Below, piece after piece: positions 1 through 64,000 of a DNA stretch of 64,000 bases. The stretch comes from Lingula anatina (taxonomy: Eukaryota > Animalia > Brachiopoda). The translations under genes and the position numbers were made by a program. The notes under the pieces are model-generated. The model saw only the letters and a list, made by a program, of their open reading frames with translations. It was not told where the DNA came from and did not search any database. The stretch spans positions 67,186,788-67,250,787 of the forward strand of contig CM120640.1 of NCBI GenBank assembly GCA_051362555.1. The letters run 5' to 3'. Position 1 is the first letter of the stretch. The number at the start of each line of letters is the position of its first letter.

Positions 1-213
1 GATTGCCTTTGTCAACAGACTAATGACAATTGTGGCAATGGCGCTGATGAAGAACAACAGAATACCAAAGTGGAGATAATGGACCTTGGAAATGATGGGC
101 GGGATGGGGTTATCTGATGTTTCTCCACATGGGGGAGCAGGCCCATAGCTGTACTCCCAGATAAAGCGGGCAAGGCCAGTAACCAGTCCAATCATCAAAC
201 CCCAGAAAGCTCC
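1..213 (-). CDS. SLC5A exon 12, truncated by the window edge ([31 protein letters not shown]...[29 protein letters not shown])
   Basis: TAG acceptor at 214-216; GAFWGL and VHYLHF motifs; frame open to position 1. Confidence 0.93.
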
Positions 214-3200
214 CTATAGAAATCATGCATAAAGTAAAAAATATTAATGTACAGGGAGGGGAAATTCCGTGTCTACATATTGTGTAAGAATGTATAAACA
301 AAAATTTACTCCAATAAATAAAAAAACTAGACAAAAATCATATCTAAAATCAAACATTTTTCATAAATTAACAACAATTAAATATTTTTTATCTTTACTA
401 TATATATATCTAAAAGAGCCCTTTGGACTTAATTACCTGCTCATTGATTCTCTTCCATGCTACAGCCAGGACATACACAGCACAAATAGGTGGCGCCAGG
501 AAGCTGGTGACAGCCTGAATGTAGTGGAACAACTCAGAGACACTCTGCACAATGGGGATCCACACCACACTTATTACCACCAAAATCAGGACAAAAACTC
601 TGAAATACAATAGGAAAAATAAGCTCATACAAAATTTGATTTTGAACTTTATTTTAAACCCCAGGCCACCCTAATTAAAATATTTCATAAATCAGACAGA
701 TTTGACATGGTCCATTTAAGTATCAAAAAGCTTAATGTATCCTTTTAAGTTAATAGTGCTGAAGATCTTGTAACTTGCATAGATGAAAATTAGTCAGAGT
801 AGGTGTTCTTAAAGGGAGGAGTAGCAAATCACTCACATTCAATAACTTGCCAAATACTAAACAAAACTGGTGAATTCTATTTCCAAAACATTACATCAGT
901 AAAACTCCAAAATTATATTTTTTATAAGTTCTGGAAAGCAAGATTTGACAAGCATAAAATACTGGGGTAGTCAAATAAGCAAATAACTGGGTAATGCCCA
1001 TACCTGCCAACAATCATAAGCTCTATGTCACTGGCACGCTTACGGATTCTCCTCCATATGTCCATGGTGAAGATGGTACTGCCACTGTTAAAGATGGAAG
1101 TCAAGGAAGACATCAGAGCACTCATCATCACAGCCAACATCAAGCCACGTAGACCTGGAGGCAGCAGACGGATCACGAGCAAGGGGAACGCTATGTTGGT
1201 ACAACCATTGCGACTGCCACAAATGGAATAGCAGATATCTGGATCAGCACAGCCAACTTCGTCTGTAACAGAATACAATTTATGCAGAAACTTGAGGCTA
1301 AATGAAAGCAGTTATCCACTTGAAACATCCACAAAATAGTACTAATTAAGAAATCTATGTCTACTTTAACCATATATCTGAGAGTATGTCCGCTGAATAA
1401 TAAAAACACATTGCAACATTTAGCCCATTTTAAGAAGTTTTAGTTAACTAAGTTATGGGCGGAAACTTAGATAACTTAAATTATTCAACATTTTGATGTT
1501 TTTTAGGAGATATTTAAAATTCATTATATTTCATGAAATATCTTTTCCTATAAACAAATTATTTTAAAAAAATTATCTGATCTTAGAATACCTGAAATAG
1601 TTAACTACATAAAACTAAAGGTGTGAGTTATTATTATTATTATTGTTACCTGGAAACAGGATTCTTGCAATCATCCCAGGGTACACAATCAGCCACATAG
1701 GTAAGATCTTCAGGTATCCAGCCAGGACAGTGCCTCCCTTAGCATGAGACAAATCCTTGGAAGCTAGAGCTCTCTGCACTATAACCTAAATAAAAGAATA
1801 TATGGGTTGAATGGAAATGTCAAAATTTAGATATAATTTTTAATTATTCCTGAAGCAATTACTTTAAATCAAATTGGTAAAAATGAATTTCATTTTTTCT
1901 TAAATGGTCCACTATTATGCACACAGGGAGAGATGAAACACCATTTAAAACATTTCTATCCATGTTTTTAAATGTATATCCTCTGCACATATATCTATCA
2001 CCAAATGCACTATTCTGCAATAAAATGTAAACTTTTTCTTAATAAAAAAAAAAGTTATACAAAATGCCCATATCTATAAAAAGTATATCTGACTCTAACA
2101 AACATCAGTTCTTAAATATAACATCAAACTGTATCTTTTTTTTTTACAACCTTGATGGTTCTTGCTAAACAGCACTGAATTTCAGCATCATGCATTTAAT
2201 TGCACATTCTACATATCCTTAAAATGTATCATGAACTCCTCTCCATGATTACAAACTCTGTGCAGTTACTAATCTCAGCAGTGAAAATCAGCAGGAATTC
2301 TGTCCAACATTGACCTCATTGACTAATGTAACAGCAGTAAATTCTAATAAAATAATGAAATAATAAAACAACAACAGGTAACATTTAACACATGTATTTC
2401 TATTTGGGTCACCAAACTGGTTATCTGCATGTAAAATGACCCGCGATAATCAAAGCATGCCAAATGTATTGTGATCCATGCACGTGACATCTGTGAAATG
2501 TCATGCTTCCTTCATTTTTATTTGATAAAACAAAGCCATCAGGTGTGACAACAGTGACACTGACAATCAATATCGTCAAAAAAAGATGCAGTACGTAACG
2601 TGGCCAAGACAATATGACTATGTATAAAGTGCTTTCTGCCACTGGACACTGGCAGCTGATATGCAGTGGTGACACTACAGTGGATAGCAGAAAAACCTCT
2701 GAGGTGCAGCAAGTACGTAGTCATCAAACATGATTCTGTCATAAAACTGTCATCAAAATTTCACATAATTAACTTATGTCAAAACCTTCATGCAGTTTGC
2801 TAATTTCCATTCCATGCAAAAATAAAAAAATTCAAATCTTAAAGAATCTAACAAACATTAAGCTGAGAGCTCATGACAAATATTGCCCTCCATGAAGCAC
2901 ACATCTTGCCTGCACAAGCATGATCACCGTGACAACAGCCATGCTCTATACCTGATCAGAGCACCAATACCAAGTAGCAGAGATGGTCAGCCCAAAGAAA
3001 ACACCAGTCCATGGGAGATCTTTGGCATCTAAATCTCTGACAAGGTGAAAGGAGTCGTAGGGCGGGGGGCCACATGTTACGTTATGACCACCATTACGGT
3101 AAGATCTGGGTACGGCACTGAAAAACTGCTCAGAGATTTTCTCAAGGCCTCCTACTTCTACAAAACCTACAAGATATTATTCACATAATGTCAAACAGAT

Positions 3201-4654
3201 AAAAGTTTCTGTCTGATTAAATGCCAAGTCAGTTTAGCATTACATGCAGTTTCATTTTGTTAATTGATCTCTTAACATACTGCTTTAATTGATATCAACT
3301 TTTTTTCTAGAAAAAAAATCCTGCCGTGGTAGTCACTTTGCATCTCAGGAAGCCTTCTATTGTGAGAAGATTCAATAAGGTTAACATGCACGGTGAGAAC
3401 AGATATCACCCATGCTTTGCCTAAATGCTCAAAGAAATCATTATGATCAAGCCACCACTCGGACATCAATTTTGTGGCATCCAGGCATTCTAACATTGCC
3501 AGTTACCTGATCCGAGCAAAAGTACCAAACAGCAATGATGGTCAAACCAAAAACCATCCCTGTCCAGGGTAAGTTGTCATCTGTCACATCTCTGAACAGA
3601 TGCATTGAGTTGGAAGGCAAATAACCACAACTGGTGTTTGGAGAGCCCTCTCTGGTTGTGTTGGGGATGGCAGAGAAATACAGGCCCATCACATTTTCAT
3701 ACCCTCCCACTTCAACAAAGCCTGTAGAACAAAGGGTTTATATGGCAAATGGGCAGAAGTTGACAATTCCTGTTATCCAGAACTCTTATAATTCTTAACA
3801 GAAAAGAGTTTCTATACCCCCGGTATATCTGCAGGTTTGTGATCCAAGGGGGTACCATTCAAAGTTCCATCAGGATTCGTAGATAATTATTCAAATAAAA
3901 TACAGGTGTACCAAAAAAAAAAAAAAAGGAGGAATATAGACAACAGCACTTGTGAGGTGTTCTCATAGAACCATCGTCATTATGATTGCATGGATATCTT
4001 TACAACTGGTTTTGGATAAAAGAAAATATATAAAACTTAAGAATAATTCCTCATGAAGTTTTCATGGTACCAGTACCTTTTTCTTTCAAATGACCAAGTA
4101 CCATCTACATATACCATCTACTGTTGTAACTGGGGAATGTTTTATCACTTTTCAGCGATTGCTTCATGCACTTACCTTTATAAGACTTGGTAAAATACAG
4201 CAGCTGTGCAAATCATGGTTAACCACACAGAATCACATTTTCATTTTTGAATGGATGTGTACTAAAATGCACACATTTACAGAATTTTTTGAACAATTCA
4301 TAGCAATTATGTAAAAGCAGTTTGTTTTTTGTACTTTTGGTTTTCATGTTGGTCGAAATATAATACCAATCCCAACATGGTTTACAATGATTGCACATTA
4401 TGATCCAACATAAAACAAAGTTACACCACATTGCACACCACATGACATAAAACACCCATTCACATATCCTTTCTCAAGTACACTGAATGGCGCATGCTGG
4501 CACTTCAGAGAAACTGCCATTCATATCTGTTTTTAACCTTTTCCTTCTAAATTGTTCTTTTTAAATGCCAAGAACATATCTGCAGCAAAGAAGTCCAAAG
4601 CACTGCCAATTAAATTATATGTGTTTTTATCAGTCACCACAAATACAGTGATCA

Positions 4655-4706
<52 letters not shown>

Positions 4707-7700
4707 AGCACCCTCCTGACCTGATCTGAACACCAGTACCACACTGATGAGATGGTTAATCCCACCATCACTCCTAGCCATGGAAGAGAGTCATCATCAA
4801 TTGATCGAATCAAATTCATTGAGTTTGCTGGGGGAATGCCACACTTTGCATAAGTGTCATTTGGCGCAGCATCTCTTGTTGTATTGGGGACAGCAGCAAA
4901 AAACTTTTCAATCAAAGGGTTGTAGCCACCAACTTCAATAAAACCTATTTCAAGAAATTTAGAACTTAGTAATATTGTCAAAATTGTTCAAATAATGTGT
5001 TAATTTTTTGGGTGTCAAAGAAGGTTGGGTAAGTAAGGAAATGGTTAATTTGTTAAGGGAAAGGAACCCATCATAACAAGGGAAAATGTTATCTACTACC
5101 CAACATGGGGGAAAATTGGTTTTTTTTTAAATTATTTTGTCAAAATATGATAGATGGGGTAAATAATATTTCATCACACAAACCAAGCATGCACTCTCTT
5201 AGTGAAGCACGGCACAGCAACACATTCAGCACAATATATACTGACATCTAATAATAAAACAAAGACACTAAGAGACTAAGAAGTCTATACAGAAGCTACA
5301 TATATACTTACACTCAACATTTACTGGTAAAATCAATTTCAAAGTTTTACACTGGTAAAATGTTTCAAAATCAGGTCCAATATTCAAATGAAGAGAACTT
5401 GTTATGAAATTGAATTGCCTGAATGATTTTACCTGATCTGGTGATGTGTCCAGCACTACACTATTAATAATTTCAGACAAAAGACAAAAGAAAAGACTTG
5501 TAGTTTGTACAACCAACTTGGCACATCAACATTACCATATAAATTGATGTTTTCATTTTCATGTTCTTCAGCAACAAGCATTATGGTTTTACCTTCCAAA
5601 GGTTCCCAAAATGATTTCTACAGATGAAGTACATGTCACTTTGTCAACACTCAATCCTTGAGAATAATTCCAAGGTTGACCACCAAACAAACTTCCTCAG
5701 CAACTATGTACTTCACCTTGAAAAAAGTTTTGGGAAAAACCCCTGTACCTGATCCGAGCACCAGTACCACACAGAGTTAATAGTGAGCCCGATCATGACT
5801 CCAGTCCAGGGCAATTCAGGGTTGGATATATCCCGTATAAGATGCATGGAATCATGAGGGGGCATGCCACATGTAGTGTTAGAAACACGGGTAGTGTTAG
5901 GAACAGCAGAGAAGTACTTTTGTACAAGTGTCTCTAAGCCACCGATGTGCACAAAACCTATAAAATGACCATGCAAAGCATGTGAAAGCCTAGTGAAGAA
6001 AGAACATAGTTAAAGCATTTTGGAGGCAATGCAATATAACAGTCTTGGTATGATATACCTAAGTTCATGGTGTTATGTGACTTTGTATGTATTGTATGGC
6101 AACTTTTTTGTTAAAGGAAAGGGGTCAAAAATGTCTTTAAATTTTTTAGAAAATTACACTGACATATTCTGGACTAGAGCATATAGAGAAACCAGTAGTT
6201 TATACATATAAAATCTATCAAAATGCCAGCAGGTGGACAGTCTGTGTCCACATAATTTAGATGAATGCATTGCCTCCATGTGTTCAGTGCAGCCAAGTGC
6301 ATGCATGTGAAAGCAGGAACCAATTGTTCTACATCACACAGCACAGCTTCAGTGCACACAGCATACTTCAAAGGGTTGAAACAATGTTAAATTGTGCATG
6401 CCATAGAATGCTGGCAGCTCATTAAATAAACTTCACAATGAGTTCAATGAAACTAAGTCGGTTAATCTGTACATTTGTGGCAATGTATGTATAAATTCAG
6501 AACCTAAATTTTAGTTCGTAATGAAGCATTTACGGATAGCAGACAATTGAAACATGCTAAAGATATGATCAGTCAATTAAAAAGTGCAACAATTCATAAA
6601 AAATATCATTTAACAGGCATCCATAACAACTTTAATAAACAACTTAATATTTTGCTCAATGTGTCAGATTTTAACATTTTGAAATGAAAATAATTATAAT
6701 GGAGAATAGTTCTCAAATACAAAATAACACTACACATTAAATGAAATAAAAGAAATGAACATAATTTATAAAAAAATCTAAAAAGGAAAAAAAATCTGCA
6801 CAAGATAAAACTTTTACTCACTCATAACCATGAGGATAAAGGCACCAATAACCATGATGACAGTCTGAATAAAGTCTGTCCAGATCACAGCAGTTAGACC
6901 ACCTAAAAATTGACCAGAACATATGTCAAGATCTTTGTAAACAGGACAAAAAGGGGCTGGATTATCTAAATCAAGGGATTAGGGGAATTTTAAACCCACC
7001 TAGGCAAGACTGAAATTTCAATCTTGCCTAGGCGGATTTAAAATCCGTCTGGATTTCAAGTTTGCCTGTGGCTTACATATTGTTTAGCATGTCATATGTA
7101 AGTAGACTGATCATCCATGACAGCTCATAATCTCTTGACTTTGAGAAAAAAAAACAAGATTTTGAGCGATTTGGATGAATATGGGTCAGAAGTTACGACA
7201 GACTACCAAGATTCTTGGACATTTTCTACTCTTGTATGACATCATGCAAACAGCCTCATTTTCATCTCTTTTGGATGGTTTCTATTGGTTGTTATCTTAC
7301 CAGCAATGGTGAAGAGAGCAGCCAAGAGCAGGAGAGCAGTGATGGCAAGAGGTAAGTTCCAACCCATGGCCAGCTGAATGAACAGGGCTCCAGAATACAG
7401 ATCTGCCTGGAGAAAGGGATGGAATATTCAATACGATGTTTATGTCCATTTATCAGTGGTGACTGGTTTAAGTCTGGTACATTTCAGCAGACAATATGAA
7501 TAGTATTTCTTTTTAATTCACTGTTAGTTACTCTGTAATTTACTGGATTGAATATTACTTTTAAATCACTAAAATTACAGCATAGGTGTTTTAGTTTCAC
7601 CAAACATGTTCCCCCTATCTCCAACAGATTTTCTTTAAAAGAACCTGTCAATCACTTACTGAAATTTTGGTGAAGACATACAAAATCAAAGTCAAGACGG

Positions 7701-8417
7701 CCAGATAGATCCGTATGCGTTGACCACCAAACCGCTTTCTGAGGTACTCGGGCATGGTGTAGACCTGAAAAATCAGTTTGTGAGAAAACGTACAAAGGTG
7801 GACAAACATAATTCATTCATCTATTTTGTTTTATGTTTTTTTCTGTTATAATTTTCTTTGATTTATTTCATAATTTATTTATCCTTTTTGTGCAAGTTAT
7901 CTGCAAGATATCTCTAAAATTTTGTCAAGTGAAAACGTTTTTAATGCATTTTGATTTATTAAAAACATATAGACTTGAAAGGGACATAAATAAATGCTTA
8001 GTCACTACTTCAAATTCTTCAGTAACCAAAAACCAAGCTCTGTTTGTAAAGTATTAAGAGGTTAACAATAGATTCATACAAGCTGAACCAGAAGAAGAAA
8101 TAAAAAAAAAATATATCTGAAGATTTTAGGTTTTTTCTTTGATTCTTTTTTATCATACTTTGTTCGGAGGCATTTCCTTTTTAAAGTTAAAAGTTGGTTT
8201 ATTCAATACACCAGCATCTTCCTTGTAGGCCGTGTACTATGCATTACAACACACCTGGATTTTTATTTTTTTAAATTTTTGCTAGGTAAGTGATAATAAC
8301 TTCAAATTTGTAATAAGCCATATAGTATTGTACTCACCCCAGCAGCAATATATACAGGTACAAATATCCATCCTAGAATGAGCAGGATAAAAATGGCCTG
8401 AAAACAACAACAACAAC

Positions 8418-8462
<45 letters not shown>

Positions 8463-11400
8463 GTTTAGAATGGCTTTTGAAAGTCAATACAAACAATAAA
8501 TGAAGGATTTACTAAGATTTACTAAATACTGATTGATAAACTTCAGAGCTTCCGGATTTAGCATTTGTGCAAAGCATATGAGGCTTAAGTTCGAGTTACA
8601 GAACTATGCATGGGCCACAAGACTTATCTTGAGCTAAGACCAAAAACATACTGGATTTTGCACTTTCATAGCTGATTATATTAAAGGTACTCTCAATGGA
8701 ATCTAACCATCAAAATGAATTTTCCAAGAGAAAAGGGGGATTTTATCCTTTTCCTTATCATTTCTCAACCAGTCCTTGCACTTGGATTTGGTATCTAATT
8801 CCATTTTTAATTTAATAATTAATTTAAATCTAGATAACAGGCCAGTCATTTACAATGATCTTCATAGGCATGGCCTCATTTTCACACAAGAAAATACCCT
8901 GGTGTCTTGTGTCCCAGTAATATGCGGTGTATAATACAGACTTTGCAAGCTGTCATGGCTACCTGCGCAGACTCTGAAGATAATTACAACACTAGATACA
9001 CCTTATTCAGATACACTTTTACTTGAAGGGGTTTCATCGTTATAAGGTCTGCATTGGGAAATATAAGAAGCTTTACAGGATATACATATGACTATTGGGG
9101 GATTTTCAAATGCTTGAAATGTACTTTTAAGCTTAAACAGCCAGGTTACAGGGCATGCTAACATTTACTAGCATTGTGTTGGGCGTGGTTAATGTACTCT
9201 TGTGAGTAACATGAACTTTAAAAATTTTGCTATTTTACCCTTAAATCCTTACACAGAAGTGTTCAATGCACCAGATTTAAAATGTTATGTCTCACTCTGG
9301 TTGCTCATCGCATCCAAACAATATCAATTCATCAGAATTGTAATTCTGTTGTCCTAGTAACTGTTCTACTTGTTCTACTGTCTAAATCACACAGAAATGC
9401 CCAGGTATGTGATGAAAAGTTCAAGGTACAATGTTCTGCCAAGTTATTTCTGGAATAATATTGGACATAATGGAAACCGTCACTGTCAACTACTAACAAA
9501 AGAAAGGATGGATATAGTATACTTTAAAACTATGTGGGGTAACAAATGGAAATTATCTCCATAAGAACCTTAGTCTTGGTAGCCTTTGACAGTAAAATGT
9601 ACCTTGGTTCTGTAGATATTAGGAAAGGGTACCACCTGGCCATTGATCATCTCATAAATGTTAAAAAATATTGCTTAATTTACTAATATGAAAGCAAATT
9701 TCGAGAGGAAGACTTCTCTTGTAAATGAAAATTTAAAAAAATGTGTAAAAAGTGTGCAAATATGTAGAATTTTGAATTTGAAAGACAAAATTCTGCACCT
9801 AAATCAAATTCCCCAAACAAGTAATTTTTAGCATAAATTGGTCATTTCAAATTTTAAGAAGTTTTCTATAAAATAAATTAAGGTACATGCATTGTGAGAT
9901 TAAATTTAAAACTAATCTTTTCTTTTAAATCACAAGACAAAGTTCTTCAGCACCACAGCCATCTGCTTTGTAATAATAAAAAAGGTACACATTATTACAG
10001 TACTCACACTGTTTTAGAACAAGGCACAAAGTGAATATAGTAGCCACAGTAGCTTGTACTGGCCAGACACTTAGTACTTGAGGCATATCATTTGTTAAAC
10101 GTAGACCTCTTGTCTTGTTGACAATTCTGCATACATCTAGGCTTAGGTATGCACAAGAGACCATGCAGGTATCACATGTTTGAAATATGTCAAATGTATT
10201 GTTGGGTAACAATTCTAACATGATCATCCATCTAAATGTGATTCTAATTATACCCCTGGTATGCAAGACAGTTTCTTTGACCAATACATTACACAACCCT
10301 ACAATAAGTAAAGTGAAACATATTTTAAATAAACTGGACAACAATGATTTTTTAAAAAGTGAATGTTCATGTTTTCTGGCAGTTTTCAAATGTCTATTTA
10401 TGGGATTTATCTACAGCAGCTTTCTCACAGCTGGTTTGAGACTCTAGCACCCATCAAACTACCAGCTAGGATAAGCATCCCATTAAAACTTCAAAGGGTA
10501 AATTGATAGATGGTGGAAACATGGGTACTTATTTGAAATTGCTCTAATTTTCAGTGGAAACTATCAGTAAATTTGGCTACAAACCCAAATAGCAGTACAA
10601 ATCATTATCAGTGGGCTTTTTATGCAGAAGGTCACATAAAAATGAAACTTATTTTTGTATGTGTTCACACTCACTGCAAAATGTCTGGCTTCATAACCTG
10701 CTGTTTTCAATTTCAGGGAATTTCATTTCAACGCACCTTTTCTATGAAAATTCTATACCTTAATGAAACAAGAAGACATGTATAGAAAAATATTTTCAAC
10801 ATGACAGCAAAGGTTCAAAACACAACTACACATAGGAAACTGCCCATGCAAAGGCACTTAAACGTGAAGTCACACATCAGATTGTGTTAAACTTGACATT
10901 CCATAGTTTATAATATGTATGTAAAATCTGGACAAGGACTGAAACAAACCAAGTTCTTCAATTTCAACTTTTCCAAACATGTCCCTTGTAGTATGTGTCT
11001 GAACTTCAGGAGTATTATCACAAAAGTTTGTCTTGTAACCATTCTTATAGGTCTCATGAAAGAAATGAAGTTTACAAATCCATGTATAGTTTACCTTTAA
11101 ATGGTGATTTAGATAATAATTTAATAGATTTAAAAGATATCTTTAGAAACCAAAGTTCAACTGATTACAAAGAATTCAGTGGCCGTGAATCAAGTTCACC
11201 AGATACATCAAGTATATATGCCCTGCCAATACTAACAAAATCATCTTCTGAGTCAACATGCCGCCCTCTGATAAGGGAGGACTGAGACAGTGATTCTAAA
11301 AACACACCCATCAGTTGCTATAACAAGATAGTCATCCTACATTAAACTTGAAGACAATATTTATCCATTAAGGCCACAGACTTATCCAAGAGGTTGCAAA

Positions 11401-14400
11401 TTCATCACGCTATATCTACAGGCATGTCACTTTTGCATTATAGAATTTTTGAAATATTTCTCTTCATAAAACTTTTCAAAATCGAAAAATGAGTCTAGGA
11501 CAGGAGAGATGCTAATTTTTCTAAAACCTCTCTTCGATTTATTCTCCATTCTCCATTCAAAAATAAAAAAATCACCCTTTTTAAAATCTACATGTACCCG
11601 CAAGACAATCTGACCTCTATTATCAGTGTTGAAAAAGTTGACAAAGAAAAAACATGCAACGTCAATAGAAGCAAAGAATTGGCATCTCATTTATCAGTCC
11701 CCACAGGGAGGTGTGGTGTCAAGGTCACTGGTATCATGCAGTGAACAGGTGAGACTGGGCAAGTCACACCCAAAAAAATTCTACTGTAAAGTTCCATCTG
11801 ATTCGACTTATTCTTAGGAGCCTGACTCTTTTCCTTGTACATATTTCTACTATTGCTCAGAAATTAAATAAATTTTGGAGTCCAGACACTTTATCAGGGA
11901 AAAAATAGCATTGAACAGTATTTTTTTTCTGAACAAATTGGTTCTAATCTGAATCTTAAAATAAGATTTCATAACTTTTCACTGTAAAGCAGATTCAGCC
12001 AAATGTGGCCAAAAATGCATTAGAAAACACCCATAGAAAACACTATAGATATCAAGAATAAAAAAGAGAGACACCAATTCCACGTGTAGGGAAATTTCAA
12101 ATTTCGAAAAAAAAATTTTTTTAATCAAGCAAGGGCAAAAGCAGGTGATGTTCGTGTTGCAAATTCCTCTGTCCTGTTTTCTAGACCACTGGCTGATAAA
12201 GGTAAAGACAATGTGACAAGTAACTGTTTACTTGAACTGGTACCACCATAACTGCAAACTTCGATAAAACTGATCTGAGTAAAATCAGTCAAGTGCCAAA
12301 AGAAGACCTTCCTGGTGTAAAATAAAATATAATATAATTGTTTACTTCTCCCCACTTCTAATCTATGAAATATGTTCTCTGGTTATATGGATCTGAAAAG
12401 TTTTAAATAATTTTCACAGTGCCTTTGTTTTATTTTTCGGAATCTTGACTCTTCAAAGGCACTGAACAAAGAACATCTGCCATAACTTTCACATAAAAAT
12501 GCCTTTTTTAAATCTTGCTTGTGAAGATATTGATAAATATTCAAGATAATTAAACTAACTTTTCTCCATTTTTTTAGTCCAAAAACATGTTGCAGGTATA
12601 ATACCAGACACTGTAAAAACAAAATGTACCACTAATATCAGATAGACACATTTTAAAAAGAAGAGCATGAAACCTGTCTTGCCTTTGTAGTACAAGAATG
12701 ATAAATAAACCTGCCACAAATTTTAGACTGAATGACAAATGTGAAAGCATGCAAACCAATTGCACAGACTGAAGGCAGGTATTGTCAGCAGTGGTGTGTT
12801 GGTGTGTTTTTACATACTTTAAAAAAAAGCCTTTTTTCACGAAGGACTGTCCTGGACAAAGAGTGTGTGGTACACATGGCCATTAAATGTATGAAATAAA
12901 GGCAATTCAACTTGTCTTACCATGTACAATTGTAATCTGGGGAAATTCTACTACTTTTCAAACAATTGTCCTTGGACTAATAAAGTGCCACACCCATGGC
13001 ACAAAACAAACTAAGTGATCATAATAAATATATACAAACATATACAGTATGTGTGTGTGTGGGGGGGGGGGGCAGGTTTGTGTAAAACCATGCAGGGAAA
13101 ATTTACGATATTTTTAAATAATAGTTACCTGACTAAATCCACTGCATACCCATGGCACCATGTGAGAATAGTAGTGTGCATCTGCATAGTTTAGTTTTAC
13201 ACCAAAACTGGTGTTTTTACATTTCAATATTGAAACAAAAATACATCTGGGTTAATGCCAGACATGTGCACTGACCTGGGATTTGGGGGGGGGGGGGGGG
13301 GGGGGGGGGGTACAGATCAAGCCCCAATAAAAATTTAATTCCTTGGATAATTTCTTGGAAATGGTGGATTTCTTAGAACTTGACATTTAATGTTGGGCCT
13401 TCAATCAAACTACTGGACTGTCCCATGTAACCCAGGTCAATGAGCACTCTATGCTACTTACGTTGAGTTCAAACACTGCAATCCCAATGCCACTGGATGC
13501 ACCAGACCCTGCTAAGCCAATAAAATGACCACTGCCAATATTACTGGCAAACAACGAAGCTCCAACCTGGAAATAAATTAATTTTATTATTCTTACAATC
13601 AATTTAAAAACAGACCGACATAAAATATAAATATTAAATATTTGGAATATATTTGACATTAAACAGATCAGATGCACATCTTCAAGAACAGTCAGTTTAA
13701 CCTGTAAACATGTTCTGCCATTATATAGTGCCATACTTATAGATTTTATGTCCTTTTGGTGTGCACCACAACATTTGTTTCTTATTGCATTTCCCTCTTT
13801 ACAAAAAATATATCATATGAGCCACAAACGTGGAAGAGACCCAAATCGTGGATGGAAAGGATGGAAGTTTGCATTATTTATAATGACCCCCCTGCTACTG
13901 TCAAGAAATAACCAAGAGCAGTCAATAAAGCAGTTCAGCATGTTTATTCACACAACCCACTATCCTTTATATTGAAAATCTATTCTCATGTTTGCACTAG
14001 AAACCATCTTTTACGTGTTTATTTTTACATGCTTTTTTTCTTAAGGATGTGCACTCGACCTTCCCAAGACTGGTACAGAATATAATAGTATATCTTTCTG
14101 ACATTGGATAAACAAGACTCATACCTCCCACTTACACATTTGGAGAAAAAAAACAAAAAGGATGTCCCCATTTCATTAGAAAAAAGTGGTATAAGTGACT
14201 AATAAATATCTTTAGTTTTCCTGTCATTTTGATGATTCAACATGAAACTGCAGACACCCAACTGGGATCTTCCTTCAGATTTTGAAAGTAAAGTGGTTTC
14301 TGGGGATTGGCATTACTCATATATCTACAAAATATGCATCTTAAATGCTTATGTAGTTCTGACTTAGTATAACTAAATTTCAAGTTAAATGAGCAACAAC

Positions 14401-17400
14401 AAACAGGTATAGTGTTATGTAAAGGAAGCCCAAATATTTTCTTTGGCTATACATGGTTATATTCTGCATACATAAAGTTGTTGTTTTGGTCAAACTCTAG
14501 TACTTTAAGACCACCATTATGTCAGGTCCAGCCAAAGTTAAATGTGACCTAGACCCACCACAAGTTATAAAACCTTCATCCTAGGACCCTCAAAAGAGTA
14601 AATTATACAAATTCATCACTGCTAAAGAACATCAGCAAATGTTGACACAGCAAACACTGCCACTGCCTTGGTGGTATTATTAGGATAACTCACCACAGAT
14701 ATGGTGACATTTCCCCTGCATTTTATATCGTATCTATTGAAACCTATGTTATAGTTAAAGATAAGCCTGATTTTTTGTATGCCTTGTATCTTTTAAGAAC
14801 CTTTGTTAACAAATTTTGATAAATGGTGCAGGGCTGTGTCAGCCTATTCAAGCACTAAATTCCTCAACTATGATCTCATTTAAGTTAAATACAAATTATA
14901 CAAGGTACTGTTAGAAGAGAAAACCACTGCTTTAATTCAAGTGCTGAACAACCACAATGACATAATATTCACATATATTACGATTTTTTAAAAGGTTGTC
15001 CTGTATGAACTGTATTTGGGGAGGTTCATTTTGATCTCCCTTTATTGCCTTAATATCAATCTATTAAAATAATGTATTCCTTTCAAGGCAAGTTTAAATA
15101 TAATGAAGGTTTGTAATTTAGACAGCATGGGTAACAGGTGCTACTGTACTAGGTTTAGGAGAAACCAACAACAAGTTACAACAGCCAGGATATTATATTC
15201 CACAATTGTGACAATTAAAAGAATAGAATAGAATGGATGAGTATCAGAACTTACAGGAATCCAATGCATGCTTCTTCCTGCCAAGAAGTAACCTCCAACA
15301 CTGCCTCGATTTCTGCATGATGACTGAAAATTTTAAAAATAAATATAATGTTACAGAAATACATTTCAAAAAATGCAAACAAAAACATTCAATTTAATAA
15401 CATCAGCACTGTTGAAATGACATTTTCTACTCTCTATTGCTGTTTGATACTGAAAATTGTTCAGGCAAACTGACACTGTAGGTCAGTTCCCAACAGCCTC
15501 TAAATCTCTGGGTGTGACCACTTTGAACATCTCATAAAACTTTTTATTTACAAAATGAAATATTCACTTAATTTGTGTTTTGTAAATTGAAATATGCAGC
15601 TTTTGATTTTCAAACCTCAAAATTAAAACCAAACTTTAATTAAAAACAAGTCAGCAAAGCTGTCAAATGTACAGACAAAAAAACAGGCAATAACTATGCA
15701 GAAAATAGGCTACTGTCAATTCTGATGCAAAAGTAAATTATGTTAAACTGCAAATTCAACATCAAATTTAAATTATGCTCAACAGGTAATACCAATGTAA
15801 GTAAAATGTGTAACAAGTTAACACTTTGAAAATGTTTAACCTCCAGAAAAAGAAGCCAATTAGACTGCTTTTCAAACTCAGGCTGCATTTTAGTCCTGTA
15901 TTTCTTTTTAGAAAGTTAGGCAATCATAAGTAACATGGTTTTCCCATAATGGTCCTCATGGCAGCAGCACGTTTTTTTCAAATTTTGATGCAATATTACA
16001 TAATGTTTAACAGCATAATGACCATCAATTTTAATAATAAAATATTAGTATTATGGATATTCAGAAAATGTGACTAGCAAAGGTCTTCAGGCCCATGGAA
16101 CTTCAAAGTCACAACAACAAAAAAAGCATAACTACTACAATAGTTGCCCCGATCATGCTGATTTTCGAACATGACCTGCGTTTTATGAATATTCATCAGC
16201 TTTGTAAATATATAGCCAAAAAGTAAAACTGCCTTCCACTTATCGTGTTTACAATGAAAGTGCATGGCGTCGGCGACAGAGACAGTGACGGCGACGACAG
16301 ACGCAGGTGATGGCAATATGTACAGACACATCTGTGCATATTTACTGTATTGTTTGAGACCAGTAAGTGACATGGTTTTTCTTAAATGGTCATTATGGGA
16401 GCAGTGCCCAAAATAGATTTTTTTCAAATTTTGATGCAATATTACATAATGTTTAACAGCATAATGACCATCAATTTTTAATAATAAAATATTAGTATCA
16501 TGGATATTCAGAAAATGTGACTAGCAAAGGTCTTCAGGCCCATGGAACTTCAAAGTCACAACTTGAAAATGCCAAAATGTAAACAAGACAGCACTGTTCT
16601 GAAATGGGTTTTTTTTTTATTTTTAACAATTTTTTTAACATAAAACAAAATTAACAGGTTACTGCCATTTTTATACGATCAACTAAGAAAATTGATGACA
16701 TGGGAAAAATATCAATACAACAGTGCTGAATGTCCAATTTCCTCCATTCTGAGATTCTGAACATAGTGAATGATTGAATCTGACAAACTGCAATGATATG
16801 AGTTTATTTCCATTTTTGAAACTTTATTACACAATACACGATAACAAGCTTACCATCATTTTTACAAAATCAACTAATAATGTTGTAAAGACTCAACCTG
16901 TGTTTTAGTAAGATTGCCCACTCCTGTGAGTTTAATGACAATTGGCCTATCTGTTTTTCTTATATTGTGTTTACAGTGTTGCATATATGCTGAAAAAAGA
17001 AAAAACAGCATAACTTCTACAATAATGGCCCGATCATGCTGATTTTGGAACTTGACCTGCGTTTTATGAATATTCATCAGCTCTGTAAATATAAAGCCAA
17101 AAAGTAAAACTGTCCTCCACTTATCGTGTTTACAAGGAAAGTGCACGGCATCGGCGACGGCATCGGCGACGACAGACGCAGGTGATGGCAATATGTACAG
17201 ACACATCTGTGTCTGTACATAAAAAGTGAAAAATAGAAATACAACAGACCCTAGTATTTTAAATAAATATATACCACTCCTTTAGCCTATTTATAAGAAA
17301 GTTTGCCTAAAAACTGTGTAGAGATTACACCCCATACAAACTGCTGTTTACACAAGACATACTGTCCTGATTTATCAGGGCACACCTGTCATTTTTTCAA

Positions 17401-18296
17401 AAATTCACAACAATTCCATTTTCAATGCGCCCACAAGTCCTGAGGTGTTATTTGATGAGGCATCCACTGTTCCACATTTCTGGGTCAACAGGTTGAGCAG
17501 TAACACTGCACAATAAGCTTCTCCTGAATCATAATGCAAACCGATCTCTGCCTCTGTACATAGTGCTATTAATAATTTTACCTTATACAGCTGCTTTTAA
17601 GACACCTTGGCAAAGCAGATACACAGCATTAGCATTATTTTTATTTTTGTATTAGTATTGTGCCTCAGGAATGTGCCCTTTTTGACATCAAAACTAATTG
17701 CTGTGCCAGTTACCTGTTTACTAAGTGCTGTCAAAGGACTGGTGACAATTCTGGCTGTTAATTTCTCATTATAACTGATAATCATATTAAGGGATTAATT
17801 TAATATGGATAAGAGAAGCATAATGATTTTTAAAAGATTTAAAAACACCTTCAGTTTAAACAGAAATATACTGATTGATTCTGCAAAATCGCTAAAAGAA
17901 AAACAGTGATATGGCCTGGCACATATAGAGTGAAAAGCTCGCTGTAAAAAAGTAAATTCACGCCAAATAGACTGATCCCGAGTTAATAACTACCCAAATA
18001 GGGCGTGACAGTGCGCTGATTCAGTACAAGCATTCTAGACTTGTTCTATGTAAATATAAATTACTATATGCTTTTCGTGATAAGAGTCCACAATGTTGGT
18101 TTACTGCTGAGGTGACACCATTCCTGTGCGCCTTTAAAATCAACAGGTGCCTAACTAGCGTCGTCCTGATATCTACAACACCTGAAGTGAAACGGCTTAC
18201 CCAAATTCCGACGGCCATCACAGCAGCAAGATATCCCAATATCACGAGGATATCTCCCCAGTGGAGAGCTGTTTCCCCTAACGAATATTCAACCAT
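1..18296 (-). CDS. SLC5A (SGLT-type) sodium/monosaccharide cotransporter gene span; at least 12 exon positions, exon 8 in 4 alternative copies; 3' end beyond window start
   Basis: Spliced translation gives SSS/SGLT motifs: [79 protein letters not shown]. All introns are GT-AG with matching phases. Orthology within SLC5A1/2/4/9/10/11 cannot be resolved by eye. Confidence 0.96.
437..599 (-). CDS. SLC5A exon 11 ([54 protein letters not shown])
   Basis: 163 nt, CAG/GTAATT, phase 2/0. Confidence 0.94.
1004..1262 (-). CDS. SLC5A exon 10 ([21 protein letters not shown]...[34 protein letters not shown]...ELMIVGR)
   Basis: 259 nt, CAG/GTATGG, phase 1/2; TM8 Na2-site serines. Confidence 0.95.
1650..1785 (-). 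CDS. SLC5A exon 9 ([45 protein letters not shown])
   Basis: 136 nt, TAG/GTAACA, phase 0/1; continues WCSDQ into VIVQR. Confidence 0.95.
2952..3166 (-). CDS. SLC5A alternative exon 8d ([71 protein letters not shown])
   Basis: 215 nt (3n+2), TAG acceptor, GTATAG donor, open frame, phase 1/0. Not in the ORF track; translated by hand. Confidence 0.92.
3507..3721 (-). CDS. SLC5A alternative exon 8c ([71 protein letters not shown])
   Basis: 215 nt (3n+2), CAG acceptor, GTAACT donor, open frame, phase 1/0. Confidence 0.92.
4656..4703. repeat. 48-nt poly(A) run (poly-U in the SLC5A pre-mRNA) just downstream of exon 8b
   Basis: Direct reading. Confidence 0.9.
4721..4944 (-). CDS. SLC5A alternative exon 8b ([74 protein letters not shown])
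   Basis: 224 nt (3n+2), TAG acceptor, GTCAGG donor, open frame, phase 1/0. Confidence 0.92.
5749..5957 (-). CDS. SLC5A alternative exon 8a ([69 protein letters not shown])
   Basis: 209 nt (3n+2), TAG acceptor, GTACAG donor, open frame, phase 1/0. Confidence 0.92.
6822..6902 (-). CDS. SLC5A exon 7 ([27 protein letters not shown])
   Basis: 81 nt, TAG/GTGAGT, phase 1/1; SSS family signature region. Confidence 0.94.
6987..7044. repeat. 58-bp near-perfect palindrome (29-bp arms, 3 mismatches) in SLC5A intron 6
   Basis: ATTTTAAACCCACCTAGGCAAGACTGAAA|TTTCAATCTTGCCTAGGCGGATTTAAAAT. Confidence 0.85.
7301..7406 (-). CDS. SLC5A exon 6 ([36 protein letters not shown])
   Basis: 106 nt, CAG/GTAAGA, ends in phase 1. 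Confidence 0.94.
7660..7764 (-). CDS. SLC5A exon 5 ([35 protein letters not shown])
   Basis: 105 nt, CAG/GTAAGT; conserved TMPEYL.KRFGG motif. Confidence 0.95.
8338..8397 (-). CDS. SLC5A exon 4 ([20 protein letters not shown])
   Basis: 60 nt, CAG/GTGAGT, phase 0/0. Confidence 0.93.
8403..8460. repeat. Compound (AAC)n(AAT)n microsatellite abutting the SLC5A exon 4 acceptor
   Basis: Direct reading. Confidence 0.9.
13462..13566 (-). CDS. SLC5A exon 3 ([35 protein letters not shown])
   Basis: 105 nt, CAG/GTAAGT; TM1 Na+/sugar-binding motif. Confidence 0.95.
15255..15323 (-). CDS. SLC5A exon 2 ([23 protein letters not shown])
   Basis: 69 nt, TTTTCAG acceptor and GTAAGT donor, phase 0/0. Confidence 0.93.
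15642..17225 (-). mobile_element. Non-autonomous Helentron-type element (HINE/DINE-1-like), copy 1, in SLC5A intron 1
   Basis: Minus-strand layout: T-run terminus, 14-bp stem-loop TATGTACAGACACA/TGTGTCTGTACATA (about 17192-17221), GC-rich (GCCGAT/GTC) microsatellite, internal tandem subunits, subterminal inverted copy of ATGTACAGAC (about 15667), short CAGC-TTT-GCTG hairpin and TTGTTTTT end. Strongly similar to 40391-43780. Contains an extra partial terminus at about 16120-16337. Confidence 0.75.
18201..18296 (-). CDS. SLC5A exon 1 ([32 protein letters not shown])
   Basis: 96 nt from ATG to a GTAAGC donor; resembles the N-terminal helix of SGLTs (DI.V...Y......VG.W). Confidence 0.88.
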
Positions 18297-18375
18297 CTTC
18301 TTTACGTGTTTCTCTCTCTAGATCTATGCCTGAATGATGCACCTCCTCTCTCACCTGCTCCCTTTCAAATCTGGC

Positions 18376-18404
18376 GACGTGACCTTTTGACGTCAACTAG
18401 GTCG
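18376..18404. promoter_or_regulatory. Candidate SLC5A proximal promoter cluster: full CRE palindrome TTGACGTCAA (18387-18396), adjacent ACGT core and AGGTCA half-site (minus strand)
   Basis: Lies about 90-100 nt upstream of the ATG, in a locally CpG-retaining stretch (about 17900-18620) within otherwise CpG-poor DNA. TSS unknown. Confidence 0.45.
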
Positions 18405-18664
18405 CTTGGGGGAAGGACAGGAGAACAATACTTCCGAAAATCATTTTTGCACGTACACGCTTTTCGTGGTCTTTTGTGCTTTTTTTCTCCGCACACTATA
18501 TTGATAGCAGTCGTGATATTTTCGTTGTTTAAGGTGACTTGAGTTATTATAGTAAAACATGTCTTTGCAAAAACTAAAACGGCTAAATTCAAAGACTACG
18601 AGGAATTTCGTTGATATGGTCTCTGCAAAAAGAAATATCAAAAAAGTGTTTGTGGGTGCGTGAT

Positions 18665-18697
18665 TGAGAGAGAGCGAGAGAGAGAGAGAGAGAGAGA
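18665..18697. repeat. (GA)n microsatellite upstream of SLC5A
   Basis: Direct reading. Confidence 0.85.
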
Positions 18698-21600
18698 TCA
18701 GTTAGTAACAGTTAGTAACAGTAACATGATAAAGCAGGCTGGAGGCGAGCTTCCTATAATAAATGAAACTCTGGGTGTAGAATTATTTGATGAATTTTGT
18801 ATTCCAGAGTGGAACGTAATAGGAAATTAAATGGGCCTTCAGACAAGGAAGTGATTAATTCTGCCCGCACAGGCTTGAAAAAGGATGAAGAATTTCAGGC
18901 ACAGTTATCCCAGCCTCTGCTTCCTAGCTGTGGTTGAACGGATGGGGTTAATCATTTTTTTAAGTTCTACACACAGTGCCAAATTGATTTTTAGACAGTT
19001 TGACAATTCAGTCGTTCATATAATGAATTTATCTTTCGTAACTTTTACCCAGAGCTGTGTAGATGATATCATGTTCTCTGAAGAGACCAATTGGAAAATA
19101 AAATTCCTTTCCCACTGTTACACCTTTCTTATTTGTTATATATTTTTGCGTTGGTGTGAATACACATGTCAGAACAAACTAGAAATATTTTAATTATAAT
19201 TTACGCATGATAATTTCTCCTCACGATTGTACAAGTAGCACTTATTCTGATATAAAATATCCAACACAAAAACACTTGTGTCACTTTAGAAATCTTATTT
19301 AGTTACATAGGCATCCCAGTGTTATAGCACTGCACTAATTAACTTGGACAACTTAGTTGGTGTTGGACACATATCTCTTTATACTCATTTCTAAAATAAT
19401 TAATAAAGAACAGAAACATCTAAAGGATATATGGCTTTATTTCTCTTGAATTTTAAACCAACTTTCTGTAAACCTAGAATTGAAAAAAAGCTTAGATTCA
19501 ATGTTTCCTTGGTGCAAAATTAAAATACTCTTATATTGTCAAAGCAAGTATTTCTTAAAATATTATTATCTCAAAACACTGGTATGTTCTTTTATGTCAA
19601 TTTAGCTTGATTGTTTATTTAAGAAAGAATAATTGCCTGTTAAATAAATTTCAAGAGTTCACCAACAGATCCCAGTGAGTTGAAAGTTAATTAAAACTGT
19701 TGATTGTAGTTAATGACACTTGTGTTTCATCTTGAAAGGATAACAACTGTTTATTTTGGCAGGGAAAGTGCCACAAAATGGATTTCCCAGGGGTAAACAA
19801 CATTTTCCCCATACTTTCCAATAATGGTTAATGAATCCATTCCAACAGAAAGAGTTAGTCAACTTTTTTTTCTTAAAATGTCTTTTTTGTAATAATCTCT
19901 TCAGATATCATTAAAATGCAGATTTGATGCATAAATGAAATTCCCTATATTTCTACTTGTTTATGATGCATTTGTGGGATTTTGAATCTCACATGAACAG
20001 TTGTTACCCCCTTAATATGCACATGGTGTACGATCTTCCTTTGATCAAAACATACAATCAAGACTGCATGTATTGTGGTAGGTGGGATGTGTGCAGAATT
20101 GTGGAATGTCTGCAGATTCTCACAGCTAAGATAATCGTTTCCCACAACCTGAGCAAGATGCCAGACAACACTCAATTTAATTTTCTTCATCGGTTTTCCT
20201 ATCCCCATTTTTCCTATCTTATCCTTCATATGTCACAGTTAAATTGTTTTCTTTGCCAAAGAGTAAATTCTGTTTCATTTTTCCCATGGCAGCACAAGCC
20301 CTTGGCATTTGGGGTACATGTAGTACAGGGTCTATTGCACTGAAATGGCATGTTCTTACATTACAAATGCACAACTAAATTCCACTTCCGAATTGAGAAC
20401 AAAGAAATCAATTTCTGAGAAAATGAAAGGTTCAGAAAAAAGAGCCAATTTAGTATCCTGCACTTTTCTCATTATCTCCATTCTCTTAGTAATGCACTTT
20501 GCAACCTTTTGCTCACTGGCCTTTGGACAAGCCATTACATTTCTTCAGTAAAATTGCAACAATGTGGACCTGTACATATAATTTATTTACGATTTCAGTC
20601 AAAATACTTAAAGCATGCAAGAGCTTGCAGAACTTGTTACTGAAGGTTTTATTTTTTATTGTCTGAAAAAAGAACCAATTTAATGGTACAGAAAGACAAC
20701 AAATCAAATCAATATTTCAAAAATGGTTTCTTTGACATATACCCACAGCTGCAGAAATAGGATTAGTATCTTTTAGCAAAACACATAATGTATGTGATAA
20801 AACATCTATAGAACTTGCACTATCTGAACAACACAATTTTACAGCAGTCAGCATCCAGAACGAACCTGGCTCTGAAACATACAAACTTAAATGTCAATGA
20901 GAAAAAAATGACAATATAATTACAATCATGGTATGACACAGAAAAAAATTTAACAATGAAGGAAAAACTGACGCTAATAAATAACATAATAAAATATGGT
21001 TCCATATCTGTACAAGACTGGTTATTAAATACCATGGTTACAAACATGAAATATCTATTTATTTATTTAATTATTTATTCATTCATTTATTTATAGTCAT
21101 TACAGTTAAAAACTAGCCGGCAAAGTGAAAATTCATCTAAAAGCACAGCACGGGACATTGAGGGAATACGTCTCTATGTGAAAACACCTTTCAAATATAT
21201 GCATAACATTATCTTTGTATCATACTTGTGCTTAAAATTCAGATACAAACAAATTGATTTCAATGCCTTTGTGCAAAACAAGTTGGCGCTCAACGCCATC
21301 AAAATTAAAGTGAAAACCCAATGGGTTTTATAATCCTATCAAACTGAACTTATCACTCAATCAATCATCAGTTGCACCAAGTGACCTTTAAATTCTAACC
21401 AAAAAAAAAATCAGAACTCTTGTATGTATACAGTTGTTAGACAACATTTCATTTGGCCAGCTATGTGAACAAATTAGTAAGCAAGAGGTAGCATGTTCAA
21501 AAGGCGTAAAAAACATGGTTGAATAAAGTATGTCAATTTTTTTCTACAAAAAAGAAAAAATATATATCTGTAATTAATAGCTGAAAACTGTAAATTCTTA

Positions 21601-23127
21601 ATGAAAACTTGAGAATTTATTAAGTTTTTCTTTAACAGACGCAAAGCAGTTATTTTCACTTATACCATCTGAACACAGTTCGATGGGATAAACAATTAAG
21701 CACATGATCAGAACAGCACATTTCTCTTCACAATTGCACTATGCTTCCAACAGAAATAGAAACATAATTTCATTGCATCAACCTTGATTAAGAGTCATAA
21801 ATATACATATACAGACACATGGAGTAATGGATATTGGGACACTAAAGTCACTGTTAAAGCTAGTAGCCAGGGCTTTCTGGGGTCTGCCTATCCTTAATAT
21901 ATTATTACATATTATAACCATGGCAAGATGCTGTGTAAACATTTTATGTTCCTTTAACTTGCCCTGTTTTATATGTATCGCCATAGTATAACGGCTGCAG
22001 CCAGCACCCTCTCTCCAATGGCACCGAGTATAAGGTATAATTTCTCTGATAAATATTCCTACATGAACTTAGTGCTTGCAATAATCCAAGACACCACATT
22101 AAATAGATTGCCACTGCCTTTACCAATCATATTATATTAATCATGCCATAATGATCACCATTAAGGAATAAAACACTTAGTCACAAAAGTATTTGCTAAC
22201 CAATAAAAGCACAGCTCTTAATAAACACTATTTATTTAAATGTTCCAGTTTCTATACATGAGCAACCACTGATACTGAATTAAGCTGCTATACTTGCAGC
22301 TAACATGTAGCTACAGCTACAGTGTAAATGATGCTGCAGTAGATATCATCATCATCACTTAAACATGACTTCACATGAAGCAAGTGAAGAAATAAAAGAG
22401 GTAGGTCAACAAAAGCGGTCTGTACAGCCTTGGCTACAGTAATTACGACTCCACGTTCACAATTTTACAAGTTAGCAAAGTCATTCCAAACACCGCCTGG
22501 TTGAACACACAAGGCACCCAATGTAGCCCAATAAGTCTCAGATTGAAAAGTCCTTTATAGACCAGTATTGGTTTTATTGACTTCTTTTCTAGGCTTTTCT
22601 AGGTGCCTTTCCTTCCACTTTGAACATACTGATTGAAATTCCAAACAGTGATTTATCTTTGCCTTCAATCCAGTGCCGCAGGCCCTCCTCCTCTTCCTCC
22701 TCCTCACAATGTCTGACCCTCTCTGTGGGTACAACATGGTCAGCATATCTAAAAGGGAGACAGATACTAATGAACTCAGCCAGACTTGGGCCATGCATTA
22801 TTATCATCTCAAGACTGTGCTGACCTGAGGGAAATAATCAGATCTTTAATTTCAGCTAGCAGAAAGCCAGGAGATCAGCTTACAGGTCCAGGTTCCACTG
22901 GATAAAGGTTATTGTATTCCCCCATGTTGTGTTGACCGCAAACCTTGTACCATGGTTGTTGGTTAGCATGGTAAAATAAAACCCTGTTGATGTCACAGTG
23001 CTATCTGCCTGTTAAACGAGGCTACATCTCTGCTTATTCATTCCAGATTGATTCTGGTCGAATCTTCCTGCATAATCCCCATAATTCACAACAAAAAAGA
23101 TTAATCCCTCCTAAAATCCATCTTCCT

Positions 23128-23307
23128 CTAGCTTCCGTTGCTATTTCTGTGTTCCAGCGGAGGCTTGAAGTTATCTGTGCTATGTGAGAGGGAGTAGTCT
23201 GTGCCATACAGTTTGCTGACTTTCTTGTTCATGTTTGCCATTATCTGTTCAGACATTCGGAAGCCATTAATAATTTCATCTTTCCACTGCGTAATTAAAA
23301 CCCTATC
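23128..23307 (-). CDS. GRK2: GRK last coding exon ([59 protein letters not shown])
   Basis: TAG acceptor, PH C-terminal helix (QWK), TAG stop at 23128-23130. Confidence 0.9.
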   Translation of the reverse strand, partial: DRVLITQWKDEIINGFRMSEQIMANMNKKVSKLYGTDYSLSHSTDNFKPPLEHRNSNGS

Positions 23308-24672
23308 CTAGAAAAGGAAAAAAAGGAGAAAAAACACTGATTTAATGTGACGGAGACAGAAAGAGGATGGATTTAGTTCTTTCTTTCCTTTTTTTTTGTA
23401 TTTGACATCATTCTTCCTTGCATGCCTATAGAATGTGTATGCAAAAACCTTTCAAATAAAGTTTATGTAATTTACTGCAACAAAATTCTAACAAGGAAAA
23501 TTAAGCATTAAACAAAACACAGCTGAGGTCACAGTATTTGTTTGTAATATATGAGGTTCTGGGCAGAAATGTGATGCTTATGGGAACATCAATATGGACA
23601 AAATGTGTTCTACATGCATTGTCTACTCACTGGTGACGTAATTGCTATTTTCTGCTCATTTTTCAGGTAAATCACTATGCAGTTTTCTGTTTTATTGATT
23701 TTCTGAAACTCCTGGGTCACTTCCCTGATTTCCGTCATTGAAATTAGCTGTAAATGAGTCAGACACTATAAATCACATTTAGTTTTCCTTGCAGGCATAG
23801 GACAAAGTATAAAGATATTGCCATCTATTAAGATGAATTACAACAACTAAAGGGGCTTACAGTTATGAGTCTAAAGAAACACAGCAATAATGTATTGTTG
23901 GTGAACAAAGCAATTCTGTTTTAGGGTTATAACTGTCAGCTCACAAATTGCATTGTCTGTAATAGTAATTATAAAATATTGTATCAGCAATTATATTGTT
24001 CTTTGCTGTGAAACCATACATGTGATCACTGAAACCCCACCTCTACTGCTTTTCCTTTGACAATCTGTCCATCTCGGTTTTTATGGTAGAACTCCAGTCT
24101 GTTTGGATACAGCTTTAGGTGTTTCTTCTGCCAGGTCTGTAAGAACGGCCCTCCTAGTTTCAATATCTCGCCCTCCACAATACAGTCCGTTGGACCTGAA
24201 AGTTGAGGTTTTAAAGCAATTGTGACCAATATTTGAGATAAAAAAAAAGGAATTTTACACACAGGCAGTTAACATAATACAAACTTTTTGTCATGCCATT
24301 TTTCAGTGAAACTTGAATCGCTTCACAAAACTGTCCACTTGGTTTGTTACCCCTGTCCATTAACACTAATTCATTTATGAGATCCCATGCACTGTAATTC
24401 TCTAGGGATAATTAGGATTTCTACTCATATTTTTTCATTGAGTCATTCCCAATTCACTCTCAATTTGGGTAAGAAACTATGTATCAATGTCATTGCTTAA
24501 CTGAAAGAGAGCATTTAAAAAGATTCAAACAGTAATCTATTTTATCAAAGTAGTATGAAAAATAGACTAGAGACAGAATCTCACTGCATGGCTCCATTAC
24601 CAGTTAATAAACAAGACACTGTATTACTGACACACACACACACATCTACACACACATCTACACACACACACA

Positions 24673-24738
<66 letters not shown>

Positions 24739-27700
24739 ATTAATCTGTGTTTGGGCCTAAAAATGTCACAAGATTTAGTTGACAAATAACAGTAATACCC
24801 TTAATTCACTTTTATATTGGTAATGGAATCTAAATACTAACAACAGCAAAATGATGTGCAAGGAAAAGAAAGAGCCCTTAAATATGAGCTTAAATAAGGG
24901 AAGACTGTAACCACACTAAAACAATCAAGTAGCATGTATATTGCATTAAACTTGTTGTTGTGATCAAATCCCATTAAACATCTACAGCTAAGCATACCTG
25001 TAATTTTATACACATACATATAAAATGACTTTAATTGTATGAAGGATTTACCCTCAGCCTCTTGCACCAGATGGCATTAATCTATCTCTTCCTAATATCC
25101 TAACATGTGACTATATCAAACAGTACATTTGTAGATGAAAAATAAGCCTTCACCACAACCATCATCACACTAGTATTAAAAAGGTCATTTCAAGGTTTTT
25201 GTTCTTTATTGACCTCATTTCCATTTATGTCACCATCGAGACATCAACCACTATCAATTTATTTCTTCCTATCATATAGTCATGCCAAACATTACATTAG
25301 CAGATGAATGATCTCCCTCTACCACAATCATCATCATCATCATACCAGTATCAAATTCATCATTTCGAGGTTTCTGTTTTCTTTTCAGCTCTATTCTGTC
25401 CGTGTCACCATTGATGGCATCAAACACTGTCTCCGCCACTTCTTGCTGCCACCGTTCAGACACAACTAACGGGAAGTTCTTGTAGAGTTCTTGGTCTGCC
25501 TCAGTAAGCTGAAAGGACAATTCACTCACATTATGATATTTCTAATCATGATATAATTTTATTAGATATTCACAAAATAGCAAATGGCATGTGATTATGC
25601 CATCTGATTTAATCTCATTACTGCAATAACCGTACTGTTTCTGTTTTTCCATGAACTCGTGATCTATTGGTTAACACTAATTCCTTTCACTGCCAAAATG
25701 GCAAACATCTGCTATCAATCTTCTTAGCACATTTCTTATCTTTAACGTTTGGTATTACCCCTGTGTACAGATACCTAAAGAAAAATGCCAATAATCTATA
25801 CCTTGTACTTAAACAATTGGTTTCAAATGACAACAAAAACTGTGGTAATTTCATATTAGCAAGAGAAGATTGGCAAAATCACTATTGGGGAAATAAAAGT
25901 GTTATCTTTGGTAAAGTGAGAGTTTTTTATGTAAAATTGCTGACATTTACTTGTGTGAGAGAGAGAGAGAGAGAGAGTTAAATAAGCAACATCAAGATCC
26001 TATTTGTGTCCATTAATAATGGTAACCTCTCCACATACATTAACAGAAAAAACAGAATAAGCCTTCACCACAGCCAATATATAGAGAAGGCAATCTGCAA
26101 CATTATCATGTATTATGTATAACTGTGATTGCCTTCTATATTATTTCTAATGTTAGAAATAGAATGCTGACATATTACATATGTCCCATACCTTGATGCC
26201 TTTTGTGTCCTCCTCATCAAAGGAGCCAATATCAAATGCATCTGCAGCATTGACCTCTCCCCGAGGAGGTATAAGTGGAGGTGGAATCTTTTGGAGATAC
26301 ACCTGAGTCCAGTCAATCCCCTTAAAATAGCTATGTTCCTTCACCTCGGGGGCCCTGGAGGATTAAAAAGAAAATATTTTTTTTTGCGTAAAAAGCATGT
26401 AATGGTTTAGTTTCATTCCAAAACTGGATGCATCTTATGTGATGAAAAAAATTATGGTGAAGTTTTAGTTGACAGATTCTTATAAATGACAATACAACAA
26501 CTTTACATATGAATGTTTCACCATTCACTTACCCTCTCCCCCTACACCCTAGCCTCTCCTCCACATTTCTATACAGTAAACCCTCCAATACACCCTTCAT
26601 TTCTGGGGTCATTGAGTCTGGTAACTCTACATTCTGAAAATATAAAATAGGGCAGTAAGTTTTTAGTTTGTTTAAGAGTCAAAGAAAATTGGAAATTGCT
26701 TTTCCATCTCATCTTATAATCATATTGCTTTTTCATCTTATAATCAATACAAATTAAGGGAGAGATTATTCATCATTTGTATTAAATCTTTGTTTTATCT
26801 TGATTGGAAAAGCTTTGAACCATTTAAATGGATTTTTTATCATGTGTATGTAGGGCAAATAGTTTTATAAAGCTACATTTTTATACATTTTTAAATATCA
26901 AACACTTTTAACTATTCTCAACTTTGAACACCTTTTAAACTCTTTAAATTTTGAAGACAGGTGATATAACTTAACTCCTTATGGTCACATATATACTTTC
27001 AAATTCAAATGTATTTGTATTCAGCCCCAAGAGAGTGTGTTTCCCCCCCTTTAAACCTATTGCCACGACACAATGTCTGTATTTTAGTTTGCATGACTTA
27101 TTTCTGTACATAGGGAATTCTTCAATGTGTACCCATACATGAAGAGGATGAAAAGCTTCAGTATCAACTTTAGCTTACATCAAGGTACAGTCCATGTGGT
27201 TCTCCTTGTGCAAAGCTTTAATTATTCAGTTTTGATGGCCTGTAGTTGTCTGATGTCTCAAAGGCACACTACAGCCTTTTCATTAATAAATTTATAGCCC
27301 ACACTTAAAAAAATGTGTTAAGTGAAAATATGTCTTTAAAAATTAAAAAAAGGTACGTTACCATTGACATTGATTAAATCGACCTAAAAAGGACATAGTT
27401 TTTAATGGGTGCCATATCATGTAAGTGTGATAGTTGAATTGGACTGAAAATAATTTCACTTTTTCTGCAAAATCCACAAGTACGTCTTAAAATTGTTGAA
27501 GATCTCCTGACAATATTTTCCTTCTCTTACATTTATAAAGAAATACAGCAATTAGAATCAGTGACACTGTAAGGTCTGCATTAACTACTGACTGTAACTA
27601 ACGACTTCCAGGCACCGTTCCGGGCCCCAGTTCATCACCGGTAGCACAACAAAGATCAGCTTCTTTTTAAATAGGATAAAAGCCACTGGAATTAGATTAT

Positions 27701-27994
27701 AAATGATCTATAGTCTGGGTGCTTCTCCTTACTCATTAATCATGCTAGCGAAGCAAAGCAATTATTTTTTCGTGCGAAAAAAATACATGCAGATTTTTTT
27801 CTTGGTAAAAGGCATTTTGAAAAAAAAAAAAAGCCTTATACACTTGGCGGGTCACAAAGTAAAATGATGGTGCACAGAGTGACATATCATAATTCTGGGA
27901 CAGCTGTAATATCCTTACCATAGTCATTGTCATCCTATCAATTTCATGTTTGTCTTTGGTCTTGTGCTGTCTAAATGGACTATGGCTGAAACAG

Positions 27995-28074
<80 letters not shown>

Positions 28075-31000
28075 ATGTTGGCATGTATCTAAACTGGTTA
28101 TATAATAATTAAAATGGTCAGTAAAACTTTTGACTTCTTGAACAAAATTTGCATAATTGGCTATACATTAACAGATGGCTAAGGTTAATCAATTTGGCTG
28201 TAACTTATCTTTTGAGACTTTTAGAGATAATTATAATTTCTAACAGACATTTGCATAATGCAGAATGGGTTAGTGAATATCAAAATTGACTATGGATTGA
28301 AAACCAGCATTATCAATGTTAGATTCAGTCCCTGTTAAAAATGCTCATATGCTGCTCTGGCCTTCTAATAGATATGCAAGTCTGATATTTTCAATTTTTG
28401 CAGCAAAATCTAATTCATAAACAAATTTTACAGTAAAATAGTTATAACATCTAAATATAATTGTTATGTTTTCAAACTGCACAGTAAAATCCAGTTGGAC
28501 AAAATTATGAATAAATTATCCACAAAATTACATTAGAGAAGTACAGATGGTCCCTCACCCTTTTAAAAGTTTGTATAGCATACAACCAAAAGAGAACCAA
28601 TCTGCACTGGAGTCATAGGCCGTGCCTTTGGATAGCACCTCAGGTGCCATATACCCATGTGTGCCCCTGAAAGACACAATGGAAGAAAAATTATCATGAC
28701 AACTTTATTCACACAACAGCTTTGACATATCATATATAAACCTAATAAAGTTGGGATGCTTATTAACAAACAGTCTTGTATCTCACACCTGACATATCAA
28801 TAAGGAACATCTCAATATCCTGACACGGCTGATGACAAACTTAAGGTATTATGTGATATCACAGAATGTAATCTGGTTAATACAACTAACATTTGGCAAA
28901 GACTGAATGCAATCATCTTACTTAAAAACAAGAACAAATGAAAAGGCGAATCACAATGCAATATATCTGCAGCCAATGCATCTAGATGTATTTGCAATTT
29001 TGATTATACAGGTCACAAAGTACAATTAATCACATGAAAGCCAATTAATCCCTTCTTGCAGTCCAAAATGTCGTTCGCCATTTTGTGAATTCAACCCACA
29101 GAGCTGGGAGATTATCAGACTCATCAATTAGAAATTGAACACATTAATTTCCTGGTATCTACACTGACATGCCTTTTAGTGAAATTGAAAAACCTCTGCA
29201 ATTTTGTATAAATGCAATTTTGGAAACATGATATATCAGATATATCAATGCCATTACTGCTGCAAACATATGTCACAGATGTATATTGAAATATGACCTT
29301 ATATGATACCATTTCCTATGTTAAAACTTCATCCATCCCCCTCATTTTGAAAATCATAACAAAACTGAACTCGAATTCAACAACTTTAAGAACTGTTAAC
29401 ATTAAGTACAACTTTTCAAACATAGAAATAACTTGTGAAAACAGGTCTAAGTATTAAGTGCAAGAAAACCTGTAATTGGCTTTTTTCCATAGCAAAGCTC
29501 ATACAATCCAGCAGACATCCCACAACAGAAAATCAATACTGATTAACTTACACACTGGCATGGGGCTTCTTCTTTGAAAAATCACAAGCCAGGCCCAAGT
29601 CGGATATCCTCACATGACCATGTTCATCCAATAGGATATTGGCTGGCTATAAAATAAAAACATAAATTAGCTATCAACCAGACATATGAATTCTCTAATG
29701 TACAATTTATGTTACTTTGCAAGACTTTACAGCTTTAACAGTAAAACATGTCCACTAATACAAAATTTATATTGTGTAAATTTTAAATCTCATAAAATCA
29801 AAACCCTATTCTAATGACAATCAAGTTGTCATCAATGTTAAGGTGGACATTTCTGTACTGCCCAGTATCAATAATATCACATGTAGTTCAGAGCTACAGA
29901 AATAAAATGTCTGTCCTACAGGTGAACAGAGGTTTTTATCTACAGATAAAGCTATAAAAAATTGATAGCACCAGATTTTCAATTAGATGGAATTTAACAG
30001 CACAGGGCTGTCACCTGAATATATGCAGTATACATGGTTATATAATGTTTGCATACTCCTTGGTCTCTATTATTTAATGCTTGGCAAAGGTAATTACCCT
30101 GAATGTGTCATTTCCTGGGGATGACCCAGTTAGAATGAATAATAGATGCAGGCATAGGATAAAAATGCTATCATTTATATGTACTATTAGCTGGGCTCAA
30201 AGAGACATTTTGGTATAGACTGAGTTTGTTCTGGATTTGCTGTCATTTTCTAATTACAGATATACAAATAGTTTTATTTCCTGAACAAAATATTGAACTT
30301 TTTGTGTCCCTTTTCAATCAAAGTCTCAGAATTCTCTTCAATCTCACTTTGAAAATAATTTCAGAAAATGCAAAACCATCATATATTAAACTCACAGAAA
30401 AAAGAACATTCTTTTTCACTCTTTCACTCTTTTCCAAGCTCATCAATAATGATCTAATGCAAAACCTGTCTCAGTTGATTTGTACAAGGCCCCCACAAAA
30501 TTAAACTATAAATCAAATGACACTTTAACTTGCTATCAAATACAAAGCAATAAAAAATTACAAGTAGCAGGTTCCATTGATGCCTTTCACAATTGACGTG
30601 AAATTGCGTGTCACCTGATGAAGTGGCCGATGCAAGAAGTTGATGGGCATCCAGAGACCAGTCAATCACTGGGTTATCAACCCACAATTTCTTTTAAAAA
30701 AAAAAACCTACTGGCATAAAAATCTAATTCTTCAAAGATAATTTTTTTCACGTCTCACAAGATTTAACTTATTTTCGTTGGGTGATATCTATAGCTGTAA
30801 CATGTAGGCGTGTGAGCATTCAAAGCTGTATGTATGTTAGAAGCAGAATGCAGAAAGTCTAATTATAATGAACATTTCAGTAATATTAATTTTATAGAGT
30901 AGCTGTCTGGTTTCTTTACAGAACTGCTGATCAATATCATTCACTGCATCCCTATGCAGTATTTTAACACAATTACCAATATAACATTTCAGCAAAGATT

Positions 31001-34000
31001 ATTTTATTGCCAATGTAAGTTTCTAGGCCCCAACACAATATCTATACCCATAGGACTGGATTATAATGGCAACCCAGTATGCTACTTATATTGATTATCA
31101 AGTTTGACATGTACAGCCATTCTAAAAAATACTCTACACATGTAATAACTGTTGCAGAGTGGGAGGAAAATATTCCAAGAACAACATTTCTATGTCAACA
31201 GAAAGTGATCACACAGGGCAATTTTCAGTTCTTGTCACTGGAATGGTTTATTCAGGAAAGCCAGTATGATATTTATATTGATAATCAAATCTTAAGAGGA
31301 TTGCTCGTCTAAAAAAGATTCCACAGATGTTGCTAGATGGCAGGAGAATGCTATCAAAAAATGGCCTGCTCCTGTCTACAGAGTGATCACAAAGCTTATT
31401 CTATTTTAGCATGTTTGTTAAAATGTCTTCTTTTTATTTTAGGGAATGCTTTAAAACAAAGAAGACAAATCCAATTAGAGGTTTTTAAATTAATATTGTG
31501 TGCCAAAAAATTTTTTTTTCTGAAAACAAATGAAATTTAAGGTTTTGGTTTTATAGCTGCACAGAATCAATGACAATGTCATCAACTTGCTTAAACTTAA
31601 CAGAATAAATCTTCCTTTCCAATCAACTCTCTTGTATTCTCTTGGGGGGAAAAGTACTTAGATAAAAGAAAAACGAGCTGCGGGGACAACCCCTAACAGT
31701 ATTCTGTACATGTTGTATTGGTTACCATCGCCAGCCTTGTGAACTAAATATATTAATAAGGAGATTAATGAATTAACAATGTACATTTACTGTTAATATC
31801 TTTTATTAAGGGTTTTCCAATGATCCAAAGGGAAGAACATTGTAGAATAATGACAGAAAGAAATGTAAGTGTCACTCTTAATGTATTAACTGAATCAGGG
31901 ATGTGACTGCCATTTAGTAAAGAATTTGGAAAATATGTTGTGGAGTCCAGGGGGGGGCACCTAGACCAATGATATTTTTGGCTCCCAAAAAGTCAAAAAC
32001 CTGTCAACAGTTGGAAAAATCTCATCCCTGCAGAAAACAGTGTCTAGAAAAAAAAGTAATAAGTAAGAGAACAGATCAGTATTAGAGAATCATTATCTAA
32101 TATCTTAACATGGTGGGTAGACCATCAGGAAATTAGCAACATCGCTTTTAAGTGGGGTCGGCCATATTTAGTCGGCAGATCAGTTAGTCGTCAGATCGTC
32201 TTTTCTGAATGTGCTCTTATTCTTGCTATTGTCCCAACTGAGCTATAGTCTTCTAACTAGACAATAGACCGGAAATCTAGCCCCATTATCGTTAATGACC
32301 CGGTTGTATGTGCATTACATGCATGCCTAACTGTGGTGTCGAGACAAATGGTGCCTAGTTTTTCTTGTCTTGTCCTTAGTGCTTCATTTTTTAAATTGCA
32401 ACGATAAATGGTGTGAATAATACAATATTTAATGAATAATGAAATTACACTGTTATCTCAGCTACTGAAAAATTGACAAGAAAAGTTCGAGTTTTCAATG
32501 GTCTGTTTGACTGATTGTTGTAAGACAGACCCTTTTCATCACAGAACCCCCCCCTCCTCCTCCCGCTAAAACCACCACCAAGCTGGTGAGCAGTACTGCC
32601 ATAGTCTATCCTAAGAGCCCTACTATAAATGTTTATTAGTTGATTCACACCATTTCTCACATTTAGCTGATCTCTTCCTATTGTTTTTAGTTGATTTTTT
32701 ATTGCTAAAATGTACAAACAATAGACCTGCCCATTGAAGAAATATGCTACCTGTAAACCATCATTTTTCACCTGGGCTTGAATAATGTGCTACAGAAGGA
32801 AAATAAGAGATATAGCTAACAACAGCTACAGAAGGAACACTGGAGATACAGCTAACCACTGTTACAGAAGGAACACAGAATAGATAACACTGCTTTAGAA
32901 AGAACACAGGAGAGATACCTCACCACAGATATAGAACGAACACAAACCGCTGCTTCATCTCTATTATCAGGCATTGTTCTTCCTGATATGACTGCAATTA
33001 TTATCAAGGGAACACATACAGGAAGGGCAAAGATAAAACTAAATTCAGTCTATTCAGTAAGACAATACCACACCACAGACGGCTGCAGGCAAGTAACAAG
33101 ATTTGCTGAACCTTAAGAAACAGTTCACAGAATTTCCATGTGAAATTGAATTTCAGGCTGGCTTCCACGTACCTTAAGGTCCCTATAGACAACATAACGA
33201 TTGTGCATATGTTCCAAACCAAGGATGACCTCTGCAGCATAAAACCGGACTTCTTTTTCTGAGAAGACACCATGCTGTGAGAGATGGTAGTGAAGGTCCC
33301 CACCATTCATTAAGTCCAAAATGAAGCAGAGCTTCTCAGGAGTTTGAAATGCATATGTCATACATACTATGAATGGGCTTCCCTCCTAAAAAAGACAATA
33401 GTATAATTTAGATCAGTAATTCCTTATTACAGAGGAACTTTTTTTACTAAGAAACCGTTTCATGTTCAAGCAGCCATCAAGTTAACAAAAACTAGTTTGT
33501 TTGATAAGCTCAGTCTGGAACATTAAATAACTGGAGTTGGCTAGAAACATTTTGTACCTGAAAGAAATCATGAAGACTTAAAGATTTGTCAAATGCTGTT
33601 TTTTCAAACAAAGCACATAAAGAGTGACTCATTACGAAGTACTGGGATTCAAGTTTCCATTTCTGATGAATGAACTAAAATTGATAATCAATAAATTCAT
33701 TACATTCATCATTACATTAACATAAAGTTAAAAGTAATGTCTTACAAATAAACATTAAACTGATTACATAAAATAGACAATAAATACAGCCACTTACCCC
33801 TGTGCTGACCAATGACAACATTATTCTTTCATTTAGGGCTAATGTTTCTCCTCCTTTCATCTTTATTCTCTTTTTGTCTAAACACTTCATTGCATACCTA
33901 AAAAATAAATCGTTATTTTAACAGAATACAAATTCTATAAATTTAACTGTATTTTTCATCTGCCATTTGAAACAGTTTTACTTCTATAGTATAATTATAA

Positions 34001-37000
34001 ATAATTAACTTTTCCCAGGCATTAAACACTGATAACTGAGAAAAATTTATTATACGACATACAGGTATAGCTATTTAAACAGTGAGTCTTATTAACATAA
34101 AAATAAATGTGAAAAGCCTTTATTCTTTAAACAGCTAGGATCCCCTGCCTGTGAATATCTTGGTTCTTATTCATGGCAGACATGCATAACGGGGTTTACT
34201 TGCACTGATCAAATTTGAAGGAAAAACTAACTGTGAACCCTAGGGTGACCAGTTAAGGAGGCAAAAATGTCTCTGTAGCACGAATTGGTGGAGTTGGGAC
34301 AGGAATACACTGTCATTTTACTTGATTAAAAGAATCGTGATTCTTAAGATTGAATGAAAATCTTATTTCCTAGCAACTATATTTCGAATTTCCCATTTTC
34401 TACTTTAATGGTGATTTCAGCGTCAACCTTTTACAACAAGTGCTCTAAGGAAGGTCTTTTTCATGACACACATCCAGCCTCAACAGCCATTTATTGATTT
34501 TGTAAAACACAAAACTTCTACCTAGCATCAATACAAAAGTGCAGTCAGAATGTGAATTCAAACTGAAATTACCAGTAATAATAGCAAGCTTAACCAATCA
34601 GGGTTTACTACACAGACTAAGTTAGTGTTTGAGAGATAAAAATGGTACAGCTCATTATAGTGGTTTAAATGCTGGACCACCATGATCAAATATTCATCAT
34701 TTCTCTTACTAGCTATACTTCATATGGGATATCACTAACATATGTTCTCCGTATGAATTCCTTTTCATTCAAACTATATTATACAATAACTTTTTAATAT
34801 ACATATTTTCGGAACATGTACCCTGAACCACTCTCATTCCCTGGCCAGTAGGAAAAAATTGCCCTGAGCAGATGATGACATATTACATTCAAACTGCTAA
34901 CTGAACATGTTCATCCTGCCATCCATTCAGGGTTGTCATGCATGATCTAAAGGCTAATCAGTCTACCCAAGGCCTGAAGTGGTTCTTGACTGCTGTTCCA
35001 TGTGGTCTCCAGGACAATAGCTGAGTGTAGGCAGGCGTGGGAGGGGGGAGGCAATGGGAGTGGAGACAGCTCTTCAAATAGTCTTTATGCAGTGCACAAA
35101 TCAATGCTGTTATGTGTACAAGAGGGGATGGTAATGGGGGTGGGGGTGCGGGGGTTGTGCAGTCTGGTATATTCATTAAATAAAGTATTTTGGACTTGGG
35201 TCACAGAGCTGGTGAAAGCAGAATTAAAGAATGGCAGAATTATAACTTGCTGTGGTTCAGGAACCAGACAACAACTTCAATTTCCAAACTGGAATACCAT
35301 AAAATCAGATCTATAATACCACTCTCTTCGTCTGCACAGAATACTTCATTATCCCAAAATTTCCTCTCACTCTTCTTACAAAGAACAATTGCCAAAAATA
35401 AATCTATAAGATATTTGGCACTTAAGTCACATTTTCTCTGACAGGCACCATAGTTCCAATCAAACACTGTGCGGCAGAGTCATATTATTTCAACTGCATT
35501 AAGCAGAGTATTGATACATATTGGCAAGGCTTCCAAATTATATCCTCCAAGCAAAGGAAACTAAAAGAAATCCATCAATTGCTACCTATTATAGCTTTGG
35601 TATTTTCCACTGCAAACTAAGTTTTCTTCCAGAAATGATGGTGTTTTAACAAGCTGACAACCTGCTGCTAGTGTGGGGGCACAGAGATGTGTAATCAAAC
35701 ATTTAACAGCTGATCAAAGAGACGGGAAACTAGATGTAATCACAGACACAATCATCTAGCACTTCATTTCCTAGAAAGCTGTCAGAAATGACCTATAACA
35801 GATCAATACATGTCCTGTTACATAGTTCTAGTCATTCCAGGCACTGGTTCATACCCTGGGAAACTGGTTATACTTCACAAAGATGGCCCTTGTTTTAATG
35901 ATGAACCTAAGTCACAGAAGTTCTGGTCTTCTGCGTGTATGAAATGGTTTCCACTGGCCAGTCACACAACAAGGCAATGACCTAATGAATTCATTCCAAA
36001 GCACATTATCAGCTTTCTGTCTTGTTCCAATAATCTCTGAGGTATATGTACAGTGTATATGTAATTGCTGAGGAACTTTTAGCAGGAAATGTGTATTCTA
36101 AAGTAAAATATTAATTTTAGGGGACTGACTGGCTTATCCCTACATATTACACACAGTTCAATATAAAAAATAAGTAAATAAATTACAATATTCAAATTAA
36201 GCTTATATTTTGCCTCTCTGCACTGTCAAATTCATATAGGAAATAGAGAACTTACAATATTTCTTACAGAAAGTTATCCAATTATACAATTTACATCATT
36301 TGATATCTACTAAATATATCCAATGTCAAAGCCATTTTGAAACAACAAAATAAAGGTTTGAAAGTATGTCAACTTCAATAACCAGGCAAGTGTCCTTGGC
36401 ATTTCTGTCCACTTACTGCAGACAATAAAAAACACAAACACAATTTCCCCCATCATTGCACTACAATATCATGACAAGTTTGTTGAGAGCTTATATCCTC
36501 AAACACTAACAGTATTAATTATATTATTGGTGTGTACTCTTTCAATTGTTACAGGAGCTGTACTCACATTTTTCCTGTGTCTGCCTTTCTACAACCATAC
36601 ACCTCTCCAAAGCCACCCCTGCCTATAATCCTATGTACACTGAAGTCATTCATTGTTAACTGAAAAAAGAAAAGAACCACATGTGAAATTGAGAAAAACT
36701 GGAACCAGGGCTATTCATTCCTTGGCACCATTTAGAGATAAACTCAGAATTAAAAAACAACTAAGCCTGGACTACATTTGCAATGCCAGTATGGCTTCAG
36801 GTTTTTTCTTTTTTTGAAAAATTTAAGATATATAGCAAGGAAATGTATAAATGTAATATCCAGATTTTAGCATAAAATTATGCCCCTTTGAAATATATAT
36901 ATCAAATCAATTGCTATCAGCTTCAAACAAGCAAACAAAATAAGTAGGCAAAATACACACATGGACTCTTCACTAAGTGACTACTTACATTAATATTAAG

Positions 37001-40000
37001 CTCTAAATTTTTCCACTGTAAAAACCTTGTATATTTTTCGCTGAAAAAATAAATAAATAAAACTAGTAAACAATGCAGTATTTAAAACCAGAGACAAATT
37101 AAGCAGTTCTAACAAGACATTCACTGTTTATATTCTACACTAAGATCACACAGTGAATCAAGTAATTAAATCACTCTCATTGCACATAGTGTAATTACAC
37201 AATTGATTTTTCATTAGTCTGCATCTTCACATACAAACCATTTGCTTCATTATACATTCAATTAAATTGACATTCCTGATAACTCAATCACGCAAGATAT
37301 TTCATAAAATGACACAACTAATTCTTTATTGCCCTGAAAAGGAATAACTATAAAAGGGCCAATGCTTTACTGTCTTCTTGAAAAAAGTATACAAAAGCAA
37401 AGGTTGAGTTTGAGAACAAATAAAGTAGCTCACGACTGAGAATGATTGGTAGAGAATAATTGTATCTGACAACATAAAAGCCATACTAAAAACCACCAGG
37501 AACTCTTCAGCAATTGTACTCCTAGTCTCACCATTAATGTTTTCACCTTTGATTTGGGATCAGTGTAGTCACATCTGTGACATCAATAAAAACCTTTTAC
37601 AGCATCAAGCACAAAAGCAGACCCTTTTTTTGCACTAAAGCAAATATTTCTAACAATAAAAAGAGGACACAGGTTCTATTAAAATTTCTCTTCATGAAAA
37701 TGGAGTTAAATTTTGTCCAGATAAAGTAAGAGATACAATGGTCACAGTTTAAACAGTTCAATCTTCCTATGTTTTAGTTTTTATTTCAAGTAGGTCCCTG
37801 ACTGATACCCTTCTTTTTACTCAACAGTCACTGCACTGGCTATATGACTCAGGAAGTACATACAGAATAATAGAACAGTAGAGTGCAATCAAACCTCTCT
37901 CTAATGAATTTATACCTAAAACACGTTTTGTTTAAATCCTGTGCTGAACACAGCCATAAATGGACCAATTATCAACCTGTACCAGTTAGACCTACTGCAG
38001 TTCTACATCGGGTGCTGTTTCTGAAACTGGCTGATACCTTTTTTTTTCCAGGTACACAATGAAAATTTCATTTGAAATTTTTATCTTTTTTATTGACATA
38101 CCTCACAAACAAAAAGAAAAAAAGAATGGCACATCTCACACAAGGATTTCCAGATAACACAAATTATTTAAGATATGTGCAGGATTTCCACAGCCATACA
38201 CATCACCTATGGAGACTAGTCATTTCCTGGTAATCATGAAGCATATGGATCTCCATGGAATTCTATGTGGGAGTTTGGAAATCTAAAAACCTGCTCAAGC
38301 AGTTGAGTGTTTTTTCTCCATGAAGTTTGGGTTTAGACATTTATGGCAAATGGTATAGTATACTATTGCCTATATTGCTTTGTATAATGATCCATCATTA
38401 CATTACTGTAATTGATCACTATATATCAACAATCCAATATGGTTTAAATGTACTGCACCATATTCAGGCAAAACACAAAATACAATGTCAAAGGATAATT
38501 GGAGAGGATAACTTTCATACACATTTTGTTTTCCTCTCAAAATTTTGAAATGTTGTCAAATTTTAGTTCAGTAAAACCAATTGTAGGAACATCATTTCAA
38601 ATGGACAGGTTTATGCTGTATAATAAAATAAAGCAACAGGGAGAGCAATCATTTTGCTTCCCATCAAAATAACATATTTTCTCCCATTTTCCCACTTGAT
38701 TATGGCGATTTCAAAATTATGGTTGAGCATTTTATATGCAACTTCTTTAACATTAATTCATTGCCAACAAATATTACTTAAACAGCAGACAGTGAAATGA
38801 AACCTATTTGTTGTTTTTATAGTACAGCTACACATGAATCCTCCTACAATTAAATTTAGCCCAGTAAATTAGTTTGTTGTAATCAATTAGTATTAATGAA
38901 TTTGGTTGGTAGATTCAGTGCAAATTTTTGCATTCCCTTGGTTGGTTTTCCACACGCAAAAGACTATGTGTTCTCTCTCCATGTTCATTTACCTTAAGGA
39001 CATCTATGTATTGATGAAGGTAGACAGTCCCCAGTGACAGATAGATAACACTTGGTCCTGTAGCTGAGAGGAAGATAAAATTTTTTTCTCAAGAAACATT
39101 ATGCCACTTTCAAGAAATGCTGGGCCTCTCGGCAAGGAATAGTTACTAGACAACTGATAGTAAGTGCTTGACTTGGAATTTAGGCAAATGGGAAACTTGG
39201 CTAGGGATCTCCATTTTTTTCAGAATTCTTCATTGTTAATCAAAACAAATAGTGCAAATCACCATAATGTAATATGACAAGAATTGCAAGGTATGTGACA
39301 CCTGCACACCATGGCCTATTAGACACATACTGAGAAAGGAAAAAAAAGACATTTACTGAGAAAAAAGGTCAATATGCAAAGAAAAGAAAGCCTAGTAAAG
39401 TGGCCCAATGTTTGAACTGGCTTCTGACAAGACACTTTCACCTTATAATGAAAGTCATCAGTCTCCAGGTTGCCTTCTCTGTCCCTTATCTCTCAGGCAC
39501 AGATGCCTCACAGAATGTAACTGTGTTTAATAATACATAATAAAAGAAGCTCCCTGAAGAAATTATCCAGGTCAGTGGCCATGTTCCTGCTATCCATATT
39601 CCAACAGCAACTCTAATAGTAACAGCAGTTGTATTGTCATGGACATCATCTTTACCCATTAATTTGCTGAGCTTATAATCACTTGTTAATATAACCATTT
39701 CTATTCATCGTGTCATCAGTGCAATATTCATTGTATGCTTAAACTGTGAAGAAACAAAGCTGATTATCAATTGATTAAATGTAACAGTTTCACAGCCGTT
39801 GGGAATTGCTAAGATAAAAGACATCTACATAAATTAAATCCCAGACATCCCAATACAATATGGACACCAGTTCTTCAGGTTCCTGCATCTTCACAGATAT
39901 AACTAACTTTGAATGGGAAAAAATAAGAGTAAATTATACAACAAATAGCAGCTCTGTTTTAAAAACAGAAGTCATTTTAACCAGTAGTTATAGTGATAAT

Positions 40001-43000
40001 GCATTCCTTACTGGGCCCTCCCTGTAGATATGGCGCTGCCACCGTCAGGTGACCTGCTGGATAATTGTCTAGACATTCATTGGTATGGTTTTATACTTTG
40101 CATTAGGATATAATAACATGAAATCACAAAAATAATTGGAAATATCTACCAGGATAGAGGTCCTTGATAATGGCATGTTGCAGTATTATACCCAAAGCAC
40201 AAAGATATGTAGGTAGGTAAGATGATTAAAGTCTGGTACAATTTCACCTATCCAGGGCATTCAAGGGAGGAAAACTTGCTTAACAAATGAAAAAAACTTT
40301 AAAGCTAACTACAGGCTTATGTTCCAGCACAGTTTATGTTTGACGTCATGGACACAAGTGAATATAATTTGAAACTAAATACACCTGGAGAAAAACAAGG
40401 CAGCAAAGCTGTCAAATGTACAGACAAAAAGCAGACAATAACAATGCACAAAACAGGCTACTGTCAATTCTGATGCAAAAGTACATTATGCTTAACTGCA
40501 AATTCAACATCAAATTTTAATTATGCTCAACAGGTAATACCAATGTAAGTGAAATGTGTAACAAGCGTAAGGCTTCAGGCCCACGGGAGTTTAAGTTCAC
40601 ACTTTAAAAATGCCAGAATGAGAAAAATGAAAATTTCACATAAAACTGCTTAAATTCAATAATAAATGATAACCCATTTGAGCTGGCTTTCTAATTTGAA
40701 CTGCATGCCAATCCTACAAATCATACTTGTAAGTTGAAAATAATAATAAGTAACATAGTTTTCTTTTCATAATGTTTGTAGTAGTAGTGCAAAAAGATTT
40801 TTGTCAATTTTGATGTAACATTACAAAATAAATTACAGAATAATTATCACCAATTTTTGATTATTGACTATAAATAGCATGGACATGTAGAAAATTTGAT
40901 TACCATTTGGCTTCATGTCCATGGGAGCTTCGAGTCCCACAATGAATATGCCAACATGATAAAAATGAATACGGTAATTCTCCAATCTATACGAACGCCG
41001 CAATAATTACGAACGAAACGTTTTTTCTCTGAATCTGAATTTTTTGTCTCCGTTCTGTACGAACGATCGCTTAACTCACCTTGGGCACAATTTAAATTTT
41101 CCGAACGCAAGAAAGTGTGCCCAATGCATTGAAACTCGCCCCATGATTCGTCAAAGCGAGTTTTCAGACCACCGTTCCAAACAAAGGAACTGCCACTTGA
41201 CAGGAGAGATTGTAATCATGTATTTGTGCTGTTTTTGAATGAGACGATAGAAGGACTCAACCTGCCCGCCGGCAGCTGCAGGCCAGTTTTAAAACCCTAT
41301 TGTTATTTAGAAATTATTGAAAGCATCAGTACACATAAATTACTTACTGTTTATTATCATTTCTTAACTTCTGCCGGCCGACTGGATCATCAACATCCAC
41401 CATCGGTGTTTCACCGATAACTGGTTTCCAGTAAAATCTATAAACGTGAAACCCACGCAGAACAGAAGAGTATGAGAAATCCGTAGTCAATGATCGAGTT
41501 TTTCTTTGTTTTTGGTAGTCATTAGGAAATTAAATTTTTTAAGAGGAGTTCTGTCTTGTATTGTATTTATTTTTCTAATTTGAGTTGTGGTAAAGTTCAT
41601 GCTTTTTTGTTTGTTTGTTTTTCCTTGTTAAAGACCTTGTCTCATGAACAACTATTAGGTAAACCTTACTGATATTGGTGATTGTGAAAATTAAAGGTGC
41701 CGTATGACTTTATACAAATTTACCTGCAGTTTTCTGTATTTTTTCTAATTAAGTTTACATTGATTGCGTGCAAATTAATATGCTGTAAAAGACTTTCATA
41801 AATAGACGTGAATTGAGCTGATGTTATTTTTCATATCAAGTATAATCTCTATTAACGTCAGTGATATCTACTGTGAGGAGTTTCAAGTATTTTGTTTTGG
41901 CGGAAGAAATTTATGTAGGCCTAATTGGGGGGGGGGTGACATTATTAATATTGCAGATTTTCTATATGTGAAATCATATTAAAAGTAAATACGCATTAAA
42001 TAAAATATGCAACTGGATACGCAAATATTCTTGTCTGTTTTTGACAGAAGTTGGGAAAAAACGATGTTGTCCTGTCTTGGTAAAACATAACAGGGAAAAA
42101 CGATGTTGTCTTGTCTTGGGAGAAATGTACCTCTTTAGTATGAAGGAATTGTTTCTTAACTTGAATTCCCGACTTTTGTTTAGTTTGTTTTAATTCATTA
42201 CAATATCGCAAGAATAATTTGTTTGTGCTAAAAGCTGATCACAGTGATTTAATCTGAAACTAATGCTTACACTTAGCAATGTAGGTAAGTGGAGATAATT
42301 TCCGGTACAGCCGTATTCCATTCGTATTTCAATGGATACGAACGCGTGGCAATTTTTAGCAGACTGAATTTCAGGCCTTACGAACAAAATGATTATCTTC
42401 CAAAAATAATTAATTTTAATCGTTCGTATAGATTGGAGAATTACCGTATTTCACTAAAATGTATAACTTCCAGAAAAAGAAGCCAATTAGACTGCTTTTC
42501 CAACTCAGGCTGCATTTTAGTCCTTTGTTTCTTTTTTGAAAGTTTGACAATCATAAGTAACATGGTTTTCCCATAATGGTCATCATGGCAGCAGCACCCA
42601 AAATTGTGTTTTCTTCTATTTTAATGCAATATTTCATAATGCTTAACAGCATAATGACCATCAGTTTTTAATAATAAAAGATCCGTATCGTGGATTTTCA
42701 GAAAATGTGACTAGCATGGGTCTTCAAGCCCGTGGAGGTTCTAAGTCACACCTTGAAAATGCCAATATGTGAAAAATTAAATTTTCACAAAAAACTGATT
42801 AACTGCCAAAAAAGTTTACCAAATAGTCTGCATTGCCCACTGAAGCTTTATTTAAGTCCCATGTTTCTTCCTGTAAGTTTGAGAACAATAAGTGACATGG
42901 TTTTTCTTAAATGGTCATCATGGGAGCAGTGCCCAAAATAGGTTTTTTTTCAAATTTTGATGCAATATTACATAATGTTTAACAGCATAATGACCATCAA

Positions 43001-46000
43001 TTTTTAATAATAAAATATTAGTATCATGGATATTCAGAAAATGTGACTAGCAAAGGTCTTCAGGCCCATGGAACTTCAAAGTCACAACTTGAAAATGCCA
43101 AAATGTAAATAAGACAGCACTGTTCTGAAATGTTTTTTTCCCATTTTTAACAATTTTTAACATAAAACAAAATTAACAGTTTACTGCCATTTTTATATGA
43201 TCAACTTAGAAAATTGATGAGATGGGAAAAATATCAATAAAGCAGTGTTAAATGTCCAATTTCTTCCATTCTGAGATTCTGAACATAGTGAATGATTGAA
43301 TCTGACAAACTGCAATGATATGAGTTTATTTCCATTTTTGAAACTTTATTACACAATACACGATAACAAGTTTGCCATCATTTTTACAAAATCAACTAAC
43401 AATGTTGTAAAGATGCAGGAAATGTCAAACAAAAACTTTTACGTATCTTATTAGTTTAATAATGAGACTGTTAACATGCCTAAGAATTGAATCTGAGGAA
43501 ATGTGAAAAATATGCTGAAAAGTGAAAAAACAGCATAACTTCTACAATAATGGCCCGATCATGCTGATTTTCGAACTTGACCTGCGTTTTATGAATATTT
43601 ACCAGCTCTGTAAATATAAAGCCAAAAAGTAAAACTGCCCTCCACTTATCGTGTTTACAAGGAAAGTGCACGGCGACGGCATCGGCATCGGCATCGGCAT
43701 CGCCATCGGCATCGGCATCGGCGACGACAGACGCAGGTGATGGCAATATGTACAGACACATCTGTGTCTGTACATAAAAAGTCTGTTAACAATGGTAATT
43801 AAGAAAGAACCCAGAGTAAAAGGTGGTGTGTGCAAAATGATTCTCCAATTAGGCACATGATCAGTTATGTAATCATGCTATTGACAGAAAGAAAAAAAAG
43901 TCACCAGGAGCATAGTTGCATATATATCCACAGCTGCAGATTTAATGAGGTCACAGTGTCCCAACGTGAAAAATTAATTACATCCAAAGACAGAAGTGAG
44001 ACGTAATATTTTATGTTGAATAAAAAACCCATATAATGTTATATTGAACTTTTGTCTAAGAAGTTTAATCAACATATAGTGCCATATGATGGTAGCTATA
44101 TCAGTTTTCACCTGGTTTTGAGTTTTAAGACAAAAAAAATTAATCAAATAAAAAAGATATGTTAAGTAACTTACCTTTCTAAAAAATTTTGAAATATATG
44201 TCCTCTTAAGGAATTGCAAATTTCTTCAATATATGGCTAAAATAAAAATATAAGATATAATAAAAATAAGATATCAAATATCAGTGAAAACCATGAAAAG
44301 ACATGTATATTATAAAAGATATGCTTTTTCTTTTCCCACAAATGTAGACGCCTCTAGAATACCCCATTTATTCTTACTTTGGATTTTTTTCTTTCTTCAT
44401 ACCACTAAATAAATCATACAACTCCCAGGACATTCAATTCACTCAGCCAGGACTTTATCACTGATAACAGAAGCAGTAGATAATGAACCCTGCATTTATC
44501 CAAGAAACAGAAAAAGACATTATCAAAGCAAGATCAGAAAGATATTAGTCTGCTAAGATAACGATGCCCCAATATGCCAATTGCATTTTCCCAGAATCAA
44601 ATCTATATATTAAAAGTGCTTTTGCTAAATTTTGTTTCTTCATTATGTCACATCAGTGGTGTTAGAAAGAAGCCCAAGACCTCAGCTGAGTGAAATTGGA
44701 GGTGAAAAATACAAAATCAGACTTCTCAATTATGAAGGGTAAATTTGGCTAGGGAATTTTAGGCAGGTTATGAAATCTCAAAATATAAATTCTGCACTAA
44801 ATTCACCTACGACTAACCTGCATTCACTAAAAATCAAATAACCATATCTCACTTTGATGAATTACACTATGGGCTAAGGGTTTTATGTTCAGTCTTGTGG
44901 TGTGTTAAAAGACTGGTGGCCTAAAGGGGTAATATGTTTACATGGCACAGACTGGCCTCATGATTCAAAACATCAATCAGACACGTGCATGTGAAAGTAT
45001 ATGTCATACACGTTCAATGCTGAGTGCATGCATAAGCAACCGCAACTGCACCATAGAGTTGTGTCTACAGAAAGGTAGTCATGGATTCCAACCACTTCTC
45101 TGAAGTCTCTCACCTCAAATACATTGGCTGGTAGCTGTCTTGACTTCTGTGCTTGTGTGAGCATATCTTGCACGTGGTCTACAGCTTCTTTGGAGTATGT
45201 CTGGAAAGTGAAAAATTACAGCATTTGTTTACATTTCAGTGGGAGATTGGTAAAACGCAATATACATACTACCACGGCTGCAGTTCTTGTTAAAATTTTT
45301 TTCGCTCATACAAATGTATACAAAAGTAGCATATGGGCTAGGTGAAAAAATTGGAGATCTTTTTTGGTGTTATGCCAATACTAAATAAGGTCATCATTAT
45401 TTTGTTGTTGTTGTTCATGAAACAAAAAAAAATCTATCTATCTATCTATCTATCTATCTATAGTATTATTGTTCTGTTAGTGAAACAATACTGAATCCTT
45501 AGTTTAATGTTCTGAAATGATCTTAGCAGAAATCATATGCTGCAGTGGTTGGAATATTTCACAATTTATGTTAATGCCAATTAAATCTTGTCCAGGTAAC
45601 CCTTCAATCTACAGGCTAAACACGACTCTTAAATTGCCCAAGAACATGCTTCTTTCACTTTCCCAAAAACAAATCAATCCTGACTGAATCTAAAGGTGTG
45701 AACAGAGAGGATAACTTCAGGCCAAAAATCAGTTTATCTTGTACAATCTGATGGCAAGTTTACAGAGAGGCCCTATTACAACTCTCACCTGGGTGTCTAA
45801 TGACACCAGTTTTACCAACTTGGGGTATAAAAATAGGTCTAGTCTGTACAAGTCTAATCTATCATCCCATTCTAACAGACCTGGAACTGGACCTAGACTT
45901 TTATCCCACTGAATAATGGATTTGGTTGCAATTATTGGTTGTTTTGGACACAAAATGGGTTTTAATCCTTAAAATTGATGGTGTATGGTTGGCACAGAGC

Positions 46001-49000
46001 TGGGAATGGAATGCCCATGTAAGAGAGCACTCCCTGAACATAGTCCTATGCCAAGGCAAAAATGTTTAAAATAATAAATAACAAAAAAAAATCTTTAAAC
46101 AAACTAGGAGGCTAGCATTCAGTTATAATAGCAACTGCTATCTTCCTCAATAACTGTCTATCCCGGAAATTTCACCAAATTTTGTGAAGAGCTTTTTGAG
46201 ACATCTTGTCCATATATAAACCAGCGCAGATGAAAACATTACCGCCTTCATTTGTAGAGACAGAAATTACTGCATCAATAATGCAATATGCAATAATCTA
46301 GCATCATTCATCTCTTATGACAACCATTTGCCAACACATCCCCTATAAACAGAGTTTTTACAGGGCTATAATATCCATCTTTTTTTTTTCTTTTTGTGGT
46401 AAAGAATTTTTTCCAAAGTACATTTGTCCCATGTGACCACTGGTCTCCTGATACATGCCTAATACTATATGACCTAGTTATCACTTGTAATTATCATCAT
46501 TAGGACAACACAGAAAACCTATAGTTTGTCTGGCTTCTCTGCTGACTTTGTGTTCTAACAGTCTGAGATATATCCAGGCCATGGGAATGAATTCCATGAA
46601 GTACACTTTCACTAACAGGTACGCACTGAATGATAGGGCCAACAGGTACAGCCCTGCTCACTGGAATCTTCTCTCACCTACCGTACACCTTGCAACGTTT
46701 ACTTGAAATAAAATATTAAGCTTGACATGATTTTGCTGATAATTTCTAGATAAGCCATAGCCTATTAACTTCAAGTACAACAAATTTCAAATTCTACTAC
46801 TCCGAGAAATATGGTATGCAAAACCATTTTAACAGGCACGTGCCAGACTTAGTTTACAGAGTTGCAGAGCTTTGCTAAGGTGCTCCCACAAAAAGCATAC
46901 ATTTTGATAAATGTTAGAAAAGGGTTTAATTTCTTTTCATCATTGATCCATTTCCTCACAGGAATATCATGCTTTGTCTTGAGAAAAAAAAGCATGCAAC
47001 ATCTAAGAAGTCAATCATAAACCTTCACAACCAGGGACTGCTCATTCTTCTGCTATTGTGGATTTGCCTTCTACAGTTTGCTTAAAATGGTGATAATGAA
47101 GAAATAGAAACTTCCACCTCCCTAATCACATACCAGCAAAGGCTGGGGAATTCCTTGAAATATTAATGAAAGGGCAAAAATTATATCTGGTCTACTTAGC
47201 ATTAAAGGCATTCCCAGACATTGTGCAGTAGGGTAGAAGTGAAAAAAATACTGGGAAGAGAAGAGGTCTGGAGTATTATGGTTCCAGGAAAATAACATTC
47301 AACTGTAATCCAGTAATGTATGAATCAGTATATTTTCCACTAATTTATCTCGTCACAGAAACTGCAGATGTTATCATTTTACTGATGCTTTAATGAAACA
47401 GGATTGCAGATTGAATATATGCATTAGAATATACCAATATGATTCCCTCACATATATTTTCCATCAATAATTATGGTAATGACTTGTACTTTTCAAAGGG
47501 GATATTGTGAATTTTACAGTTATTGCATTTTTTTATTTAATAAATTCTTTAAATTTCAACATTCCTACTGAGTGGTAGCAACAAAATTGAAAAGCAAGCT
47601 ACCCTGTTATTTTACTTTATACAGTAAAAGCACCCCAAATGCCATATAGATACATGATTTTTCATGATTCCAAAATTATGTACCAGTATCTAAAAGACTG
47701 ATAATTTTTCTCATTGAAAAAATCAAGTCATTACCATACTTCAGCTAATTGAGTGTCTAATTTCTAACACGCTTGTTAACTAGACAGCCAGGCTGCTATA
47801 TCTACTGACAGTTACACACATACACATGCACACACACACACACACACACACACTTCTGCTAATGGCAACGACAGATGCAGCTATTGCTTTATGTCTAGAC
47901 ATAATCCATAAAAACAAAATACACTTTCAATGTGTGATAAGTCACTAAGATGCATTCAGCACTGTTTAATAAAGATTTGTAAAGACCGTAAAGATTGCAA
48001 AATTCTACATTAAGAAATATATCTGTGCTTAGACAAAAACAGGATTAAAATACAATTTTGAAGTGGAAAAAAAATGTAGACCTGCTGCATCTAGTATAGT
48101 GGTATATACTTACATGGCTCTGTGATAACAATTCTTTCATGATGTAATTGTCGTAAACATGTTTTCCTAATTCTATTCGTTCTTCATCTGTTTCTAATTT
48201 TTCAAATTTCCTTATCTGCAAAGAAAACAAAAACACAATCAAACAATTGAATGCATCAGGCAAAAAAAATTGCTTGACTTCAAGAGTACACAATTTGCTT
48301 CCAGCTGCAAAGCAAAACGAAATGTTTTGAAATTAGACTCCAACACAAAATAAGATAACTCTTATTTGTTTTAAACATCTGCAAGAAAAAATGGCCACAT
48401 CAGAGATATAGAGAAGACATAAGGGTCGGCCAAAGACCAGTGGGCTATTTAGAGTCTCCCAACATCCACTTTCTCTTTCTCTCTCTCTCTACTTACACAG
48501 CTGGTGAGCTTGGTCAGTCTGGTGATATAAAGATATGAATTTAATCAACATTTTCAAAAGTGAATGCAGTCCAATATTACTGCATAAGGTCAAACATACT
48601 TTAGTTTTAACTCTCTTTCTTTCTTTCAAACTTCAAGAAGTGCCAATCTGGTGAGTATCCTGTGAAATATTCTAACAAACAACCATATTTTAATATTTTT
48701 CCAGAAACTAATTTTCCTAGAACTAAGAAAAGAAAGAAAAAAATAACAGCACAATTTTTTTGCTTTGTTACTGTACTTCATACCTTTTTTGCAGCAGACC
48801 CATATTAATATATATATTATGCATAATGACATGGAATCGCTGTGTGGAGGTGGATTACACAAGTGAGGTTAAAAGATAAAAGCATTTGCTGTGTTTTATT
48901 ATGTATTCTTAATGGAAATCAGTTCACTGTATCTTCTTTTTTTCAGTGCAGCCCATTCCTAACACATCAATAGCCTGGGTCTGTGAGGCAGTGGAATACC

Positions 49001-52000
49001 TACTAACCTGATCAGAATACCACACCGAAATAATATCTAAATATATGACCTAAATTTCAACAGGCTGTTTTCTTCTGTTTTCATTTTTACAAAAATTTTA
49101 GTCCATAATTACTTGGACAATATTTGCACACAAATACCCCCCCCCCCCAAAAAAAAAACAAAAAAACAAAAAACAATTCACACCCAAAGATGCATACATA
49201 TGTACACACTTGCACGTCATTCTGTAAACATTCACTACAGCACAAACACCCACGTGTATAAAACTAAATACATCTGTTCACAATAAACTTAAACACATTA
49301 CCCATACATTAAACCACGTTTTAGGAATAAAGCCAATTTTAGTTGATTTTTTGGTCACCTCAAGCAAAACTAAAATCTTTCCTCATGCTCAAATAAGCAC
49401 CTATTTCTACATGGCCAGACATAAGTGATAATGTTATACACAAAACAGCAAATCTAATCAGGCATTCAGTTATGGAACTTTGACGTAGAGACTTAAAACG
49501 CTGCAAGCAGAAAACATATAACTGTGCTGCTAATGACAGCGTTGTTGTGAGTTCTCTACATTTTCAGCCAGTATGATCAAATGTAAAATTATTTGTTTCC
49601 ATGAATGAGGAACTGTTGAACACTCAGTTCAGCACTCGGTCATATTTAATGCAATCACACTATATGAACACATGCATAAGTTACAGAATTATAGGCATTT
49701 TCCACATTCTCCATGAGGAAAATTGCATTGTGGGAAAGTGAGTCCTTGTTGTGTAGAAACACTGGTAGTGGTACTAAGACCCATCCCACAGTTTACGTGC
49801 TATGTGTCCAACTGCTACTATAAAAATAAGCTTATTTAAATAAGAACCAAAAAAGGTGATTTGTTTGGAAGGACTTTGGAACAACAACCACTGCATCTCA
49901 GTGAAAATGAAATGTCTAAAAAAATGCAAAAAAAAAAAAAAAAAAGACACTGGAAGTCACAATGACTATTCCTATTGTACGTAGTACTCAGACCCTAACG
50001 AACTGCTAAAATCTGTGCATGAAAAAAACTAGGATTATTTATCAAATGTGCACAATCTTCAAAAACTATTTTCAGAGAAATTAAAGAATCCAGGGAAAAA
50101 CTATTTGTGTAAAGAACATTATACATATCTGAAGAAAAAGGGTAGAAAAAGATAAAAAGAAAGAAAACCCCTTGAGCATGAAGGTATGGAAAAAGAAACC
50201 AGAACTGTTACACGGGATTTGCAAGTTATGAAGTATTCTATAATTTCATGACTTCTTGCATCCAGGTATTGCTGATGTGTACTACTGGGGTTCAAATTAC
50301 CAAGACAGCAACACAAAGAGGAAAATGCACCTTGGTTAGAATTCATGTTGAATGCATTACAGGCAAAAAAAATCATTTGTTGAATAATGTATTTCTGAAT
50401 TGTGCAAGATATGGGTCATGTTTTTTAATTAATGCCCAAAAGCCAAACCTTTTTTAGTGTTAAAAATGATCATATACAGACTTAAAAATGTTAGTGTCCT
50501 GGACACAACAGGGCAGTAACTGAGGAAACCAGGACATCTCACATTCAAATAACAAGAAAAAATGTTAATATTTAATTAAATTTAGTGTTACAGTTGAACT
50601 GTTCCACCACATATGCCTTCAATCACAGTACCGATACAAAATATATTTGTTAAGAAAGATTTCATGGAATGTTAACTTATGAAGCAACATCACAATTACA
50701 AGCATAGACTTTTAATGATACAGCACCATGTTACTACAAAATGTACATCACAGTTGTGTAAACTACACATATAAATGATAAAGACACTAAATTGTTGATA
50801 AATATAATCTAGCCATGTATATGATAAGTAACACAAATATGTGAAATAATCAAGTATGGAAATATGTCTTTTTCTCTCTTAAAAATGTTGCAAACAATGA
50901 AATACATGTATATGGAAAATATAAATTTGAGTAACTTTATGATCCATGATTGAAAATGATGAAAAAATACACCTGAAAACATTAAAACATAAAAAAAAAT
51001 TTGCTGTACTTCTTTAGTTTTGTTTTGGTCTGGCAGATATTGTTTTAATTTGTCAGAATTTTTACACAGACCAAATTACATTTTTTTACCTGCCATAAAG
51101 CCTGTACATGTAATGTAACAGTAAGACATGGTTAATAATGAAAATTATCATCTAGAAAGGTGTCAAAATTACCTGTCTCACCTATTTAACACATAGCATT
51201 GGAAGATGTTAATTACAGAAGAAAGACCCTAGTTATGGCTCACCTTAACAACTGAAGTAACTGGTGCCTTATCAGGTACCATTTAACTTATCCAAAGAGC
51301 AGTCTGCATGTTGATTTTACACAGTAGGTACCAGTATAGCAATGCAGGAAATTATTGTATTTTATTTTTTCAAAAATCTCTTAAGCTATCCCTCAAATGA
51401 AACATATAAAACCTTAAAGAATTTATACTACATGTACACATGATAGCAAATGAAATGATATCGCCACAGCTTACATACAACATGTACCTGTCCATGGACT
51501 AGATAACGTTGTGTAAGTGTCCAATGGCAATTTTGTGCTTCAGGCACCTTTTTAGTTCTGGCACTACCTTTTTAGTTCTGGCACTATGCAAGCTTGGAAC
51601 AGCTTTTCAATAAAAGCATCAGGTATGTCACCCTCACATACTGATGCCTTGCTGTAAAGATCAGAGTACTACAATGACCTCTGTGGCGTGCTGTTCCTGT
51701 CAGTGCCCACTTTTCATTTCCCCGAAAGATAAAAAAAGGTCTATAGAATGTGGTAAAGCAATCACACACAACAATAAGGCAAAAACAAAAAGTAGAAAGG
51801 AAGATTCAAAACTTTATTGGATTTGGTGACAAATACAATTTTAATATCCCATATGTCCACATTACCTTGCCAAGGACAGACTAATGTAATACAGTTAAAC
51901 ACACAAACCATAGTTCTGTACATGATTTCAGTGAAGAAATATAAAACAACAACAGATTGCTTACAAAATAAAAATGTTTTCATGACTTACTTAAATGCCC

Positions 52001-55000
52001 AGAGATATCCTTTGAAATAAAGAGAGGTACATGCATTCTAATGTAAATAAATATAATATAAATATGGGGGCTCCATCCCCTGTTTAGTATACTGTTCTTT
52101 GTACCCTTTTGTTTCAACTTAATTATAGTAACATTACTAATTACTTAGGAGCTGAAAAACTTATTAAATAAAATGTCTATACATAAGCAAAGACTCTTTG
52201 GTGTGGATTGAAGATGTTAATTTTATGCTGAATTTGTCTAATTTGACTCTCAAGTTATCCCATATCTGTTTTTCCTATTTAGGTGTATAAAAATATAAAC
52301 ATGGCCCTAAATATTAATATATGGATAAAACCATTTTCAAATGATCTGCAAAACTCAGACAAAGAAAAATAAGAAAATGGGGGTATGGGGACTGATCTTC
52401 TGCTTCTCCTTGTCCATAAAACTATATGAGATCAAATTTAAGTTTTATACTGTACTCCATTATTCTTTTTATCCCTCTTACACACTTAAAAAGTTGAATC
52501 TTTGCAGCTTTTAAAAATCCCAAAGCTGAACTAACATTGAAAAGGTGATGGCCATGAAAGTTTATCATTAAAAGTGAGTGTTACTGAAAATTTGTAGATA
52601 ATGTTTTTTAACTGGTGCCCTGTATAATTCAATTGTTTACAACAGATTTGCAGCTAGTAGTATATATCAAGAAGCATTGGCGAAATCTGCCACTTTTTCA
52701 TGTGTTTTCCTTGCCATCATCAACATTTGTTTACATTCACTTAGATATTTTTCAAACCATCTTTGCATTGGACTAGACAGCCAGGCTGGTACACACAAGT
52801 TTGAATTTACTGGGTACTTACCAATATGTTTCAGTGTATCAAAAGTCTCTTGGTTTAAGATGGCCGAGACAAATTAAAAAATTAAAGATATTTTAGCTAT
52901 TTTAAAAACTTTCCTAAGCCTTATTACAGTGGCTGAGATCGTAAAGCGGTAAGGAACTGCCACACCTATAAAAATGCATCAACCAGACCCAAAATTACAC
53001 TTATGGTGGACCCTATATGCAACTTGCAACTACAGTATAAAAAATATATATATACACTAAACGCAAAAGTAGGTAATAAGCATAACGATATTTAAATAAA
53101 TAAACAATTTCAGAAGCTGATGATAAAACATTAGTCAAAGTTCATAATCAAATGGCACAGAATTATAAATTCATATATGTCAATCTTTTTGATGGTATAA
53201 ATTGTCACACAACTAACAAGTAATTATCTTAACATTTTTGACAATGGTATTTGGTGCATTGAAATTGACAATAATTAAAATGCATAAAATCTGTGGATAT
53301 TAAAGGTAATTCGAGGCTATAAATTAAACCTAATATGTCAAATTGTTATTTGGCAATATTTTTCTTTCTCAATTAACAATTCCACTATATCTAAGCCTTC
53401 AGGGATGGATGGACTTAATTATCATTATCACTAGCTTACAGCTTAATAGGCAACATACCAATAAGGCTAGATCATGAAAATGATTTTATACGAAAAAGAT
53501 GACCTAAAATATTCTGCTACATCAGCAGTAGCTAATGCTTTTGCAGCCCCTGGAATGCATTTGCTGAAGCAGAATGGAACAAAATAATATGCCATTTTTG
53601 AAAGGAAATGTCTGCATCTTTTTTTCTTTTTTTTTTTTTCAATTTTATCCTAGGGAAGCTCCAGAGTGGCCCTGCAGACAAGTTATTGATTTCTGAAACT
53701 AAACATTAATCAATTTGTATTCAGTTATTGTTATCTTCCAGGTAAGTGGCTTGCTATGAGTGGAAGCAGAGGACAGGCATTTTTTTCTCCAGGCAATTTT
53801 TTTCTCTTTGAAAGCACAACAAAAAAATAGATTTGTCCTGGTTTAGCAGGTTGTTTTGTTTGTACCTTCAATTCCATTCTTCTTAAAAACAAAACATTGT
53901 TTTAACAAGAGCACTCAGTGAAGTGCATTCCTCTGCCACTCAAGAAGCTCTCAGATTTGGTCTAAATGCATACTCAACTAAAGACCTTCAGTCCCTGACA
54001 GTGCTATCAATGTGAATTTGTATGGATACTTATCAACTTATGGGAAAGATGAAGAAGTTTTTGTTATCCTAAATCTTCCAAATTTTCAAAGAGAATGTTT
54101 TGTCCCAAAATCTAATTTCCAATACAAATAAAACTGAATCTTTAAAGGTGATGCTTAAAGAATTCAGATGAAGTATGAAGGTAGTTCCTGAGGAATGGTG
54201 ACTAAGGTCCCATTCAGAAGGGAGAACTAACTAGTCTGAGGGTCAAATATGGCCGACCCACTTGAATACAGGGAATCTATTCAGTGTCTATTAGCAGATT
54301 AGATAGCAAGCTTTGTAGTGGGTCATCATATTTGACCCTAGGACTAATTAGTCCCCTATTCTGAATGGGGCCTGAGAGGTGGAACATCATGCATTTTGAG
54401 TTGACTTGATCTAAGGTATTTCATCAAAGGCCCTTTTTTGTCTAATGATTTTGTCCTTAAGTCCTCAAGTACCTTTAGTATCCATTCAGTGTCACTGTTA
54501 TAGCATTTCAAATGCTCTTCTATTAAAATTATACCAATTCACCAATGCCATTTTTAACATCAACTTGATCCTTGATGCACAAGAAAACCAAATGTTCACT
54601 TCCCTCTGTGGAGAAACAAAATCTCAGTCAACAAGCTTTAAAACAACATTTTTCCAAATTTGAGTAACTAAATCAACTTCAAACCCAAGAGAGCAGCTTT
54701 GTTTAATTAATTAGCAGTAAATGAATTGTCCTTGGATGTTGAGAGAGAAGTGGACTCAAATTGCAGTTGTGCTTTCACTAGAGTTTCAGACTTAGTTTTC
54801 CATCAGCCAAATGAGGCACAGGCTCTAATAGGGGAAAACCTAACATCTTTTGTGGGCTGAAAAAACATATGCACTTGAGAGTTGCTTAGTAATTTTCCAC
54901 AATGTATCTATAGCAAAATTCATTAAGTTATGTCCCCTGACAGTTTTACCAACTGCCTGTATGAAACTTTTTCCAAATAAAACATAAAAGATTCTGAGAG

Positions 55001-55775
55001 ATGTGTACTGACTTTTAGGTATGTACCGCCCAATGAGCACATTTCCACAGTGACCTCCAATGCAACTGGCCACAGCAATTTCAAACTCTACACTTGACTC
55101 TATAGAACACAACACATGCCAGAATTCCAGGCCATTAGAATCAGAGTTGCTTACAGATTAAGTTCAAGCATATCATGGCTGTCACACCTGATAAAATGCA
55201 CCGACTGACCCCAAACTGCAGCAGAAGTTGGTGCAATGTTACTTTTGGAGGACAAACTACAGTACAACATGTTCTATGCTTGTGATACATTTACCAGTAA
55301 GTTTGTCATAGGTCGTAGCCATTGCATCATATTTCCTCATCCAATTACTATAACCTATCACGTCACAATCAAATTATCTTCAACCTCATCTTCAACATTC
55401 AGAGGTGCAGTGATGAATGAATTGTTGTCATAAAGCCAAAATAAAATTTGCAAAAATAATTTTTTTATGACAAGACTTGGTTTAAGACCATATATTATTG
55501 CAAAACCTGTGAAAACGCACTGAATGATGCCAAATGAAATAGGGTTCCACTGTATTATTACATGGGACTTTTTTTGTGGATTTGGTGATATGAAGATACG
55601 AAGATATGAAGATATGAAGAAATTATGTTAAAATAATGTATACTTATCAAGTGCTTCTATCAAGCAAATCTAGTGACACCAGATTGGCGTATATCACTTA
55701 CCTCTTCATAAAATTTCAACTGAGGTACCGACTCATCACAGCAATTTTCACAAAACTCTTTGAAGAGCAAAAATC
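23128..55775 (-). CDS. GRK2: G protein-coupled receptor kinase 2/3 family (beta-ARK / Gprk1-type) gene span; 17 coding exons seen, N-terminal exons not found in window
   Basis: Spliced translation shows the RH domain, kinase motifs [34 protein letters not shown] and GTHGYMAPE, the AGC tail [22 protein letters not shown], a PH domain and a C-terminal HRNSNGS*. Phases are consistent throughout. Confidence 0.96.
23631..23747 (-). CDS. GRK2: GRK exon, PH domain ([39 protein letters not shown])
   Basis: 117 nt, CAG/GTGAGT, phase 0/0. Confidence 0.88.
24041..24195 (-). CDS. GRK2: GRK exon, PH domain start ([52 protein letters not shown])
   Basis: 155 nt, CAG/GTGGGG, phase 1/0. Confidence 0.91.
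24629..24736. repeat. Interrupted (CA)n microsatellite
   Basis: Direct reading. Confidence 0.9.
25346..25508 (-). CDS. GRK2: GRK exon ([54 protein letters not shown])
   Basis: 163 nt, CAG/GTATGA. Confidence 0.94.
26192..26354 (-). CDS. GRK2: GRK exon ([54 protein letters not shown])
   Basis: 163 nt, CAG/GTATGG; AGC C-terminal tail. Confidence 0.95.
26533..26633 (-). CDS. GRK2: GRK exon ([34 protein letters not shown])
   Basis: 101 nt, CAG/GTAAGT. Confidence 0.94.
27919..27985 (-). CDS. GRK2: GRK exon ([22 protein letters not shown])
   Basis: 67 nt, CAG/GTAAGG. Confidence 0.95.
27995..28071. repeat. Poly(A) plus (TA)n microsatellite next to a GRK acceptor site
   Basis: Direct reading. Confidence 0.9.
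28559..28666 (-). CDS. GRK2: GRK exon ([36 protein letters not shown])
   Basis: 108 nt, CAG/GTGAGG. Confidence 0.96.
29552..29646 (-). CDS. GRK2: GRK exon ([32 protein letters not shown])
   Basis: 95 nt, TAG/GTAAGT; DLG motif typical of GRKs. Confidence 0.96.
32789..32945. repeat. Degenerate minisatellite with a ~31-36 bp unit (GCTACAGAAGGAACAC...GAGATA.AGCTAAC), 4-5 copies
   Basis: Recurrent TACAGAAGGAACAC core. Confidence 0.65.
33173..33385 (-). CDS. GRK2: GRK exon ([41 protein letters not shown]...YRDLK)
   Basis: 213 nt, TAG/GTACGT. Confidence 0.95.
33798..33897 (-). CDS. GRK2: GRK exon ([33 protein letters not shown])
   Basis: 100 nt, TAG/GTAAGT; contains the catalytic Lys. Confidence 0.96.
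36568..36659 (-). CDS. GRK2: GRK exon ([31 protein letters not shown]), kinase P-loop
   Basis: 92 nt, CAG/GTGAGT. Confidence 0.96.
36989..37040 (-). CDS. GRK2: GRK exon ([17 protein letters not shown])
   Basis: 52 nt, CAG/GTAAGT. Confidence 0.92.
40391..43780 (-). mobile_element. Non-autonomous Helentron-type element (HINE/DINE-1-like), copy 2, in a GRK intron, interrupted by a TIR transposon
   Basis: Same termini and hairpins as copy 1; (GGCATC)n array at about 43677-43719; repeated subunits of about 335 bp (e.g. starting near 42620 and 42955). Confidence 0.75.
40972..42446. mobile_element. Non-autonomous DNA transposon with 26-bp perfect TIRs and TA target duplication (Tc1/mariner-pogo-like)
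   Basis: CGGTAATTCTCCAATCTATACGAACG at 40972-40997 and its exact reverse complement at 42421-42446, each flanked by TA. Repeated subterminal TACGAACG motifs. No transposase ORF. Confidence 0.85.
44175..44236 (-). CDS. GRK2: GRK exon ([21 protein letters not shown])
   Basis: 62 nt, TAG/GTAAGT. Confidence 0.92.
45114..45200 (-). CDS. GRK2: GRK exon ([29 protein letters not shown])
   Basis: 87 nt, CAG/GTGAGA. Confidence 0.88.
45433..45461. repeat. (TCTA)n microsatellite
   Basis: Direct reading. Confidence 0.85.
47815..47853. repeat. (CA)n microsatellite
   Basis: Direct reading. Confidence 0.8.
48114..48215 (-). CDS. GRK2: GRK exon ([34 protein letters not shown])
   Basis: 102 nt, CAG/GTAAGT. 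Confidence 0.93.
54206..54372. mobile_element. MITE with ~55-bp imperfect TIRs, PIF/Harbinger (Tourist)-like
   Basis: GGTCCCATTCAGAA...GGGTCAAATATGGCCGACCCACT is mirrored by AGTGGGTCATCATATTTGACCC...TTCTGAATGGGGCC; flanks TAA/TGA. A diverged related fragment lies near 32151-32216. Confidence 0.65.
55702..55775 (-). CDS. GRK2: GRK exon ([25 protein letters not shown]), RH domain
   Basis: 74 nt, CAG/GTAAGT, phase 1/0. Confidence 0.9.
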
Positions 55776-57600
55776 CTGAAAATAAAAAATAAAAACTATT
55801 ATCATATAAGACCAGTTAAAGTAATAATCATATTTGAATGCTATTTTGTGAGACAATGGTAAATATGTAAATAACAAAGATTTAGCAAGGAGTGAAATAA
55901 TAAAACATGATTTTAAGCATTTAATCCCTTTGTCTACAACTACCACGTCTGCTTTTGCATCAATCATGTTAAAATGTATTTGTAAGTCCTCTAAATTATA
56001 ACAAATGGATTCACCAAACTATTCTATAACTGCGTGGCAGACAGAGAAAACACAAGAGATTTGTAAAATGTAATATTGCAGTAATTATACTATTCAAGGG
56101 AACCCCTTTAGGTATAAGAACAAGGGCAAATAACATCAAAACACACAAACTTCCAGGGAGCCAGGAAAAAAGCTGGCATCATATAGAACACATAGAAAAG
56201 AAATCAATTTTAGATGTGCATTAATATGATTTCTAAAGCCTACACCCACAGGTAGTTTAATTTTCTCTTTAAAATGTTTGTTAATCCAGTTTTGTGTTAA
56301 TTTGCCTTGGCATATTTCACATAAATTTGCTGATGTGCTGGGAGCTTCTAATGGGCAGCTTCAGGATTTACTAAGCAATGACATCTGGCCACAAATTGGT
56401 TCAATGTTTTATAAAGCAAGAAACTCACACACAAATTTTCCCATCTAAATATCCTAGCACTGAGGAATAACCTGGTTCCCATTTTATGTATGTGAGAATA
56501 CTTATCCATACTGTGAAGATGCTTATTTTCCTGGAAGACTTCACTGGCTCATTGTAAAACATAATTCATTGATAGTCTTAACTGTTAATTAAGTAATTAT
56601 CCGACTTGAACCAAGACATTACGAAAATGCTAGGTGACTATATGGTGTTCATGTAATGTGTCTGCAGTGCTGTGTTTTTCCAATTCTTTATATTTTTCTG
56701 TCTACAGTCTATACACAATTCTTTATAACATCATGTCAAACATGTACTAAATGTTTTTTTATGTAATTCTCAATATTGGAGAAAAAAACTGATATTCAGC
56801 ATATTTCAGTGACATAAGATGGAAAGGCTCACGCCCCCCATGGCCAGTTATAGTTTTCCAGAGTTTCAGAAAATTAAAACATAATTGGTCCAAGCCAAGA
56901 TATAACCAAGATGTAGAGGTGCTGTGGACAGAAATGGACAAGTTGGTAGATTGCATTATGCCATGCAGAGTCTTACTTGGAATAAAAACACTGATTATGA
57001 ATTATGTATAAATATTATGCTTAAAGGAATTCTTTTGATCTCTTTCTTCTCCACAGTAGCATTCCAAGAAATTTACCCATGTTAACCCCAGTTTTATATC
57101 ATGAAATGTTTACCATAGCCCGATGCCTGGAAGGTTAGTTATTATGATATTACTCCACACACATATGGTCTAAGTCTCCTAGCTTAAGGTATTTGTGTAG
57201 GAGGCAATACCATGAGCAAAACTGGCATTTGCAAAGTGTTTTTAATCATGAAAAGTCCTTTCAAACATTCTTCTTAGAAACTGATATGAGGCATTGAAAG
57301 GTTGTATATCACTGGAAATGCACAAATTTACTCTAGCTTTTTATACCAAAAGAGACAAAAGATGATAACTTTTATTCATCAATGTTTCATAATAGCGACA
57401 TTTTTACGAAAATGACATAAGACAACATCAACTGATATACTCGACTTTCTAAATGACAAAAGGTGTTGCACATGATATATTATCAGTTATGTATGCTTTA
57501 AAAGCGATACAGCCACAAGTTTCTCATCCCTTGCTCTCCAACACACCTACCTTCAGAAGCTCTAGCCAATGGAAAATTTAATGAAGCCTTTTTTATTTTT

Positions 57601-57605
<5 letters not shown>

Positions 57606-57634
<29 letters not shown>
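57606..57634. repeat. (TG)n microsatellite
   Basis: Direct reading. Confidence 0.85.
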
Positions 57635-57638
<4 letters not shown>

Positions 57639-60473
57639 CTTGCATATGTATTTGTAAATTTTTAGTGTTTATTGTGATCTTCCTGTTTCGATTTTTCTTG
57701 GCTCATGGACCTCATGATCACTTGTGTAAAATGTAACCTCAAGTTTACAATCTAATGTGCTTGGGTATGAATGGTATTTCGATAAAAAGCCACAACTACA
57801 ACTATCAAATTTCCCATGTATTAAGCCAGTCATTTTTGCTTTGACTGGGCTTCTTTGACTTGGAGATTTTGTCAGGATAATGTACGATTAAAATCAAAAA
57901 CGTACTTCCAGATCACATGCTGATAGAGACTGTAAGAGCCTCCTCCTGCATCTAGTTGGTTGGCAACTGATATTATAGCATGTTTCATGAAGTTTTGCAT
58001 GTAGATGACGCCTACATAGTACTATGCATTCTCCCCTCTCCATGATACCTCTTGTATACCTGACATATCCCCTCCATCATCAAACCTTGCAAGCTTTTCT
58101 CAGGTAAAGCTGCTATCAAACCCTCTGATACATCAATTTCTCCTGTATTTCTCCTATATAGACAAAGAACTTATTATTGAAAAAAAAAAAGAAAAACATG
58201 TTTGCATTTCAATTTCCTGGCTTCCATGTAGTTATTGAATTGATCGTTTCAAATTAAGCTCAAAATTCAACTAATGAACATTACTAAGTGCATTTAGGGA
58301 ACATGGTTGTTAAGCTAAGGGGTTGATCTGATATCGAACTATTGGCTTGGGACAATGTAAACCTATCTAAACGTAAAAGAATAATTGAAAGCACCCAACT
58401 CGGGCGGCAAGAACATACATTTTAGTTTTTCACATTATCAAGGCTTATGTCAAATACATTTTGATATCTTTTTCAATTTGGAATAAAAAGGGTGAAAAAT
58501 CCCTATTGTGGCTATGATATCTGTATTATCAAATTGAAGATAAAGGTTTATCTTAGTCCAGGTAATGGAGTTGAATAGTAGATACTAGGAATGCGCACTG
58601 TAATTTCATCTGCCTTAAGTATTTTAATGTGAGTTACCTTTACTGAAGGGGTTTGCATGAGGAAATTTACCTGTGGCAATTAAACAGACATATATCAAAG
58701 GCAGTGAACTCCTGCATGCACTATTTTAGTTTTAAATGAAGTTCATGATGGATGTGTGGGAGTTAGCTTTTACCTAATTATATATTTTTCTTTGTTGTTT
58801 TTGTTTTTCACAGAGGACAAAAGTTTCCTTAATAGCTTTTCTGATGTTTTGAAAATCGCATTCTTTGTTGCAAGATTTAATGATGCACCTGATGTCAGGT
58901 TTTTTCCTGGCTAAATTCTTTCAAGAGTTGTGTGAAACGTGGTGTTATCTGTTGGCAGTTCTGAGTGAAAAGATCAATACACAGGGCCTAACCTGAGGAA
59001 TGACCTTGTCAAGGCCTGCAAACACCTTCATGTAACATTACCAGCATTTCTTTATTTACTTGTCATTTCTTTGTTTATATAATGAAATTGTGTTAAAAGT
59101 GGATTCGGTATTAAATTTATGTGACAGAAGTGGTGATAGATGCACCATAGCATATCAAACATAGCACTTCCTGTGAAGATCTTTTAGGCAGTAATGTTTC
59201 AGACATTTCATGGTGAATAATTCTGATTAGGGTTAAGGTTTGTATTAGCCTGTTGCTTACGGTAACTTGGGTGAGATTGATTGGCTCAGGATGTACAGAG
59301 TGTCCTCCAAATTAATAAAAAATATTAACCCCTATACCCTCATGCAAACATCCACCCACCCATTATCCCACCCATCCACACAAATCTTACATACATAGCA
59401 ATGGCAGCATATAAAACACTGATCCGTGATGACAGATATATCAGACAAGTTGGGTAGGTATTGTGTGGGAGTTCTTTTTCTTTGATTTGTACACACTGGA
59501 TAAGACCATTTGCCATACATGTCACTTCTTTGTGTGGTATATAATATGAGTGTGTTACAAAATAGAGCCTTGCAAAGAAATGTTTGATCAAAAAGAAGTC
59601 ATATAAGGCATATATGTTAGGTATGATTATATACAGAAGTATTTCACATAAGCAGCATTATATACATGGGTTTGGCAAAGAGAGGATTTTGAATGAATTA
59701 CTCATAGACATTATTGATTGCATTATTCACAATGAATGTTGGGGTAAAGATGAATTACACTTTTCAATATGTTTTCCTTCAAAGCAGTGTATCTAATCGT
59801 TAAAGGTTTCCATTATGTAAATCTGACTGCATAATTCAAAAGTTTTTTCACGTACACAGGTACTTGAACTGTCTCTGGCTACATAAATAGATATTGAACA
59901 AATTCAGAACAATTCTACTTATCATACATCAGATAACACTTCATCAGTGCATCAGATTACATTATATTACATCACTTGTTACTGGGCTATACAATTCTAC
60001 TTGGCAGTAACCTGAGTGTTCCCTATTGATAGTTCTTCCCTTTTTCAGATGAATGCCTTCTTTTTAACATCAAAATTATTTTTAACTGAATTGTGAGTGT
60101 TCTAGTTAGTATTCACTGGCTGGTTAAGATTTACACAACATAATTCAAAGAAAGTGTTTAAAAAGACCTGTTAAATGCACATGTGAAGTCTGAATCATGT
60201 TTTCATTATATGAAATGTGGATCAATTTCGTCTCAAACCAGATTATATCCAAGAAGATTGGGAAACCTGTTTTGTACCAGACTAATTCATCGACTATTCA
60301 TAACTGTAATATGTAAAGAACAATAAAATTCTAACAATAAATATCTGTGATTAGTTTCACATGATATGATGCTGTACATGTTTCTTCACATTGTAAGTAA
60401 TTTTGCAGATTACCAAAGCCCTGTAGGAAAGGTCTTCATTTGGTTTTTTAAGAATACATAATTACATAATTAA

Positions 60474-60526
<53 letters not shown>

Positions 60527-60533
60527 ACACACA
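60474..60533. repeat. (CT)n(CA)n microsatellite
   Basis: Direct reading. Confidence 0.85.
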
Positions 60534-60969
60534 TACCAACACTTCTATCAATTATCCATTCAATGTTCATAACAGAGATAAATAAGCTGCCTAAATCATA
60601 TGTATAGCGTGTTCCGCCAGGTCACATTAGGCCAATTCATGCATCCATATAACAGTTGTTCAAGTTTCTATATAGAATATATACAAAGTGGAATTAAGAG
60701 ATCTCAGATCAGGTTCAATCTTACAAGCTACAGTGGTATTTCAGTGTACCAAAGTTTCCAGAAAATACCTCTTTCATTGGAAGAAAAAATCCAGACAGAC
60801 CAGTCATCTGAGGCCACTTGAGCTGCGTTTAATAAATATTTATATTTGTCAGGGGATTGCATTCCCAACACTTCTAGACAGCCACCTTATGGCCACATCC
60901 AAAAAGGCAACACATTAAGAATATGGCTAGACCAATTTTCATGTACTACAGGGATCAATACACATTCTA

Positions 60970-61021
60970 ACACACACACACACATGCACACACGTGCACA
61001 CATACACACACACACACACAC
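60970..61021. repeat. Interrupted (CA)n microsatellite
   Basis: Direct reading. Confidence 0.8.
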
Positions 61022-63152
61022 AAAAATACAAACAAAAGTGCTATCGCAACAGTTTTTGCTTTCAACTTGAAAATTATCATTTTTCTTTCCCATCAAGACA
61101 GACATAAATCTTAAGCAATAGCTTAGAAAATCCTATCTTTGAACATTTGATCTTCAGTTCAAGTGCATCAGGAGTGTAACAGTTTGAAGCTTGCAGACTC
61201 CTGAATAGCTATGCAGATGAATTTTCTCTTTTTGCCTTGCTACTTGCAGTAATGCGGCCGAGCATCACTTTTGATCTAAACTACAATCAGCTAAAGCATA
61301 ACAATTTAACTGTCACCAATCAAGCCCTAGATGGATGCCTGGGGCTCTGGCAATTACGTTCACCCAGCATACAATTCTGTGATTGCACAGCCACGATTTG
61401 ACAACATATGATCAATAATGGTGGGATCCTGATATGCAAAATGGAGATCAATACATGAAGCCTACAACAAATATCTCAGATGGGTTTCCAGCAGTCTGCC
61501 CTGGTCTGCAAGCTGAAGGTCATTGGTGCACAGACAACTCCACTGGCCTTATATTCATGCAATGTATGGTATTACAATTGCTCTCTGCTATTCTGTCTAC
61601 ATTTACATTTTCCTACAGGGCCATTTCAATTTCTTATGCAAGAAACTGGGATGTATTATCCACCCCTGGACTAACTTCAGTGTGGCTTCCATGAATAAGT
61701 AAGGGGTATTCTGGGAATATATCATGTCATCAAAACAGAAGCCAACAATATGCAGAAACTCCCATCTTGATTATCATGTTTGCTTTTTGTCCTGATCAAA
61801 TCATCAATTGTAAAGAGCAGAGTGAGCGATAAAAAAAAAAAAGTATAATGGTGAATTCACCATTTTCACATAATTTGAAATTTAGGGGGTGGATTTCTTG
61901 TATATGAAAAGTGAGTGCTTTTAAAACTCATAACCATTACAAAACTTTAATATATCATGTTTAGAATATTTCAAAACTTGATTACATATGAAAAATTTTA
62001 AATGATGCTTAGAAACATGTAATGGCAAGTTATGACACTGAATTTAAAAGAAAAGGGATCCTGAAATTGTGTCTGGATTAATTTGACTAACTGAATGAAT
62101 TCAGGTAAAGGCATTTGAGAAAAGTAACTAAAAGAAAATCAAATTCCTATTCATGGAGTACATTGTACCAATAATATGCCATTTATGTCTTTATTATATA
62201 GGGTATTCATCTTCATAAAAGATGACAGTATAGTGATTTAACCCTTGAACAATAGGCTGACAGATGCACAAGTCTAGCCATACCTGTAACTTCCGTATGC
62301 TAATATTTACAATAGAGTATTTGAAGGGTTGCTTGCAGCAGAGTGAAAATCAGTTGTACAACAATGATTTTTTTCTAATCAATATATCTACTAGTCCTGT
62401 GAGATCACTGCCTTTTAAACTTATCCAGATGAGACTATACAAAAACTGTTCTTTTTTGATAAATATGACAGCGTGCCAATAAAAAACATCAGTTAGCCAT
62501 CTCACAGAGTCCTAGCAAACAAATATACATTCTATTCATTGCTTTATTGGTTCTTTACATTTATTATATTGCTCTTTTTCCCCAATTGTATCATAATAAA
62601 ACTAATGTTCATAAAATTTTCCATATATTATTGGATTTGTCAAACGTGCATCTTCTTATCAGCAGATAACTCGGAAGATAATCACTGGCATTGTGTGTCG
62701 TGATTACTTTCAATAATACTGTGGTATTGTGCCTTCACTGTCATAACAGTGTATTAACCTCAAACGAACTTTTCACCTCCCAAGACCAGACACACAGCTA
62801 CAGGATATTAACATGTATATGCTAACTATAACATAATATACCCTTACTGTTTTAATTATACATATACAGCCTTGCAGCTGATCTGACAAAGAGACAATCA
62901 AAATTTCATTTTCAAATTCTTGTCCAACTATCTATGGTCCTTTTCACATTGTGTAGGGCACTGTTGTTTTGCACTACTTTAGGAAACTGACAACTAATAG
63001 CCCAGCTATTAAGAGTTATAAATGCAGGTTTTAAAAATTCATGAAAAATATCGTTTCATAAGGTTGTAAGGGTTTTATACCCCAAGTGACAACTTGCTGC
63101 ATATTAAAACTATTGCAAGCATGAAATATGACAAAATTCCTTATATCAATTA

Positions 63153-64000
63153 CGGTAAAGTGCCATGAATTTCGAACGGCTCTTGAATTTCGAACGATCT
63201 TAAAATCGGCCGTCTGGAGTTTTTTCTGGACCATGAATTTCGGCCAGTAAGCAATTTTGCGCGATCTTGATTTCGTGAATTTCGTACACCTTAAAACCGG
63301 CCACCGGGCTATTCTCGCGCTTATAAAGATCTAACAGTCGGCAATGTTGCCCTAGCGTACCTTTACCTGAGTACTACATGTGCGGCCCAAGGTGCAAGAT
63401 AACGATCAGTACAGTTAGTTTAGGACGCTAAACAACATCGTCATATCTATTCATTCAGATAACAGGAGAATCTATTAAGAGTTGTACTGTCGGGCTGTTG
63501 TTTCTTTACCGCAGTATTCGGTGTGAGATAGCGATCGGTAGTTTTGCTGAGGCGCACAATAGCATTGTTAACAGCAGAGACTTCAGTAACAGAACAAAAG
63601 AGCTGCAATAAAGATAACCATTATTGCTTTCTTGTCTCGCTCAGATCGTTCACGATCTCCCGCTGACGATCTTCCGGTAATGAAGTCCCTTGAAATGTAC
63701 AAATGAAATGAAAAATATTTTTAAAAATTATAAATTCCAATGGGGAGGGATGGAGGGTTAAAAACAATCGAGAACGATCTCCGGCTGACGATCTTCCGCA
63801 AACGAAAGCCACTGAACGAGTATGAGCTTTCTCGTTTCACTCGGATTGCGACGCTGACGATACGAAAATTGCGTTCTCGTCTCGCCCTTTGGCTTACGAA
63901 GTCTCTTTAACAAATATGAAAATTGCCTCCTGGTCTCTCTCGGATTGCGAACGATCTCTCGCTGAAAATTTGAAATTTTCCTTTTTGTCAATCAGCTTTG
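63153..64000. mobile_element. Left part of a CpG-rich TA-target TIR element related to the 40972 family; runs off the window
   Basis: Starts TA|CGGTAA like the 40972 element. Subterminal GAATTTCG(AACG) motif repeated 4 times (63167-63287), internal ACGATCTCC.GCTGACGATCTTCCG repeats, and an abrupt rise in CpG content. Confidence 0.55.

What the first reader, a model, noticed from the sequence alone, without database searches (positions are those of the whole stretch)
2952..5957. Four-way mutually exclusive exon cassette inside a sodium/sugar cotransporter (SLC5A)
Seen in sequence: between single-copy exon 7 (6822-6902) and single-copy exon 9 (1650-1785) lie four homologous exons, 8a 5749-5957, 8b 4721-4944, 8c 3507-3721 and 8d 2952-3166. 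Each has an AG acceptor, a GT donor, an open frame and the same 1/0 phase, and each reads F(V/I)xxGG...CG.(P/L)P..S..L.R.....LPW.G...GLTI...WY(W/F)CSDQ. They are old: 8a and 8d share about 58% amino-acid identity in my hand alignment, the loop indels are all in frame, and the introns between them show no obvious similarity. Yet none carries a stop or frameshift, which points to purifying selection. Established knowledge: in vertebrate SGLT genes this segment is a single exon covering extracellular loop 3 and the first half of TM6. Inference: one gene makes four transporter isoforms by Dscam/myosin-like exon choice instead of by gene duplication. I do not recall such an array in an SLC5 gene, but I cannot search to confirm novelty.
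Basis: partly seen in the sequence, partly recalled or inferred. Interest (0 to 1): 0.93.

Follow-up and report, generated by a model that had tools for sequence, protein, structure and literature searches.

The report
Four swappable exons in sugar transporter
An animal sugar-transporter gene holds four intact, long-diverged copies of the exon that builds part of its sugar-binding pocket; the RNA read here splices in one copy only, and switching copies in other tissues would likely retune how it binds sugars.

Summary
Observation confirmed. Four homologous exons (209, 224, 215, 215 nt; AG/GT; 55-64% amino-acid identity) lie between exons 7 and 9 of a minus-strand SLC5A/SGLT gene. They encode human SGLT1 residues 223-295 (outer loop plus TM6). 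Synonymous sites are near saturation while dN is 0.34-0.44, and only one-copy transcripts stay open (4 of 16 combinations). RNA from 4 runs shows exon7-8b (74 reads) and 8b-exon9; no junction to 8a, 8c or 8d was listed, so four-isoform use is not shown. New support: database models swap this same exon in a nemertean (Tubulanus X1/X2) and a shrimp (Penaeus X3/X4) with identical flanks; Owenia and snow crab models also show two copies. Copies differ at pocket residues 287 (S,S,A,A) and 291 (F in 8c; 3 of 252 homologues), so exon choice likely tunes sugar binding; untested. It is a tandem-duplicated mutually exclusive exon cluster, a known kind (NKCC2, coq-2, Dscam). My paper searches found none described for SLC5.

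The parts
1..18295 (-). SLC5A/SGLT-type gene, exons 1-12 inside the window; the 3' end runs off position 1
   Evidence: tblastn of P0001 onto the window; P0001 matches human SGLT1 at E 5e-221
6822..6902 (-). constitutive exon 7 (81 nt)
   Evidence: RNA joints on both sides
5749..5957 (-). alternative exon 8a (209 nt; residues 286-288 N-S-V, 291 W)
   Evidence: skipped by the exon7-8b joint; no junction listed
4721..4944 (-). alternative exon 8b (224 nt; S-S-V, 291 W), the copy used in the runs laid
   Evidence: exon7-8b joint in 4 of 4 runs (6, 2, 35, 31 reads); 8b end joined to exon 9 as a loose end in X7; present in P0001/P0002
3507..3721 (-). alternative exon 8c (215 nt; I-A-V, 291 F)
   Evidence: about two reads in X4 with empty flanking bins, no junction listed
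2952..3166 (-). alternative exon 8d (215 nt; S-A-T, 291 W)
   Evidence: depth no higher than intronic background, no junction listed
1650..1785 (-). constitutive exon 9 (136 nt)
   Evidence: joint 1262-1650 in 4 of 4 runs

Best explanation
This SGLT-type gene holds four selected tandem copies of one exon, its RNA splices in a single copy (8b) in the samples read, and 8a, 8c and 8d are likely used in other tissues, stages or conditions, where they would swap the outer loop and the TM6 face of the sugar pocket and so likely change sugar affinity or preference. Exclusivity is likely enforced at least in part by frame: none or two or more copies give a premature stop (shown in sequence), which would send such mRNAs to nonsense-mediated decay (inferred). 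What picks the copy is likely regulated splice-site choice by protein factors, since neither short introns nor a clear docking/selector pairing was found (inferred).
For: Selection: across 6 pairs, pS 0.62-0.85 (dS 1.3-1.9 or saturated) against dN 0.34-0.44; identity at codon position 2 is 72-84%, at position 3 30-48%. A neutral copy stays intact (AG, GT, frame, no stop) in 1.2% or fewer of 5000 simulations at 0.5 substitutions per site, and in 5-25% at 0.1. All four score like ordinary homologues on a profile built without them (30th-67th percentile of 251). Frame: 4 of 16 inclusion patterns are open, the four single-copy ones. RNA: exon7-8b joint in 4 of 4 runs, 74 reads, skipping 8a; 9 reads in X7 join the 8b end to exon 9, skipping 8c and 8d; no copy-to-copy joint listed. 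Splice sites of 8a/8c/8d match consensus as well as 8b and the constitutive exons; 8c has the best donor match, 8 of 9. Other animals: Tubulanus XP_074640671.1/XP_074640673.1 share the first 211 and last 401 residues and differ only here (exon 54% identical); Penaeus chinensis XP_047494953.1/XP_047494961.1 likewise (59%); Owenia CAH1801178.1/CAH1801179.1 share the last 382 residues behind two different copies (64%); a Chionoecetes model has two copies in a row. Function: exon equals human SGLT1 223-295; in SGLT2, S287 and W291 hydrogen-bond the sugar's C4/C3 positions and A287 cannot (PMC12322204, passages); T287N cuts glucose but keeps galactose transport (PMC11061222, passages); T287A is one of three changes tied to SGLT4's mannose/fructose uptake (review PMC12605011, passages).
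Against: No junction to 8a, 8c or 8d was listed in any of the 4 runs laid (4 of 9 listed; 6-30% of each read; tissues unknown; listing needs 3 reads). No protein above 60% identity to 8a, 8c or 8d among 470 fetched. Both annotated proteins of this gene carry 8b. [quoted passage not shown] The database isoforms are gene models whose DNA and read support I could not see.
Confidence: 0.65

Rival explanations
1. The cassette is functional, but the isoforms differ in trafficking, glycosylation, stability, partner binding or salt sensitivity rather than in sugar preference, because most differences sit in the outer loop.
For: Most variable columns are in the loop; 8d has one N-glycosylation sequon, the others two. 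Residue 287 is S or A in many single-copy homologues. T287C left kinetics unchanged (PMC5699082).
Against: 8c carries 291F, seen in 3 of 252 homologues, at a residue that bonds and stacks on the sugar; W291C lowered glucose and sodium affinity (PMC5699082).
Confidence: 0.2
2. Only 8b is used today; 8a, 8c and 8d were once functional and are recent relics that have not yet decayed.
For: 8b alone is spliced in 4 of 4 runs; annotated proteins carry 8b; none of the mollusc clusters looked up shows an exon-only swap, so loss of extra copies is plausible.
Against: All three would have had to lose selection very recently: one neutral copy is intact in 5-25% of simulations at 0.1 substitutions per site. 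Splice sites are intact. About two reads lie on 8c in X4 with empty flanking bins.
Confidence: 0.1
3. The minor copies serve mainly as poison exons: their co-inclusion with 8b triggers decay and tunes transcript level.
For: Every multi-copy pattern has an early stop.
Against: A poison role does not explain amino-acid-level constraint (dN far below dS, 28 of 74 columns invariant) or single-copy swaps in Tubulanus and Penaeus models.
Confidence: 0.04
4. Assembly artefact, or remains of tandem whole-gene duplicates.
For: Tandem SGLT paralogues exist in molluscs and bryozoans.
Against: Copies are 55-64% identical with saturated third positions; no second copy of exon 7 or 9 maps in the window; RNA joins exon 7 to 8b across 8a, and 8b to exon 9 across 8c/8d.
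Confidence: 0.01

Closest known systems
SLC12A1/NKCC2 exon 4a/b/c
   Same: Tandem-duplicated, mutually exclusive internal exons of an SLC transporter that encode a substrate-contacting helix; joint inclusion shifts the frame (PMC8373072, section 14 and passages); isoforms differ in ion affinity (PMC6873903, passage citing a review).
   Different: Different family and substrate; three copies, vertebrate; isoform use is shown by cDNA there, not yet here.
coq-2 exons 6a/6e (helminths, molluscs, annelids)
   Same: Mutually exclusive homologous exons that change two active-site residues and switch substrate; found in several invertebrate phyla (PMC7434440, abstract and section 6).
   Different: An enzyme, two copies, switch tested genetically; here no fixed residue pair separates the copies across species.
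Dscam1 / myosin heavy chain exon arrays of arthropods (recalled, no call)
   Same: Three or more homologous exons in tandem, one per mRNA.
   Different: No docking/selector RNA pairing clearly above shuffles here; far smaller array.
Human SGLT1/SGLT2 (SLC5A1/2) and the SGLT4-like genes of molluscs
   Same: Full-length homology and the sugar-site residues N78, H83, E102, K321, Q457; in a tree of the constant parts the gene is sister to 15 mollusc proteins (SH-aLRT 90, quick tree).
   Different: Vertebrates vary this segment between paralogous genes; 'SLC5A' has 0 occurrences in the supplement that lists human tandem-exon substitutions (PMC8373072). That the vertebrate segment is a single exon is recalled, not tested.
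RefSeq models of Tubulanus polymorphus (X1/X2) and Penaeus chinensis (X3/X4) SGLT-like genes
   Same: The same exon is swapped with identical flanks.
   Different: Two versions seen in each; automatic annotation only; no paper found on them.

Membership tests
SLC5A SGLT-type cotransporter | SSF domain and full-length homology to SGLT1/2 | tested here: met
   PF00474 on P0001; E 5e-221 to human SGLT1 over 13-671
SLC5A SGLT-type cotransporter | sugar-site residues N78, H83, E102, Y290, W291, K321, Q457 | tested here: met
   read from the alignment for the 8b form; W291 is F in 8c
SLC5A SGLT-type cotransporter | sodium-coupled sugar transport | not testable with these tools
   needs expression assays
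tandem-duplicated mutually exclusive exon cluster | homologous exons in tandem, same phase, own splice sites | tested here: met
tandem-duplicated mutually exclusive exon cluster | coding constraint on each copy | tested here: met
   dN 0.34-0.44 against saturated or 1.3-1.9 dS in 6 of 6 pairs; pairwise only, no congener sequence
tandem-duplicated mutually exclusive exon cluster | one copy per mature mRNA | tested here: met
   for 8b transcripts: exon7-8b and 8b-exon9 joins, no copy-to-copy joint listed; short reads, so both joins were not seen on one molecule
tandem-duplicated mutually exclusive exon cluster | two or more copies actually spliced in | tested here: inconclusive
   no junction for 8a/8c/8d in 4 shallowly read runs of unknown tissue; met in models of other species
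Dscam-type docking/selector array | one docking site pairing with a selector beside each copy | tested here: inconclusive
   best upstream candidate -18.5 kcal/mol against shuffles -16.6 to -19.6; best downstream -20.4 against -17.4 to -20.0 (8 shuffles each, coarse 24-nt windows); no cross-species test possible
steric-hindrance type exon pair | branch point too close to the upstream donor | tested here: not met
   introns of 804, 999 and 340 nt; AG-free zones only 18-46 nt

The most novel reading that the evidence does not exclude
An exon switch in the SGLT sugar pocket that predates the split of the lophotrochozoan phyla (8b groups with mollusc, bryozoan, flatworm and Tubulanus X1 exons, away from its own neighbours), arose again or persisted in decapods, was reduced to one copy in most molluscs, and lets one gene choose among sugars. 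Daphnia does the same with the other pocket exon (around Q457). The four isoforms would be natural chimeras that test directly how TM6 and the outer loop set SGLT selectivity.
Probability: 0.3. Interest if true: 0.8.

Novelty: new member of a known kind. Interest (0 to 1): 0.55.

Why it matters
How SGLTs tell sugars apart is still only partly explained; swapping residue 287 between human SGLT1 and SGLT2 gave non-working proteins (PMC12322204, passage). Four natural versions of the pocket-lining helix in one otherwise identical protein give a clean test. For genomics, invertebrate SLC5 diversity is undercounted when only genes are counted, and annotation of this gene kept only 8b. For splicing, it adds a sugar transporter to the membrane proteins with recurrent tandem exon duplication, with a four-copy array where human homologous clusters reach three (PMC8373072).

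Tried and rejected
No whole genome is held for this window, so congeners and the gene's 3' end could not be read. No RNA holder was listed by the index; the 9 runs came by species label; 5 of the 9 remain unread on this stretch. Docking/selector pairing: nothing clearly above shuffles (the first attempt timed out); the 25 longest of 268 inverted repeats are short and mostly A/T-rich. Steric hindrance rejected. Searches for expressed products or orthologues of 8a/8c/8d: none above 60%. P0352, top hit with two stretches, is an identical repeat, taken as an artefact; P0215 and P0259 are fused tandem genes; Haliotis rufescens X2/X3 differ over several exons, so not counted. Of 16 pairs flagged (329 pairs among 244 proteins), 12 were dropped as between-species or multi-exon differences (exon 77-84% identical). 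Dating the array: AU test rejects the Tubulanus pair as one clade (p 0.010) but not this window's four (p 0.108), the Penaeus pair (0.119) or 8a+8c+8d (0.32); 72 columns only. The careful tree of constant parts did not finish; the quick tree is used. Earlier scan notes: none. Han et al. 2022 is not held, so nothing rests on it. A Pfam scan failed on a frame slip and was not needed.

Full report
Observation. The gene lies on the minus strand. Between exon 7 (6822-6902) and exon 9 (1650-1785) are four exons at the stated coordinates, 209, 224, 215 and 215 nt long, each with AG before and GT after, and each open in the frame that continues exon 7. They are 55-64% identical as peptides, with 28 of 74 columns invariant. 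No fifth copy is in the window, and no second copy of any other exon maps there.

Gene identity. The exon aligns end to end with human SGLT1 residues 223-295. Two database proteins, P0001 and P0002, are this gene with a near-identical 8b (72 of 74 residues); P0001 matches human SGLT1 at E 5e-221. Its best named relatives are mollusc SGLT4-like proteins at about 66-71%, with Lineus at 66%. In a quick tree of the constant parts (62 rows) it is sister to 15 mollusc proteins, SH-aLRT 90, unstarred. The animal is therefore likely a lophotrochozoan outside the sampled mollusc groups (inferred).

Selection. In all 6 pairs, synonymous differences are near saturation (pS 0.62-0.85; fourfold sites identical in 5-8 of 17-21) while dN is 0.34-0.44. 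A neutral copy would rarely survive: intact in 5-25% of 5000 simulations at 0.1 substitutions per site and 1.2% or fewer at 0.5. Each copy scores like an ordinary homologue on a profile built from 251 other peptides (30th-67th percentile; the homologues were found with these copies, which favours them). This is pairwise evidence over the whole history and cannot exclude very recent loss.

Splicing. Of 16 inclusion patterns only the four single-copy ones stay open; the other 12 hit a stop in the second copy or in exon 9. Reads of 4 of the 9 listed runs were laid (6, 6, 25 and 30% of each run; other individuals; tissues unknown). The exon7-8b joint appears in all four (6, 2, 35, 31 reads). The 8b-exon9 joint row is absent, the tool noting rows dropped at the poly-T run 4647-4712, but 9 reads in X7 continue from exon 9 into the 8b end. 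No joint to 8a, 8c or 8d and no copy-to-copy joint was listed (threshold 3 reads). Depth on the minor copies is zero or at intronic background, except about two reads on 8c in X4 with empty flanking bins. So exclusivity is seen for 8b, and use of the others is open. Their splice sites look normal, and 8c's donor is the closest to consensus. Introns between copies are 804, 999 and 340 nt, too long for steric exclusion, and no docking/selector pair stood clearly above shuffles.

Other animals. Thirty protein clusters were opened and 244 full-length proteins screened for pairs alike downstream but unlike in this exon. Clean swaps with 100% identical flanks: Tubulanus polymorphus X1/X2 (exon 54%) and Penaeus chinensis X1 and X3 against X4 (59%). 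Owenia has two models with the same last 382 residues behind different copies (64%), one lacking the front of the protein. A Chionoecetes model holds two copies in a row. Twelve of the 16 flagged pairs were dropped as between-species or multi-exon differences. No mollusc cluster showed an exon-only swap. In three Daphnia species a different exon, around Q457, is swapped. All are gene models; I could not see their DNA or read support.

Age. In the exon tree (48 rows, 72 columns) 8b sits with mollusc, bryozoan, flatworm and Tubulanus X1 exons (93/88), inside a starred group that excludes 8a, 8c, 8d and Tubulanus X2; 8a and 8d pair (95/85). The AU test rejects the Tubulanus pair as one clade (p 0.010) but not this window's four (p 0.108). 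An origin before these phyla split is suggested, not shown; faster change in the minor copies could give the same picture.

Mechanism. Shown: the cassette swaps the outer loop and the helix carrying residues 283-291. Counting from the closing DQ, positions 286-288 are NSV, SSV, IAV and SAT, and 291 is F in 8c. From papers (passages only): M283 helps close the outer gate and Y290/W291 the inner layer in SGLT1 (PMC10203128); S287 and W291 bond the sugar's C4 and C3 positions in SGLT2 and A287 cannot (PMC12322204); T287N favours galactose (PMC11061222); T287A is one of three SGLT4 changes (PMC12605011). Inferred: exon choice tunes sugar affinity or preference, most strongly for 8c. Against: 287 is A in 65 of 252 homologues, T287C was silent (PMC5699082), and H83 and Y290 do not change. 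I put use of at least one minor copy at about 0.85 and a sugar-binding difference, given use, at about 0.7.

Known and new. The closest cases are the three-exon cluster of SLC12A1 (PMC8373072, section 14 and passages; PMC6873903, passage) and coq-2 (PMC7434440, abstract and section 6). Tandem exon duplication recurs in membrane transport proteins (PMC9741552, passages). Six searches for an SLC5 case (listings and abstract starts only; open-access library only) showed none, and 'SLC5' has no occurrence in the main text of PMC8373072 or PMC9741552 or, as 'SLC5A', in the supplement of the first. Supplements of other genome-wide exon surveys were not read and could list such a case. Verdict: a real, selected exon array and a new member of a known kind; interest 0.55.

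Noticed in passing
beyond window position 1 (P0001 and P0002): The two annotated proteins of this gene share residues 1-544 and end in two different but homologous last segments, likely a second duplicated, alternative last exon; with the cassette this would allow 8 forms.
   Followed up: partly
P0053/P0054, P0262/P0344, P0343/P0345: Daphnia magna, D. pulicaria and D. pulex SGLT-like models swap a homologous exon around residue Q457, the other sugar-pocket helix.
   Followed up: partly
P0260, P0157, P0321: Decapod second copies share a Cys-Pro insertion and G-S (or Q-A-S in the unnamed P0157) near residue 287; decapods may hold more than two copies.
   Followed up: no
window about 48110-48220, minus strand: Exon of a GRK2/beta-adrenergic-receptor-kinase-like gene upstream of the transporter, E 1.4e-7.
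   Followed up: partly
window 7209-7249: A 40-nt piece in intron 6 is hit by reads of other transcripts in X1 and X4, likely a small repeat.
   Followed up: no
window about 16000-16350, 17000-17220 and 43480-43880: A repeated element of a few hundred bases occurs twice in intron 1, and a similar reading appears near 43.6 kb; likely a non-autonomous mobile element.
   Followed up: no
window 4721-4944: Of 7 listed read differences in 8b, 4 are silent; the others change loop codons 33 and 51.
   Followed up: yes

Follow-up and report, generated by a model that had tools for sequence, protein, structure and literature searches.

The window, a stretch of 64,000 nucleotides of Lingula anatina DNA, carries on its minus strand an SLC5 gene whose product scores 459.9 bits with the Pfam SSF profile (cut-off 22.8) and, judging from its residues and a structural model, is a putative sodium–sugar symporter of the SGLT type (Table 1).

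Table 1. Positions within the window of the SLC5 gene and of the elements in and around its exon-8 cluster
Feature	Position	Strand	Remarks
SLC5 (SSF, PF00474) gene	1..18296	-	start codon at 18296; exons 1-12 inside the window; 3' end past position 1
Constitutive exon 3	13462..13566	-	TM1 ASNIGSGHF (N78, I79, H83) and E102; glucose-type; common to all isoforms
Constitutive exon 7, 81 nt	6822..6902	-	5' of the cluster; RNA joints 6900/7299 and 4942/6820
Exon 8a, 209 nt	5749..5957	-	TM6 end INSVWYW
Exon 8b, 224 nt	4721..4944	-	TM6 end ISSVWYW; default exon
Exon 8c, 215 nt	3507..3721	-	TM6 end IIAVWYF (S287A and W291F, SGLT1 numbering)
Exon 8d, 215 nt	2952..3166	-	TM6 end ISATWYW (S287A)
Constitutive exon 9, 136 nt	1650..1785	-	3' of the cluster; K321; RNA joint 1262/1650
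Five cluster introns, 4173 nt in total	within 1786..6821	-	17 GCATG and 10 TGCATG on the sense strand

Four copies of exon 8 and their age

Exon 8 is present as four adjacent, homologous copies (8a–8d), all of which start in phase 1, end in phase 0, keep an open reading frame and are bounded by an intact AG acceptor and CAG/GT donor, as befits a tandem exon cluster. Their lengths are all 2 mod 3, and a premature stop results from every one of the 11 combinations of more than one copy as well as from skipping of exon 8 altogether; co-inclusion and skipping are thus non-productive, as would be expected of a mutually exclusive cluster. The likeness of exon 8 to known transporters is not due to chance, since 8a alone matches SGLT1 with E = 2.8e-14, and a six-frame motif scan recovered exactly, all on the minus strand, the four TM6 ends quoted in the original prediction. 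Molluscs and bryozoans often have SLC5 paralogues in tandem, and the copies might be taken for an assembly artefact or the remnants of a whole-gene duplication. However, the chance of this is minute: the copies share only 56%–63% DNA identity and the other 11 exons in the window are all single-copy, which excludes an assembly duplicate, exon 8 alone is repeated, and RNA reads link exon 7 with 8b over 8a with the expected skip of 1877 nt. One spiralian SGLT-like gene therefore contains four homologous, frame-compatible copies of exon 8. The cluster is real and apparently without an earlier report in SLC5A, no SLC5A tandem-exon event having been found in a literature search or in two human tandem-exon catalogues.

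As a set, the copies have been under long-term protein-level constraint. In all six pairwise comparisons pS (0.65–0.88) exceeds pN (0.27–0.33), synonymous sites are almost saturated, and omega = 1 across all branches is rejected (LRT 105); a model with omega = 1 on 8a alone or on 8d alone fits no worse than the shared one, branch-wise omega being unidentifiable because dS is saturated. Among the 11 columns conserved in at least 90% of homologues, 8a, 8b and 8d retain all 11 and 8c retains 10. Under the best-fitting neutral branch lengths, the probability of remaining this intact is 0.009 for 8a, 0.009 for 8c and 0.0002 for 8d.

Of the four copies, 8b most resembles the exon that mollusc orthologues have in single copy (about 70%), and in an exon-only tree it falls among mollusc-type exons, with 8a and 8d pairing weakly; a single clade of all four copies is not rejected (p-AU 0.19). 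Ten isoform or paralogue pairs from nine other protein sets yielded no clean exon-8 swap, and in Bugula, Potamilus and Littorina the two members of the pair differ along their whole length, in the manner of paralogues.

Exon use and intronic GCATG motifs

Exon use was followed in eight RNA runs from three studies, with tissue not stated, chosen from nine raw-read runs that carry the species label (all but X8), and of which 6%–30% each was read; junctions were listed from three reads upwards, and the stretches with 8a, 8c and 8d were each covered directly by four runs. All listed cluster junctions lead to 8b. Exon 7 is joined to 8b by 74 reads (four runs), the end of 8b shows 88 loose ends matching exon 9 in the runs on the 7–8b stretch, and the exon 9 joint shows 92 loose ends with an 8b consensus (four runs). 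No junction from exon 7 to 8a, from 8c to exon 9 or from 8d to exon 9 was listed at this threshold in the four partly read runs for each. Read depth over 8c is about 2 in runs X3 and X6, and on both 8c and 8d it resembles that of introns in X6 and exceeds it slightly in X3. Both annotated proteins, P0002 and P0003, carry 8b. A search of long proteins for an 8a product gave one candidate and no match, whereas a search of short proteins with a three-exon profile (8a/8c/8d) gave 29 matches of 35%–76% local identity and no such product. Among all the proteins fetched, none contains 8a, 8c or 8d (best identities about 60%). P0137, the top match to the profile, has an internal repeat and is unrelated. 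The spliced default exon is 8b; of the alternative exons originally predicted, the four intact copies stand, with 8b alone seen spliced in these runs, and use of 8a, 8c and 8d as alternatives is probable.

The observation of 8b alone, in all eight runs and both annotated proteins, would also fit a scenario in which 8a, 8c and 8d were formerly functional, are now dormant or recently dead, and only the 8b protein is made. Branch-wise tests fail to reject neutrality for 8a or 8d, and a recent loss of function (0.02–0.05 substitutions per site) is compatible with the intactness of the copies (P = 0.16–0.71). Nevertheless, we regard this scenario as rather unlikely, given that it demands three recent losses with frames, splice sites and conserved residues all kept, that both variants in the 8c reads are synonymous (a weak sign, from three reads), and that Rbfox-type motifs persist in cluster introns among which no other shared similarity was found.

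These motifs point to regulated use. GCATG is the top non-homopolymer 5-mer of the cluster introns, with 17 occurrences where 3.6 would be expected (p = 2.5e-7, uncorrected for the choice among 1024 words and for a motif spotted by eye prior to the test), a count reached in none of 500 shuffles. It is not enriched in the other introns of the same gene (126 of 500 shuffles), and the maximum in 212 overlapping control stretches is 8. Seven copies lie downstream of 8d and three between 8c and 8d, and a TGCATG stands 17 nt upstream of the 8a acceptor. Such sense-strand enrichment of (U)GCAUG is what an Rbfox-regulated cluster would be expected to display: in Caenorhabditis elegans, UGCAUG marks 11 of 29 mutually exclusive clusters, with repression by upstream sites and promotion by downstream ones (PMC4165533). 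The choice of 8a, 8c and 8d would thus probably be under Rbfox-type control, each copy likely being picked singly in rarer cell types or stages; that Rbfox itself, commonly biased towards nerve or muscle, is the regulator is on the motif evidence an even bet. As for Dscam-like docking and selector pairing, a search that took in complements other than weak G-U pairings and used no shuffle control brought up just AT-rich stretches of 9–11 nt in the cluster introns.

The sugar site

TM6 of the four copies aligns without gaps to wild-type hSGLT1 (7WMV, MSILTLWYWCTDQ) and hSGLT2 (LTIVSGWYWCSDQ), and the alignment bears out the predicted Ser287 of SGLT2, Ser in 8a and 8b, Ala in 8c and 8d, and the Trp-to-Phe change of 8c: position 287 reads S, S, A, A and position 291 W, W, F, W in 8a to 8d, with W289 and Y290 invariant. 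T287, Y290 and W291 are indeed pocket residues in SGLT1/2. Structure prediction covered the 8b isoform, contacts being taken from the literature, and returned the SGLT fold with a pLDDT of 87; against 7YNI, which is substrate-bound, the model has a TM-score by target of 0.96 and lies at 1.8 A. This isoform has the sugar-site residues N78, H83, E102, Y290, W291, K321 and Q457. Human SGLT1 and SGLT2 (SLC5A1/2) share this fold and the same residues (in the case of W291, with all copies but 8c), although the Lingula protein is about 47%–52% identical to them and belongs to a spiralian clade.

Positions 287 and 291 contact the C3/C4 edge of the sugar. According to PMC12322204, W291 bonds C3-OH and C4-F, S287 bonds C4-F, A287 in SGLT3 accompanies weak 4FDG affinity, and engineered swaps at position 287 of SGLT2 gave no measurable uptake. 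Literature searches found nothing on W291F in SGLT1 and nothing relevant on T287A in SGLT. S287A, in 8c and 8d, would abolish the hydrogen bond to the C4 substituent, and W291F would abolish the indole bonds to C3-OH and C4 with the aromatic ring retained, which singles out 8c as the foremost candidate for a form with low affinity, tolerance at C4 or poor coupling. Given these contacts, the predicted effect of 8a, 8c and 8d is on sugar affinity or C3/C4 recognition and not on sugar class, and measurable kinetic differences between the isoforms are quite likely, provided that these copies are used.

It has been proposed that splicing would go further and rebuild the SGLT4/5 or SMIT repertoire, 8a and 8b serving for glucose or inositol and 8d and 8c, in the manner of SGLT4 (SLC5A9) and SGLT5 (SLC5A10), for mannose or fructose. 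The ATWYW end of 8d is that of SGLT5-type proteins, Ala287 is shared by 8c and 8d, T287A is among the substitutions named for the permissive SGLT4 pocket (PMC12605011), and an altered sugar preference through position 287 is possible, T287N having shifted preference between glucose and galactose (PMC11061222). Yet the likeness of 8d does not extend to SGLT4, which reads ATWCW with Leu83 and whose pocket also requires H83L and Y290C, the conversion of SGLT1 having used a quadruple mutant. The mannose/fructose preference of SGLT5 maps to S70/E71/L75 in TM1 (PMC10439028), where SGLT5-type proteins, carriers of mannose, fructose and 1,5-AG, read ASSEGSGLF and the Lingula gene has a glucose-type N-I-H (N78/I79/H83) in its constant exon 3. 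The Lingula gene therefore lacks Leu83 of both carriers, Cys290 of SGLT4 and Ser70, Glu71 and Leu75 of SGLT5; His83 is constant and Tyr290 is kept in all four copies. Moreover, of 111 homologues 29 have Ala287, and 11 of these are from invertebrates and lack Leu83; Ala287 accompanies H83 and Y290 in single-copy proteins of Mytilus, Octopus, Limulus and Lineus, and hSGLT3 has it as well (PMC12322204). With Ala287 in ordinary orthologues and SGLT3 and the mannose determinants in the constant TM1, the SGLT4/5 analogy is weak.

On the inositol side, SVWYW is the presumed TM6 motif of SMIT1, but S-V/I-WYW is the commonest state of invertebrate orthologues and hence hardly an inositol signature. The one SMIT2-labelled protein in the tree reads SMWYW and groups with SGLT4, and vertebrate SGLT4 and SMIT2 form a clade of their own, separate from the Lingula gene. 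With isoforms of 8a, 8c and 8d moreover unseen in the RNA runs, the claim of a reproduced repertoire is not supported, and a switch of sugar class appears improbable.

Most of the columns that differ between the copies lie not in the pocket but in the extracellular loop before TM6, where 8d has one N-glycosylation sequon (the first is missing) and 8a, 8b and 8c have two each. The extra copies might thus be used for selected differences in the loop or lid (glycosylation, trafficking, gating or inhibitor sensitivity), with the changes at 287 and 291 amounting to tolerated drift. Position 287 varies freely between Ser and Ala in orthologues (of 111, 72 have S and 29 have A), and variants of NKCC2 exon 4 affect trafficking too (PMC7818487). 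However, the residue that W291F replaces contacts the sugar and is conserved as Trp in 106 of 111 homologues, and no other change in the exon-8 copies falls on a highly conserved column; we consider this loop reading rather unlikely. A bolder scheme, in which a four-way, Rbfox-controlled switch would rebuild the C3/C4 wall of the sugar site for each cell type, with 8b as a general glucose carrier, 8d of relaxed C4 selectivity and 8c (A287 and F291) as a sugar sensor in nerve or muscle that, like SGLT3, has low affinity or is uncoupled, seems doubtful. The reading that we prefer, with a probability of about 0.55, is that of an old, intact four-copy cluster with 8b as the default and 8a, 8c and 8d as rare alternatives, probably under Rbfox-type control, that tune affinity or C3/C4 recognition.

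Parallels and implications

Mutually exclusive tandem exons are already known in transporters, Drosophila MRP being one precedent; a literature search on exon 8 of that gene found nothing. The closest parallel in a cotransporter is NKCC2 (SLC12A1), in which tandem homologous exons 4A, 4B and 4F encode one transmembrane segment, likewise allow no in-frame combination and determine affinity according to nephron segment (PMC7818487, PMC8373072). NKCC2 is, however, an APC-fold ion carrier with three exons, all expressed and assayed, whereas the Lingula gene would encode a sugar carrier with four exons that hold residues directly touching the substrate and of which 8b alone is seen spliced. Exons 13A–13D of C. 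elegans mrp-1 likewise form a four-way homologous, mutually exclusive cluster in an invertebrate transporter (PMC4165533); this is an ABC transporter, and its exons are RNA-validated and 3n long, so that frame does not enforce exclusivity there. Alternative exons also distinguish coq-2a from coq-2e, a true switch of enzyme substrate demonstrated genetically (PMC7434440), whereas the main mannose/fructose determinants of the Lingula transporter lie outside the swapped exon.

How SGLTs discriminate between sugars is incompletely explained by pocket structures (PMC11061222). The value of the Lingula cluster in this respect hinges on the actual use of 8a, 8c or 8d. Should the switch reading be true, this would be the first SLC5 transporter in which splicing programmes the substrate site, and nature would have supplied an isogenic series for asking how sugars are selected by SGLTs. 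The four natural versions of the loop and TM6 on a constant backbone represent a ready test series for positions 287 and 291 and for the extracellular lid.

Structure and family of the exon-8 cluster

The exon-8 cluster of this SLC5 sugar-transporter gene is real and old. Four homologous copies (8a–8d) encode differing TM6 ends, a part of the sugar pocket, and the four ends originally noted were matched exactly between exon 7 and exon 9. The reading frame across these flanks stays open with any single copy, and a premature stop arises in 11 of 11 multi-exon combinations as well as upon skipping of all four. Since the remaining 11 exons in the window are each present once and the exon-8 copies share only 56%–63% DNA identity, both whole-gene duplication and assembly artefact were excluded as their origin.

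Features of the SLC5 gene (window positions)
Feature	Position	Strand	Remarks
SLC5 gene, most of length	start codon 18296 to beyond position 1	minus	
Exon 7	6902-6822	minus	upstream flank of cluster
Exon 8a	5957-5749	minus	AG..GT, phase 1 to phase 0, length 2 mod 3
Exon 8b	4944-4721	minus	AG..GT, phase 1 to phase 0, length 2 mod 3
Exon 8c	3721-3507	minus	AG..GT, phase 1 to phase 0, length 2 mod 3
Exon 8d	3166-2952	minus	AG..GT, phase 1 to phase 0, length 2 mod 3
Exon 9	1785-1650	minus	downstream flank of cluster

The locus yields two database proteins, P0002 and P0003 (100% match to exon 10). P0002 scores 459.9 bits against Pfam SSF, and its structure model (pLDDT 87) fits both SGLT1 and SGLT2, with 7YNI, a substrate-bound structure, matched at 1.8 Å. 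In a quick tree of 28 proteins chosen from 120 listed, the gene falls within a spiralian clade (SH-aLRT 98), adjoining molluscs, and vertebrate SGLT4 and SMIT2 form a separate group (support 100); the ‘SGLT4-like’ names of relatives are automatic labels implying no orthology. The 8b loop is longer, with a Y-x-x-C-G motif common to mollusc and bryozoan orthologues; the loop of 8a, 8c and 8d is shorter, as in annelid, nemertean and vertebrate proteins. The latter three copies may predate the split from molluscs, a point on which the tree lacks resolution. The C-termini of P0002 and P0003 differ yet are homologous after residue ~543 (last loop, TM13), beyond window position 1, which suggests that the gene may have another set of duplicated exons, terminal ones in this case, that serve as alternatives.

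Transcription and selective constraint

RNA reads from 8 of the 9 listed runs (X1–X9, devoid of tissue labels) were aligned, at 6%–30% of each run, with X1, X4, X7 and X9 covering 4705–8395 and X2, X3, X5 and X6 covering 1000–4650. In the former stretch, the sole joint listed from exon 7 leads to 8b (6, 2, 35 and 31 reads in X1, X4, X7 and X9), and, among the loose ends listed, those at the 8b donor match exon 9 (6, 4, 43 and 35 reads) and those at the exon 7 donor (4, 5 and 6 reads) match an Ile-to-Val allele of 8b, as in P0002. In the latter, the loose ends found where exon 9 begins, at its acceptor, correspond to the 8b consensus (17, 25 and 50 reads, agreement 0.98–0.99; X5 has 4 reads in all there), and no 8c or 8d joints are listed. 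Depth is ~2 over 8c and 8d in X3 and X6 (introns reach 1.3 and 3.4, respectively) and merely intron-like over 8a in X9. The listing threshold for joints being 3 reads, a minor form below roughly 5%–15% per run would escape notice. Both annotated proteins contain 8b, and protein searches found no products with 8a, 8c or 8d. Since neither joints, annotation nor searches reveal another copy, 8b is the default exon; some use of another copy is a prediction that we regard as quite likely to hold.

Relative to the window, 8b alleles in RNA reads and P0002 (4790–4791, 4846 and the 8b start) have Gly for Asp within DDSL, Glu for Lys and Val for Ile; polymorphism in the species is high. In intron 6, a 40-nt piece (7209–7249) collects reads that have loose ends at either side (X1, X4 and X7) and is probably a dispersed repeat whose transcripts come from other places, and a palindromic-looking element seen by eye (~6950–7080) is possibly a miniature transposon. 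Locally duplicated segments of intron 1 (~15940–16560 and 16980–17220), including two related GC-richer pieces giving similar long open frames, are probably a repeat family.

Among the exon-8 copies, pairwise pS is 0.65–0.88 and pN 0.27–0.33. Under a codon model (69 codons), omega = 1 is rejected for the set as a whole (LRT 105), but individual branches are not resolved: a fit with neutrality confined to 8a, or to 8d, is just as good. At 11 columns, each at least 90% conserved in about 110 homologues, 8a, 8b and 8d show no departures and 8c one (W291F, SGLT1 numbering). Neutral simulation at the fitted lengths leaves copies so intact with probabilities of 0.009 (8a), 0.009 (8c) and 0.0002 (8d); at 0.02–0.05 substitutions per site the probability is 0.16–0.71, so that these three copies may have been silenced recently.

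Sugar pocket positions

Gap-free alignment to SGLT1 and SGLT2 gives, in the order 8a–8d, N, S, I, S at 286; S, S, A, A at 287; and W, W, F, W at 291; position 288 also varies, and 283, 289 and 290 are invariant. According to a study of substrate-bound SGLT2, W291 bonds C3-OH and C4-F, S287 bonds C4-F, and H80, N75, E99 and K321 read C1 and C2, whilst SGLT3, with A287, binds 4FDG weakly (PMC12322204). The variable positions predicted to line the pocket thus do face the sugar, but at the sugar's C3/C4 edge. Other reports indicate that the pair Y290/W291 in addition makes up the inner barrier (PMC10203128) and has been linked to the Na1 site (PMC6133168), and that T287N lowers glucose binding relative to galactose (PMC11061222). 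Of 111 homologues covering the site, 72 have Ser and 29 have Ala at residue 287. Two SGLT1 structure constructs, presumably engineered, carry Ala there. At residue 291, 106 of the 111 have Trp and only 3, each of them from Armadillidium, have Phe (among 150 profile hits, 4 have Phe as well); this rarity makes 8c the most unusual copy.

The original prediction further proposed that splicing may reproduce vertebrate paralogues, among them the mannose/fructose carriers SGLT4 and SGLT5. What sets mannose and fructose apart from glucose lies at C1/C2, and the variable residues lie at the C3/C4 edge, which argues against such a switch; moreover, TM1 is encoded by constant exon 3 (ASNIGSGHF). Published studies map SGLT5 preference to TM1 S70/E71/L75, reversal giving a 30-fold glucose gain (PMC10439028), and ascribe the SGLT4 pocket to H83L, T287A and Y290C jointly (PMC12605011). 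The likeness claimed for ATWYW of 8d extends to 7 proteins that bear no label but show ASSEGSGLF, the signature of SGLT5 (37 ATWYW proteins examined, mostly too short to contain TM1) but not to SGLT4, which reads ATWCW. Ala287 accompanies H83 and Y290 in Mytilus, Octopus, Limulus and Lineus. The cluster is unlikely to reproduce the vertebrate carriers of mannose, fructose and inositol.

GCATG motifs, putative Rbfox control and analogues

The sense strand of the five cluster introns (4173 nt) contains 17 GCATG and 10 TGCATG, versus means of 5.9 and 3.2 in 500 dinucleotide shuffles, of which 0 and 1 reach these counts; the gene's other introns show no enrichment (126 and 58 of 500 shuffles). GCATG, spotted by eye before statistical testing, ranks second of all 5-mers behind TTTTT (p = 2.5e-7, uncorrected), and overlapping control stretches, 212 of them, hold at most 8. 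The 17 contexts are mutually unrelated and, therefore, not one repeat; antisense CATGC is also somewhat raised (10), in part via palindromic overlap. Intron 3 (8398–13461, 5 kb) holds seven TGCATG, a weaker excess than in the cluster. UGCAUG is the Rbfox element, and in C. elegans clusters an upstream site represses and a downstream site promotes (PMC4165533). Seven GCATG sites lie downstream of 8d, 3 between 8c and 8d, and 1 precedes the 8a acceptor by 17 nt, with none within 200 nt of 8b; Rbfox-positive cells would be predicted to shift splicing to 8c or 8d. No docking/selector pairing was found in the cluster. The cluster is probably under regulation, its exons being mutually exclusive and 8b the default; we assign a probability of roughly 55% to the full mechanism.

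Homologous swappable exons in the working core of a transporter are of a known kind: in NKCC2, ion affinity is set by exons 4A/B/F (PMC7818487), four such exons occur in C. elegans mrp-1 (PMC4165533), those of SLC7A2 and SLC25A3 are catalogued (PMC8373072), and splicing switches the coq-2 substrate (PMC7434440). ‘SLC5A’ is absent from the main text of PMC9741552 and the accessible supplements of PMC8373072 and PMC5740500; the literature searched, mostly outside subscription, listed no invertebrate SLC5 case. The finding would gain in interest if 8c turns out to be a cell-type-specific, sensor-like form.
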